A DNA stretch of 64,000 nucleotides from Camelus dromedarius (taxonomy: Eukaryota), in assembly GCF_036321535.1 (NCBI RefSeq), contig NC_087472.1:92568001-92632000 (forward strand), read 5' to 3'. The notes beneath the pieces are model-generated. The model was not told the DNA's origin. It searched no databases and saw only the letters and a list, made by a program, of their open reading frames with translations. Shown here one piece after another: positions 1 to 64,000 of the stretch. Position 1 is the first letter of the stretch; each line of letters opens with the position of its first letter. Position numbers and translations under genes: made by a program.

Positions 1-1644
1 TTCAATGACATGTTTTCAAACTTCATCCACCCCCACCCACAAAGACTGGCACCAACGGCCCTCATTCCAGAAGCACAGTGTGTTGAGAGAGAATATTACT
101 GATGGGCATGTGCTGGGTCATGGGTATTGTGTTGAGGAATATAACAATGTTGAGAACCACTAATTTGAAGACAGATATAGGCTTATTTCATGCATATATC
201 TTGTAATGTTCCATTACAATTTGCAGCAAATTTGAACAGCCATATATGAAGTTTACCATTTAATTATGATATCCATCCAGAATGCATGTTTTTCTAATGG
301 CAGATATTTAACTGTATTTATGAGAACAGACTCAGCAAGTTACAAAATCTACAAAGAGTTCGTATAAAAGTGAAAAGGCTTTAATCTAGACTTGTCTCAT
401 GCTGCCCACAAATGTAGAGCTCTAGATTAAAATGTTATTTTCCATAAACTGTCAGAAGAATCTCTCACCTGTATTACTTCAAATATGTGTACCTGACAGG
501 CCATGAAGTCTCCAAGTATCTAAAACATTGCCCCTTTGGGACAAAAAAGCACCATGTGAAAATCTTTTTTAGCAGAGCAGCTCTGCTGGATCTTATGAAA
601 TGTGAACAGAGAGAAGCTATCTGAGGGGCTGTCCTCCACTGATTGGACCTAGGCTGAATTTGTGCACAAGTGAGAGGGAAGTTAGGGTATGAGGAGGCCA
701 ATTCCCTTTCTGATGTACCTTGATTTGAAACCTTGTTTATCAGAGGTGTTGCATACTGGATCAAAGAAAACTGACCCAACCATGTCTTCTTAATAGAAAG
801 TGTCAGAGATAGATGAACAAAGAGAACTGGGGTCACCTGAGCTCATGTTATATCCCAATAAGGTAGGCCTTTAATTTCTGGTTCACCCTGACAGGTGAGG
901 TACAGTCCTGTCTTCAAGAGTATGCCTGTACAACTCACAGTCCTCAAGGTATACCACCTTAAAGTTAATCTGTACACTTCTCTTTCTTGCAGCTGATGTG
1001 CCACACTATTTATTATAATGAGAATATTATCCTTCACTTGGAACACATATAAAATATAATTTAAAAAACAGTGATTTCTACAAAGTAGTTACAATCTGAT
1101 TCAGAGGTGAATTGATTCCCAAAACAAAGAAAGGTATTAGATTTTATAAATTTTTTATCTGGTTATATTTCTAGTACAGTAAAACTCATAAGAAATTAGA
1201 AACAAGCTAAGCAATAGAAAACTCCTGTGTTAATCCTTGTCTGGGGACTAACCTTTCCCATATCAAGTTTTAAAAGTGGCAATAATCAAAACATAATAAT
1301 ATGAAAAACACGGAAAGGAAGTCATAATTTATCAACCAATGGTAAAAATGGAGGTAAGACCAGTGAGCTGCCTTTTAAACTAAATAATCAAACTTGAAAG
1401 ACCCTCTCTTAGATGGCATGGAATTGCTTGACCTGGTCATACTTATTTGTGTTCATACATGAAGCACTGGACCCAAGCCACAGTATAAAGCTAAAGTAGA
1501 ATAGATTTCTAGTTACAAAGCCATTCAGCATGGCTTCTTCAAGGGAAAGTCCTTGATAAATATTACTCAGATGAATGAATAGCAACAGCTATTACAACAT
1601 CATGCACAGCTTTTCATAGTGTATATTCTATATGGCCTTGCAGA

Positions 1645-1945
1645 AGCAGTCTCCAAGTTATATTCCATTTAATCCAAGTTTCTCTACAGATATCAATAGA
1701 TTCTGTGGGCAAAAAGGGTTCTCTGTTCAAATGCTCGTAGGGCATACTGTGTGCTAAGAACGTCCCTCAGAGCATCAACATACATACCAGCAAATTAAAA
1801 GTTCTGACAAGTCCCGCAGGCATTTATTAAATGTACCTGTATTGATTTGTTTTTCCCCAAATTGATCAAACTTCGTAGAACTATTTACCAAGGAATACTT
1901 ATGAATATCTCCCAGAAAACTGACATACTATGATATAGTTTGGTC
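1645..1945. mobile_element. Ancient hAT-Charlie relic (MER112-like)
   Basis: aaagggttctctgttcaaatg...aaaagttctgacaagtcccgcag resembles my recollection of the consensus. Confidence 0.45.
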
Positions 1946-2929
1946 TATTGCCATACAGACATATGTCTTCAATCAAACTATCCTAAAGTAGATAAGAGCA
2001 TTTAAATTTTGCAGGAAGAAAACTAGGGGAATTGTTAATTCCCAATTCTTACTCAAATATTAAAAAATAAATGAATGATTACTATGTTTCTACTTATATG
2101 GACTCCAAAATTTAATAAGCTAAAATTTGACTTAAAAGACTTTCCAACGTTGACAATATTTTCTAGCAGTAACTAAAAGATGTAAGAAAGTCTAGAAGTT
2201 AAAAAAAAAAAAAGTTTGAAATGACTCTTGCCTTCAAACACAAGAGAATTATAAGATTTTGCTTTCTATTAGTGTAGCGATGGCTGAAAATGGCTTCAAC
2301 TGCTCTGCTTTTGTGAACTAAATTAGCATTGGCTGCAGAGTCTTAAATATTTTAAGTTATTTCAGAAAATCAGTGTTTTTACCCTCTTTCTCAATTTCTG
2401 CAGAATTCTTTCCTTAAATTGCAAGAAACACTATAAGAAGATAATAATAATTCCTATGATGTTCATGAACACTATGTAAAAATGGGAGAGGAAAACAGTA
2501 TGTGTTCTTAAAACATGATTTTCTTTAAATATAACCAGACAAGATTATGTCTTTTGACTAAATTGTGATCATCTTTCACAGCCACTTAGACGCGAAAGAT
2601 AAAGTGCTGACAGCTTCTGTCTCAAGTCGTCTTGAAGCTAATAAGAGATTTGATGCCAACCTGGCAGCATCAATGCCCTGTTGGATAGGCAATGTGAGTC
2701 CCTGAGTCTGGGTGAGAAATCTGGCCTGGCAGCTAGGGGAATTTCTACAGAAAGCTATCAAAGGCAGAAAAAGGAGCTGCATTTTGAATTGTTAAAATAA
2801 ACAAGCAAACAAACAAAAACCCTATCATCTAAATATGATGGATTAGAATTTCCACCATGGACTGTTGGCATTCTTAGATTTCATATTATTAGTTCAAATA
2901 TTTAAGAACATCCTTTAAAGGTCATGATA

Positions 2930-3900
2930 TAGTTAAATCCATTTGTCTTTTTCCAGTATGGTTTTCTTCCTTTATGGTTATATTTTAAAAGCATTTTTCC
3001 ACCCCAGTGTTATAGAAGTATTCATCTAAAGTTTGTCTGGTAGTTTTGAAGTTTCAATTTTATATTTGCATCTTTACTCCACCTAATGTTAATTTTGGTG
3101 TATGTTATACAGTAAAGATCTGACTTCTTCCTTTTCAAATGATAATATTTGTCCAAATACCATTTAAAAAACAAATGTCCATCAACAGATGACTGGATGA
3201 AGAAGATATGGTCCATATATACAATGGAACACTACTCAGCCATAAAAAAGAATAAAACAATGCCATTTGCAGCAATATGGATGGACCTGAAGATTGTCAT
3301 TCTAAGTGAAGTGGGCCAGAAAGAGAAAGAAAAATTCTATATGACATCATGTATATGAGGAATCTAAAAAATAATAATAATAACAATAAGGACACAAATC
3401 AACTACTTATTATTTATAACTAAGATGATTGATTTCTTGAATATGTGGAAGCACATTTCACTGTCCTTTATGATTGGATTACAGCATTCTGTTGATTCTT
3501 ATTTTGTAGTTGGCTTTATTCCTTTGATAACTATGTAAGATTAAAAAGGTTAAGCTCTGATCTGTTCTTAGAAACAATAATCAGTACATATATGTAAACT
3601 AAAAAAATGTGCAGTATACTGTATATATGTATTTATATGCAATATAATGTGTACTGCAGTCAAACTGTAATAATTCTACCTAATAAAACTGAAAAAGGAA
3701 AAAAAACCAAACCTTTTTTCACCATTGTTTGAAATAAATATTTTAAAGTGCTACATTCATATTTATACTTGTTTTCATTTGTGTGCTCATTCTGCTCCAC
3801 AGTTGTATCTCATGTGTCTGTCTATCCCTACAACAGTAATAATACCTTTACATAAATTACCGAAGCTTTAATATGTACTTTAATACTGAATGTAAAATTG
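2930..3900 (-). mobile_element. Old, fragmented L1M relic interrupted by younger insertions
   Basis: T-rich antisense L1 ORF2-like text, e.g. ttttggtgtatgttatacagtaaagatctgacttc...ccaaataccattta. Confidence 0.5.
3165..3405 (+). mobile_element. Young L1 fragment (ORF2 C-terminus plus start of 3'UTR)
   Basis: The ORF reads KCPSTDDWMKKIWSIYTMEHYSAIKKNKTMPFAAIWMDLKIVILSEV, the L1 ORF2 C-terminus. It is similar to the copy at 58.4 kb. Confidence 0.9.
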
Positions 3901-3989
3901 ATCATTTTATTATTGAAAAAAATTGAACATTTAGCATGGATTTATTCTAGGATTTTTTTTTACATCTTTGGAATTGGAATCACTAGTGA

Positions 3990-5100
3990 AGAAGTTCCTC
4001 TAATAAAAGCCTGTACTTCAATAATTTTATCAGCAAACACTTGGAAAATTTCCAGAATCAAAAGATTCCAAAGCCAATGAAATTACTGCAAAGCACTGAA
4101 AAGATGAACTCCCAACTTACTTTGTAAAGCTAGTATAAATGTTATACTAGAAGATGGCATGAAAAATAGATCAGTCTCTTGTCAAAAATACTAAATAAAG
4201 ACCTATTAAAAGCACTTGATCAAATTCATTGTCTATTCTGAGGATTCAATCAAACTAAGAGTACAAGTATCTATTCTTCATCAAATAAAGATAATCTAAA
4301 ACATCCTGCTAAGACAAAGACAAATACTATACGATCTCACTTATATGTGGAATCTAAAAAAGCAGAAATCATAGAAACAGAGACTCAAGTGTGGTTAACA
4401 GGGGCTAGGGGGTGGGGAGATGCTTGTCAAAGGGTACAAACTTCCAGTTATAAGATGAACAAGTTCTGAGGATCTAATTATAGCAGGGTGACTATAGTTA
4501 ATAATACTGTATTGTATTCTTGAAAGTTGCTTAGACAGTAGATCTTAAATGTTCTCAAAAAAAAAAAAAGATAGCTATGTAACATGAGAGACATTTTAGC
4601 TAAGGCTATGGTGGTAATCATTTTGCAATATATAAGTGTATCAAATTAACACACTGTACACCTTAAACTTATACAACATTACATGTCAACTATGTCTCAA
4701 AAAAAACATCCTGTTTAATGGTAAAAAATCAAGTTAAAAACAAGTAGCCAGATTTTATGGCTATTATTTAATATTGCTTTAGAAGTCCTGGCTAATGACA
4801 TTACACAAGGAAAACAAGAAGTATATCAATCTTGGAAAGATGATCGTCTGAAAAAAGATGAAATACTAACTGAAAAACAATTAGGACTAATTACAGAACT
4901 CAGTTACAAAATTAAAATACTAAAATAAATCAATGCATTTCCTTTATACCAGCATTAGTAAACAAAATAGGAACATCCACAAATATCTAAAAATCTATAT
5001 AACAATAAAACAAAATAATTTGAGACACAAAAGACAACATGAATAAACAGAAAAATAAGGTAAACTTTCAAGTGAGAAGAGTCAATATTTTGATGTGTAT
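3990..5100 (+). mobile_element. Old L1M ORF2 relic hosting the nested L1MA-type 3' end
   Basis: A-rich degenerate ORF2-like text, e.g. tatttaatattgctttagaagtcctggctaatg and aataaatcaatgcatttcctttataccagca. Confidence 0.6.
4311..4702 (+). mobile_element. L1MA-type 3' end with TSD
   Basis: Typical 3'UTR (atctcacttatatgtggaatctaaaaa...gggtacaaacttccagttataagatgaac). AAAACATCCTG is repeated at 4298-4308 and 4703-4713. Confidence 0.88.
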
Positions 5101-5219
5101 TTTGGTCAAAAAGTGTTTTAGAGAATAATAAAAAAGATTGCCAGTTTCCAAAATAGCTTTACTTGATTTATTCAGAATAAATTTACATTATTTTTTAAGA
5201 TACTTTCACTTTTCTAAGA

Positions 5220-5722
5220 TAGAGATCAGCTGATGTCACTGCCTTCCTCAAAAATCTTCACTAGTTCCCAACTGCCTACAGCATGTCATTTGAAGGCTTT
5301 GGGTTGTCATCTGATACCTCTAAGATCAAGATCCAGTCCCCTATCCCCCTAAACTCTCCATTCAGCATCCACTCCTCAGCAAAACTAGGCTTTCCTGTCT
5401 CCTTAATCATATTTTCACCATTCTTGAAGCCCCAGACCAAATTCTAAGTACCTCCTTTGTGGAATCTGACCTCATCTCTGTTTGAAATTAACATTCTTTC
5501 TCCTCTGTGTTGTGACAACAATTTGTTTGCAAATCTACACTAGCACTTATTCTTATTGTTCTATTATGAAATACTTATTATATGTGGTTATTATTGTACT
5601 GTATAAATGATAAGGTCCTTCAGGGCAGAGCTCATGGAATATTTACACTTACGTTCCCTACCACACCACAGGCACAGCATATTGTATTTAGTAAGTAATC
5701 AATAAATGTTTGATGAATTTAT
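5220..5722 (+). mobile_element. L2 3' portion
   Basis: atgtcactgccttcctcaaaaatcttca...taaggtccttcagggcagag...tcaataaatgtttgatgaat. Confidence 0.7.
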
Positions 5723-5799
5723 TAAAATTAGTAACATTAATGGAATATAAGGGAGTACATATTACTCTCTTCAATTTAATTATAGCTATCATTTTCAGA

Positions 5800-6050
5800 T
5801 GTTCAGCATGTTCCATATAATATGCTAAGCAACTTCCATTTTATTCTCACACAGCTTGACCAAATAGGTATTATTAGCCTCATTTGTCATACGATCTGCT
5901 AAGCACCTTACATTTCATTCCATTTTATTCTCACACAACTCTATGAACTAGGCAGTTAGTGGTCTCATTTTTCAGTTAACCAATAGAGAGTATCTTGCTC
6001 CAAAGTGGCAGACCCACACTTTAAATCCAACTCAATTTGACTCTAAGACT
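5800..6050. mobile_element. MIR with internal duplication
   Basis: tgctaagc...ctcacacaactctatgaactagg...tttaaatccaactcaatttgactctaag. Confidence 0.65.
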
Positions 6051-6349
6051 CTGTGTGTGTCTGTGTGCACAAAAAGGTTAAGTTAGTAGAAGAAAAGGTA
6101 TTAAGCCCTAAGAATGAACGGAAATGATGAAAGTTCCAGAAGAAACATGTACAACAATGTACAAACATTTGCTACTTTGGCACCACAAAGAATCACAGAG
6201 AAAGAAAAGGTTAGGGACACATTTTTTCCTGGCAAAGGGCACTAAACCAGGGAATTAAGAGAGCCATGGTTCAAGTGTAATTAAGAAAGACTTGGGCAAA
6301 ACAGATGAATTATGTGGTATGTGGATTATATCACAATACAGCTATTAAA

Positions 6350-7245
6350 AATAATTACTTGAGGAGCTTTTTAAAAATCCAGACCTATGTGATCTACCTC
6401 AAGGAATTCTGCCTAGGCAGATCAGGAGAAGGACACAGGAATCTGCATTTTAGTTTTATTTTTTAATAATTATTTTCCTTTATTTACCAGTTTTCATATT
6501 AATGAGTTGACTCTCTAACATCTTCCAAAGTTAAATATTTTAATATCATTATAATCCAGAGGATTTAAACATATTTTATGCATTTAAATCCATTGCAGTT
6601 ATTACTCTAGTTGACACTCAAATTGTCCCACTGGCTGGTGGGAGCCTTTTTAAGTTGGCCCAACCACATCTTGTACATTCTCTGCCCATGACCTAGAATC
6701 AGCTGGATGATTTCTCCAAGCTTTCTTCTTTTTACTGAGAAGTGATATTAGGAATCTTGGCACTGGGGGTGCATCCTGCCATTGAGTAGGTCCTTGTTTC
6801 TAAGCCATTTCAAGGAACAGAGATAAATACTTTTTAAAAGATAAAATGCACCATGGGTTCATTTTATTTCAAATGCAAGGACACTTTTTATTTTTCACGA
6901 ACTTCCTTGATGTCACATCTACATCTTCCTTCATTATTGCTGATAACCATAGTTCCCAACACCACATAATTTCACATTCCATAATATATACCCAAGGGCG
7001 TCAGGATGGTAATACCAGTACTACCAACAGCAATATAATTACTGAAAATTGTTTTTAGTTTTTTTCCATTTCTTCTTGTCTCTGCATCCTACTAGGGATG
7101 GACTATCAAATTATGGTGTCTTAAAATCTCTTTAACTAGTTTCTTCACCTGTGATTATGCTACTGATATATCATTTTTTAGAAACCACCTCTAGCTAATT
7201 CTGATGCAAGAGTTTAACTGCTCCCATTTTCAGAATCACTGGCAT
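6350..7245. mobile_element. MER5-like hAT-Charlie element split into two halves (about 6350-6455 and 7175-7245)
   Basis: gaggagctttttaaaaatccaga...caggaatctgcatttt continues after the insertion as ...aattctgatgca...cagaatcactg. Confidence 0.65.
6455..7175. mobile_element. L1MC-type 3'UTR fragment inserted into a MER5-type element
   Basis: ctcaaattgtcccactggctggtgggagcctttttaagttggcc resembles the L1MC4/5 3'UTR. MER5-like halves lie on both sides. Confidence 0.6.
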
Positions 7246-7289
7246 AGAGGGTTAAAATGGAGAGCCACTATATTTAGTTTTTCAAGTCA

Positions 7290-7395
7290 TACATCACACA
7301 TCTTCAGTGGTGCCACTTGTATTATATGCTACATGAATGTCACCCTCTGAACTTGTGCAGTGCACAATCTGTACAGATATGAGCAATATCCCCAT
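7290..7395. mobile_element. MER91-like hAT-Tip100 relic
   Basis: caccctctgaacttgtgcagtgcacaatctg resembles the MER91 core. Confidence 0.55.
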
Positions 7396-9079
7396 AAAGG
7401 TACAAGGTATGATGGGAGAAGAGAAGACAAACATTTCCTCAATATCTACAATCTGCCAGTTACTGTGTAGGCAAGGCAGATAGATAGATATACTTTATGT
7501 AAGTTATCTATCAACCTTACTGACATCATTTAAAGTTAGGTATTATCACCCCTGCTGTACATATGAAGAAACTTGCATTCAGAGAACTTTAATAACATTC
7601 CCCATGTTGTACAACTAGAAATAATTCCTTCATCCATTCAATTCATAAACAGCAATTAATCTTTACTATATATGCCTGGCACCAAGAGAACTAAAACTAA
7701 ACAACCAAAGAAAAGTTTACTAAAAGAATGATATCATAGACAGAAGTCCAGCCTGGAACCCTATAGCACAATGAGAACTCTATGTGGAATAAAGACTGAA
7801 GAAGTCACCTGTGATCAGGTGGTACTTTGTATTTACAATTGAACCAGGAACATCATAAAAGGATCCAGAAGAATGTATCACAGTACGCTCTCACCTTAAA
7901 TACCATCTTTTTGCAGCAATGATCAAGATAGGCATCAAAGAGCACTTCAAATTTTTAAACCCACAAATTTTCACTGAGCAAACACTGTGTCAAACCCTCG
8001 GTAAGGATAACAAGAAAGAGCTCGATACTTTCGATGGAACCTCAAAAGTCTCCACTTGTAAATTAGGACAGCCTTCTAAATGGTTTCATAAAAATTACAA
8101 GACCATTAAAATGTTCATTTTTACTAAAAGCCCAACTGATCCACAGTGGCCACTCTTCTCCATCTTCCTGAGAAAAAATATTGCCTTCTCCTCCACTCAT
8201 TTCTTTATGTCATTAAGTAAATATATTCCCTGAAACAGAAAACTATCATCTAAAGACACACATTGCCAAGGGCCTATTATGGTAGCTTTTAAGGATATTT
8301 AAAAGATTTCTTGATTTGGAATAGAATTGGCAGTGACTGTGCTGAACCACTTCTCTGAAATGGTTTGTAAAATTAGGAAGGGAAAATTAGCAATTGAATT
8401 CTTATATCCAAGGGGCACTAGCATAAAACACAAGAAAGTATAGCTCTGCTTTAGTTTCATAAGCTTTATAGTGTTTTCTTGTTTTCATAAAGAATATGCT
8501 ATTACCTTCATTAAAAGTAAACTGTTAATAGTCGGAATATAAAAAAAGTACATGTAAATACTCTATGAACTCAAAAAAGACTATCAGGAAGAGTTATCCC
8601 TGCAAAACCAAGTAAATTAATTACCAGCTTTAAACATATAATTTAAAAAGGTAGCACTAAGCAGGAAAAGTTATGTTAAGATGATGAAAAGAGAAGAAAA
8701 TATGATGGTACAATTGACAAAGAATTTAAGACAGTCCGTCATCCAAAAGGACCCAAGTCTCACTTTCAGTATCATCAGTACGTTGATGTAATATTTAACT
8801 TCCTTTTGGCACTCTCACCAGCTTTGCTCTTTTTCTAAATACCCAGTAGCACATCTTCATCCTTCAAATAGGAGCATTTCAAGATCTCAATAGAATTATC
8901 ATTACACTCAATTTGGTCTCTGTCAAAACTCTTTATAACCACGCCACCATAAGCATCATTTAAATTCAAAGCTCCTAGTAGGAGCTTTGAAATAGAAAAT
9001 TCAAAATATCAATGTTCTACTTGACCTTCTGCCCTACTCTTGCCCCCAAAATTATTAAGGCAAAAATACAAAATATTTT

Positions 9080-9370
9080 AACACAGTACTATGGAATTTA
9101 GTCAAACATACAGAAAAATAGAGAAAGGAGTAAAATGAATACCCATGTACCTATTAATAACCTACAGACAATCCTGTTTCCTCCCCATTTCCATTCATCC
9201 TCTCCTCATATTATTTTGATATAAATTCCATTTAAGTATATTTCATCCATAAACTAGTTTGGTGTATATTTCTAAAAAAATAAGGTCATTTTAAACATAA
9301 CCATTATTTCACCTAAAAATAAGTCATGAATATAATCAAACATCCATATATGATCAAATTACTCTGATAC
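9080..9370 (-). mobile_element. L1MC/ME 3' end fragment
   Basis: caaacatacagaaaaatagagaa...aatgaatacccatgtacc is a typical antisense old L1 3' end. Confidence 0.6.
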
Positions 9371-10430
9371 AATAAAAATTTGATGAAACTTATAACGTAT
9401 AATAACAACTACACTTACATGAATAAAACTGCGGTACTGTAATTCTCAATAAGGTTTGAAAAACAAGTCTTGCTCGCAATTAATGGCTTTGAGAATTTGA
9501 CACAGAAAAAAAGTTTATCATGTCTTCTCACAAATCAAATCATTTCAGTAGTCACACTACCAATCATTTGATTCAATTTATTTAATTTAAAGTACTTGAG
9601 CTACCATCAATAACAGTACAACATTGGTTTTAATCAAAAAGATGAGAGGGTGAAAACTTCATCATAAAATGAAGGTCCAAACGTGATCATAGAGGCTTAT
9701 AAGCCTTCATTTACCCAGTTCCTACTTTTCCTTCCCTTGGTAAATGTAATATTTTAAAATTAGTTTGTTTATTTTCCTGTTTTTTTCTATTAAGTTTGGA
9801 CTTAAATTCAACAGACATCTATCACCTTTAGAATTAAAGTGTTGCGCTTTTGGTTACTCATTGAGTCTCAACGTTTCTATACATAAGATAGAAATGGGTT
9901 ATCTGCCATGCCCTTCTCAAATGAATGTTGTAAAGTTCACACAGAATAAGCATCTCTGTAAGGAGAGATGCAAACACACCATGTTACTATTATACCATGT
10001 TTTAGAATAACTTACCAACAAAGCAACTTGGAAAGTCATATAACTGAGTATCCTTTTAATATTTATCTTCATTCCTAGATACCATGGTGTAGCGAAAAAC
10101 ACACGAAAGGAGGAATGCAATTTTTATTATCAACGAACTTATACAATTTTAAATTTTGATTTCAGTAGTAATTTATTCTAATGGGGCCTGATTTCAAGGA
10201 TGATGCATGGTGGTGTTATTCATAATTGTCCAGTATTTTAAGGCACCATTCTTCCAATTCGTTCTTCCAAGAATTATTAGCTCCTTGTACTGGCAACACA
10301 TACTATAAAGAAAGTTAAGGTTCTTGTAGGTTCTCACAGTTTAGAGGCAAAGGCAAACAAATTATTATGCTAGAATATGTTGCAGGCTCTGATGTGTGTT
10401 TGAAGAATCAGAGTACACTTGCAGTACACT

Positions 10431-10656
10431 TGGTCATATCCAAAATATCCGTAAGACATTGGTCTACGCCAAAAGATCTGTGATATTTTGTCATATTTGG
10501 TCCAAGCCAAAACGTCCTTAATTTTGGTCCTGTCCAAAACCATCTGGCATGGACCAAATATTTCATGGGCATTTTGTACAGGACCAAATTACAAGGACCT
10601 TTTGGTATGGGCCAGATATTTTACAGACACTTGGATAGAACCATTTATCTGTTAAC
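10431..10656. mobile_element. Palindromic modular ancient element (MER135-like)
   Basis: TGGTCnnnnCCAAAA-type units occur four times forward and then four times in reverse complement, forming an imperfect ~210 bp palindrome. The family name is from memory only. Confidence 0.6.
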
Positions 10657-10664
10657 CTTGAAGA

Positions 10665-10985
10665 ACATGTTATGAGTCAGTTGAGAAGAAGCCAGGTACA
10701 AAAGACCATGATTCGCATAATTCCACTTAAACAAAATGTGCAAAACAGGCAAATCCATAGAGAAAGGAGATGGCTGGTTGCCTAGGGCTTGGCAGGGAGA
10801 GGAAGGAGGGGAATAGAGAGTGACTCCTAATGGGTACAGTGTCTCTTTTAGGAAGAACCAAATTATTTTAAGATTAGATTATGGTGATGTTTGCACAGCT
10901 CTTTAAATATATTAAAACCATTGAGCCGTACACTGTAAATAGGTGAGTTGTATGCTATATGAATTATAGCACAATAAAACTGTTG
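10665..10985 (+). mobile_element. L1MB/MC 3' end
   Basis: aggcaaatccatagag...ggttgcctagggc...tgactcctaatgggtacag...gaattatagcacaataaaactgtt. Confidence 0.85.
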
Positions 10986-10991
10986 AGAGAG

Positions 10992-11022
10992 GAATGAATG
11001 AATGAATGAATGAATGAATGAA
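10992..11022. repeat. (GAAT)n microsatellite
   Basis: Directly visible. Confidence 0.95.
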
Positions 11023-11189
11023 AATGAATCAAGGCCAGGAAGGTAGGGATGGATAGAGAATGTGGGAACTAACCACTGATATTAAGGACATTATGGAATT
11101 AAATGGGAGATCTACTCTCATTCATGTTAAGAAATATACGAGCTGGCGACACTGCTCTAACAATGCTAAATCATAGCTGTTGTTCACTA

Positions 11190-11402
11190 AGCAGTTACTA
11201 TTTTGCAGGCCTTTTTTCAATGGCTTTACATTTATTACCACATTTAATATTCACAACACGATATAATTACACCTATTTTACAGGTCATTAAACTGAGGCA
11301 ACCAGTTAAGTAACTTGCCTGTTGTCACACATATACAAAGTGCCACCACCATAATTTGAAGCCAGGCAGTTGGTGTCCAGAATTCGTGCTGTTAATCATT
11401 AT
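11190..11402. mobile_element. MIR
   Basis: cctattttacaggtcattaaactgaggca...gttaagtaacttgcct is the MIR core. Confidence 0.8.
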
Positions 11403-12169
11403 GGGATTCAACCTATCGTGTTCTGTATAAAAGAATTGCCTATCACATCTCTAAAAAACAAATATAGGATTTCACGATAGTAGAGACCTCATTCCTAATT
11501 AAGGTGTTTTAATGACTTAAGTAAACAGACCTGATATCTTTCAAAGTAAAACTCTAAGATCTGCCTTGAACAAATGCTCTGAGAGACAGAGCAACCCATC
11601 GCGTAATAGCTGACATTTCCGAGCCAGGCACACTTAGATTCAAATCCAAGTTTTATGACTTACTAGCTGTGTGGTCTTAAGAAGGGCATCTAATTTATCT
11701 GTATGATAATATATACCTCACAGTGTTCTTCAATAGATTACATGAGACAACATATGGTATCAGACACTGGTATAAACCCAATAAATAGTGATTTATTATT
11801 ATTTGGGCAATCAACCTTTGTATCTCCTAGAGTTTAACTATTTTCATCGTTACCCTTTTGATTTGCTAGTTCTATGAGGGTAACTGTTACTGCAGTGCTA
11901 GATAAACAGGGTCCACTGCAAATATATTGACTAACAAAAAATCCTATAAAAGACAAATCTAATGTCACTAGATTTTGCAGGAAAATTTGATGAACATAAA
12001 AGATTGTTACATCCAGCTTTAATTTGAATATTCACTGAATTAATACAGATAACTCATAGATTCTCTATAGGAAGGCATTAAGACATAAGTGGCAATTTCA
12101 GTCATATAATAGATGCTATAAATGCAATTCCATTTCACATTCACTGTAAGTAATATTCTTCTTTGGCAT

Positions 12170-12970
12170 AACAAATCAGCGATAGCATCTAAAATTAAAA
12201 TACCTGTTTAAAGGTTCTAAAAAAAGCTTTTCAAGATCCAAATTTTTTATTTGTCTAGGAAAAGAAACAGTTGGATGTTCTGTTATTTCCTATTTGCAGA
12301 TGCATAAAGCGATCACTTTAGAAAATGAACACTTTGTTAAATTTATAGCTGGTGTGTTCTCATTTAGACTAATCTATGCTGGCTCAGCTTAACTACTGCA
12401 TTGTCAGTGCCTGTCTTACTAAGCACACCCAGCAAATTTCACAACGGCCAACATTGTAATAATGCATTATATATATTTTCCAAACATTACAGAATAACTG
12501 TACATTTTATGGAAAGGGAACAACAGGAGAAAATTAAAAAGGAAGAAAGATGCATTAAAGATGAATTTCAATTAACAGCCAGGCACCTGAACATTGACGT
12601 GGTTACTTATTTCCTCCCTTGCAGATTAATGACTGTGTTTACCCCCCTGATATTGAAAAGGACATAATACATCTTGACAAATGATTAAAGAGGCTGCAGT
12701 AGAGTTTATTTCTTGGTAGTGTCAACTGCCCTTCCTTTGGCATGATGTGAAAAGCTTATATCAACTGTAATTTTTAGTAACACACTTCTGTAGGGTTCTC
12801 TTACAACTTTATAAAACAAGTGTGACAAACTGATTATGCTAACAAGTGTGAGCTGCAGTGAGTGGTTTATTGAAGACTGCATCTGGTTTCTAAATGAGAA
12901 GAATGATGACAATGTTACACATTAAAATCAATAGTTGTTTAATATTTATATAAAGCCTAAAGATTTGTGA
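12170..12970. promoter_or_regulatory. Candidate conserved non-coding element
   Basis: ~800 bp of repeat-free sequence rich in homeodomain-type, E-box and CRE motifs. Confidence 0.35.
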
Positions 12971-13499
12971 TAAAAGGTTAAAGATAATCTAGTCTGTCTT
13001 GTAATACTTGTTTAAGCAAGACTTTTGCATTAAATTACTGCTCAATCAGGAAACAAGTGATCAAATGAGGTGCAGTTTTGAGTGTTAGGTGAGAAAGAGT
13101 AATAGCAGCTTTAAGCATAAGCTCTTTACAGAAGAATTTTTGATTTTTGTTTTTTAAATTTCAAAATGGAATTTCTAAGATAATCACCCACTATTTAGGA
13201 CTCTGTTAACTCAAAATAATCAATGATAAACTTTTAACATCATTGTGACACGTCTGCATTTCAAGACTATTTAGGCAATGCTTGGAACTAAAAAACGGAA
13301 TTGCAAAAGAATTTTTATTTTCTCAATGTTCACTTTTTACTCTGCTTTTCTATATGCTGGTCAACTGAATTCTATATTTGAAGTAATATTTTTTTCTGGT
13401 GCACATTAGTACTTATGTTGAAGCAACCTCTTTGTCAAGCAAGAAAACTACTTATCTATCAAATACTGCTTTAGGCATATCAAATTCAAATTTACAGAA

Positions 13500-14250
13500 G
13501 GAACAATAAGTCAGAGTATTCAGGAGTAAGTGAGAGAGAGTTGACAGGATCTAGAAGGAAGCGAAGATGAGGAATGAGTATACACTCCCAAACTGGTGAC
13601 ACAGAGGTGGTGAGAAGTGCCTTGAGAAAGGTGGGGATGGGGGACTGGACTGAACAGGGAGAAAAGTACAAAGGGTAAAAGCTGTAGCTTTGGATACAAG
13701 ACAATGGAAGAGAAGAATGAAGAGAACCATTGAACGACCTGGTGGAGACGGAGAGAATGGAGAGAGAGAATCAGGAGATCACACAAGTAAGAAATTCCAA
13801 AAAGGAGTCCAAGACATGGAAAAGGGGGTGATCAACCATTTCTACTTTTGCCTGAATTTCAGGGAGACTAAAGATTTATCAAATGCCACTAGACTGACAA
13901 TAGAGAGATCACTGCATTTCAGAAGCACAGTGTAATGAACAGTTGTGGGCAAGGAGTTAAGAAGTCAGAATATGTGTGCTGAAAAAAAAAAAACAAAACA
14001 GGAACAAATATTGCAGACCTAATTCCGGAACTCTGCACACTTAAAGAAAGAAAGTGAAGTGGGAAACATGTAAAAGGTTCAAATAAAACTTGTTTCTGTT
14101 GTTGCACAAAACAGAAAGACAACCCCCTGCTTTTAGTCATAGGCCAGGAAGATACTGAGTAAAACAGATTATAAATTTTTAAACAATAGAGAAACAGGAG
14201 GGATCCAGGGAAGAATCAAAGATGAAAGTACAAAGTAGGAAAGGGAAAAG
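13500..14250 (-). mobile_element. L2 fragment (antisense)
   Basis: Purine-rich antisense L2 text, e.g. agactgacaatagagagatcactgcatttcagaagcacag. Confidence 0.6.
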
Positions 14251-17200
14251 GGGTATCTCTTGATAACAGAAATGCTGGTAGAAATAAGTGTGTTTAAACA
14301 GTGCATAATGAAAATTTCTAAGTGCCAGTATGTATAACTTTTGTAACAAATATCTGCACAACTTTTACTTCTATGATTTAAAGCAGAGATTTACCAGGAG
14401 TAATGAACAGGATGAATAAAACCACTGCACAATTACTAACAATGGAAATGTCATCATTTGTGACATATTTCTTACAGATATGACACCAGTAAAGTCCCAG
14501 CTTTCATCAGTCAATTCTACCCAAAAAAATGGTATGTGAATTTAATCTCCTACTACAGAGTTAAATGGAATACAGAGAAGAATGGCATTTTGAATGGATG
14601 ATCCCATAATGACCTCTAAATTATACAAATTAAGAAATGAAATGACCAGAAACTTGGGTGCAGTTTAATTCTGATATCAGAGGAAAATTAAAAATTGGTG
14701 AAACAGAATTCCTGAATAACAAAAGAAATTCTTATTTAGGAGAAGCATGACTTGATACTGGAAAAGTAGTGTGAAACAGTTCTTTCTTCCAGAGCTCTCC
14801 TATGTTCTCAGTCCCTCTCCTTTCCCACCCACAGTTCCTAAGAGTATAGTCCCTATGCATTGCCTTTCTCTACCTCCCCTACTTCATTAGTCACCCCTGA
14901 AATTCAACTTACTAAGGTCCCCAAAGCCCCCCTAATCGCCAAATCCAATGGACATGTTTCAGTTTTTATCCTCCTCAGTTTCTCTCTTGATTCTAAAATG
15001 TTTGATCATTCTTAGAATATGGTAAGCCTTTCAAATGTAGTTGCAAATGCATGACTGAATGAGTTCATCAATGGATTAATATATAAAGGAAAGATTAATT
15101 GAATGGCCTTAAGCATTACTGGATGTACTATAAAAAAACTGATCTGGTCCACAAAGCAATAAAACAAAAGATATAGATCAAATGCTGGAGGAAAAGAGTG
15201 AAACAGAGTAGAAATTTGGAAATTAGTATAGTGTGAATTTTCTTTAATCAGAAAATTTCAATGCATGGATAGACAATCATGAATTGGAGATGCTGAAAGG
15301 GGGAAATTATATTGAGAACTGAGTCAGATTTAATGATTTCCATGATCATGCAAATCAGGATTCTAATATTTTATTATGGAACAATAATAAATGATATGTC
15401 CGCATAGATACAGACAATTGTGAATTGAGGAAATGGAATGCAATGAACATCAAGGCAAATTACTGACTTAGACAATCAAGAGGGTCATAATTAGAAGGAA
15501 GAAGTTTTGTTAACACACTTTTAAAGCCTATCAACAAGTTTGTAAATGAGTGACATAACTACTATCAATGATGTGATGACAGGCATAGATCTTCCAAATA
15601 ATATTATGTCAGAGAATACTGCAACCCTGAATGAATACTCCATTTCTTCAAACAGTCAATACTGTCCATTATATGCATGTAGTGGTGATCGTCCTTAATA
15701 AACAGATTGAGATTTTCTTTAAAGTCTGTCTTTTTGCTTATGCTTAAGATTTTTTTTCCCTGCATAGACTCTAGGTTCCTTCACTTCAACATCCAGCATG
15801 ACTATGATGAAACTCTAGAAACTCCTAACAAAGCCTTCAGGTCTAGCTTTGTAAATCTCTGTTGGAATGGAAAACATAGCAGAGGCATTAAAACCTTGTA
15901 AAAGAAAGTCCCCTGTTGCTATAGTAATGTCTAGTTCCTAAAGGCTCAAAGAAAGAAGTCTTTTCTCTGATTCACCTGGGTTCTGTTTTTGCATTGGTGA
16001 TATTTAGATGATTAAAGGTTTTTGAGAGAGAAGCATTTGCTATAACCAAGGAGAGACTTCACGTTCAGTTTTAGTCTATAAAATCAGATTGTGGGCACAC
16101 AAATCCACATTCAGTTAATTCACTGAGACAACATACAATGTGTGGTAGTGACTCACCATTCATTCAGAATGCTCCTTCCATGTTTTTCTTTCCTAGTGCA
16201 ATGTCCTAGTGCAACTAAATATTGTGTCTTTTTCCATTAGTCAATTTGCTTCTAACAGATTCACACTGAATCATATCATTTGATCAGAGTTTACAGGGAA
16301 GAGTCATATTCATTCACTACCAATATTCAAAATAAAGGAAAAAGTGAAATGTTGATTCACTATTAAATATAACCTACAGTCCTAATTTGCAAAAATAATA
16401 AAATGTAATACTTTGTCTTGTTTGCAATTTATCACTGGTTCTTGTGCAATGAACATACATGACTCTAGGAAATATCTAACTTTCAGACACCTATTGGAAA
16501 TACACGTATATCTGTGTATGTGCATATGTATTATTCTGTTTAAAAACATTTTCTAAATATCACAGCTGTATAAAAGTGGCTTAAAACTTGAAATGCATTA
16601 TAGAGTTGCTATACTGATGTTATAGTAATACATACACACATAGAATATTTTAATACTTGGTATATAAAAACCTCAATAGCAAATGTTACATTGTCACACT
16701 GAAAGGATAATCATTATCCAAAATGTACACATTGCTTCTTTTCTATATAAATATACATACAAAACTTCTTACCTTGTCTAGAAATTCAACCTACAATGAT
16801 ATTTACAACAAGATGTTCCATTTTTAACTATTTTGAAGAGTCTATAAAGGATGTTCCAGAGTAACAAATGTTGATCAAATTTAAGAAGAAATATATCAAA
16901 TTTATTTATGGTGTTTTTACTCATGTGATCCCATTGGGCTAAATATCTATTTATGTTTCCTTGAAAGATGGACTATAATGTAATAATATGGCACATTTTA
17001 AATTATTCCTTCTACTACACCATTTACTTTGCAAACACGCCCTCTACAGTAGTGAAAGCCACTAGAAGTTCCTCAGGAACACATGTTCACAAAGAGAACA
17101 GAACGCCTTAGTCTCTGTGTTTCCTGTGAACCTTCTAGTATAGATTTTATCATGCTATACTGTTTGTATTTATCTCCCACTTTACACTGTGAGCTCTTTG

Positions 17201-19220
17201 AGACCAGGGATCACACTTTAGGCATTTTGATCTTCGCATGCAATGTGGCCAGGCTATAAATAACTACTGAATTAATGAATGATAATAAATGAATAACACT
17301 TATCACAATCTACTATCTATTTTTATCAGTTATGTACAAGTCTAATGACCACTTTATGCACTAAATAATAAAATTCTTCTGCTCTATACATATTTGGATA
17401 GCTTTTTTCTCTGGCACACTAATCAGATGTTTGGTAAATATTAAATTTTAATTTGAGATGTGTAAAGTTTAGGAGTAATAAAAATATGAACCAAAAATTT
17501 TCCTATGGCTCTTTCAAAGACTTTTTAAAGACAATAACAATTACTCCCTTGTCTGTATTTTCTTCTGAGTTACAGGGGAGAAATTTTGCCCCCCACAGGC
17601 ATTAGGCTTTGATACACATGGCTCTAGTTTCCAAGATGAGCTTCTTTCTGAAGATAAAATTCCTCGCACTTTCTTTGGGGGATGGATTTGAGATGCCTTA
17701 CAAATAACAATGGATACTGCTCTATCTTGAAACCTCAGAAATATTCCACAAATAGACTACAAGCCCATTGGCATCAGTAGAGATTTAAGTCTAATATAAG
17801 GTCTTTCTTAGTACTCATCTTTAATTATCCTATTGAGAAATTTTCTTTTTTTAATAATACACCTTTCACCTGAATCAGCCTGGCATCTACTATCAATAGT
17901 AGGCTTCTAAAATATAGTTCAAATTTGAAACAAAATTTTATACAATTTACTGTGATATTTAGGAAATGTTTTAAAACAGAGTAATATGACCAGTATGAAA
18001 TTTTGCAGTCAAAGCTGCAATGTCATACTGACCTTCGAAACTTATGAGGCTTATTTGTAAAAGAACATTATTACCTAACATTACAAAGTTAAAATAATAG
18101 CAACCATTAAACTCTTTGAGAATTCATGTTGGATTACCAATATGGAATTCCTGAGAATAATAAAGACTTCAGATACCCAGACACCAATCCAACATTGCTG
18201 GCTATAGTTTAGAATCAAACAAAGCATTTTATTTAGAGTTCAAAACTCACAAAGCCTTGTGAACAGGTCAAGCAGACTCTAATATGCTACATCTGCTCCT
18301 GTGGTTCCTCCATTTTTTTAGATAAAATGTCATTCAAACAGTGTTTTCCCTATTCCCACATGAGTTCTTAGACTATTCAGAAAACTCACGGGGAGAAAGA
18401 TTACTTATTCATGAAAGCAGGGTTTCTTTGGTCAAACTAGATTTGATTGGCATGAGCAGCAACTATGTCTGACTCCAAAGATTTAAATATTCATTATAGC
18501 ATAATCATGGCATTTAAATATCTAAGCATTAGAAGTTTCAAAGTAATTCTCATTTTGGAATAAATGTGGCCTATTTTGCATAGATGACCTAACAGAATGA
18601 CAAAGCATTATATTCTTATAAATTTACTGTTTGGCAAAATAAAATTTAGAATATTTAGAATTTTGTTAAAATACCTTACCAAATGTTGCTTAGATTATTA
18701 AACAATTTTATCCAACAATTGATAAACAAATGAGAAACAGCTCCTTAAATTATCTGTATATGTATGCCTCTCTTTGAATGAATTAAGTCTTCCTGTAATT
18801 ATATGCATAAATTAAAATTTTATGACTTGATCACTGTATGTAAAATCAAGGATAATTCAATCACTCTAGGAGAATGCTTTCATAAACTGCTCCCCTTGCC
18901 ACAGAACTGCAGTATAGATATACATGTGAGGCTGGAGGTATATACACACACATAAATATTTCAGCATTGAACTTGCAAAAATCTGTACATAACAGACATG
19001 AGACACTCAACTGAAATATTATAAAATCTCTCTCAAGTTTCTAATTTATTACTGGGCATATTTCTTTCACAGAATGTAGGACATCTTTTGACAGTGAACC
19101 TAAGCTGAAGTTTAGATTTTAGTGATAAAATTCCAATTGAACTCACTATTAAAAACAAGCAATAAAACAACCCAAGAAAATGTTCAATTTCTAGATCAAT
19201 TTAGTTTATAGAAGAAATGT

Positions 19221-19876
19221 ATTTTTAAAAGTAACTGTTGAGCTATAATTATCATACAAATATAAATGCAATCCATATTTAATGGGTAGAATTTGTTAAG
19301 TCTTAGCATATGTATACACCCAGGAAATCATCACTACAATAAAAACAATGAACGTATATATCACACCTAAAAGTTCCCTCAAGCCCCTTTGTAACCTGTT
19401 CTTTTCCACCCCACCTCTACTGCCTTTAAGTAACCACTGATCTGTTGTCTTTCACTATAGATTAGTTCGCATCTTCTAAAATTTCATAAAAATGGAAACA
19501 CACAGTGTACTCTTCCTTTGTTTGGCTTCTTTCATTCAGCATGATCATTCTGAGATTCACCCCTGTTGTTATATGTATCAATAGTTTAATTCATTTTTAT
19601 TACTGACTTGTATTCCATGTAAGAATAAACCACCATTAAAAAAAATCAATTCATCTGTTCATAAACATTTGGACTGTTTCCAGTTTTTAACTATTACAAA
19701 TAAAGCTGATATGTTCATTCATGTACAATTCTGCATAGACATATGCTTTCATTTCTCAAGGGTAAATACCCAGAAGTAGAATGGCTGGGTTATCAATTAG
19801 GGGTATTTTTAACTTTCTAAGAAACTAACCAACTGTTCTGTAACACAGCTGTACTATTTTACATCCCCATCATAGT
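19221..19876 (-). mobile_element. L1MB/MC 3' portion
   Basis: taaccactgatctgttgtctttcactatagattag...ggcttctttcattcagcatga...ggtaaatacccagaagtagaatggctgggt. Confidence 0.9.
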
Positions 19877-20094
19877 TGGTTCCTATGGGCTGTTTCTTTA
19901 GTTGGACCACACATGGGCTGTATGAACATTTATTAGGACAGAAGCATCCCTTTTCCATTCAGTGTATACTGTATATGATGAAATCCATTTGTTGGAACTG
20001 AAACATAGGTTGAGTATTCTAAATAATTATAAAAGTGTTTTTTTTTTCTCTGCTCTCACAAGTAACAGGTTGTGATGAAGTACACAAATAAGAA

Positions 20095-20325
20095 CACTCA
20101 GCATTTACTGAGTGCTTACCATGTACCTGTCTCTAAGTGGTTAATATATATTATATCACATAAATACCTATAATAACCCTGTGAGGAAAGGTACTAAAAC
20201 TGAATCCCATCTTACAGATGAAGAAATTCAAGGAATAAGTAAGTTGCCCCTGGTCACACAACTCACTGGCAGATCCAGGCTTTGAATTTGCCAGTCTGAG
20301 CTCAGGCTTTCAGCTCTTAATCACA
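20095..20325. mobile_element. MIR
   Basis: catttactgagtgcttaccatgtacc...cccatcttacagatgaagaaa...taagttgcccctggtcacac. Confidence 0.85.
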
Positions 20326-21324
20326 ATAAATACTCCCTCCCATCAACTACACACTACTGAAGAGTTGTAATTTATACTAAAAAGCTATGAACTATCCTTC
20401 AGATGATGGCATGCCTTTGGTCGATTTCCAAAGTGCTAAATTGATTCTTTTCACCAATTCTGTCCAGCTTCACTATTCCTTTTTTGGAGAAAGGGTTCAC
20501 TGATCTTCATACTTGACCAATAGCCAAAAATCTTATCTCTAAAAATCTATTTCTGAATACACACTAACTTTTAGCAATAATATTTCTTAATACAAAAAAT
20601 GTTAAAAACTAATACCATACTCTATACCCAGATTATCAACTATTAAACAATTCTAAAGTCTTCATGGTTCCTACAATTTTTCACAGATAAAGTAAATATA
20701 ACCTCGATAACTTAAATCTAGTATTACTAGTAAGAGAAAAAATTCATCTAACACCTCTCTCCAATGGTCAACCCAATTTTAAATTTCTTTAGTCTTTACT
20801 TTCACAATTTATATACATTTGTTCTACCAGAAAATTTGTCAGTGATCTGATTGTGATAAAGAGTGTACAATTCACAAATGTTGAATATAACTCCCAGATC
20901 TTTACCTCAAAGAATTTTACAAGTAGAATATAATTCTTTAGTAAAACACATATCAACTGCTACATACAGAATCAAGTTCCAAATTTTGAAACAACCCATA
21001 CAAAACATTTTATAAAGCAGCAAAATGAATAGTCTTCCTTTAAAACCACCCCTCAACTACTTGATATATTTTATATGATTAAAAATGAATGAATATAGGC
21101 ATTTTATAAACACATAAATGATATAAATTAAAAATTTCAATGTATTTAGAATTGAGACCCAACTGTCACTGTAAGATTTTCAAACCCAATTAGAAGAGGT
21201 AGATTCCAGAGATTTTCCTCTTTCCAGGAAACAAATGGCATAACTGTACTGAGAAATTTGAGGACAGTTTCATATAAAAAAAATAACATTGTCAATATTG
21301 TCAAGACAAAGCCAAGTGACAGAA

Positions 21325-21638
21325 CAGACATTGGAGCCCAGTTAGAGAGGGCAAGCTGGCCAGAGAGGGTTTTTTGACAGGAGCTGTGATTTTGGATGGG
21401 ATTACCAGTTCACTTCAAATACCACCTTATAGAAAAGGGGCTAGAAAAACAAATACCCCACAGTCAGTCTTCCCCCTCTGAATGATCTCCTTCTGGTGTT
21501 CCTCACTGGCTACACCCACCTGGAAAACAGGACAGGGAGCCCCTGATGCTTCCCTATAGATACTCCTCCCTGGGCACAAAGCATGTTGGGGAAGACTGGA
21601 CACGGATCTGGGGGAACAAACTAGAGATATTCAAGACA
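21325..21638. mobile_element. MLT1 (ERVL-MaLR) LTR fragment, MLT1K/J-like
   Basis: A GC-richer block: gatctccttctggtgttcctcactggc...cctccctgggcacaaagca...ggatctgggggaacaaactagagatattcaagaca. Confidence 0.75.
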
Positions 21639-22363
21639 TTGCCTTTGAGTTTATAACTGAAAACATGACTTCTCTCTTTTTATACACGTATATAAGATTT
21701 ATTTAAAAGAGTATATTGTAGTAAATTCATTTCTTAAATTACAGCCCATTTACATGATTTAATTCTAGTAAATTAGATTTTCTACAAGGCTAATGTTAAG
21801 ACATGTGACTGAGAGTCACTTTTGTTTTTACCTTGTTGTGAATATGTACATCTAGAACCAGACGGGTGAGTATGATGATTAGGAAGCATACTAAAGTTTT
21901 TGGCTCTTTATTGTGATTTTCCCATATGTATTTTAGTTGTGTATTTAAAACATTTAATTAAGATATATATTTATTCACAAACATGGATCCTTTTTTCCCC
22001 TAAGCATTTGGTTTTATAAGTAGCAGCAACTAGAATATAGTTCAAACATCCTTCTTGCTGTTACAAGAAGAATGACTTGGTTTTTACCACTCTGTCTCTA
22101 TAATGAAAACTCTAGTGTTATAAGAATCGCTTTCTGCAATTGCTTTTATGGAATTCTCAACATGCTAAGTTTACTCCTTTTAAAAGAACTGATAAAAAAT
22201 GACACAAAAACTCATTTTATAAGGCCTTGAAAGCTAATGTACTCTACTTCGCCAATATTAGGTGTGCTAAAATTTCAAATGGGATAAAAAACACCTAATT
22301 CCAATCTCATATATTCTATACTGATATAGACAGTATGCATTTAGAGTCACTTTAAGGAATGTA

Positions 22364-22399
22364 GTGTGTGTGTGTGTGTGTGTGTGCGTGTGTGTGTGT
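22364..22399. repeat. (TG)n microsatellite with one interruption
   Basis: Directly visible. Confidence 0.95.
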
Positions 22400-24320
22400 A
22401 TACACACAAACACCACATTACACCTTGGGTGTTTTACAACATTTGTTTTACAACATTCCTAATCACTGGAAAACTTGAGGGAAATTTTTACTACAGCATT
22501 TTTTTTAAAAGCCGTGAAAAACACCAACAATAATGTACTGTTAAACAGACCCTGTGAGTAAAGGCTTCCTATTTGCTTAATTAGTTCTAAGGTGGTTTAG
22601 TCTACCAGGTTTCTTAACTTCGTGCTATTCATAAATTTTAAGTTGGTTTTCTCCATTTTAATAGAGTTCAAAACCTCAACTGATTTCAGACAGATCATAT
22701 TAATTCACAGTTCAATACACTATTAATAGCTCGATTTGCTATGTCTTTAAACAAGTTTAAAATGTCAAATGGAACCCATTAGACAACATGATTCAGCTCA
22801 CTTCAATGTTTCAATGGGTCAGCAAGACTCTGTACCTGTCACTAACCACAAGGAATACCCACAACAGAAGTTGAGTAGGAATTTTCTGTTTATATTCAGT
22901 ATATAGCTTATGAGATTTGTAAGAATTTTCCCAAAGATTTTCACTAAAAGTGAAGGTGTATTTGCCAGTAATGCTTCATGGGTTTTTTTTTTTTAATCTG
23001 TCTCTGAAGTCTTCCTGGTATTTCTACCAAACACACAAAGATAATTTATTTTCTATTAACGTTCACTTTGGTAAGACTTCGATCGCATTCCTTATGAGTT
23101 CATTGCCTAAGAAAATTCATTTTCTCCAGATAAACTCATTGTAAAATAGCAATCAAGTCCTTTACCTACTCTGGCTAATTTTCAGCATTTGAAGAATATC
23201 TCAAACCACAGTTTTGCTATTTTATTAGAGTATACACATGAAACTAACAGTTTTTCTATAAAAACTTTAATTTCTGCTATCACTGAAAAAATCTGTTAAA
23301 ATATTTAATGAACACATGCATCTTCATTTTCAAAGATGATACATACATTCATCACATGCATTTATTAAACCAACTATACCTTATATATATAACATAGGAA
23401 CTTCTTTCAGAGTACACAGTTTTGTTTTTCCAATTTCCCAAATTAATAGGTATTATGGGACCTCTGACCTACAATACTATCATATTAGCATATAAGTTAT
23501 CAGTTTACTGTCAGGTATATTTTCATTTTCAATGAACTGAACAAAATAATATGTCCTGAGATTGTGGAATTGAATAAAACTGTTATAGTTACAATCTATA
23601 CTGGGCCTCATGCAAATTTATTGAGTAAAATTTGAAAAGAACCCAGGTCCTTTTAAAAGCCTTTCCCCATTATGTCTGTGACATACCATGTACCAATTCT
23701 TAGCAAATAAAACCTCAGAAATCATCCACAGTGGCTTCCCTGCCACTTTTCATCCACTTCATATCAAAACAAAAGTTCTACCACTTTCAGGTGTGCCCTG
23801 ATCACTGCAACCATATAACCGTTCCCTTCTTGAAACTCTTCGTCAAAAGTGTTTCTTCTTTCAGGTATTTACCATCTTGATGTCCCTCCCTTTATTCAAA
23901 TCTCTCAGGATCTCCGAGTCCCTGGGTAAATAAAACCCAAACTCTTTAATAAATCAAACTTGATAGTTATGACCCTTACCTCTCTATTTATAAATCCACT
24001 CTCACACATGCACTTGTAGTACATGGAAGAGTATATGCTATTAATCACCTTCGAAGTTTGTCACACAGTAGTGTACTTGACGCTGGGAATGCCTTTCCTC
24101 TTTATTTGCCTGGAAAACTCCTTTGATACATCCAAAATCTTACATAAAGAATCTCATAGGAGAGGTCTACTCTGTTCCCCCTATTTCCTATAACAATACT
24201 TAATTCAGCATTTTCCTTCAGGCAGGATCCATTTTCCCTTTTTGCCTTCTCTGGCTAAAACATTTCTTTATATATTGTACACACTTAACCAGCATTACAA
24301 TCAACTATTTACTTTATGAG

Positions 24321-24326
<6 letters not shown>

Positions 24327-24353
<27 letters not shown>

Positions 24354-24381
24354 ATGTGTGTGTGTGTGTGTGTGTGTGTGT
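24327..24381. repeat. Compound (AG)n-(TG)n microsatellite
   Basis: Directly visible. Confidence 0.95.
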
Positions 24382-24749
24382 TCAGACACACAGGATAACT
24401 GATTGAACTTCTTAGTTTTCAATTAATTATTTTAATGAAATATGTTGTGTGAGGACAGTTTAAGTTGGTGATTTTTTTAATTGTGCTGTCATCAAAAAAA
24501 AACCAACTGTCAGTCAGTTATCTATCTTTCTGGTAGTTTTAACCAGTTTTCCATTCTCACAATTCATCTTTTACCAACATAGTTTTCTTTACATCTTTCT
24601 ATTGGAACATATCATCTTGTTCTATTTTCTGCTAGATTTCTTCAACAATATCTAGAAAAAGAAACAGGACTATTTTTTAAACTCTTAACTTAAAATTATA
24701 ATACACTTTAAACACCAATGGTATTTAAAATTTTTTTCTGATTATTTTT

Positions 24750-25085
24750 TCAAAATCTTAATTTTTTGAAATATAATATACATACAGAAAAGTACATACA
24801 TCATAACCTTAATGAATTTTCACAACATAAACATGCCTGATGACCATCGATCAGGTCAGGAAACAGAATAATAAGTAATCCTTTGAGCCTAACTTCTTTT
24901 GATGATGTTTGTAAACTTCATCCATGCTATAGCATGTAGTTATAATTCTATTATTTTCATTTCCAAATGTTCCCCATTGTGTGAATTTACAATGATTTCT
25001 TATCCATCCTACTGTTGATAGACGCTCACATTGTTTCAGTTTGGTAATATGAAGAATGCTGCTGCTAAACGCATTGTTTTAGTAT
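24750..25085 (-). mobile_element. L1ME-type 3' end
   Basis: ttgaaatataatatacatacagaaaagtacataca...ttcatccatgctatagcatgtag...ttatccatcctactgttgatagac. Confidence 0.75.
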
Positions 25086-27739
25086 CTGATGATCTTAGAA
25101 AGGATTTGCAATTAATGTCACTTTGAATAAGTTTGCTCACTTTCCATCAATTCATATAATGTTTCTGTCTTTTAGATGAACTTGTAAAGGTCTTTCAAAA
25201 TACACATATTGAAACTTATTTTTCTAAGCAGTTAAAAAATCCAAACCCACTAAGATCATATTTAAATGTGAAAAATAAACATATGTACCAGAAAGTATTC
25301 TCTCATTTAAGTTCTACAAAGGCCACCATCTTTTTTTTTTTCCTATGACAATTCACACAATTAAAGCCACGGTCAATGTGACTAAAGACATAAGTCACTA
25401 TGACTGAAATGTAACCTTGCAATTATGTCAGAAGACTTGGGCTATATTCACTCTGTCACTGACTATTGGTGTGAAAATGGAGTAACTCCCTACTTTCTAT
25501 GTATCTTATTTATGCACCAAGTCATCTCCCTAAGGTTCTCTCCAGATCTCATATTCAAAGAGTCTGTTTCTTCCCTTGTTAAGTGAGGGCATCTTAAGTA
25601 CCAAAGAGAAATGAAAAATTATTATTTTAAGTAGGATTTTCAAAAAATGTTTTAGGATTACAATGAAATTTATGAAATTATGCCCTCATTTGTTATGCCT
25701 TATTTTCCAGGGCGTATAATGCATAGTATGTCATATGTGACACTTAGAAGACTGAAGGAGAAAGTCTTCTGAGGTAAATAAAGACAAACATGTGTCTCAC
25801 TTGAGAAAGGGAGAAAAGAAGGTGGAGGAGAAAGAAGTGTGCAGGCGGCTAAGAGACAATGGCACTATGACATACAGATCCTAAGACAAGCTAAAGATAA
25901 TCTGAAGAGTAAACAGAAAAAGCATGAAAAATCCACGGCGAGATTAGACTCTACAGAAAATAACTGAGCAACTATTTATCAAACACCATGCTAGGTCCTG
26001 GGAATACTGAGACATAGTCTCCTTTCTGAAAAAAAACAAATCACAGTCCATGAGGAAGACAAACCTGTAAAAAGGGAACTACCACAAAACAGGGTAATTA
26101 TTCTACACAAGAGAATCGATGTCTTTAAAACTAGTTCAAAAGAAAAAACGATAACTACCTAAGCAGTGTGTTCATCCACATTTTCTGGCCTGATGGAGGA
26201 GTATGCAGCATTGTAAGTGGTATGACACTGGTAGGGAAAATTAGGATAGGAATCTTTTTGTAGAATAAAAGGAAATTGTCAGAGTCCATTATATAGACTA
26301 GTTTTCTAAAATGACTCAATTCTGTTCAGCAAACAGTTATTGAACACCTGTTGTGTATGAGGCACAGAGATAACTGTAGGCACACAAAGGTAAACAAGAC
26401 CTAGGACCTGTATTCAGGAAACTCAAAGTCGAATAGAAGAAAATCAGGAAGCAATGGAAAAGAAGATAGTGTTGTTTTACTGCCATACATCTATGGAGCT
26501 CCTAGAGTGGTAACAAGAGAGAGAAAAGATTGTAATTTGCAAGATGAAAACATGGGATGTAAGTGAAAAACCCTATTAGCTTCACTAGACTCTGCTTTTC
26601 TCTCATAGTGATGCCTAATCTTTTTTCTACTCAGAAGAACACTCCGAAAATTGGGAAGGATGCTAAGCAGCATCCCACACAAACATTGGCAAGGGATGGA
26701 GATTAATCTCTCCCCACCTCTTGAGCAGATCACAGGGAGATTAAAGAAGTCTTCACTTTCTTTGGTCAACACCGTGTTTAGCACCAAAGTAAACCAACAG
26801 ACTTTATCTCTGAAATCTTCTTGTAGCAGGAAGTAGACCCAAATTTCTCAATGGTTTATAAGGAATATAATTTCCCCAAGTACTCTGAAAGAATCGGGGG
26901 CTGCTGTCAGATTGCTGGAGGTTTACAGTTAGTGGTTCTTCACTGCTTCAAGGCTGCAAACTGACCTGGTTTGAATTACATTTGACAAGGCATTAATACC
27001 AACTGTGTAGATGGGAGAGTAACTAACCCTAGAAAGCATTAAACTGAGCTAGGAGTTATATTTTCTTTAAGGAGCCTAAAATGTGATTGATATCAGAGTA
27101 AAAACCTTGCAAGCTGTTAAGCAGAATGTACCCTCCTGCCCACACAAAAAAGTAAGAGTATGATTACTAGGTGAGCCTGGACTGAGGAGGATTATGCAAG
27201 AAGATGCTTTTTACAATGCATCTTGATGGAAGTAAAGGTTGAGCGTGATGAAGAAGAGATACTGGCATGAGGCAGAACAAAAAGAGAGAAAACGTACAAG
27301 CCTGGATGTGAGGTCAGAGTAGAGACAAGAAAAGAAACCACTGGGGTTCAAATAAAGGACATAGGGAAATAAAGAGGTTGTATGACCTTGAGATGGGGAG
27401 AAGGTGTGGAGCATGAAATCACACAGGGGTCAGAATAACTTAAACATAGGCAGTAGGGACGATATAACAGAGGAAAAAAAAAAATCCGTAAGATATCTTT
27501 GACAAAGGAATCAGTAGGCCTGACTGATTGGATTCACATGAAGAAAAAAATAAAAGACAAGATTAAGTAGAGTCTGGCTTTGACTCTAGATTATCCAAAA
27601 ATATAGACTCTGTGGGCTTGGGGTGAGGGGTGGGGCAGAAAGGTGGGAGAAGAAGAAGAAAAGAGAGGGTGTGAAAAATGTTTGACTCTATATAACGGTC
27701 TATATAATGAGGAGAGCTGATTTTCCCTCTTTCCAAGTG

Positions 27740-28060
27740 CAAAGCGCTCATGAGTATGAACGGGTCGTGCTGCAGCGCTCTGTCAGCCGCTTTCCTTCTA
27801 CGGGGCAGAAGAGTCAAGTTCATTACATCTGTGGGGACTTGGGAAGCTCACAAATAACAGTGGTCATTAATCACGCTGGCTAAATTCCTGAGCTACAGAC
27901 CTGAAGGTATGGAAAAGTACGCAATTTAAGGCTTTGTCTAACGTTATTTTAACTTAGCTTTTGACAGATAAGTTCAGGCCCGAGTTTACGCTCTGTCGTG
28001 AAAGAAGGCTGGGAATAGCACCTGCTTTGTCTTCCGCACCATAAATCTCAACCGCGGGGA
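27740..28060. promoter_or_regulatory. CpG-retaining unique patch; candidate enhancer or internal promoter
   Basis: I counted 15 CpGs by eye in ~310 bp of non-repeat DNA, against a CpG-depleted background. Confidence 0.5.
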
Positions 28061-29924
28061 ACACTGCATGTTTCACACACAACAGAAAAGATACATCATA
28101 GCCATTAACCTTCCCCTTAGTTGCTGATAAAGTAAAATAGACCCATTCTTTACAGGAACACTTACGTATCTGTTCAGATAAATATTCTTCTACTGCAATA
28201 AAGCCTATATTTTACATATAGATGGACTCCAAAATCAATTTTGCAAAAACAATGAGTGTTAGTTTAATATTCGTGTGATGTGGATGCAAAAATAATACTT
28301 TAAAGGCAAAAGTACAACAGTTACTTACATTTAAATTTATCAAATAAACAGAGTAAAATTTCTCTCTCCTCCCCCCCACTCCCTGCCTCTCTCTTTCTCA
28401 TCATACACATAAAAGAATTAAAGGCAGGATTCTCACTGGGAAGTTGAAGGAGATTTAAGATGACATCTTTGAGAAGGAGAATCATAGCTGTCAAATGACC
28501 AAAGCTGACAGAAATAATTCTCCTTTGCAATCCTTTTGAATCTAGGAATTGTGTTGAAATTCACTTTCTCTTTTGGAAGAATGCCTTTTCTTTTTTTTTC
28601 CTGAATAGTCTCAGTTGTTATTTCTGATGCTAGACAGAAAAGGCTTCCTGAGAGGTGAAAACTTGGGTGGAAAAAAGCAATTAAGCCATACTGGGCTGAA
28701 AAAAAATCAACATTGGCTCATTTGTGTTTTTTGTCAACTTGGTTCAACAGCACTGGTTTAACTTCTCTAAGTGCAACAGACTTGCAAATGCCCAATGTAG
28801 ACAGAACACTTGCCTGGGAAAAGCCTTCTCTAGATAAGCCCAGTTGCACTGAGGGAACAGGGAATTTCTCCACCATGACAATTTTTTCACTGCAGAGGCA
28901 AGCTGCTTCAACCAAAGTCATCATAAACTTTGTAGAATGGTGGGGCACACCATCTGATTCCTTTCGATGTCTTGGAGATTCCTCCCAAACTGGCTTTAAA
29001 AGTGGATATTTCCCTTGTATACCAGGTGTATTTACTATTGCCTGGAATAAATGTCGTTGGAGTTGGGGTGTTGGAGGTGGGAAGCTTGGGATCTTGGAAG
29101 GGACTCAACTTTGCAGAAACAGGCTGAGAAACTGCAGATGGTTAGGATAACCAATTTCTTGGTTTTGTCATCACTTCCTTTCCAGTTTAATAATAACTGT
29201 ACCTATCTGCAGTTATCCATGGGCAAACAAAATGAGCTATGCCACTCTCACTTGGCTCAGTCCGTCATTATCATTTATTTACTATACTGCATAAATTAAG
29301 ACAGCATGCCAATAAAAATGATTTCCTCCATTTGAAACCACACAAAAATAAATGATAAACCTAACAGGAAGCAAAATGTCCATCAGACATCCTACATCTC
29401 ATCTTGAAACACATTCCATTTCAACTGTGGAAAGAGAAAGCTCCACTCAGCTCTCAAAAATTACAGACCAAATGTCATCACCAGATCAACTGCTAGAGGC
29501 ATCTTTCTAATAAGAACATTCATGTGATGAAATGCAGAATAATACCTTTTTATCTAATACTTTCCTCAAGATTATGATTTAAGAAAGATCCTCTTCAAAG
29601 CACTCTTTAATAGTTTATAACAAAACAAACTGATATCCTATAAATTAATGTTACATCACAAATGCTTCCGTCTTTTAACATATTTCTTCACATGCATTTT
29701 TTAGAGATGGAAGTTCTCAGAGAGAATGGTGTGAAAGTGTTTGCTTTCTGGACTACACTATCTTGAACATATAGGCACCCAATCTAAATGTTCTAATATC
29801 ATAAAGATGTCCTATGTTCATATTGGGTAAGTCCAGGATCACTGCAAACATACTTCAAGTGGCAGCATCGGGTGGTTGATTTTTTTCATGTAATACACTC
29901 AATGAGTTTTTTTTTTCAGTACTG

Positions 29925-30928
29925 TAACTCAACAAATGAAAAGAAAAATAATGAAATTTAAAAATGGGCAACAAATTTGAATACTCATTTCTTAAGAAGT
30001 GGCTAATAATCACATGAAAGGATGTTCAAAATCATTACCAGAGAAGTAAAAATCAAAACCACAATGAGATACCACCTTACAGGCCCTATGACAGCTATAA
30101 TCAAATAATGAAAAAATTCTGAACCTACATAATGGTTGCCTAACATTGTGAATGTACTTGAGGCCATATACATTAATATGGTTAAAATGGTAAATTTTAT
30201 GCTATGTGTATTTTGCCACACAAAAAAGACAAATACTAATAACTGTTGGTGAGGATATAGAGAAATCAGAACCGTAATAACATTGTTATTTGGAAGATAA
30301 AATAGTGGAGCCACTTTGGGAACAGTCTGCCAGTTTTTCAAAAGGCAAAGCATAGAGTTACCATATGATCCACCAATTCCACTCCTAGGAATATACCCAA
30401 GAGAGTTGAAAACATATCCACACAAAAACTTGTCCAAAAATGTTCATAGCAGCATTATTCATAACAGCCCAAACAACCCAAATGAGAAACAACCCAAATG
30501 AACATCAAATGATGAATGAGTAAATATAATGTGGTATACAGTGAGTTATTTGGCAACAAAATAAGTGCTGATACATGTTTCAATATGGATGAATCTTAAA
30601 AACATCATATTGAGTGAAAGAAGCATCACAAAGGACAATACATCATATGATTCCATTTATACTAATGTCCAGTATAGGCATATCCATAGAGACATAAAGT
30701 AGAATGATGGTTGCCTAGGGCTGAGACAGGAAGAGGAGCTCATTTCGGGGGAAGGGAGAGTGACTGTTATTGGCTATGGAGTTTCTTCTGGGAATGATTA
30801 AAATATTCTAAAATTCATTCTGTTGATGGTTGGACAACTCTGTGAATGCATACAAAACACTGAATTTTACACCCTAAATGAGTGAATTGTATGCTATGGG
30901 AATTATACTATATCCCATTAAAGATGTT
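29925..30928 (+). mobile_element. L1MB/MC ORF2 end plus 3'UTR, with a small nested L1 3' fragment (about 30110-30228)
   Basis: The ORF remnant [26 protein letters not shown] is the L1 ORF2 C-terminal region and is followed by a typical 3'UTR. Confidence 0.9.
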
Positions 30929-32389
30929 ATGTAACGAAAGAATGAGCCTTTTTCTGGTTGGTAGAAGTTAAGTGTTGTGTGGGAGTTTATGTCAACACAA
31001 AGGAAGCTTTTGGGGGATGTATGTGCTATGTTGATACTCCCCAGAGTTAGCTTTGTATACCTCTCCTCTGGTTGATGGTCTTTCTTTTTGCCACTACACA
31101 CTTTCCATTTAATTGACCTGAGAAAAGAAGATCAAGGTAGGAGGACAGGAAATTGCCATGTACATTAAGAAACTGATAGTGGTAGAATCATTTGCTTGGC
31201 ACTGAGATGTTCCAAAAGGAGAGCCTCAGATCCATCACTCGTCAAAGAGTGTTGGAGAGTGGGGAGTAGAACAGGCTACTTATGAGTTTGCCTCTCTTGC
31301 TGAATCCCTATGTTAATGCCTGGGAACTTAAAATACCTTGACAGCAATGATATGAATATTAGCTCAAGGATCCTAAGTGAAAACCTCAGAGAATAAACTT
31401 TTCATCACTTGTTCAATGTCAAAGAATCTCTATGAAAATACTTTCTCCTAATTTCCCTCCTTTTCTTCTACTTCTTCTTTCCAAGTTAACATATAATATA
31501 TAGGTGCTCATCAAATGATTTCTGTTCAAGAGTAGGGTTAGTAATAATACCCTTCTCCTTTACTTAAATGTCCAACCCTCTTTATCTGGAAAAAAAATAA
31601 TAACCTTTCCTGGTAAAGAGAGGTTAATAAAGATAAGAAAAAGTAACAGGTTTCCTTTTTATAAAGTACATTTTCATTAAAGAACTGAAATACATTCACA
31701 TTTTTTGGTATTTTAACTATTTTAATTCTCAAACTAATTAATATCAGTACATAAGAGCTGTCTGGATTGCATCCATACATTTGATAGGAAAACAGAGGGC
31801 ACACAACTTCTTGATGGCTATCTCAGGTCACATTTGCATGCAGAATTTAGTTCATATAGACCATTTAGAGTGTCTAGTACACAATCCCAATCAAAGGCTT
31901 CAAAGATAACCCAAGCCAGCAAGCCACAGCTCCAGGTATTTCCTTTTTTCATTCCATACTAAGATGAAGTAGAAGTGATCTTATGTTTAGTCTTCCACAT
32001 TCTGTAAAATTAAGCGCTGCTAAAGACATACAATTTGCTTTAAGAAAGAAAAAAAGCTCCCTACTATGATTGTTGTCCTATAAAAGAGTAACATTTTAAT
32101 TAAATTTATCACATGCTTAAGCCCCCCATTCTTTTAATAATGTTAATGTAATTAAGCTGTGTTTGATCTTCCAGATTCTTTATTGAAATACAATTATTCT
32201 GAACCAAATTCTCTTAAGAATTGAGAAAATCAGTCCTCAATGCACTTAAACCTAACAAGATCTTATTCTTGTATGTTACATTCTTGGCAACAACAACAAA
32301 AACAAAAACTGCTTGAAATACAACTGCTAATTCACTGCAGCAGTATTTGCTACTCAAAGACTTGGTCCTCTCAGTTGATCTGATTTCTT

Positions 32390-33365
32390 CTATAGTACTG
32401 CCCATGGCGTCTCCACTTGGAAGTCTAATGGGCATACCAAACTTATTAGGTCCAAAATGACCTCCTGACCATGCCCATCCAGACCTACTTTTTCTGCCCT
32501 CTTTTCCATACAAGAAAAATATGTCAATACCATCCTTTCAGTCGTTCAGGTCAATTATAAGTTCACCTTTGAAACCTCTCTCTCATTTACACCCTAAATC
32601 CAATCCATCAGCAAATCTTAGTAGCTCTGCTTTCAAAATATATCCAGAATCCAACCATTTATCACTACTCTCCACAAATACCATCCAAGTTTAGGTAGTA
32701 TTTTCCCTCACCTGAATTACTAGAAAAGCCTTGTAACTAACTAGTCTCTCTGCTTCAGCCTGTGCCCCACTTTGGTGCAGAATGTTACTTTTAAGTCAGG
32801 CAAATCATGTCATCTTCTGCTCAAATTTTTTCATCTCAGAATAAAAGTCAACATCCTTAGAATGATACATGCAAAGCCTCCTATATCTGCTTGTTCCCCC
32901 ACTTACCTAATCTCTTACACTCTGCCCATAGCTCACCCAGCCCATCATGGAAGGGACTTTGCATTTAATTTTCCTTCTGTCAGGAATGCTCTTTCAACAG
33001 TTAAGCTCATGGCTCCCTCCTTCAACTCCTAATGAACAACGTCTTTTCAGTCAACCTTATTTTAAAAGGAAATCCATTCCAGACCCCAACCTCTTCCTCC
33101 CCTCATATTACCAATCCTCCTTCTCTGCCTCATTTTTGACCCTATATCATCTGACTTGTTTATTGTCTAAACTATCTATTTTATGCACAGGCCATACATT
33201 TAAGTTATTTTTCTTAAATTGTCTGCTTCACCTCTACTAGAGTATACTAGAACGTAAACTCCTTCAAGGCAGAAATTTTGGTCTGTTTTGTTCATTGGTA
33301 TGTCCCCAGTGATCAGAGCAGCACCTGGTACAAAGCAGCAATTCCACAAATATTTGTTGAATAAA
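32390..33365 (+). mobile_element. L2 3' portion
   Basis: ccaatccatcagcaaatc...ctctgctttcaaaatatatccagaatcc, ending in aaatatttgttgaat. Confidence 0.85.
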
Positions 33366-33659
33366 ATGGCAAATTACATACAAATGTAAAAATTCATAAG
33401 AGCAAATTAAGAATATCTCTTGGTATCATTATTTTCTTTAATAGATTTCACAATTTCATGTTTTCAAAAATGCACTCAGTTAAAAATCTCAGGATAAATA
33501 TGAGAAGACCCAAGTGAGTTAATTTATTTATAGCCAATATGGCATTCATCAGCTAAATATGTCACTAGAATAATCATAAATACTCATAAAAATATTACAA
33601 ATTGTCTGCTTAGATTTACTTTAATAATTTACTTACAAAATCAATCAAGCATCATTATT

Positions 33660-34620
33660 TGTCAACCTCCTACTTCAATCTTTGCCTTCTCAATAAATAT
33701 CACTGGCATCAATCCAGTGACTCAAGCCTCAAACTTAAGTCATCCTTGATCTTCTTCTGTCACTTCCTCTCAAAACCAATCCATCAGCAAGCCCTGTCAA
33801 TTAGAACTTCTAAGTCTACTGTTAGGGATCTGCCCACAGCTCTTACTGTCCCCACCATCACACCAGACCCAGGCACCATCACTTCTCCTCTTGACAATGG
33901 CAACAGCCCTTCCACTGGTCATCACATGGACATTAATTCTCTCTTCCAACCCATTTTCCCCACCATAGCACAAGTATTTTTCTTAAAACACAGGCTAGAT
34001 CCCAGCACTCCACTGATTCCACTACTTAAAATCCTTCACTTTGCTTTTATAGTTGTTCTAGTTACTTTTTCAGACTTTCATTTGCAAATACTTTCAGACT
34101 TAAAGATAAATTTCAAATATAGGACAAGGAGATCCTTCTGTATACTTTTCACCCAATTTCCTCAAATTAAGGTCTTATTTAATCACAGTATAATTTTCAA
34201 ATCAAGGGTTAACAAGAATATGATACTCAGCCAATCAGATGCAGGAGCTGCTAGTCCAGTAATCACACTTTGAGAGCTACTGCTCTAGTCACCTTTGACT
34301 TCTCTCAGGTCCTTGAAACACCAAGCTCATTCAGTCTCAGGGCCTTTGCACTAATTTTTCCCTCTCTCTCAAACATTCTCCTCCACATCTTGGCCATCTT
34401 AGACCATCTAGTCTAAAGAAGTTTCCCTGATCTATTTTCACCATAGTGCTTATCACTATTTGGTATTCTCCCATGTAAAAAATTTTATTGTCTATATTTC
34501 CACGCAAGAACTTAAGCATTCAGAGAAGTGGGACCTTGTTTTCTTGTTCTTGATGATATCCCCAAGATTTCAAACTATGCTTGCCAGATAGTAGGCAATT
34601 AATAAACATTTGCTGATTAT
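33660..34620 (+). mobile_element. L2 3' portion with nested L1MC and MER5-type fragments (about 34060-34290)
   Basis: ccaatccatcagcaagccctgtc...ctcagggcctttgcact...gtaggcaattaataaacatttgctga. Confidence 0.8.
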
Positions 34621-35038
34621 ATACTTACCAAGAAAAATGAAACCAAATTGAAAAACATTATAAAGCTGTTATTTCTATAATACTTTGCAGTTCTCATTCA
34701 TTCCTATATACTTATTGGCTAACCTAGAAAAATGGAAAATTTATTAGCTTAAGGATCAGATAAGCTTGATTTCATTTCCTGGCTCTGTCAGTGACCACCA
34801 AGTTTTAAATCCTATTTAAGTCTTAGTTTTCCTTTAAAGATACTCAAATTAAAAATCATCTGGTCAGTAAACATTAAAGCCAGAATTCAACCTATGTTTG
34901 TTTGAAAGAGCACTCAATTTTATAGCACCAAATTTGAATGTAAGCCCAAAGATTGATAATTGTGTCTGTACTATTATCTGCTTAATTACTAGTGCCTACT
35001 ATAGTATCTCCCATGGAAGATATATTCAATAAATAATT

Positions 35039-35992
35039 TTAAATTTTTTTCTTTTAACATTTTTTTGGATTTGTAATCATTCTACAATGCTGCGTCAAAT
35101 TCCAGTGTAGAGCACAATCCCCCAGCCACACATTAACATATATATACCCATTGTCACATTTTTTTCTCTGTGAGCTACCATAAGATCTTGTGTGTATTTC
35201 CCTGTGCTATACAGTACAATATTGTTTATCTATTCTACAATTTTGAAATCCGTCTATCCCTTCCCACCCTCCGCCCCACTGGCAACCACAAGTCTGTACT
35301 CCATGTCTATGAGTCTGTCTCCACCCTGTATTTATGCTTTGTTTGTTTGTTTGTTTGTTTGTTTTAGATTCCACATATAAGCAATCTCATATGGTATTTT
35401 TCTTTCTCTTTCTAGCTTACTTCACTTACAATGACATTCTCCAGGAGCATCCATGTTGCTGCAAATGGTGTTATGTTGTCGGTTTTTATGGCTGAGTAGT
35501 ATTCCATTGTATAAATACACCACAGCTTCTTTATCCAGTCATCTGTTGATGGACATTTAGGCTGTTTCCATGTCTTGGCCATTGTAAATAGTGCTGCTAT
35601 GAACATTGGGGAGCAGGTGTCATCCTGAAGTAGGGTTCCTTCTGGGTATATGCCCAGGAGTGGGATTCAAAAATCAGTTGCATTTCTTATACACTAATGA
35701 TGAATCAACAGAAAAAGAAAGTAAAGAAACAATCTCCTTTAAAATAGCACCCAAAGTAATAAAATACCTAGGAATAAATCTAACCAAGGAGGTGAAAGAA
35801 TTATACACAGAAAACTATAAACCACTGATGAAGGAAATTAAAGAAGACTAAAAAATGAAAAGATATCCCACGCTCTTGGATTGGAAGAATCAATATTGTT
35901 AAAATGGTCACACTGCCCAAGGCAATCTACAGATTTAATGCAATCCCTATCAGATTACCCAGGACATATTTCACAGAACTAGAACAAATCAT
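35039..35992 (-). mobile_element. Young L1 insertion with 5' inversion (3' part on -, ORF2 segment on +)
   Basis: 35039-35667 is the T-rich tail, 3'UTR and ORF2 C-terminus on - ([29 protein letters not shown]). 35665-35992 is an upstream ORF2 segment on + ([29 protein letters not shown]). AATAAATAATT flanks both ends (35028-35038 and 35993-36003). Confidence 0.92.
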
Positions 35993-36024
35993 AATAAATA
36001 ATTATTAAGTAAAAGATAAACATT

Positions 36025-36095
36025 CATGTATGAATGAAGCATTTTGCTGTACACCTGAAATTGATACAACATAGTAAAGTGACTATACTTCAATG
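36025..36095 (+). mobile_element. Short young L1 3' tip whose tail has become a (TG/TA)n microsatellite
   Basis: gctgtacacctgaaattgatacaacatagtaaagtgactatacttcaat matches the 3' tips of the copies at 37.0, 58.8 and 62.3 kb. Confidence 0.8.
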
Positions 36096-36853
36096 AAATA
36101 TATGTGTGTATATTTACGTGTGTGTGTGTGTATATATATGTGTGTATATATATATACTACTAGTGAGTCATACGGTATGCATGTATATCCTATTTGAGTC
36201 TGTATATTCCATATTTTCATGTATTAAAAAGCTACTATCCTTGAATGTAAAACTCTACCTCAGTATTCACATTAACAACGTTTTATTCTTAAGTTCTATG
36301 CCACTTAAATAGATTTATGTTTCCATGTCACTCTTAAAAACAGAACTTCAAATAAATACCATCTTAGTTGTGAAATCATTAGCTTCGGTCAAAATATTTG
36401 CATTTTATTATTTCCAACAAATGTCAGGATTATTCAAAAGTCAATTTATAACACTTGAGAAAGATCAAAAATGAGATACACATTGGGTATCATGGGATTT
36501 TTATATTTTATTTATCATGAAATCAAAGGTTGAGTTTTAATAAAGTATGTGGTCAGAACAATAACACTGTCTCACCGTGTATCTTTCCTTGATACACTTT
36601 TAAACTACCTTAATGGGATTCAGTTAAATTTTTAAAACAACGTTTCATATTTTATTTGATATGCAGAGAGTTCTCAAACTTTTGAAGCTCTTCAGTTTTA
36701 AAGTTTTAACATTTTCTGGTGAAACTAGTTAAAAAGTAAGAGTATTTTGTGAATGTTCTCATACATAAACACATGCACACACACAACAGACACTAGCGCT
36801 ATCTGGTTGTTATTTTGACATGTGTTTCTGTTCTTTAAGAGACTCCATTAACA

Positions 36854-37057
36854 GTATGGGATTAAGCGATACAAACTACTATGTATAAAATAGAGGAGCA
36901 ACAAGGATATGCTGTGTAGCACAAGGAGATATAACCATTATTTTTTAATAACTTTAAATGGGTTATAATCTATAAAAATACTGAACCACTATGCTGTACA
37001 CCAGAAACTAATATAATATTGTAAATCAACTATACTTCAATAAAAAGAATACAAAAT
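36854..37057 (+). mobile_element. Artiodactyl-type L1 3' end with degenerate TSD
   Basis: gatacaaactactatgtataaaatag...gtaaatcaactatacttcaataaaaa. Flanks are AAGAGACTCCATTAACA (36837-36853) and AAAAGACTCCTGTAACA (37058-37074), at a TTCTTT/AAGA endonuclease-like site. Confidence 0.9.
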
Positions 37058-37759
37058 AAAAGACTCCTGTAACAAATTCAAAAGGAGACATAAGAGTTAC
37101 ATTTAGAACAGAATCAGTCAAATGCAGGTTGATAGAACAGCAAACTATGTATTTTTTATTTCAAAGAACAAGCCTCCATTATCAAAACATTTGTATGTGA
37201 GGATGTATATGTCCACACACATTTGTTTAGCCATTTCTTTTTCCAAATTACAATTTGTCTCAAATTCTATGAGAAATTAGAGTTTTCAGTTTTGTACTTC
37301 ACTGGCATTTTGTTGTTTGAAATTACAGAAGAAAAATCCCTATTCCAAAGGGCCCCACAGAGTTGATATGAAAATAGTCCAAAATAAAACCATCCTACAT
37401 ATACATATCATCACTGTTGGGTGACTCACATTACAGGGCTCAAATTTGGCATTTCAATTCTATACTTGCAGATGTCCAAGGGTCTGTCCTGGTCTCATAT
37501 ATCTTTGTAGTTGGTGGAAACTGCATATAGAAAGACCTAATGGATGTTCACTGGCAGAGTGGCTGGCCTCAGATTCCATCTATCTTGTGTCTCCTCTAGC
37601 AACTTCATGGCATATATCTTTAGCCTCACTCTTACACATAAGTCAAAAGTCAACAAGAGACGAAGAAAAAAGTAGGAAACTTAAGCTTGAGATAAAAGGC
37701 TGAAAAGAAACAGCAAATACTTGTCTGCTTCATGAATACAGAGAACAATTTAGTATGTC

Positions 37760-38100
37760 AAAGGATTTTAGATGAATTCACATTTGATGCAGATATCACC
37801 TATCCAGATCTTTGAAACTTTACTTACCAATGATACAATTCTTGATTTAGCTTTAAGAAACTTCTGAGATCTAATATAACAAGGTAAGCTTATACTAGAT
37901 ATGATCTCAAAGGGAAGCTGGAGGATTTGGCTCAGAAATGGGACAGACTGAAACAAAGACTAATGAAGTTTCAATACAATGCCCAAAGCTGATTAAGGTT
38001 ATGTCTATTCAGGAATGAAACAACTGATCAATTGGAGAATAAGGGTGTCACAAATGGGTGGCTACAGGTCCATCCAAGTTTTTATTTGTGTTTGACTTTG
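37760..38100 (+). mobile_element. Probable CR1/L3 relic
   Basis: Degenerate text resembling the CR1 RT region (gatatcacctatccagatc...ctggaggatttggctcagaaatgggacagac). Confidence 0.4.
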
Positions 38101-38928
38101 CAGAAATGTTTCTTTGAGATTTTTACCTTTGTTTAGTTCCTCTGATTCAGGTTTAACACAGTATAATTCAGAACATAAGGAACAGTATCAGAGAAGATAT
38201 CTGCTTGTTAAAAGACAAGAACTTACCAAATCACAGAGTGTCTTGAAAATACTGCAAACTTGATTTGTTTTACCTGACAGCCATTGTTTTCATAACTGTT
38301 TAACATAACTACCTAGAAATAATTTTGCTATCATAAACTATATTAGAATAAACCTTAGTAATATATTCATAACACGTTTTTAAATTTCCACTTTTTACAA
38401 GTATAAATTTGTTTTCCCCATTTACCACACAAAGAAATGATGGAAATTTCCAGAAGAAATAAACATTGACTATTCTATATTTTATGTTCACATGGAGATC
38501 TTGATTAAATTACCTTGCAACAAACATATTAGTTGTATTTGCAACTTTGTCTTATAGACATTTAGAATCTCTATAATTGTTTGATATAAAACTGGAATGT
38601 CACAGTTAATACTGTACAGCAGAAATTTTATTGAACCTTGTATATGTATTGGTGTATCAGTACAGGTATAAGTCTTTTACAAAGACTATTAACTAATCTT
38701 AGTGTGGCATCTTGAATATAAATTAACACCTGAACTGGTTTCTCATATTTGAAATTATGATTTTTTCCAGTTTGTTAAGGTAGTTTGTTCTTATATTAAC
38801 AATTAAATACTGTTTTCAAATTTATTTTCTGCCATTTGTGATCTTAATAGAATAACAAATGAATGAAAGCTTTAGGTAATTTAAGAGCAATGAACAGGTA
38901 ATGGACAGAACAGAAAGTGAAAAGCACA

Positions 38929-39084
38929 TGGCTTCCATTACAGCTGATAAGAGATGTACTGGGATAGAGCCAAAGAAACAGTCCACGAAATCTTGGCCTT
39001 GCGACCAGCAATTCCACTGGCCAGAATTCTGTGAACAGTTGTGATGGCTCTATCCCAGTGCATCTCTTTCAGCTATAGAAGTCA
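38929..39084. repeat. Long imperfect inverted repeat (hairpin)
   Basis: 38942-38972 is the reverse complement of 39045-39074 with one mismatch and one gap. The inner arms also pair imperfectly. Confidence 0.95.
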
Positions 39085-40049
39085 GTGATGAAGCTAAGAC
39101 AGTGGTGAAACATGCCTTATAAGAATTATCTTGCTGCTTGAATAAAACCCAGGAGCCAAAGTCAAACCTGAAGCACACATAGAGAAAAGACAGTGTTACA
39201 CTGTGGCAAAAACTCCAACAAAACACTTTCAGGTATCTTGAAAAATTGGTGTCTTCATGTATTCATTTTTGATGTCTCATGAAACGTTATTTTATATCTC
39301 AGTTACAATGTGAAGTGACATTTACATATGCAGCCTAACTGGACAACAGCACGCACTGATGAATTTGAGGTGCCGTCATGACCTGTGCTGTAAGAGTAAT
39401 AATATCTCTGAATTTTTTTAAAAAAAATTCTATATGAGTTTATAGACACTAATGCTCCAAGATGCACACGTGAAATTCAGAGATCTGGCTTTTTTAACCT
39501 CCATTCTTCAAATGCAGATTAAAAATGCAGCTAACCACAGGTGTTATGGGACTTCCTCCCAGGTCTCCTGACCCCAGCGCACTAGCTGCTCTTTCCACTA
39601 AACATCTAGCAATGACAGATATGCAGGTTGTAGATGAGAAATCCATCCTGAAGTGGCTGTAACTTCATGCATGCTCCCATGCCCCCAAGCTGTGAAATTC
39701 TCCAGCCTGCTTGCAGGAGGTGCTGAAGGAGCTATATGTGGGGGACAACAAAAATGCCAGATGGCAGTTTGTGAGAAAATCTGGGACCAGGGCAGTCAGC
39801 CAAAAACAGTGGACTGAATAAAAAAGGATGATCACCAAGAATATATGCCCCCTCCAACGATCACAAATGAATGGAAGATGAGTTATGGCTCTCTTCTTTA
39901 TACAGGTAAAAATTCTTCACACAATTTTTCATCCATGTGTACAACAAACAAAACAAGAGTCGTAAACATTTAAAAAGCGTTTGTGTTGGGCTGATTTATC
40001 TTATTATCATTTTCTTTTGCTTCATTAGTAGTAAAAAAAAAAAAAAGCA

Positions 40050-40450
40050 GCCCATTGACAAGGAGAGTGCAAGCAAACTTAAAAAATAAAGTGTTTCCAA
40101 AATTTTAATTTTACCACCAGAAGCAAAAGAGAATGTTTCAAGGAACCACTTTCTACTTGATTTGTAAATAACAGAGGTGTTTGCATTGTATTGATTGTTA
40201 TTGTGCGCCTTTATCACTTTTATTGTCTGCTGCAGTATAGCCGTTTGAAGGTCTGCCAAACCACTGCGGCTTGCTGAAAAGCAGGGCTGAATTTTAATTA
40301 AGCCGAGCCAAATAGACACAGAACAGTTGAACTTGATTAGACCACTTGTCCTGATGCACACACACAGGGCATTCAGTAAACTTATTCTAATAAATGACAA
40401 AGTCAGTTCATACATTTGGTGAAATTACCAAGATAAAAATCACCGTTTGT
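40050..40450. promoter_or_regulatory. Candidate enhancer or conserved non-coding element
   Basis: Repeat-free block with tightly packed FOX, SOX, ONECUT and homeodomain motifs. Confidence 0.4.
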
Positions 40451-43400
40451 CAACATATTCCTTCTACGTAAGACTTCTGCTCTCTATTTTAATCCAGCAA
40501 GCCACCAAGGAGAGCTGAGAGGGAAGGTAGCCAGTGAGGATATATGTGGCATAATATCTGATAACAATAATATTCTATATTCCTTGGGAAGAAGCAGTAT
40601 ATGAGTTTAGTAATTAGGATTCAAGAACACTGTTCAAGTAAAGAAAATAATGTATCTCTGTGTGTGCATGCATGTGGGTACTGATTTTGTCTTCAAATAT
40701 TTTAATCTCAAGAAAAGTTTACCGCAGCATTTAGCCCAGAGAAGGGAGCAGGTGGGATGTCAGATTTCATGAATTTTTATTTTTGATACTTCAGGAAGAA
40801 CAAAGCATCCAGGTTTCTGGCTTGAGCAGCAGAACTGTGCTAAATAAAATGTGTTCCCACGGTAACTTCTCCTGAAATCAGCCAGTGTAATTTTCCCACA
40901 CAACACTGGAGAACTGAGTCTCTGATATGGCCACGTTTCTGCAAAGCAAACTGCTATATAAACTGACTGCTGCGTTAGACCCAGTAACCTCTGCAATAAT
41001 ATCTAAAACAACTTTCCTGTGCAGATGTTCAGACTCTTAGCAAAAACCACAACTTCCCTAATGGTGGGGATGTGAACATAGGCAATATTTTTAAATTAAA
41101 CACACAAAGGAGATACTCTTTCTGTATATATGTATCCGGGATGATGAATAAACCCTAAAATATGAATAAGTTAATGTTTCCTACTAAAGTATCAGCGAAA
41201 ATTCAAAGATAAAGTCTAAAAGTTGAAACAGGATCTTGCATATACATCAAGGTTCCTTTGATAAATTCAAATCACTAAGTCTTTAATAGAATTTTCTACT
41301 TTACCTCCCAACTTCCTAATACCAATTGACTACACATAATCCTAAGAAAATAACAATCCTCTCAGAATTAGGAAAATAAAAATTTAGTAAACTTCGAAAT
41401 ATAAATGGATGCCTTTTCTGTGCAGGAAAGCAAATTAGGCTTTAAAAAGAAAACAGGATCTTAAGTTCTCATCCTTGACAACAGCAAGAAAAAGGAGCAT
41501 ATTTCAACTACTTCTTTCTCTACTGCAATTTAACTCTTTATTGTTGTCTACGTGAGTGAAAGAAGAAAACAGTTTTGTGACAATTTAACTAAAACTCATG
41601 ATAAATACACTTTTAAAAATAAGTCATTCACTATTAAAAAAAATGAGCTTTAAAGCCAGATCATACTGAATTTGAATTCTATGGATGTAATTTCCTAGCT
41701 ACATTATGTTCCTCAAGTTACTTACCCTCCATTCTATCAAGTATAAAATGGAAAGAAACAACAGCTTGGGAATAAATATAATGTATAAGAGGTATCTTGT
41801 TTAATGTCTACATAACAAATTTTTAAATGAAATTTTCAACGTGTAAAAGTTGAATAGATTCACATGACAGGAAGCAAGTTTCCATTCCATGAGACTGAAT
41901 ATATATTTCAAAAATACTCAACTAGATCTTAGCTTTTGGGCACAACTGTGAAGATGGTGCAGTACTGGCATGTTGTATGTACTCTTTGATTTTATTCTTT
42001 TTCTTCCCAATGGAGCCCACTATCTACCAGTTTATGTCTAATGTTAGATGCACCGAAGGCTAATGTGGCATGTACAATTTTTATGGGTCTATCCTTCATA
42101 TCAATGTTAGCATTTCATTTTTCAATTTCTATTCATTTTCCTAAAGTAAATGGACTTTTAAAATGCAAATAATTGCATGGCTATTGCAAATTAGGCAACA
42201 CAGGAAACATTACTCAAACTCAACTGCTGACTGGCATACAGCACCTTCATGGAACAACCTGAAGTCTTCATTTCACATCTGCTCTTCAGAAGGTCAGACT
42301 GTGGTTTCCCAAAGGCCATTTATGGAGAGCAATGTCTAATATATAAAAGGATAGATACCAAAGTTAAATCTACAAACATGAAGGAGAACCTCTATGTTCC
42401 TATGTGTTACTCTGTACTTTATGGAGGACTTCGTTTCTAACGGCTATGTGTTAGTATAACACCCCTATCCTGCTATGCTCTGTCATTCAACCCCATTCAT
42501 TCCTCCATTACAGTGACCTCAAATGGTAATTTTGTATTTATGTTATGAGCTTCATTGTTTTCTGTCTGCCTCCTTTATAGTTTGTATGTTCTATATGGGC
42601 AAGGACCACAAACATTTTTAAATGGCAATACATAGAATTGTTCTAAAACAGTGTCTAACACACAGCCAAGACTCAACAAATATTTGTTGAATGAATCCCA
42701 AATGAATAAAACCTAAAGGCTAAAGGATAAGCTCCTCATTCAGGTAAGATGGAGGGGATCTGTTTTTTTGTTTTTGTTTTTGTTTTTTGTCTTTCCCCTG
42801 CTAACTACTTTGGTTATAATCTAACCTGCTCATTGGTTTGGATCATATCCAGTGTATATTTATTATTCAATTTTTCATCAGATCAAAGTAGAAGAGACCT
42901 TGAGATGTTATTCTTGCCTTGGGGTACTGCTACTACTCAAAGCATTCAGTAAACATTGGCCTTTTCTTAAAACTCTAGAGGCCTCATGAAATTCAGATTA
43001 GAAATAATCTTGCCTAGAGGGTAGAAAAAGGGTGACATCTATAAATGATTCTAATATATAATCCCAAGTTGGACCTTGCAAGTATTTATTCTTATGGCAG
43101 AATTACAGCCTGCCCCATCCTCTCTCTGGGGATGAGGGGTTTGTGTTTCCTGCTCTTAGTCAGGGGCTTGTTGATGTGTCGGATGGGATCATGAAAAGAT
43201 CTAGAGAAGAGGTGGGATGTGGGGGCCAGTGCAGGGGTAGGGGTCACGTGATCTGAAAAGATCAGTTTGGAGGGAAAGCGAGAAGGGAGCACTGAAGCAT
43301 GGTAAACAGTTTTCAAGAAGAGGAATGAGTGAAAATAATCCTTAATTATTTTTGTCACTCTTTCAAAAACTCATAAATATCAAAATTGCCTTTTAAAGTT

Positions 43401-43519
43401 TGTTTGTTTTTGGTTGTTGTTGTTAAATGCAGAGTTTGTGTTTCTTTGTAGTGTGGCACAGGCCTGAGAATGACCACAAGGTGCCCTAGCCTTGTGTGGG
43501 TTAGAATCTTAAGTGTAGC

Positions 43520-43598
43520 TTGGAAGTCTCTTAAGACAGTGCAGATATAGGAAATTTCTATCATAACAGAAATTTCTATTGGACAGCACTGTTCTAGA
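43520..43598. mobile_element. MER3-like hAT end
   Basis: atttctatcataacagaaatttctattggacagcactgttctaga. Confidence 0.65.
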
Positions 43599-43870
43599 AC
43601 TTTGGGCCTATGACACACACAGGTTATTCAAATGCTCTTGGTCCTATTAGTGGCACAAAATATTTCAAGAAAAACATTTTATCACTATTAACTTCAAGTA
43701 GTCAGTATAAAATATTGACAGTGATTACACACTTTTATTTCTTCTGTGTACTAACTTCCAGAGATCCCAGAGTGGTCTCTACTTCTCTTGTTGAAATTTT
43801 TATCATACAAATTTTTGTGACATATTCTCATTCTTTCCCTATATTACTTGGCTATTTTATTCATTCAGGG

Positions 43871-43871
<1 letters not shown>

Positions 43872-43922
<51 letters not shown>
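43872..43922. repeat. Perfect (TA)n microsatellite
   Basis: Directly visible; it explains the YIYIYI run in ORF 43610..43948. Confidence 0.97.
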
Positions 43923-43925
<3 letters not shown>

Positions 43926-44695
43926 TAAATCATAAAAATGTTATTTAAAATTTTATTATACTCAAAGATACCCAGTAGATAAGATAAATATCAAGAAAAA
44001 TAATAACTATATTTTGTATCATGATTTTTGCTCACATCAGAATAATATGACATGGAAGTAAAATGCACTGCCTATTAAAGAGATGAACAAAAATGCCCTC
44101 AAAAAATGAATGTCAAGGTCAGTGTGAATTGGAAACTTTTAAGTGTGGGTGGGACAGGGTTGGAAGCACACTGTTCCTCGGCTAATGCTAATCCTTAGTT
44201 AATCATAAGCTACCAGGGAAGAGAGCCAGAAATACATGCTCTAGATGAGTGCCGTTGCTAAAGGAATACAGAATGTAGAAAGAGACAGTGATGAACATTT
44301 GGATAAGTTTAATACTATTTCACACAAAGGAGAGGGAGTTGTCAAGATGGGATGGTAAAGGGTAAAGATGGAGAATCCCAGGGCCTCCTTGGAGAACACT
44401 CCGTGGTCTATGTACAGAAGGGACCAAATTCCCACATGAACAAGTAGCAGTGGAAGGACAACTGGAGATATTTCAGTCTGAGAGCCACCCTAGCTGGCTA
44501 AGTAATTTAAATCACTCTAAAATAGGCTGGCCAATGGAAGCTTCAGTAAAGTAAATAATAGTCAAGGATTCACCTAAATAAAAAAGATACATATTTATTC
44601 CATATATGGAGAAGTTACTTAAATAAAATGGTTGAAAGATATTTACACTATATGTAATAACAGTTGAATTTAGGATTCTTTATAGTTAAACTGCA

Positions 44696-47074
44696 CAGGC
44701 ACACCTTGGAGATATTCCAGGTTCATTGGTGCCAAACTACTGCAATAAAGCAAGTATCACAATAACGTGAACCACAGGAATTTTTTGGTTTCTTAGTGCA
44801 TACAAAAGTCATGTTTTTACTATACTATAGTCTACTAAGAGTGCAACATTATGTCTAAAAAACAATGTATACACTTTAATCTAAAAATAACTTCTTGTTA
44901 AAAAATGCTAACCATCATCTGAGCCTTTACCAGTAATCTTTCTGCTGGGAGAAGTTCCTGCCTCAATGCTGATGGCTGCTGACTGATCACGGTGGTGGGT
45001 TGCTGAAAGATGAGGTAGCTGTGGCAATCTCTTAAAATAAGACAACAGTGAAGCTTGCTACATCAGTTGACTCCTCCTTTCACAAACCATTTCTCTGTAG
45101 TATGCAATGCTGTTTGATAGCACCTACAGCAGAAATTCTTTCAAAATGGGAGTAAATCCTTTCAAACCCTGCTGCTACTTTATCTAAATTTATGTAATAA
45201 TCTAAATTCTTTGTTGTCATTTCAACAATCTTCATAGCATCTTCACCAGGAGTAGATTCCATCTTAATAAACCACAAATCCCTAAGAAGCAACTCCTCAT
45301 CGGTTAAAGTTCTATCATGAGATTGCAGCAATTCAGTCACATCTTTAGGCTCCACCTTTAATTCTAGTTTCCTTGCTATTTCCACCACATCTGCAACTGC
45401 TTTCTCCACTGAAGTCCTGAGCCCCTCAAAGTCATCCACGTGGGTTGGAATCAACTTCTTTCAGACTCTTGTTAATGCTGATATTTTGACTTCTTCCTAT
45501 GAATCACTAATATTCTTAATGGCATCTAGAATGGCGAATCCTTTCCAGAAGGTTTTCAATTTACTTTGCCCAGATCCAGGAGAGGAATCACTATGGCAGC
45601 TATAGCCTTACAAAATGCATTTCTTAAAAAAATTAGTCTTGGAAGTCAAGATTACTCCTCGACTCATGGGCTGCAGAATGGATGTTGTGTTAGTAGGCAC
45701 AAAAACATGAATCTCTTTCATTGCGTATCTCCATAAGAGCTCCTGAGTTTACCAGGTGCATTGTCAATGAGCAGAAATATTTTGAAAGAAACCTTTACTT
45801 CTGAGCATTGGGACTCAACAGTGGGCTTAAAATATTCAGTAAACCATGTTGTAAACAGATATTCTATCATTGAGGCTTTGTTGCTCCATTTATAGAGCAC
45901 AGGCAGAATAGAGTTAGCATAATTCTTGAGGCCCCAAGGATTTTCAGAACGGTAAAAGACCACTGTCTTTAACTTCAAGTCACGAACTGCATTAGCCTCT
46001 AACAAGAGATTCAGCCTGTCCTTTGAAGCTTTGAAGTCAGGCACTGACTTCTTCTCTCTAGCTATAAAGTCCTAGATGCCATCTTCTCCAACAGAAGGCT
46101 GTTTCATCTACAAAGAAAATCTGTCAGTTAGTGTAGCCATCTCCATTCCTTATCTTAGCTAGACCCTCTGGATAACTTGCTGCTTCACCTAGTACTTTTA
46201 TGTTATGGAGACGGCTTCTTTCTTTAAACCTCATGAACCAACCTCTGCTAGCTCTACACTTTTTGTCTGCAGCGTCCTCACCTCTCTCAGCCTTCACAGA
46301 ATTGAAGGGAGTTAGGGCCTTGCTCTGGATTAGGCTCTGGCTTTAAGGGACTGTTGTGGCTGGTTTGAGCTTTTATTTAGACCACTCAAACCTTCTCCAT
46401 ATCAGCAATAAGGCTGCTTCACTTTTTTATCATTCACTGGAGTTCTCTGGAGTGTTCACCGGAGTAGCACTGTTCATTTCCTTCAAGAGCTTTTCCCTTG
46501 CATTCACAACTTAGCTAACTGCTTGGCACAAAAGGTCCAGCTTTCAGCCTATCTCAGCTTTAGACATGCCTTTCTCACCAAGCTTAATAGTTTCTGGCTT
46601 TTGATTTAAAGTGAAAGATGTGTGACTCTTTCTTTTACTCAAACACTTAGAGGCCACTGTACAGTTACTGGTGGGCCTAATTTCAATATTGTTATGTCTC
46701 ATGGAACAGGGAGGCCTAAGGAGGGGAAGAGAGACGGGGAATGGCCACTTGGTGGAGCAGTCAGAACACACACATTTGTCAATTAAGTTTGCCATCTATA
46801 AGTGTGGTTCATGGCGCCACAGAACAATTACAATAATAACATCAAAGATCACTGATCACAGATCACCAGAGCAAATATAATAATAATGAAAAAGTTTGAA
46901 ATATAGTGAGAATTATCAAAACGTGGCACAGAGACACAAAGTGAGTAAACATTGTTGGCAAAATGGCTCTGACACACTTGCTCATCACAGGGTCACCACA
47001 AACCTTCAATTTATAAAAAACACAGTAACTGCAAAGTGCAATAAAGTGAAGCATGATAAAACTAAGCATGCCCG
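44696..47074 (-). mobile_element. Near full-length Tigger1 (TcMar-Tigger/pogo) DNA transposon with degenerate transposase
   Basis: Degenerate terminal inverted repeats CAGGCACACCTT (44696) and ...AAGCATGCCCG (47074) are flanked by CA and TA (mutated TA TSD). Length is ~2.4 kb. Minus-strand ORF pieces read as Tigger transposase: SKRKSHTSFTLNQKPETIKLGEKGMSKAEIG (N-terminal HTH), [19 protein letters not shown]...LLIDNAPG (DDE region) and DDFEGLRTSVE...VTELLQSHDRTLTDEELLL (C-terminus). The frame is broken by frameshifts and stops. Confidence 0.96.
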
Positions 47075-47434
47075 TACTGCTCTCAGGTTAAGAATGATGC
47101 TGATATATTTAAAACCTTTGAATAAGAGTAACTAACCAAAGAAACAGGAAAGCTGATGACAGCCAGGTTTAGTGGCAGAAGCACTGACCCTGTGGTCAGA
47201 TCATTGCATTTCACTACTGACTTTACTTTTATGATCCAGGGTGCATAATTTAATGTACTGGCGCCTCTATTTGCCTTTGATTTAACTCTAAAATACAGCT
47301 CAGATTCCCTTAAAAGCAAAATGTTAAAAATAAATGGAATACATACTGTTATTTGATTAGAAGCTTCCATAAAAAAAAGTACGGAATGCAAATTGTGTGG
47401 TGTTATGTTTTGATTACTGAAGAACACCAGATGA

Positions 47435-47570
47435 ATAATAATATTTACTGAGTGCTTCCTGTATTCTAAGTGCTTTATGTGTAATGACTCTGTTAATCCT
47501 TACAACAACTCTGTAAGGGAGGTACTATAATTATCCCTGTACTATAAATGAGGAAATTGTAAGGCTGAAA
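47435..47570. mobile_element. MIR fragment
   Basis: atttactgagtgctt...ttaatccttacaacaactctgtaagggaggtactataattatccc...atgaggaaattg. Confidence 0.8.
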
Positions 47571-48699
47571 CCAAGTTTTGATTCCAGGGGTCATGGGTTG
47601 GTTCCCAAAGATCTTTCTCACAAATGATTATAGCAGGTTTCCCAGATGACTTAAGAAAAGTATAGATATCAGCAAAGTGTCAGAAAGCACTACTAGAAAA
47701 CAAATGCAAATCTAAGTAGACAAGTGGATACACAGCTCCATAAACCGAACTTGTTTTATTAGAAACAACGAAAAGTGAAAGAGAAACCAGATACCTTCTC
47801 CCTCTCCCAATCAGATTTTGCTTAACTAATCAGTTGTCGAGAAAAATAGAGAAGAAAGAGCCCTCAAATTAGAGGGATATCTGCTTTATCCCTCAGTTCT
47901 TATCAAAGAGCCTGACGTATTAATCCTTCAGTAAATGTTTAATGCATACGCATAGGACTGGGACAGTAGCTAAGTGGAAACCCAGACGCAGCTATGAGAG
48001 AAGGCGAGGGGGACTGAGGCAGATAAGAGCGGAAGGGAGGGCTCTATGAAGAAGACAGCACTACTGCTGGGTCTTACATAAATAATAGGGTTTCAAGAGG
48101 TGGGGAAAATTAGGGGTTGAGTTAGGATACTTTAAGACTAGTTCTGAACAGGCACAAAAGGGAGAAGGTTCAGGCTTCCCTTCAGTCCCTCCCTCAACTG
48201 CAGTGAACACCGACTCTGGGTCAAGCTCTATTTCACCACTGAGAAAAAGGGCAGATCTATGTTTTCACCATATTTAGGAGGTAAGTAAGAAGACAAAGCT
48301 GGAATGAGAAGGGAAGGAACCACAATGTAGACCGTCATGCAATAAGGGGGGTGGGAGAGGCAAAAAGAGTTGCATTATCTTGCCAACTTGATGTTAGGTG
48401 CCTTGAGGGCAGAACCTTATCTTTAAACATTTCAAATGCCTTAATATCCTTCCTTGCATATAGCTACTAATCAGCAAGTAATGATTTGAGAAGCAGTATG
48501 GTATATTAGAAAAAGTATTGGTTTAGGAGTCTTGAAATAGAACAGTTTCACTTTCTGTAAATTCAATTGTCTGTAAAACAAAAAGAAAACAAACCAACTA
48601 ATAAATCAAAATGGATACTGTTAGATCATCTCAGGAGTCTTTTCAGATGTATTAATTAAAACTCCATGATTACAATCATCAATTATTTAGCATCACTGT

Positions 48700-49300
48700 T
48701 AATAAGGAGTTTTCCTTTGAGGGACAATGAATGATGGGCGAGAAAGTGCACCTGGCCTCTTGTCAAGTCAGCCTACCGGAAGGCAGGCTCATTCTACCCG
48801 CAACACCCGTGCCCAAGACGGGTCAGGAGTATTCAGTGGAGTGGGAGTATGATCTAAATGAATCCATAAAAATGTGCTGGAAGAGACAACAGCAATTTAA
48901 AGAGGTGAGAAAATTGGGGTAACAGGGAAATTGGTTTGTTTCTGTGAAACAGCCTGTGTCAGACTGGAGATGGGAGAACAAAACTCCCTCCAAGTGACAG
49001 AGAGCCATTCTGCCTCAATGAATCTGTCATGGCTCTCATGGGAATCGAGGCGATTTGCATGTTTAGTGATTGATACAGAGCGAGGCAGTAAATCACAGAG
49101 TCTTAGCTCAAAGGCTCTGCTATCGCAGACACAGAAAGATGAACATTTGTACTCTATACCTCAAGCATTTGCATTGTTCAAACGCACTATCATTTCAGGA
49201 AGAGTCAGAAAATACCCATCAGTCAGCTCTGCTGAACTTAGAATACAGAGACCCATATTACTGTGAATCAGTTACCATTTGATGCAGTAGATTAAGGGCT
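48700..49300. promoter_or_regulatory. Candidate developmental enhancer (PBX-HOX/MEIS/POU/SOX motif cluster)
   Basis: Repeat-free block with TGACAG, CTGTCA, ATTTGCAT twice, TGATTGAT and GTAAATCA within ~185 bp. Confidence 0.45.
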
Positions 49301-50598
49301 TCAGGTATTTTCAGCTTCCAAGATATTTAATAGGATTTTTATCAACATGCTGCATTTTTCTTGTAACACATTGCCATACCCAAGGGGAAAACAAAAACAA
49401 ACCGACACCACAACAAACTTGTTACCCAGGAGATTGAAATACATATTCAGTATGCTGGTAATTTTTCTGACTGTCTGTTTTCAGAGACATAATTATTTTC
49501 TTTTTGCTTTAGGATTGCTGATTTTGCTTTCAGATTAAGGCTACTGTTAAAAGTGAGAGCAAGAGAAACAAAAATGTATTCTCCATGGAGAGTAATTCTA
49601 TTACCATTGCTGGGCCAATCTTGTAGCTGAGAGGTATATCCTTTCAAGAAGAAAAATTGCCTCTACCCAAACAATGACTGGATATTGTATCTTTAAGTGT
49701 AAAAAGCAATGATGACACAATTAGCCTTGGAAACTAGTGAATCACTAATAGCCAGCATAAAATAGGGCAAAAAGGAAACTGCTAATACCTGGCTACACAT
49801 GAATGTATCTTGAATAAAGTACAAGAAAATTCACATTGTTGCATTGTTAAAAGTGTCTAAAGAGGAAATGGTCTCCGTGAAAGTAGGAGAATGAGGCGCT
49901 ATCCAATTGACTGTGAGGCCCCCTAGTTCCCCAAAGATTTAGTTCCTTACTTACTGTCACCCTCCCCAGTATGATTCTTGTGATAATTTATGATACTTCA
50001 AGTGTTCGTTGAAAAACAATTCTCTCACCACTCTGGCCTAGTAATTCACTGAATTCCTTGACTCCAGACAGCTTGTCTTCCACCCTACCTTGGCCACTTG
50101 GTCCCATGGTCATAGCCTAGATTTGACATAAGCTCAGCTGTAGGCCTTACACTTTCAAATCTTCACCTCCTAAGTTTCCAGCTGACTCCGTCTTGAACAC
50201 CCATTCCAACAATTCTTTGATATTACGATGCCCAGAAATACATCCATGCCACTGGCTTTTCACCATCCCTCACACCCTTCCCGTCCTCACTTCCTTTCTT
50301 ATCAAGCATGAATGCCATGGTTTACCATTTTAACCACTTTCTTGCATAGACCCTCAAATCCCTTTGCCCCTCTCACTTCTGGAGCTCATTTGAGAAATCC
50401 CAAACTCCAGCTACAGCCAACTTTCCATTCAATCCTGCTCACTCTCATGTTGTTCAGTCTCCTAGGGGAAAAAAACTACATAATTGTTCTGGCTAGTCTC
50501 ATTTTAAATTCATGACCACTAACCTCAAGTTGGCGCTTAGCATGACCCAGCAATCTTACTATATTTATTAGTTGACACCTTCTCCTGTACTGCTAGAT

Positions 50599-50740
50599 CA
50601 GTACTTCTGAAATTTACTTACATACTGAGGAACTTTTTAAAGTGCTAAATTCAAGCATCACCCCAAGATTCTGAGTTAATTGGCCATGGCCATGTTCCCG
50701 CAGGCCATTCTAACGTGAAGCAATGTTCAAGAATCCCTCT
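50599..50740. mobile_element. MER5-like element nested in L2
   Basis: cagtacttctgaaa...ccccaagattctgagttaattgg...attctaacgtgaagcaatgttcaagaatcc. Confidence 0.65.
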
Positions 50741-51429
50741 TCTTGATGACTGTTTTATTCTCTTCTTCCTCAAACCTCCAAGACCTCCTTCCTCATTTTC
50801 AGTTGACAACATTGCTTCTCCTTTATCTGAGAAAACCAAAGCAATCAGTATAGAATTGCTCCCCAGCCTCCCAGCACCACATCTGCCCACATGCCTGCCC
50901 TGGTGTCATTACCATGGCTCACCAATGTGTGCTCCTATTACAGACCACGTCTCCTGTGCTTTAGATTCCCTCCCTTCTCGCCTACTCATGGACCTGGCTC
51001 CAGTGATTAGTCCTACTCTCTCCTGCATCACCAATTCCTTCCTCACTTCTAGATCATTCCCATGAGTGTTCTGTGCTATTATTCTCCCATCTGAAAAACA
51101 GCTTCTTTTGACCCCATCTCCCACCCACAGTTACTGACCCATTTCTTTGTTCCCTTTAAAAGTGAAACTTGTTGAAAAAAAAAATGCAGCCATTGCTAGT
51201 ACCTCCAGTTCTTCTCCTCAATTCTTTATTGACCCAAACATTTCTTTCAATTACACTTTCACTCCCACCACTCCCTGACACTGCTCTTGTCAAGGTCACT
51301 AAAGGCTACCAAGTTGTTAAATCTAATGATCAACTCTTAGGTCTCATCTTTTTTTTTTTGACAAATCAGCAGCATTGGATACAATTAATAGCTCCTTTCT
51401 CCCTGAAACAGTTTATTTGGTTTCTTGAA

Positions 51430-51657
51430 CAGGGATCTGCAAACTACAGCCTGTGGACCACATCAAGTCCAGTGCCCTTTTTGTAAATAAAGTTTTACTG
51501 GAACACGGCCATGCTCACCTTTTACTTATCTGATACCTATGGCTGCTTCCTGCTAAAAGAGCAGAGTTGTGTAGTTGCAAAAGAGATCTTGAGGCTGGTG
51601 AAGCCTAAAATATGTACTGTCTATTCCTTTTCAGAGGAATTTTGCCAGTGACCCCTT
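51430..51657. mobile_element. MER58A hAT-Charlie element nested in L2
   Basis: cagggatctgcaaactacagcctgtgg...gtaaataaagttttactggaacacggccatgctca...gcctaaaatatgtactgtct...gacccct. Confidence 0.88.
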
Positions 51658-53739
51658 CCCCCATACCTGTTCCTCACATAGTTTTTTCCATGTCAGTAAA
51701 TAACAACTCTATCTTCCCAAATGCTCAAGCCAAAAATTCTGGATTCTTCCTTTCACACCATACATAAAACCTCTCAGCAAATTCTAACTTCAAAATATAC
51801 TCACAATACAATCACTTTTCACCATCTCCACTGCTAGAGCCCTGAACCAAGCCATCATCATTTCTTGCCTAAACTATTTAATGGACTCATAACTGGTCGC
51901 CCTGTTCTTAGCCCTGTCCTTCTCCTCAACCTCTCCCCAACCTTACAACCACCTTCCCTCAGTATTCATTCCCTCAACACAGAAGCCAGGGTTATCCTTT
52001 GAAAATACTAAATTAGATGATATTATGCCATTTTCAGGGCCTTCCACTCCCTACTTTACTCATATTAACACTCTTTTAACCTACAGGAACTTACATGATT
52101 TTTCTAACCTATCTATTGCTCTCCCATCCTTCACTTTGCCCTAGTCACTCTGATCTCCTAGCTCTTCCTTGAACATGCCAGGCATGTTCATTCCTCATAG
52201 CCTTACCAAGGCTCTTACGCTCCTCCTTGAGACTTCCTCATGCCTAGATCCCTTATCTCCTTCCACTCTTTCTCAAATACGACCTGCTCAGTGAAGTCTT
52301 CCATGTCCATCCATATCCTGCCTTCCTGTTTTATCTTTCTCCAATACATTTAACACCATATGAGATATATTTTACATATTTATTTCATTTATTGCATGTC
52401 TCCTTATATTAAATAATGTTTATTGCTGAATCCTTGGTGACAAGAAGGCACTTAATAAGTGTTCATGAATATGTGTTGATTGAATAAACTCATGCAGCTG
52501 AAAGAAGACAATTAATTGGCAAGTTGCTCAATTTTTCTTGGACTTTCAACTTTCCTTCAGCACCCAAAGACATGCGTATCCTAATTCTTCTGGATCTCAC
52601 ATTTGAAGTAGGTTTTGTGCTAGGACTAAGGAATGCCAAAACGACTTAGATCAATGCCATTTAGTGTGGAAGAACAACTAAAATATTATGACATCCAGAG
52701 AGTGTTCAATCTAGAGAGCTCAAAAAAGGCTCCATGCAGAGGGCAACTTGTTTGCTGTCTTCAAAGATAACCTAGCATTTCCCAGAAATTCCTGGGTTGG
52801 CAGAAGGGCAGGGAAGAGTGCTGGCTGAGCAAATATCACAGGAATATAAGTAGAGAGAGGGAACAAGTATTAAATACAATATTTCCATACCACTGAGTCA
52901 TACTGTGAGTTTGGAAAGGAGAGCAAATGCTGGGCATGAAACTAAACAGATGAGTCCTGGCCAGATGACAAAAGACTTAAAAGACTTAAAAATTTAACCC
53001 ATGGGAGCATAATTTTCTTGAATGTAAATCAACTTGACATTTATGGTTAAATTTCTTTAAAAAACATACTTTGAGTCAGTAGACAAAAATTTTATGTTCC
53101 ATTTTACATGCCTGTAAAATGTATAGGTACAGTCCATGTGTGTTTATTTATCTACCTTTATATCTACACACTTAGACCAATACCTCCATCTATGTCTCCT
53201 TATACTCCTCTCCACATAAATATACTATATCTATATTGTATTTCATAAAGGATCTGATCATTCTCCAATTTTAAAATGGCCAACATTTAGGGAGGAGAGG
53301 CAGAAGGTGAGGAAGTGAATATATCTGCGTTTCAGGACTGGGCTTGCATTTACAAGCCAAATGGCACAGCTCAAGTCACTTAATCTCTTTGAGTATTAGT
53401 CTTGTTGTGTTTCCTTGTTACAAAACAAGGAAAATAACACCAGCCTTCACAAGAAGTGCTCCAAGGATGAAAGCAGTAGTTGACAAATTCTACTAAAATA
53501 TAAATACTAAAAATGATAGTAGTAGCTGTAATACAAAAGGAAACATTAATTCAGGATTTACATATATCAGGTTTTGATAGAGTTTTCTTTAGCTAAAACT
53601 CAAAGTAGAGCTCAGTTTTTGTAACTGTGTCAAAATTTCAAGAAAAGAGATATACATGAAAAGCATCACAATAATATGTTTCTTTTTCACTAATTAATTG
53701 ACAAATATTGAAAACTACCCTTAATAATTAAACAGCTAA

Positions 53740-53965
53740 AATTTAATGTTTATCAAATACCTATATACTATCCTATGCTTACATTCATCATCTCACTGAA
53801 TCACCAAAAAGTCACTTTGAGATAAATACTACCATTACTTACATTTTAAATATGTCAAAAAAGAAACTCACAGAATTTCAATAATTTAAAGGCATCACAC
53901 AGCAGGCCTGGGTAAAAGCCAAGAGTCACAGCCAGGACTGATTCTAGTAACAATATCTGTAACCA
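53740..53965. mobile_element. MIR (one of several further degenerate MIRs, e.g. at about 7.5, 9.9, 11.7, 41.7, 53.4, 55.2 and 58.35 kb)
   Basis: catcatctcactgaatcacc...tgagataaatactaccatt...gaaactcacaga. Confidence 0.6.
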
Positions 53966-56900
53966 GTATACCAATTTATTCTAAGTACATTCCCCTTTCT
54001 TCAGGCCCATACAAGGATTCAAGAAATTTGTGTTTGAGTGCAATTATATGGTTAACTCACTGATCATAGCATAACCATAAAACAAATATGAATTCTCTCC
54101 AGAGAAGTCTTCAAAATTGACGTTTTCTTTGTGCCCTGGGGCAGACCATAAACCAAAGGATGCACTATGAGTTTCTCAAAAGCAGAGAGAGTTCTTGGTT
54201 CATCTTAGCTAAACAATTTGCATATAACAGACACACAAAATATTTCTTGGATAAATAAACCAGAGGCTAGCTATAACTCAGATACATGAGTTTTAAAAAC
54301 AGTCATAACTGCTACAATCAGTATGCAGAAAGAAATCTGGGCTGATGGGCTCAGCAAAATTATAGAGAATTACTCAATTTGCAAGTTGGATATTTATTTT
54401 TTTTAATGGAATGAAAGAAAGAACTAGCATTAACAGTGCAGAATAGAAGAAAACTAATGAATAACTGTGAGTCCAGCTCTAAGATTGCTTACTTAATCAA
54501 TCAGAGAAAAGCTAGTCAAGCATATCTGGTCTACCCAAGACCAGAATTAAGGTATTCTTTGCAACCAAGCTGATGAGTTATGTTGGAAAAATTTTCCCAA
54601 AGAGTGGTGTGCATATTTTAATGTTATTGCCAAAATGCACTGAGTTGAGATGAACAGAGAATTCACTCATTCTTCAAGTATTTATAAGGAGGTACAATGG
54701 GATAGTCATTGTGTTGTGAGAGAGAAAGTAAGAAGAAAGTGCTCTATTCTTAAGAAGTAATGGTAACTGATGAATACATAAATGAATAACTATAATACAA
54801 TGGGATATGTACAGTGATATAATTATGAACCATGTGTTCTGGAAACATTGTAGCATTAAAGGACAAACTCAATAGGGTCAAAGAAACTTTAGAAAGGAAA
54901 AGACATATGAACAGAAACTTGATGGCTGAGTAGATGTTATCTAAATGAGAAATGACTGCAGACAAAGGGGAACACCAACGAAGGGTAGGCCATGACCAAT
55001 GAGAAAAAGTGTGACAGATTTAAATCATGATGGGTAGGTAGGTGTGAATATGTATAATAAGATGTACAAGAAAGTTAAAGCAGTAGGTGATTAATATATA
55101 AAGGTGGGATGGATCAAGTTTAAACAGAATTATATTATAATGGAAAATTTCTCTGCTCTGTGGATACAGGACATACTTTGAATTCTAGTTCTTGTCCTTA
55201 CACCTTATCTTAGAACTTGTAAAGATAGATGACCTCTGTGTGTATCAAATTCTTGTTCTGCCAAACAAAAGATAATAATATCCCTTTCAAAGGTTAGTTT
55301 GGGAGCTGTATGTAACTGTTACGTGACTAGTAATATAAGTTTCTTAATAAATGATGATAATAATTATTCAGTGCTTTAAATCCATGCTACAAATTTTGCA
55401 CTTTATTGGGTAAACAATGGAGAGTTCTGGATTATTTCTAAACAAGGAAGTAACCCTTTTAAGAAGATCTCCCTGACACAGTGTGAATGATCAACTGAGG
55501 AAAATGACAAAGAAGTCAATCAGCAGATTATTAGAAGAGCTCAGATTAAAATACAGGTGGCTTTGAAATAAGATGCCAGCACTAAGTACAGAAAGAAGGG
55601 GTTAGATAAGATACAATTTGATGGTAGAATTGACAGGATATGGTGACCAATTAGATGTGAGGTTAGAAAGTTAATCATAGTAATTATGATTTCTGGGGAA
55701 AAAACACCAACTTTGAACTACCACTATATATGTATATATGTGTGTGTGTATATATATAATGTATGATATACAAATATATATATTAGTTCTTTATTTTCTA
55801 TTTATGCCTATGTGGCTCCTGTAATTATAACCCACCCTCTTCTATCTTCAAATTCAGATAGGTTCAATTAATTTCTGTGCTAAAACTTGTAATTCTCCTT
55901 ATCTTCCTCTTCAAATAGACATACACCCTTTCACTTACATGTCACTGATCATTCTGCCAAACCCTAGGTAACATTTTCTTTGAAGCTTAAATGATTAAAG
56001 AATTCTTCCAAGACTAATGAGCTGAATATAAAAGAGATCTAGTATGGCTCAATAATTTGGTACTCTGCCCATGTATTAGTGAGAAAACACAGCCATGCAT
56101 TGACTACTGCTAATGATATCATGTTGCCTGAGCACATGCAGTCCTTGTCTTGTGCTTGTAGGTCATTGGGATTTATAGATTACCTGCTAGAGATTACAAA
56201 GGAGAACCCTGAATGGCAATGGCAGCACATTCCCTTTGACTCCAATGGATTGCTTCACTGAAAATTCTGAACCTGTTTCACCAAAAGCATTCATCCTTTT
56301 TTGTCCATGTATTTTAACACTAACGACAAAAATCACTCAGAAATTTCCAACTGCTTGGTATATTACGAAAACTTTATAAATAACTCAGAGGCGAGGATGG
56401 AGCAGGAGGACAACATCCTGGCTTCCCATGGTGGTTTTGCCTTGGTAGAACAATACAGCTCTGCAGCTGGCAGTTGCGAGTTACTGAGATGGTTGGGAAA
56501 CAGGCAATCCATCACTTTAGCCAAGAAAACAAGTTAAATCCAAGTCTCAAGGGATTTTTCAAAATCAGGGAAAACAGTGTGGCTTAACTATATTGAAAAT
56601 TCTGTACTTCTCATTCCTTTTTCTTTTTCATAGGACTGGATAGTCAAGGTAGTTGAATATGCATATCACATATAAATATTCTACATGTACTTTTTTAGAC
56701 TGGTGTTATGTGGCTGAAAACACAGTGGCTACAAGGAATGAAAGTGGTATATATAAATAATTTTGATAAAATATGGCAAGATAAGTCGGTTTTTTTAAAT
56801 GATAAATCTGTGAGAATATTATTTTAAGGGCTTGTAACTTCAATGTTACTGTTGTTTTTTATTTCACATCCATAAGCTTATACAAGCAAAATGGTATTTT

Positions 56901-58433
56901 AATTATTATGGTTACCAGACTTATTTAAAGATTCATGAAGGGGTTACAAACTTTGTAAAACAGAGAAGTTAACATTAGTTAGAATACCAGTAGACAAAAT
57001 CTGAACTTTTATCTGCTAGTATAACTGGCACGGTAACTGATAAACAGTAAACATGCACTGCTATTGAATGAATTAATGTTTGCTAAATACATGAACTAGC
57101 TGCTCTTGGTGTACCAATTTGTTTAGTTTCTAAATTCTTACAAAAGATTAAAATGTGCTTAGATAGTTTAGATTTTTATGTTAGGTGGAAAACACACAAG
57201 TTTTTAAAGATTCATGGAAATAAAATAAGCAAAAACTTTGTCTAGCCAAAGTTCCAAGTATACAGTGCTACACAGAAAATGTGAACTCCTGAATACCTGA
57301 GAATAAAATTTCTGTTTTATAAAGGAATTAACACTAGAGAGAAAAAACAGTTGATTCTATTGCTGAGACAGTCTAACAGCTATAATTTTTTCATCTGCCT
57401 CACCAAGGCCAGCAAAGATTATAAACATAACAAACATCATTATGAAATTAAAGTACATGAAATAGGTGGGATTAAGAAATCACCATGTGGCTACTGAAGT
57501 ATTATGTTTGAAATCTTCTAAAAACTGGACAAAAATGCCTACACCAAATAAAAGAGTTTCTATATAAGGGCAAGCTGTCTTGTAACAATACCTTGAAATT
57601 CAACATTTTGCCTGAATAACTCAATTTACATCTCCAAGTCTCATGAGATTGAGACTAGAAAGCATGTAACTTAAACAAGAAAATTCAGGAAGCTCAGCTA
57701 AGAAATAGCATAATTTAATGGTAGAGGAAAAGTTCTAGAATAAAAAAATTAATTTCAAACACACATTCTTTCTGTAGGTTTTGGTGAGTAACTGAAACCT
57801 AGGCTTGAAAATATTTTTAAATGAATAAATAAACCAATCTAAAAATACACCAGCTTCAAACCCAGCATGATCTAGTTTAAGGCAAGTTGGACACTATGTG
57901 TTTTAAACTTCCTCCTTACTCTATTATATATTCTCCATTAGTTGTCTGGCCATGTAGTATATGTGGCCTTGATATAAAAGCCAAAGTATGTTGGGTTGAT
58001 GGATAAATTGTTAGACAGACAGCTTTTATTATAGTAAAAATTCCATAGTTTGGTTAAAAATAGTTATTATTCTTTTTATTCAATAAGTCAATAAATGTAC
58101 ATACAATACCTAATCAGTTTAACAACTAATCCTCTGTAAAGACATATAGAAAGAAGAAAATAAAAACATGTATTTCCACCATTGTTATGCATTTGATAGT
58201 GCTTTTCCAAACTTCTTTCTTTTCCTTCTATTTAATGTCTAACCTTAATATGTTATATTATGGAAATACTGTCATTTAATAGCCATTTCCCTTGGTTATT
58301 ATAGAATCTTCTTAAAAATGTATTTCCTAATTTTATCCTCATAGTGGTTCTGTGAGGCAGACCTTATTATCCGCATCTTGCACTTAGGACAAAAAAGATT
58401 CAGGGACATAAATGTCAGAAAATGGCAGAATCA

Positions 58434-58884
58434 CATTTGCAGCAACATGAATGGACCTGGAGATTGTCATTCTAAGTGAAGCAAGAAAGAGAAAGAAAAA
58501 TACAATATGATATCACTCATATGTGGAATCTAAAAAAAAAAAAAAAAGGAAAGAAAAGAAAACAGAGGATACCAATGAACTCATCTACAAAAGAAACAGA
58601 CTTATAGACATATTAAACAGTTTTATGGTTACTGGGGGAAAGGGGGTGGGAAAGGATAAATTTGGGAGTTTGAGATTTGTAAACGTTAGCCACTGTATAT
58701 AAAAATAGATTTTAAAAATTTCTGTATAGCACAGGGAACTATATTCAATATCTTGTAATAACCTTTAATGAAAAAGAATATGAAAACAAATATATGTATA
58801 TATATACATGAATGGGACATTATGCTGTACACCAGAAATTGACACATTGTAACTGACTATACGTCAATAAAAAAATTTAAAAAG
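58434..58884 (+). mobile_element. Young L1 3' end with A-rich tail
   Basis: catttgcagcaacatgaatggacctggagattgtcattctaagtgaag...ggataaatttgggagtttgagatttg...gtaactgactatacgtcaataaaaaa. Confidence 0.92.
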
Positions 58885-59999
58885 AAGTTCCATACAATGA
58901 GTAAGAGACAGGAAGTAACTCAAGATGTGCATTTCTAAACTTCCATAAACTTGTTATACCTGATATCATTTTGTATTTCAACTCCCTGTATTAATAATAA
59001 ACTACACATCATTACCTAACTAATATTTCTATACAGTAATAATTAACTAATGACTTACGGAACTAATGACTCCTGACTAATGGTTGTCAGGATTCTAAGT
59101 ACAACCAAAATAATCTAAGGGACCAATAAAAAAAAAAAAAGGCCAATAGCTTGTAATTATATATCATATTTTATAAATGAAATCTTTGCCTAAAAGACAT
59201 TCAAAATTACATTTTAGATAACTCTTGTAAAGAAGAAATTCCCTTTTCTTTCTTCACAAGCAGAAAGCATGCCATCTGGCTTCAGTGCCCTCAGCAAAAC
59301 CTAACAAAAGAATGCGGGAAGCCACTTACAGTAACTAAAGACAGACACATCACAGGGACCAAAGGTGCCTGACATTCTCCCCCAGGTACATGATTTCTGT
59401 CTCCTTCATCAATATATTTTTCCTCTTTCAAAATTAAGATGTAAGTAATGATAGTTTTTGCTCCCCTTAGGAGTTATTTGAAATAACCTTTTAAGTGCAG
59501 GGTTGTTTTTTTTTTTTCACTTCAACAAAGATTTATTGAATAACTCTTGCTTGTTAGATTTCGTCTGTGCATGCCTGCGCGGTAGCATTCTCAATTATAC
59601 ATGTCAATATCTAGTCAGACAACTGGTGAGGTTCATCAGGGAGTTAAGACCCAGGCTGTGGAAAACAGGAATGGTTTGAACTAGGTGTCTGGAAGTCAGC
59701 TGCTCATAGCGAGTCTGAAAATAGATAAATTCCCCAAGTAGTGTGCCTAGGAAGACAAGAATTTGAAGACAGAGGCGTGGGAGATCTTTTTCTAAGATAT
59801 AAGACAATTTCTCATCTTTAAGGGATAAAAAAAAAACAATCTATCTATTGGAAGTAGAAAGTTTTCAAACACGGCTTATCTTTCTCACTGGCCAATGGGA
59901 TTAATTAAAGAGTTGTGACATAGTAAGTAGATATAAGGACAAAGAAGAAAAGGAGCCTCGTTATAAATCTAAATGCCAGATTTGATATTGAGCATCTGT

Positions 60000-60700
60000 G
60001 ACACTTAAAGAGTAATAAGAGACTTAAGAAATTAATTGTGCCCATCAATGCTGTCACACTGCAGAGTATGTTTTATGTCTTCAGTGATGGATGGGAGGAC
60101 CACGTCCAGTGGGATGAAGCCACCAATGGAAACCTTATCTTTGGTAGGGAATCCCCTTACAAATATTTTGAGTAGAAGTCAGATACTATTCAAATGTTCA
60201 GGGAACTGACCAAAAGAGATCATTGTCTGATAAATACTTTGGCCTAGTTTTTGACCCATCGGCAGTTGTGCTATATCAGAGCAACAATAAATTCACAAAC
60301 CAAAAGGTGGAATTTGCAACTAAAATAAAGCTGACAAAATCTGGATAGTTTGAGTTGGCCAGCTCTTGTGGAAAACCATTCAGAAAACTTTCATGATCAC
60401 TAGATTAAGCTATGATCACTAGATTATAATGACAAAACTTTTTGATGTGATGCCAAAACAGGTTATAGATCAAGCAAAAAAAAATCATACTGATTAACAG
60501 GAAATACCGCTAATCTCAGGGAAGAAAATACTGAGTGTTATCCTCAACTCAGCTGTAATAGTTCTAGCAAAAGTTTCATGTAGATGTTCACACTAAAATT
60601 TAGATGATGACACTAGAACTAAATACTCGATAGAACAGTCTTTTAATATTCAACATCTGTAATTACTATCAACATAACTCTGGAGTTGATTTAATTGATA
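60000..60700 (+). mobile_element. Possible CR1/L3 relic
   Basis: aatttgcaactaaaataaagctg...accattcagaaaac resembles the CR1 FADDTKL...IQ coding region but is very degenerate. Confidence 0.3.
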
Positions 60701-62319
60701 CATTGCTTCATGATATTTATAAAAAGACTGCCCCAAACTGACTTCAACATAATAGTATGTCATGTATACTTAAACCTACAAAGAGGGAGAGGAAGGGCTG
60801 ACATAGGATCACCATTTTGAAAGGCCACATAAGGAAGCCAAAGCATTGGCTATTAGAATGCATATGAATTGTCCAAGAAATAACAACGTTCTGCCTTCCA
60901 GCACCAAAGTTTGGCAGTCTCCCAGTCACCTCTTTTTCCAGCTGTAGATGGCATCAGACCACCTCAAGGTACTCTCTTTTCTAGAATTCTGGTTCTGTCA
61001 GCTAATTGGAAGACAAAGAAGAAACAAGAATAGCAAGAGTAGTAAACTTCTATTTACAAGTAATAATAAAGGACAACCATTTATGCTTCCAAAAACAAAG
61101 CATAATCATGTCTTTTTCCAGAAAGGTGGAGAAACAGAACTTTGCAAATGAAATGCTATGGATTTGGTTTGTTTTTAACACATATGATAAGTTTCTTTGG
61201 AAATCTAATTGTAAAAGAGCTGGTTTTGCTCTAAATTGGGACCTATGTGTATATATGTTTGAAAAGCAACAGAATTCATCTTAATTATCTTAATACTTAT
61301 TTAATATCTGTGTCATTATGTGGAAACACCACCCAGTCCATTCCAAAGAGTTACATGGGTTATGAAGGTCTTTTTAGTACATGCCTAATGGAGTGGCCCC
61401 AAAATAAAAGGCACAAAATAAACGTTTATGAAAAAAGCTTATTTTTATATCATTTATTATGAGGAAATTGTATTTCTCATAGTACTCTTCATGATAGATG
61501 GCTTTATTAAATAACTTCACGGTATAAAGGAAAATGAAATCTCACAAGGATACAACTGCTAAGAGCACACAGACTGCTTCATTATTCTTATTGTGTTAGC
61601 ACTCACATTCCTGATAGACAGATATTGCTACCCAGACCCATATGAAAGTTACACTAAAATCAATGTGAATCCTATAGGCAAAGAACTAGAGGATTTAAAT
61701 GAAATCAAGTGGAAGCCTCTCTGGTGTTATGCCAGTTCCTTGACTTGTGAAGTTTTGAAGCTGTCCTTAGAGACTATAAATAGATTCCTAAGGATTATCT
61801 TCCCTGTGAGGTAAAAGGCAGAACTGAAATTGAGGGGGGGATAACTTTGTTCAATTAGGTAAATTGCTTTATGTAAAAGGCATTTTTTTCCCCAAACCTT
61901 CAGAGTTCTTGCCTGGCTTCTGAGAAAGAAAAAAGCTCACTCTCCTTCCACAAGCTCAACTTGTTCTTAAATAAATGATCTAATTGGAACCTGACTGAAA
62001 TTCATATCTTGAAATGCAGTGTTGATTTCAGGGTATTAAATACAAAAAAAGAGATGTACTGATACATATATATTAATAGCTATCTCACTAAGTCAAGTTA
62101 AATTCTATTCAATAGGCTGTTTAAAAATAATTTTGAATTCTTTCTCAACTCGAATTATGAGGAATGAAAGTTTTCTAAACATGAATATTAAAGAAAGGGT
62201 TGTTTCCTACTTCTTTGCCTATTTATTAATCGACTTTGAACTCTGGGCTTATGTGAGAAAACGAGCCTGAGCTTTTTTTTAATTTAAGAAACAGAACTTT
62301 ACTATTATGATTGAGCTTT

Positions 62320-62538
62320 CTACTTTTTTATTGAAGTATAGTTGATTTACAACATTGTGTTAATTTCTGGTGTATAGCATAGTGATTCAGATATATATAT
62401 ACACTCCTTTTTATATTCTTTTTCATTATAGGTTATTAAAAGGTATTGAATATAGCTCCCTGCACTATACAGTAGGACTTTGTCATTTATTTTATATATA
62501 GTAGTCAGTATCTGCAAATCCCAAACTCCCAATTAATC
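62320..62538 (-). mobile_element. Artiodactyl-type L1 3' end (antisense) with degenerate TSD
   Basis: ttttattgaagtatagttgatttacaacattgtg...ctgcaaatcccaaactccc. Flanks are ATGATTGAGCTTT (62307-62319) and ATGGCTGAGTTTT (62539-62551). Confidence 0.88.
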
Positions 62539-62879
62539 ATGGCTGAGTTTTAATGACTTGCTTTTTTTTTTTTAACATTCTCTTATAATTCTACACAAGT
62601 GAATGGTGTACAGAGCCAAGAATAAGACAAACAAGCTGTCTTGTGAGCAGTATTAAGCTAAGGTGTACATTCTAGGAATAGTAAAAAGGAATATACACAC
62701 ACACTGTAAACTACTGCAAAACCACAGAATGGGACCCTCATCCCAAACCTGAGAGAAAAACCAAAGTTACGAAAGTTATTTCAAAACTACTTGGTTACCT
62801 TAATAGGATGTGGGAGAAAACCTGGCCGCATAAGAAGGGAACTTTTTGAGATGCTAAAATGAGACAAAAAATCATAAAG

Positions 62880-63480
62880 AAAAATAAAATCAAAAAATTA
62901 AAACCAAAATGGAAGAAAGAAAGATCAAACGAGCAAATTTGTACCACATAAATTACTACAATCTCTCAGGCAAGTAACATGGTAACATCTAGAAATAACA
63001 GGCACATACCCTTTGCCCAAGGAAGTTGGCTACTAGAAATTTATCCCATAGCTATATTCCCATGAATATGCAAAAATGTGTGTAAATGTAAGTGCAATAT
63101 ACCATACTACATAATAACAAAATTTATACACAGCCAACCATTCAATGAATAGTTAATATAGCTATTATGTGGGAAATATATCCATTGTATATATAGAGCA
63201 CATAAAGAAAAATAAGGAAATCTATATGTGCAGAGATAAATCTATATTTTTAGTGAAAAAGAAGCAAGTTTCAGAACAGAATGTTGTGCCAATAAATAAG
63301 GACATATGTCCACGTATGCTTACATAATTTATTGAAGAATAGAGTCTCAACTGCTTACTCCTGGGAAGAAAAATGGTGGCAACAGATGTGGGTGGAAATT
63401 AAGGATGGCTTTTTTTTTAACCATTCTATACTGATGAATTTTTTTAACCAACTAGCATTTATTTATAAAATTTAAAATAG
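62880..63480 (+). mobile_element. L1ME relic
   Basis: ctactagaaatttatcccatag...ttagtgaaaaagaagcaagtttcagaacag. Confidence 0.6.
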
Positions 63481-63899
63481 TATTAAAATATGGTCAAAGT
63501 TTCCTTTAAATGATGCTAGATTTAAATATACACTCATAAAAAGTTTTCCTAGATTTATTATGTCACAATAAAAAGACATAAAAATGTATATTGAGTATAG
63601 TTACATAAAATACATATGTATACATATATGTGAACAAATACACAGAGCAAACTTCACAGAACTCTACATACCAAAAGCTATGAAATGAACAGGACTGTGC
63701 CAGAAGGTGGGGTAGGGTGGGTGGAATAAGGTGAAGTGAGGTGTGACCTTTGTGTTTTAGTCTGCTACAGTATTCTGAAATTTTCATTCATAGGGGACAT
63801 GAATTCCTGCATTATTTTTGCAATTTCGTAAAATAAAATTTAAAACCACACTGGTCTGTAGGAATGATTTAAGCTTCTAAAAGCAAAGAGGAGAAAAAC

Positions 63900-64000
63900 T
63901 GTCAAGAAATAAGAGAGATGCAACAATATGAATATGCATAATAGAACTACTGTACATTTAAAATGGTTAAGATGGTAAATTTTATATTATGTGTATTTTT
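63900..64000 (+). mobile_element. L1 3' tip running off the window end
   Basis: tgtacatttaaaatggttaagatggtaaattttatattatgtgtattttt. Confidence 0.75.

What the first reader, a model, noticed from the sequence alone, without database searches (positions are those of the whole stretch)
38929..39084. ~156 bp palindrome with a near-perfect 30 bp outer stem in otherwise unique DNA
Seen: the left arm AGCTGATAAGAGATGTACTGGGATAGAGCCA (38942-38972) pairs with TGGCTCTATCCCAGTGCATCTCTTTCAGCT (39045-39074), giving 29 Watson-Crick pairs, one non-WC pair and a 1-nt bulge. The inside is also self-complementary but more decayed (AACAGTCCACGAAATCTTGGCC vs GGCCAGAATTCTGTGAACAGTT), with a small TTGC-GACCA-GCAA stem in the central loop. 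The non-WC pair is U:G on + and A:C on -. Established: A:C mismatches in long duplexes are favoured ADAR sites, and ancient palindromic repeats (Eulor/UCON/MER12x-13x classes) are often exapted. Inference: the better-preserved outer stem suggests selection on an RNA duplex (editing substrate, Drosha-type hairpin or splicing switch), or arm-to-arm conversion.
Basis: partly seen in the sequence, partly recalled or inferred. Interest (0 to 1): 0.7.

Follow-up and report, generated by a model that had tools for sequence, protein, structure and literature searches.

The report
Old jumping-gene palindrome in mammal DNA
The 135-base mirror-image stretch is real, but its shape is what a small, long-dead cut-and-paste jumping gene leaves behind, and nothing found here shows that the cell uses it.

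Summary
The palindrome is real and at the stated coordinates: 29 of 31 outer columns pair, RNA z about -10 on both strands, and it is the best local inverted repeat in the window. Its ends read TA|CAG...CTA|TA around a 135-bp unit (38941-39075): 32-bp near-perfect terminal arms round an imperfect inner palindrome. That is the anatomy of a Tc1/mariner-type MITE. The claimed excess conservation of the outer stem is weak: permutation p=0.053, or 0.19 if a 4-nt block counts once. Both strands fold equally, wobble pairs split 3:2, and overall arm identity (76-80%) equals that of another palindrome in the window (78%). A canonical Drosha hairpin fits badly, and Rfam has no match. For the RNA reading: base skew suggests the minus strand is transcribed, and there the A:C mismatch lies in an ADAR-favoured UAC context. 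The 32-bp arms are also somewhat cleaner than neutral decay predicts (p about 0.09 or less). Copy number, repeat family, orthologues and editing could not be tested. Best reading: functionless MITE relic (0.5). Rivals: local template-switch product (0.2), selected duplex (0.2).

The parts
38939..38940 (.). TA, left flank; candidate target-site duplication
   Evidence: sequence; 2 of 2 match to the right flank
38941..38972 (+). left terminal arm, 32 bp, starts CAG; candidate terminal inverted repeat
   Evidence: 29 of 32 columns match the right arm: 2 transitions, 1 indel
38957..38957 (-). A opposite C (39060) on the minus-strand RNA, context UAC; candidate ADAR site, editing untested
   Evidence: neighbour preferences from PMC3113232
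38973..38998 (+). left inner arm, imperfect; begins with a 4-nt mismatch block
   Evidence: 18 of 27 columns; mean pairing probability 0.80-0.84 for 38977-38998
38999..39018 (.). 20-nt central spacer with a weak 3-4 bp stem
39019..39044 (-). right inner arm, imperfect
39045..39075 (-). right terminal arm, 31 bp, ends CTA (one change from the mirror of the left end)
39076..39077 (.). TA, right flank; candidate target-site duplication
38925..38938 (.). left flank that pairs loosely (9 of 14 columns) with 39078-39087; probably not part of the element
   Evidence: empirical p=0.13 in 3000 random flank pairs

Best explanation
A relic copy of a short non-autonomous Tc1/mariner-type (Tigger/pogo-like) DNA transposon, a MITE of 135 bp (38941-39075). 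A transposase made elsewhere bound the ~32-bp terminal inverted repeats and inserted the unit at a TA, duplicating it (inferred). The outer stem is the pair of terminal repeats, which had to be near-identical in the active element; the interior was probably never a perfect mirror (inferred). Since then it has decayed without a selected function, possibly with some arm-to-arm repair during replication (inferred). If the host intron is transcribed, the RNA folds into a long hairpin as a by-product (fold computed; transcription inferred from skew) and may be edited incidentally.
For: Shown: TA on both sides of a unit that starts CAG; chance of TACAG at such a boundary about 0.02. Arm identity falls off just outside the TAs. 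The arms are 32 bp, close to the 37-bp terminal repeats of Made1 (PMC1784062). A TA-flanked ancient mariner relic has precedent in UCON39 (PMC5753468). The two strands fold equally well, and G:U falls 3 times on + and 2 times on -. Overall arm identity, 47 of 59 columns, is like the 43 of 55 of a second palindrome at 10493-10619. Stability is no higher than in simulated neutral decay of a perfect palindrome: 63% of 400 simulations were as stable or more so. The window also holds a full-length DDE transposon with a CAG end.
Against: No second copy was found: none in the window, and the genome could not be searched. No family was identified. TA is its own reverse complement, so matching TA flanks are not independent of the palindrome. 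The right end is CTA, not CTG. The terminal arms differ at only 3 of 32 columns: probability 0.09 in the simulation and 0.093-0.006 for arm-to-arm divergence of 0.2-0.3. By contrast the two ends of the full-length transposon at 44696-47074 differ at 5 of their first 13 bases (read). So youth, arm repair, luck or selection is needed.
Confidence: 0.5

Rival explanations
1. A local inverted duplication made or extended by template switching during replication, with no transposon involved and no function. The polymerase copied one arm from the other, perhaps twice, leaving a clean 30-bp segment beside an older imperfect one.
For: The clean segment ends abruptly at a 4-nt mismatch block. Template switching makes or perfects such arms in mammals, with over 6,000 hairpins in primates (10.1101/2023.04.19.537475). 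It also homogenises arms of 10-48 bp in yeast, where the screen allowed spacers up to 70 bp (PMC13100816). The spacer here is 72 nt. The unit is single copy in the window, and a 27-nt near-perfect palindrome at 8965-8991 shows short mirror repeats occur nearby.
Against: It does not predict TA|CAG ends (chance about 0.02). It needs more than one event to explain the inner arms. No ancestor or orthologue was available to show a switch.
Confidence: 0.2
2. A selected RNA duplex in an intron, of transposon or other origin. The minus-strand pre-mRNA folds into a 30-bp stem that binds ADAR or another double-stranded-RNA protein, with A38957 edited selectively, affecting processing of the host transcript. 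A selected DNA-level element is a variant of this.
For: The arms are cleaner than neutral decay predicts (p about 0.09 or less). Skew on the + strand is T<A and G<C in 43 of 55 one-kb blocks (mean -0.080 +/- 0.015). By recalled transcription-linked asymmetry this makes the minus strand the sense strand. The A:C is on that strand with 5' U and 3' C, the best and second-best ADAR neighbours (PMC3113232).
Against: There is no strand bias in energy or wobble pairs. On the minus strand 3 of the 5 transitions break pairing. Any single transition gives an A:C on one strand. The outer-versus-inner contrast is not robust. No exon was found that the duplex could regulate: 0 host-gene Pfam hits among 49 candidate frames out of 655 frames of 38 or more codons. 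There is no Rfam match. No conservation or editing data were obtained.
Confidence: 0.2
3. A Drosha-processed microRNA precursor born from the palindrome, as miR-548 was from Made1.
For: A 30-bp near-perfect stem in a probably transcribed region; MITE-born miRNAs exist (PMC1784062).
Against: The clean stem is basal and continues into a paired inner stem (probability 0.80-0.84), not an open loop. Precursors would be 109-141 nt in all 17 registers tried per strand, against about 70-90 nt in PMC1784062 and a preferred 35-bp stem with an unstructured loop. CNNC occurred in 0 of 17 registers and basal UG in 1 of 17 on each strand (motif positions recalled). The only miRNA match was plant MIR408 at 17.4 bits against a cut-off of 64.
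Confidence: 0.04

Closest known systems
Made1 (Hsmar1-derived mariner MITE; source of miR-548)
   Same: Short palindromic unit made of long terminal inverted repeats (37 bp there, 32 bp here); folds as a hairpin when transcribed (PMC1784062 passages).
   Different: Made1 is 80 bp with a 6-bp centre and is primate-specific. This unit is 135 bp with a 72-bp imperfectly palindromic interior. No sequence comparison with Made1 was possible.
Ancient TA-flanked Mariner/Tigger non-autonomous repeats (UCON39, MER127, X-series DNA repeats)
   Same: TA flanks and short non-coding body; UCON39's first TA is a target-site duplication (PMC5753468 passages). CAG termini as a Tigger/pogo trait are recalled.
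   Different: Those families are defined by dispersed copies and conservation across mammals.
Template-switch hairpins (for example hsa-mir-4713)
   Same: Locally perfect arms of about 30 bp with an abrupt boundary.
Site-selective ADAR substrates in introns
   Same: Duplex with loops and an A:C mismatch in a favoured neighbour context. The A:C preference itself is recalled.
   Different: Known cases have measured editing and conserved pairing, usually near an exon (recalled). None of these is shown here.

Membership tests
Tc1/mariner (Tigger/pogo-like) MITE | Short, non-coding unit bounded by terminal inverted repeats | tested here: met
   135 bp; 29 of 32 terminal columns match; no frame of 90 or more codons overlaps it
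Tc1/mariner (Tigger/pogo-like) MITE | TA target-site duplication | tested here: inconclusive
   TA on both sides, but TA is self-complementary and no empty site was seen
Tc1/mariner (Tigger/pogo-like) MITE | Termini begin CAG (recalled trait) | tested here: met
   Left end CAG, right end one transition away; chance about 0.02
Tc1/mariner (Tigger/pogo-like) MITE | Many dispersed copies and a matching library consensus | not testable with these tools
   No genome held; no Dfam/Repbase tool; one copy in the window
Derivative of the full-length DDE transposon at 44696-47074 (Tigger1-like, name recalled) | Shares that element's terminal repeats | tested here: not met
   No BLAST match of the palindrome to those ends; only the first CAG is shared
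hAT MITE (MER5/MER3/MER20 type) | 8-bp target-site duplication | tested here: not met
   At most 4 of 8 identical at four boundaries tried; 3 of 8 at the CAG boundary. Old duplications can decay.
Canonical Drosha pri-miRNA | About 35-bp stem topped by an unstructured loop; short precursor | tested here: not met
   Inner stem paired at 0.80-0.84; precursor 109-141 nt
Canonical Drosha pri-miRNA | Small-RNA read stacks | not testable with these tools
   The run index uses 31-letter words (tool text); small-RNA reads were not examined
Known RNA family (Rfam 15) | Score at or above gathering threshold | tested here: not met
   0 hits in 64 kb; best overlapping hit 17.4 of 64 bits
Site-selective ADAR substrate | A:C mismatch in favoured context on the transcribed strand | tested here: inconclusive
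   UAC context on minus strand; transcription of that strand only inferred from skew
Site-selective ADAR substrate | Measured A-to-G editing and conserved pairing | not tested
   No read alignment or orthologue was obtained
Eulor/UCON/X-DNA ancient conserved repeats | Match to a consensus and conservation across mammals or amniotes | not testable with these tools
   No vertebrate genome collection or repeat library on hand

The most novel reading that the evidence does not exclude
A MITE-born hairpin kept by selection inside a giant X-linked intron (DMD or IL1RAPL1), whose 30-bp stem is a site-selective ADAR substrate at A38957 on the sense strand and influences processing of the long pre-mRNA. 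A milder version: a young, undescribed MITE family of this lineage.
Probability: 0.1. Interest if true: 0.55.

Novelty: new member of a known kind. Interest (0 to 1): 0.15.

Why it matters
As a MITE relic it matters little: camelid genomes carry about 280,000 annotated DNA-transposon pieces (PMC8605555). It would matter if the arms proved conserved and edited, since that would be a new regulatory duplex in one of the longest mammalian introns. It would matter a little if it marks an undescribed lineage-specific MITE family. The practical lesson is that a clean outer stem round a ragged interior is expected from terminal inverted repeats or arm repair and is not evidence of selection.

Tried and rejected
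Own-genome search: none held. Homologue scans found nothing related. The two-arm pattern gave 14 metagenome loci; none matched the 3-kb region by BLAST at E 0.1. A one-arm pattern gave 0 hits in prokaryote genomes and 4 in viral contigs, all limited to the short seed. Earlier notes: no look-alikes by sequence, place, words or relatives. Sequencing runs for 38500-40500: 14 of 24 rows are organism A with 0.99-1.00 of the words, 6 of them possibly the source. Two rows are organism B (0.87, 0.76) and four are RNA runs (0.30, 0.22, 0.13, 0.05). None was laid on the sequence, so they say nothing about the hairpin, its expression or its editing. Literature search for four 11-mers of the arms: 35 papers hold one, 30 were listed, I saw titles and abstract starts only, and none concerns this locus by title. 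The supplements of PMC8605555 (camelid repeat libraries S1-S4) could not be read and may hold the family. A paper on conserved hairpin families was not held. Host gene: 49 candidate frames gave one Pfam hit, the transposase. The 110-aa frame at 28721-29050 had no homologue among longer proteins only (weak). Nine recalled DMD/IL1RAPL1 peptide motifs and three dog DMD first-exon primers found nothing. An excess of transversions in the inner arms (5 of 7, p=0.09) was dropped because an ungapped alignment gives 4 of 10. Weak Rfam matches (SNORD75, MIR408) were rejected as far below cut-off. The prokaryotic promoter/terminator scan is irrelevant to this organism.

Full report
Observation. The arms are in the sequence as quoted. 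Aligned, the outer arms 38942-38972 / 39045-39074 give 29 matches, one mismatch (T38957/G39060) and one bulge (T38948); the inner arms give 18 of 27 columns. The 156-nt stretch folds at -81.2 kcal/mol on + and -80.5 on -, z about -10, with 0 of 200 shuffles as good. It is the strongest local palindrome in the window, score 69 against shuffled maxima of 32-48. The central mini-stem is weak. The pairing beyond 38939-39077 is compatible with chance (p=0.13), so the real unit is about 135-139 bp rather than 156. It is single copy in the window. Whether it is unique in the genome is open, because no genome is held.

Setting. The window is AT-rich (30-43% G+C). It holds dispersed repeats that I recognise from memory as mammalian L1 ends, and a full-length DDE transposon at 44696-47074. 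Unchecked earlier notes call the genome camelid and place DMD intron 74 on the same piece, 1.74 Mb before the window. Human DMD spans 2.2-2.3 Mb (abstract starts). So the window lies either in the 5' introns of DMD or, on the other side, in IL1RAPL1 (gene order recalled). These genes converge, so either would be read on the window's minus strand (inference). Base skew agrees: T<A and G<C on + in 43 of 55 repeat-masked one-kb blocks, mean -0.080 +/- 0.015. Reading this as transcription-linked asymmetry is recalled knowledge, and replication skew is an alternative. I found no host exon. Of 655 frames of 38 or more codons, 49 were scanned with Pfam and only the transposase hit. Recalled peptide motifs and three dog DMD first-exon primers (PMC7372313 passages) did not match. 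The host gene is therefore unconfirmed.

Anatomy. Arm identity drops just outside two TA dinucleotides (38939-40, 39076-77). Inside them the unit starts CAG and ends CTA, one transition from a perfect mirror. TACAG at such a boundary has a chance of about 0.02 from its frequency in the window. No longer target duplication fits: at most 4 of 8 at four boundaries. The terminal arms match at 29 of 32 columns. Terminal repeats of this size, TA flanks and a short non-coding body are the build of Tc1/mariner MITEs. Made1 has 37-bp repeats (PMC1784062 passages), and the TA of UCON39 is a target duplication (PMC5753468 passages). CAG ends as a Tigger/pogo trait are recalled. The caveat is that TA is self-complementary, so only an empty orthologous site would prove a duplication. 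The unit is not a derivative of the transposon at 44696-47074.

Is the outer stem specially preserved? Weakly at best. Fisher p=0.048 with a boundary chosen after the fact; a permutation of the 59 columns gives p=0.053, and 0.19 if the 4-nt block is one event. Overall arm identity (47 of 59) matches a second palindrome at 10493-10619 (43 of 55). In 400 simulations of neutral decay of a perfect palindrome to similar divergence, 63% folded as well or better, and 9% had outer arms as clean. Against my reading: at arm-to-arm divergence of 0.2-0.3 the chance of 3 or fewer differences in 32 is 0.093-0.006. The ends of the full-length transposon differ at 5 of 13 bases (read). So the arms are somewhat too clean for an ancient neutral copy. 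A younger family would do; an unchecked note reports a lineage-specific piggyBac invasion in this genome. Arm repair would also do: template switching perfects and extends imperfect inverted repeats (PMC13100816 passages) and makes hairpins in mammals (10.1101/2023.04.19.537475, parts 1-2 of 4). So would luck or selection. I could not separate these.

RNA readings. Selection on one strand's fold should bias mismatches towards G:U on that strand. Of five transitions, three give G:U on + and two on -, and the strands fold alike; the sample is small. A Drosha substrate fits badly: the inner stem is paired (0.80-0.84), precursors would be 109-141 nt, CNNC appears in 0 of 17 registers and basal UG in 1 of 17 per strand. 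Rfam gives nothing at threshold. The ADAR idea keeps some standing. The A:C lies on the probable sense strand in a UAC context, and 5' U and 3' C are the first and second preferences (PMC3113232 passages). But any transition creates an A:C on one strand, and incidental editing of a transposon hairpin is not function. No reads or orthologues were aligned, so expression, editing and conservation stay open. The run list has no positional information.

Mechanism, with status. Shown: palindrome, boundaries, fold, absence of strand bias. Inferred: insertion by a Tc1/mariner-type transposase at TA; the terminal arms are the transposase-binding repeats; the interior was imperfect from the start; decay since, perhaps with arm repair; hairpin formation in intron RNA as a by-product. 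Odds: functionless MITE relic 0.5, functionless local template-switch product 0.2, selected duplex of either origin 0.2, miRNA 0.04.

Known relatives and novelty. It works like Made1 or the Tigger-type non-autonomous repeats. Membership of any named family is untested, since no repeat library was on hand and the camelid libraries of PMC8605555 (passages seen) could not be read. I found no paper on this locus (listings only). Verdict: a real feature, most likely a new member of a known kind; interest 0.15. The bold case, an exapted and selectively edited duplex in a giant X-linked intron, has probability about 0.1 and would rate 0.55.

Noticed in passing
window 16529-16565 and 17950-17986: Inverted repeat of 37 nt, 34 of 37 complementary, 1384 nt apart, fading inward over about 100 columns. 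It could be an old inverted duplication, transposon ends or a long-range RNA pairing. It is as clean as the stem under study.
   Followed up: partly
window 10493-10619 (repeat units from about 10430): Second decayed palindrome, 43 of 55 columns, built of short repeated sub-units; MITE-like, family unknown.
   Followed up: partly
window 8965-8991: 27-nt palindrome with perfect 13-bp arms and a 1-nt centre; looks like a template-switch product.
   Followed up: no
window 44696-47074: Full-length broken DNA transposon, coding on the minus strand; Pfam DDE_1 at 45721-46071, E=2.2e-15. Tigger1-like by recall.
   Followed up: partly
window 27501-28100: CpG-rich patch (13 CpG in 27501-28000) in otherwise CpG-poor DNA; possible promoter or enhancer.
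   Followed up: no
window 28659-29150: Overlapping open frames of 163 aa (+) and 128 aa (-); no Pfam hit; a 110-aa part of the minus frame had no homologue among longer proteins.
   Followed up: partly
window 39300-39400 and 40140-40400: Non-repetitive stretches beside the palindrome that look like conserved non-coding DNA by eye only; no Rfam match.
   Followed up: no
window 1-64000: Consistent strand skew (T<A, G<C on +) in 43 of 55 repeat-masked blocks, and no host exon found: probably one long intron read on the minus strand.
   Followed up: partly
L001, L002, L003, L012, L014 around their matches: Unrelated long palindromes in microbial metagenome contigs that share only the 10-mer seed.
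   Followed up: no
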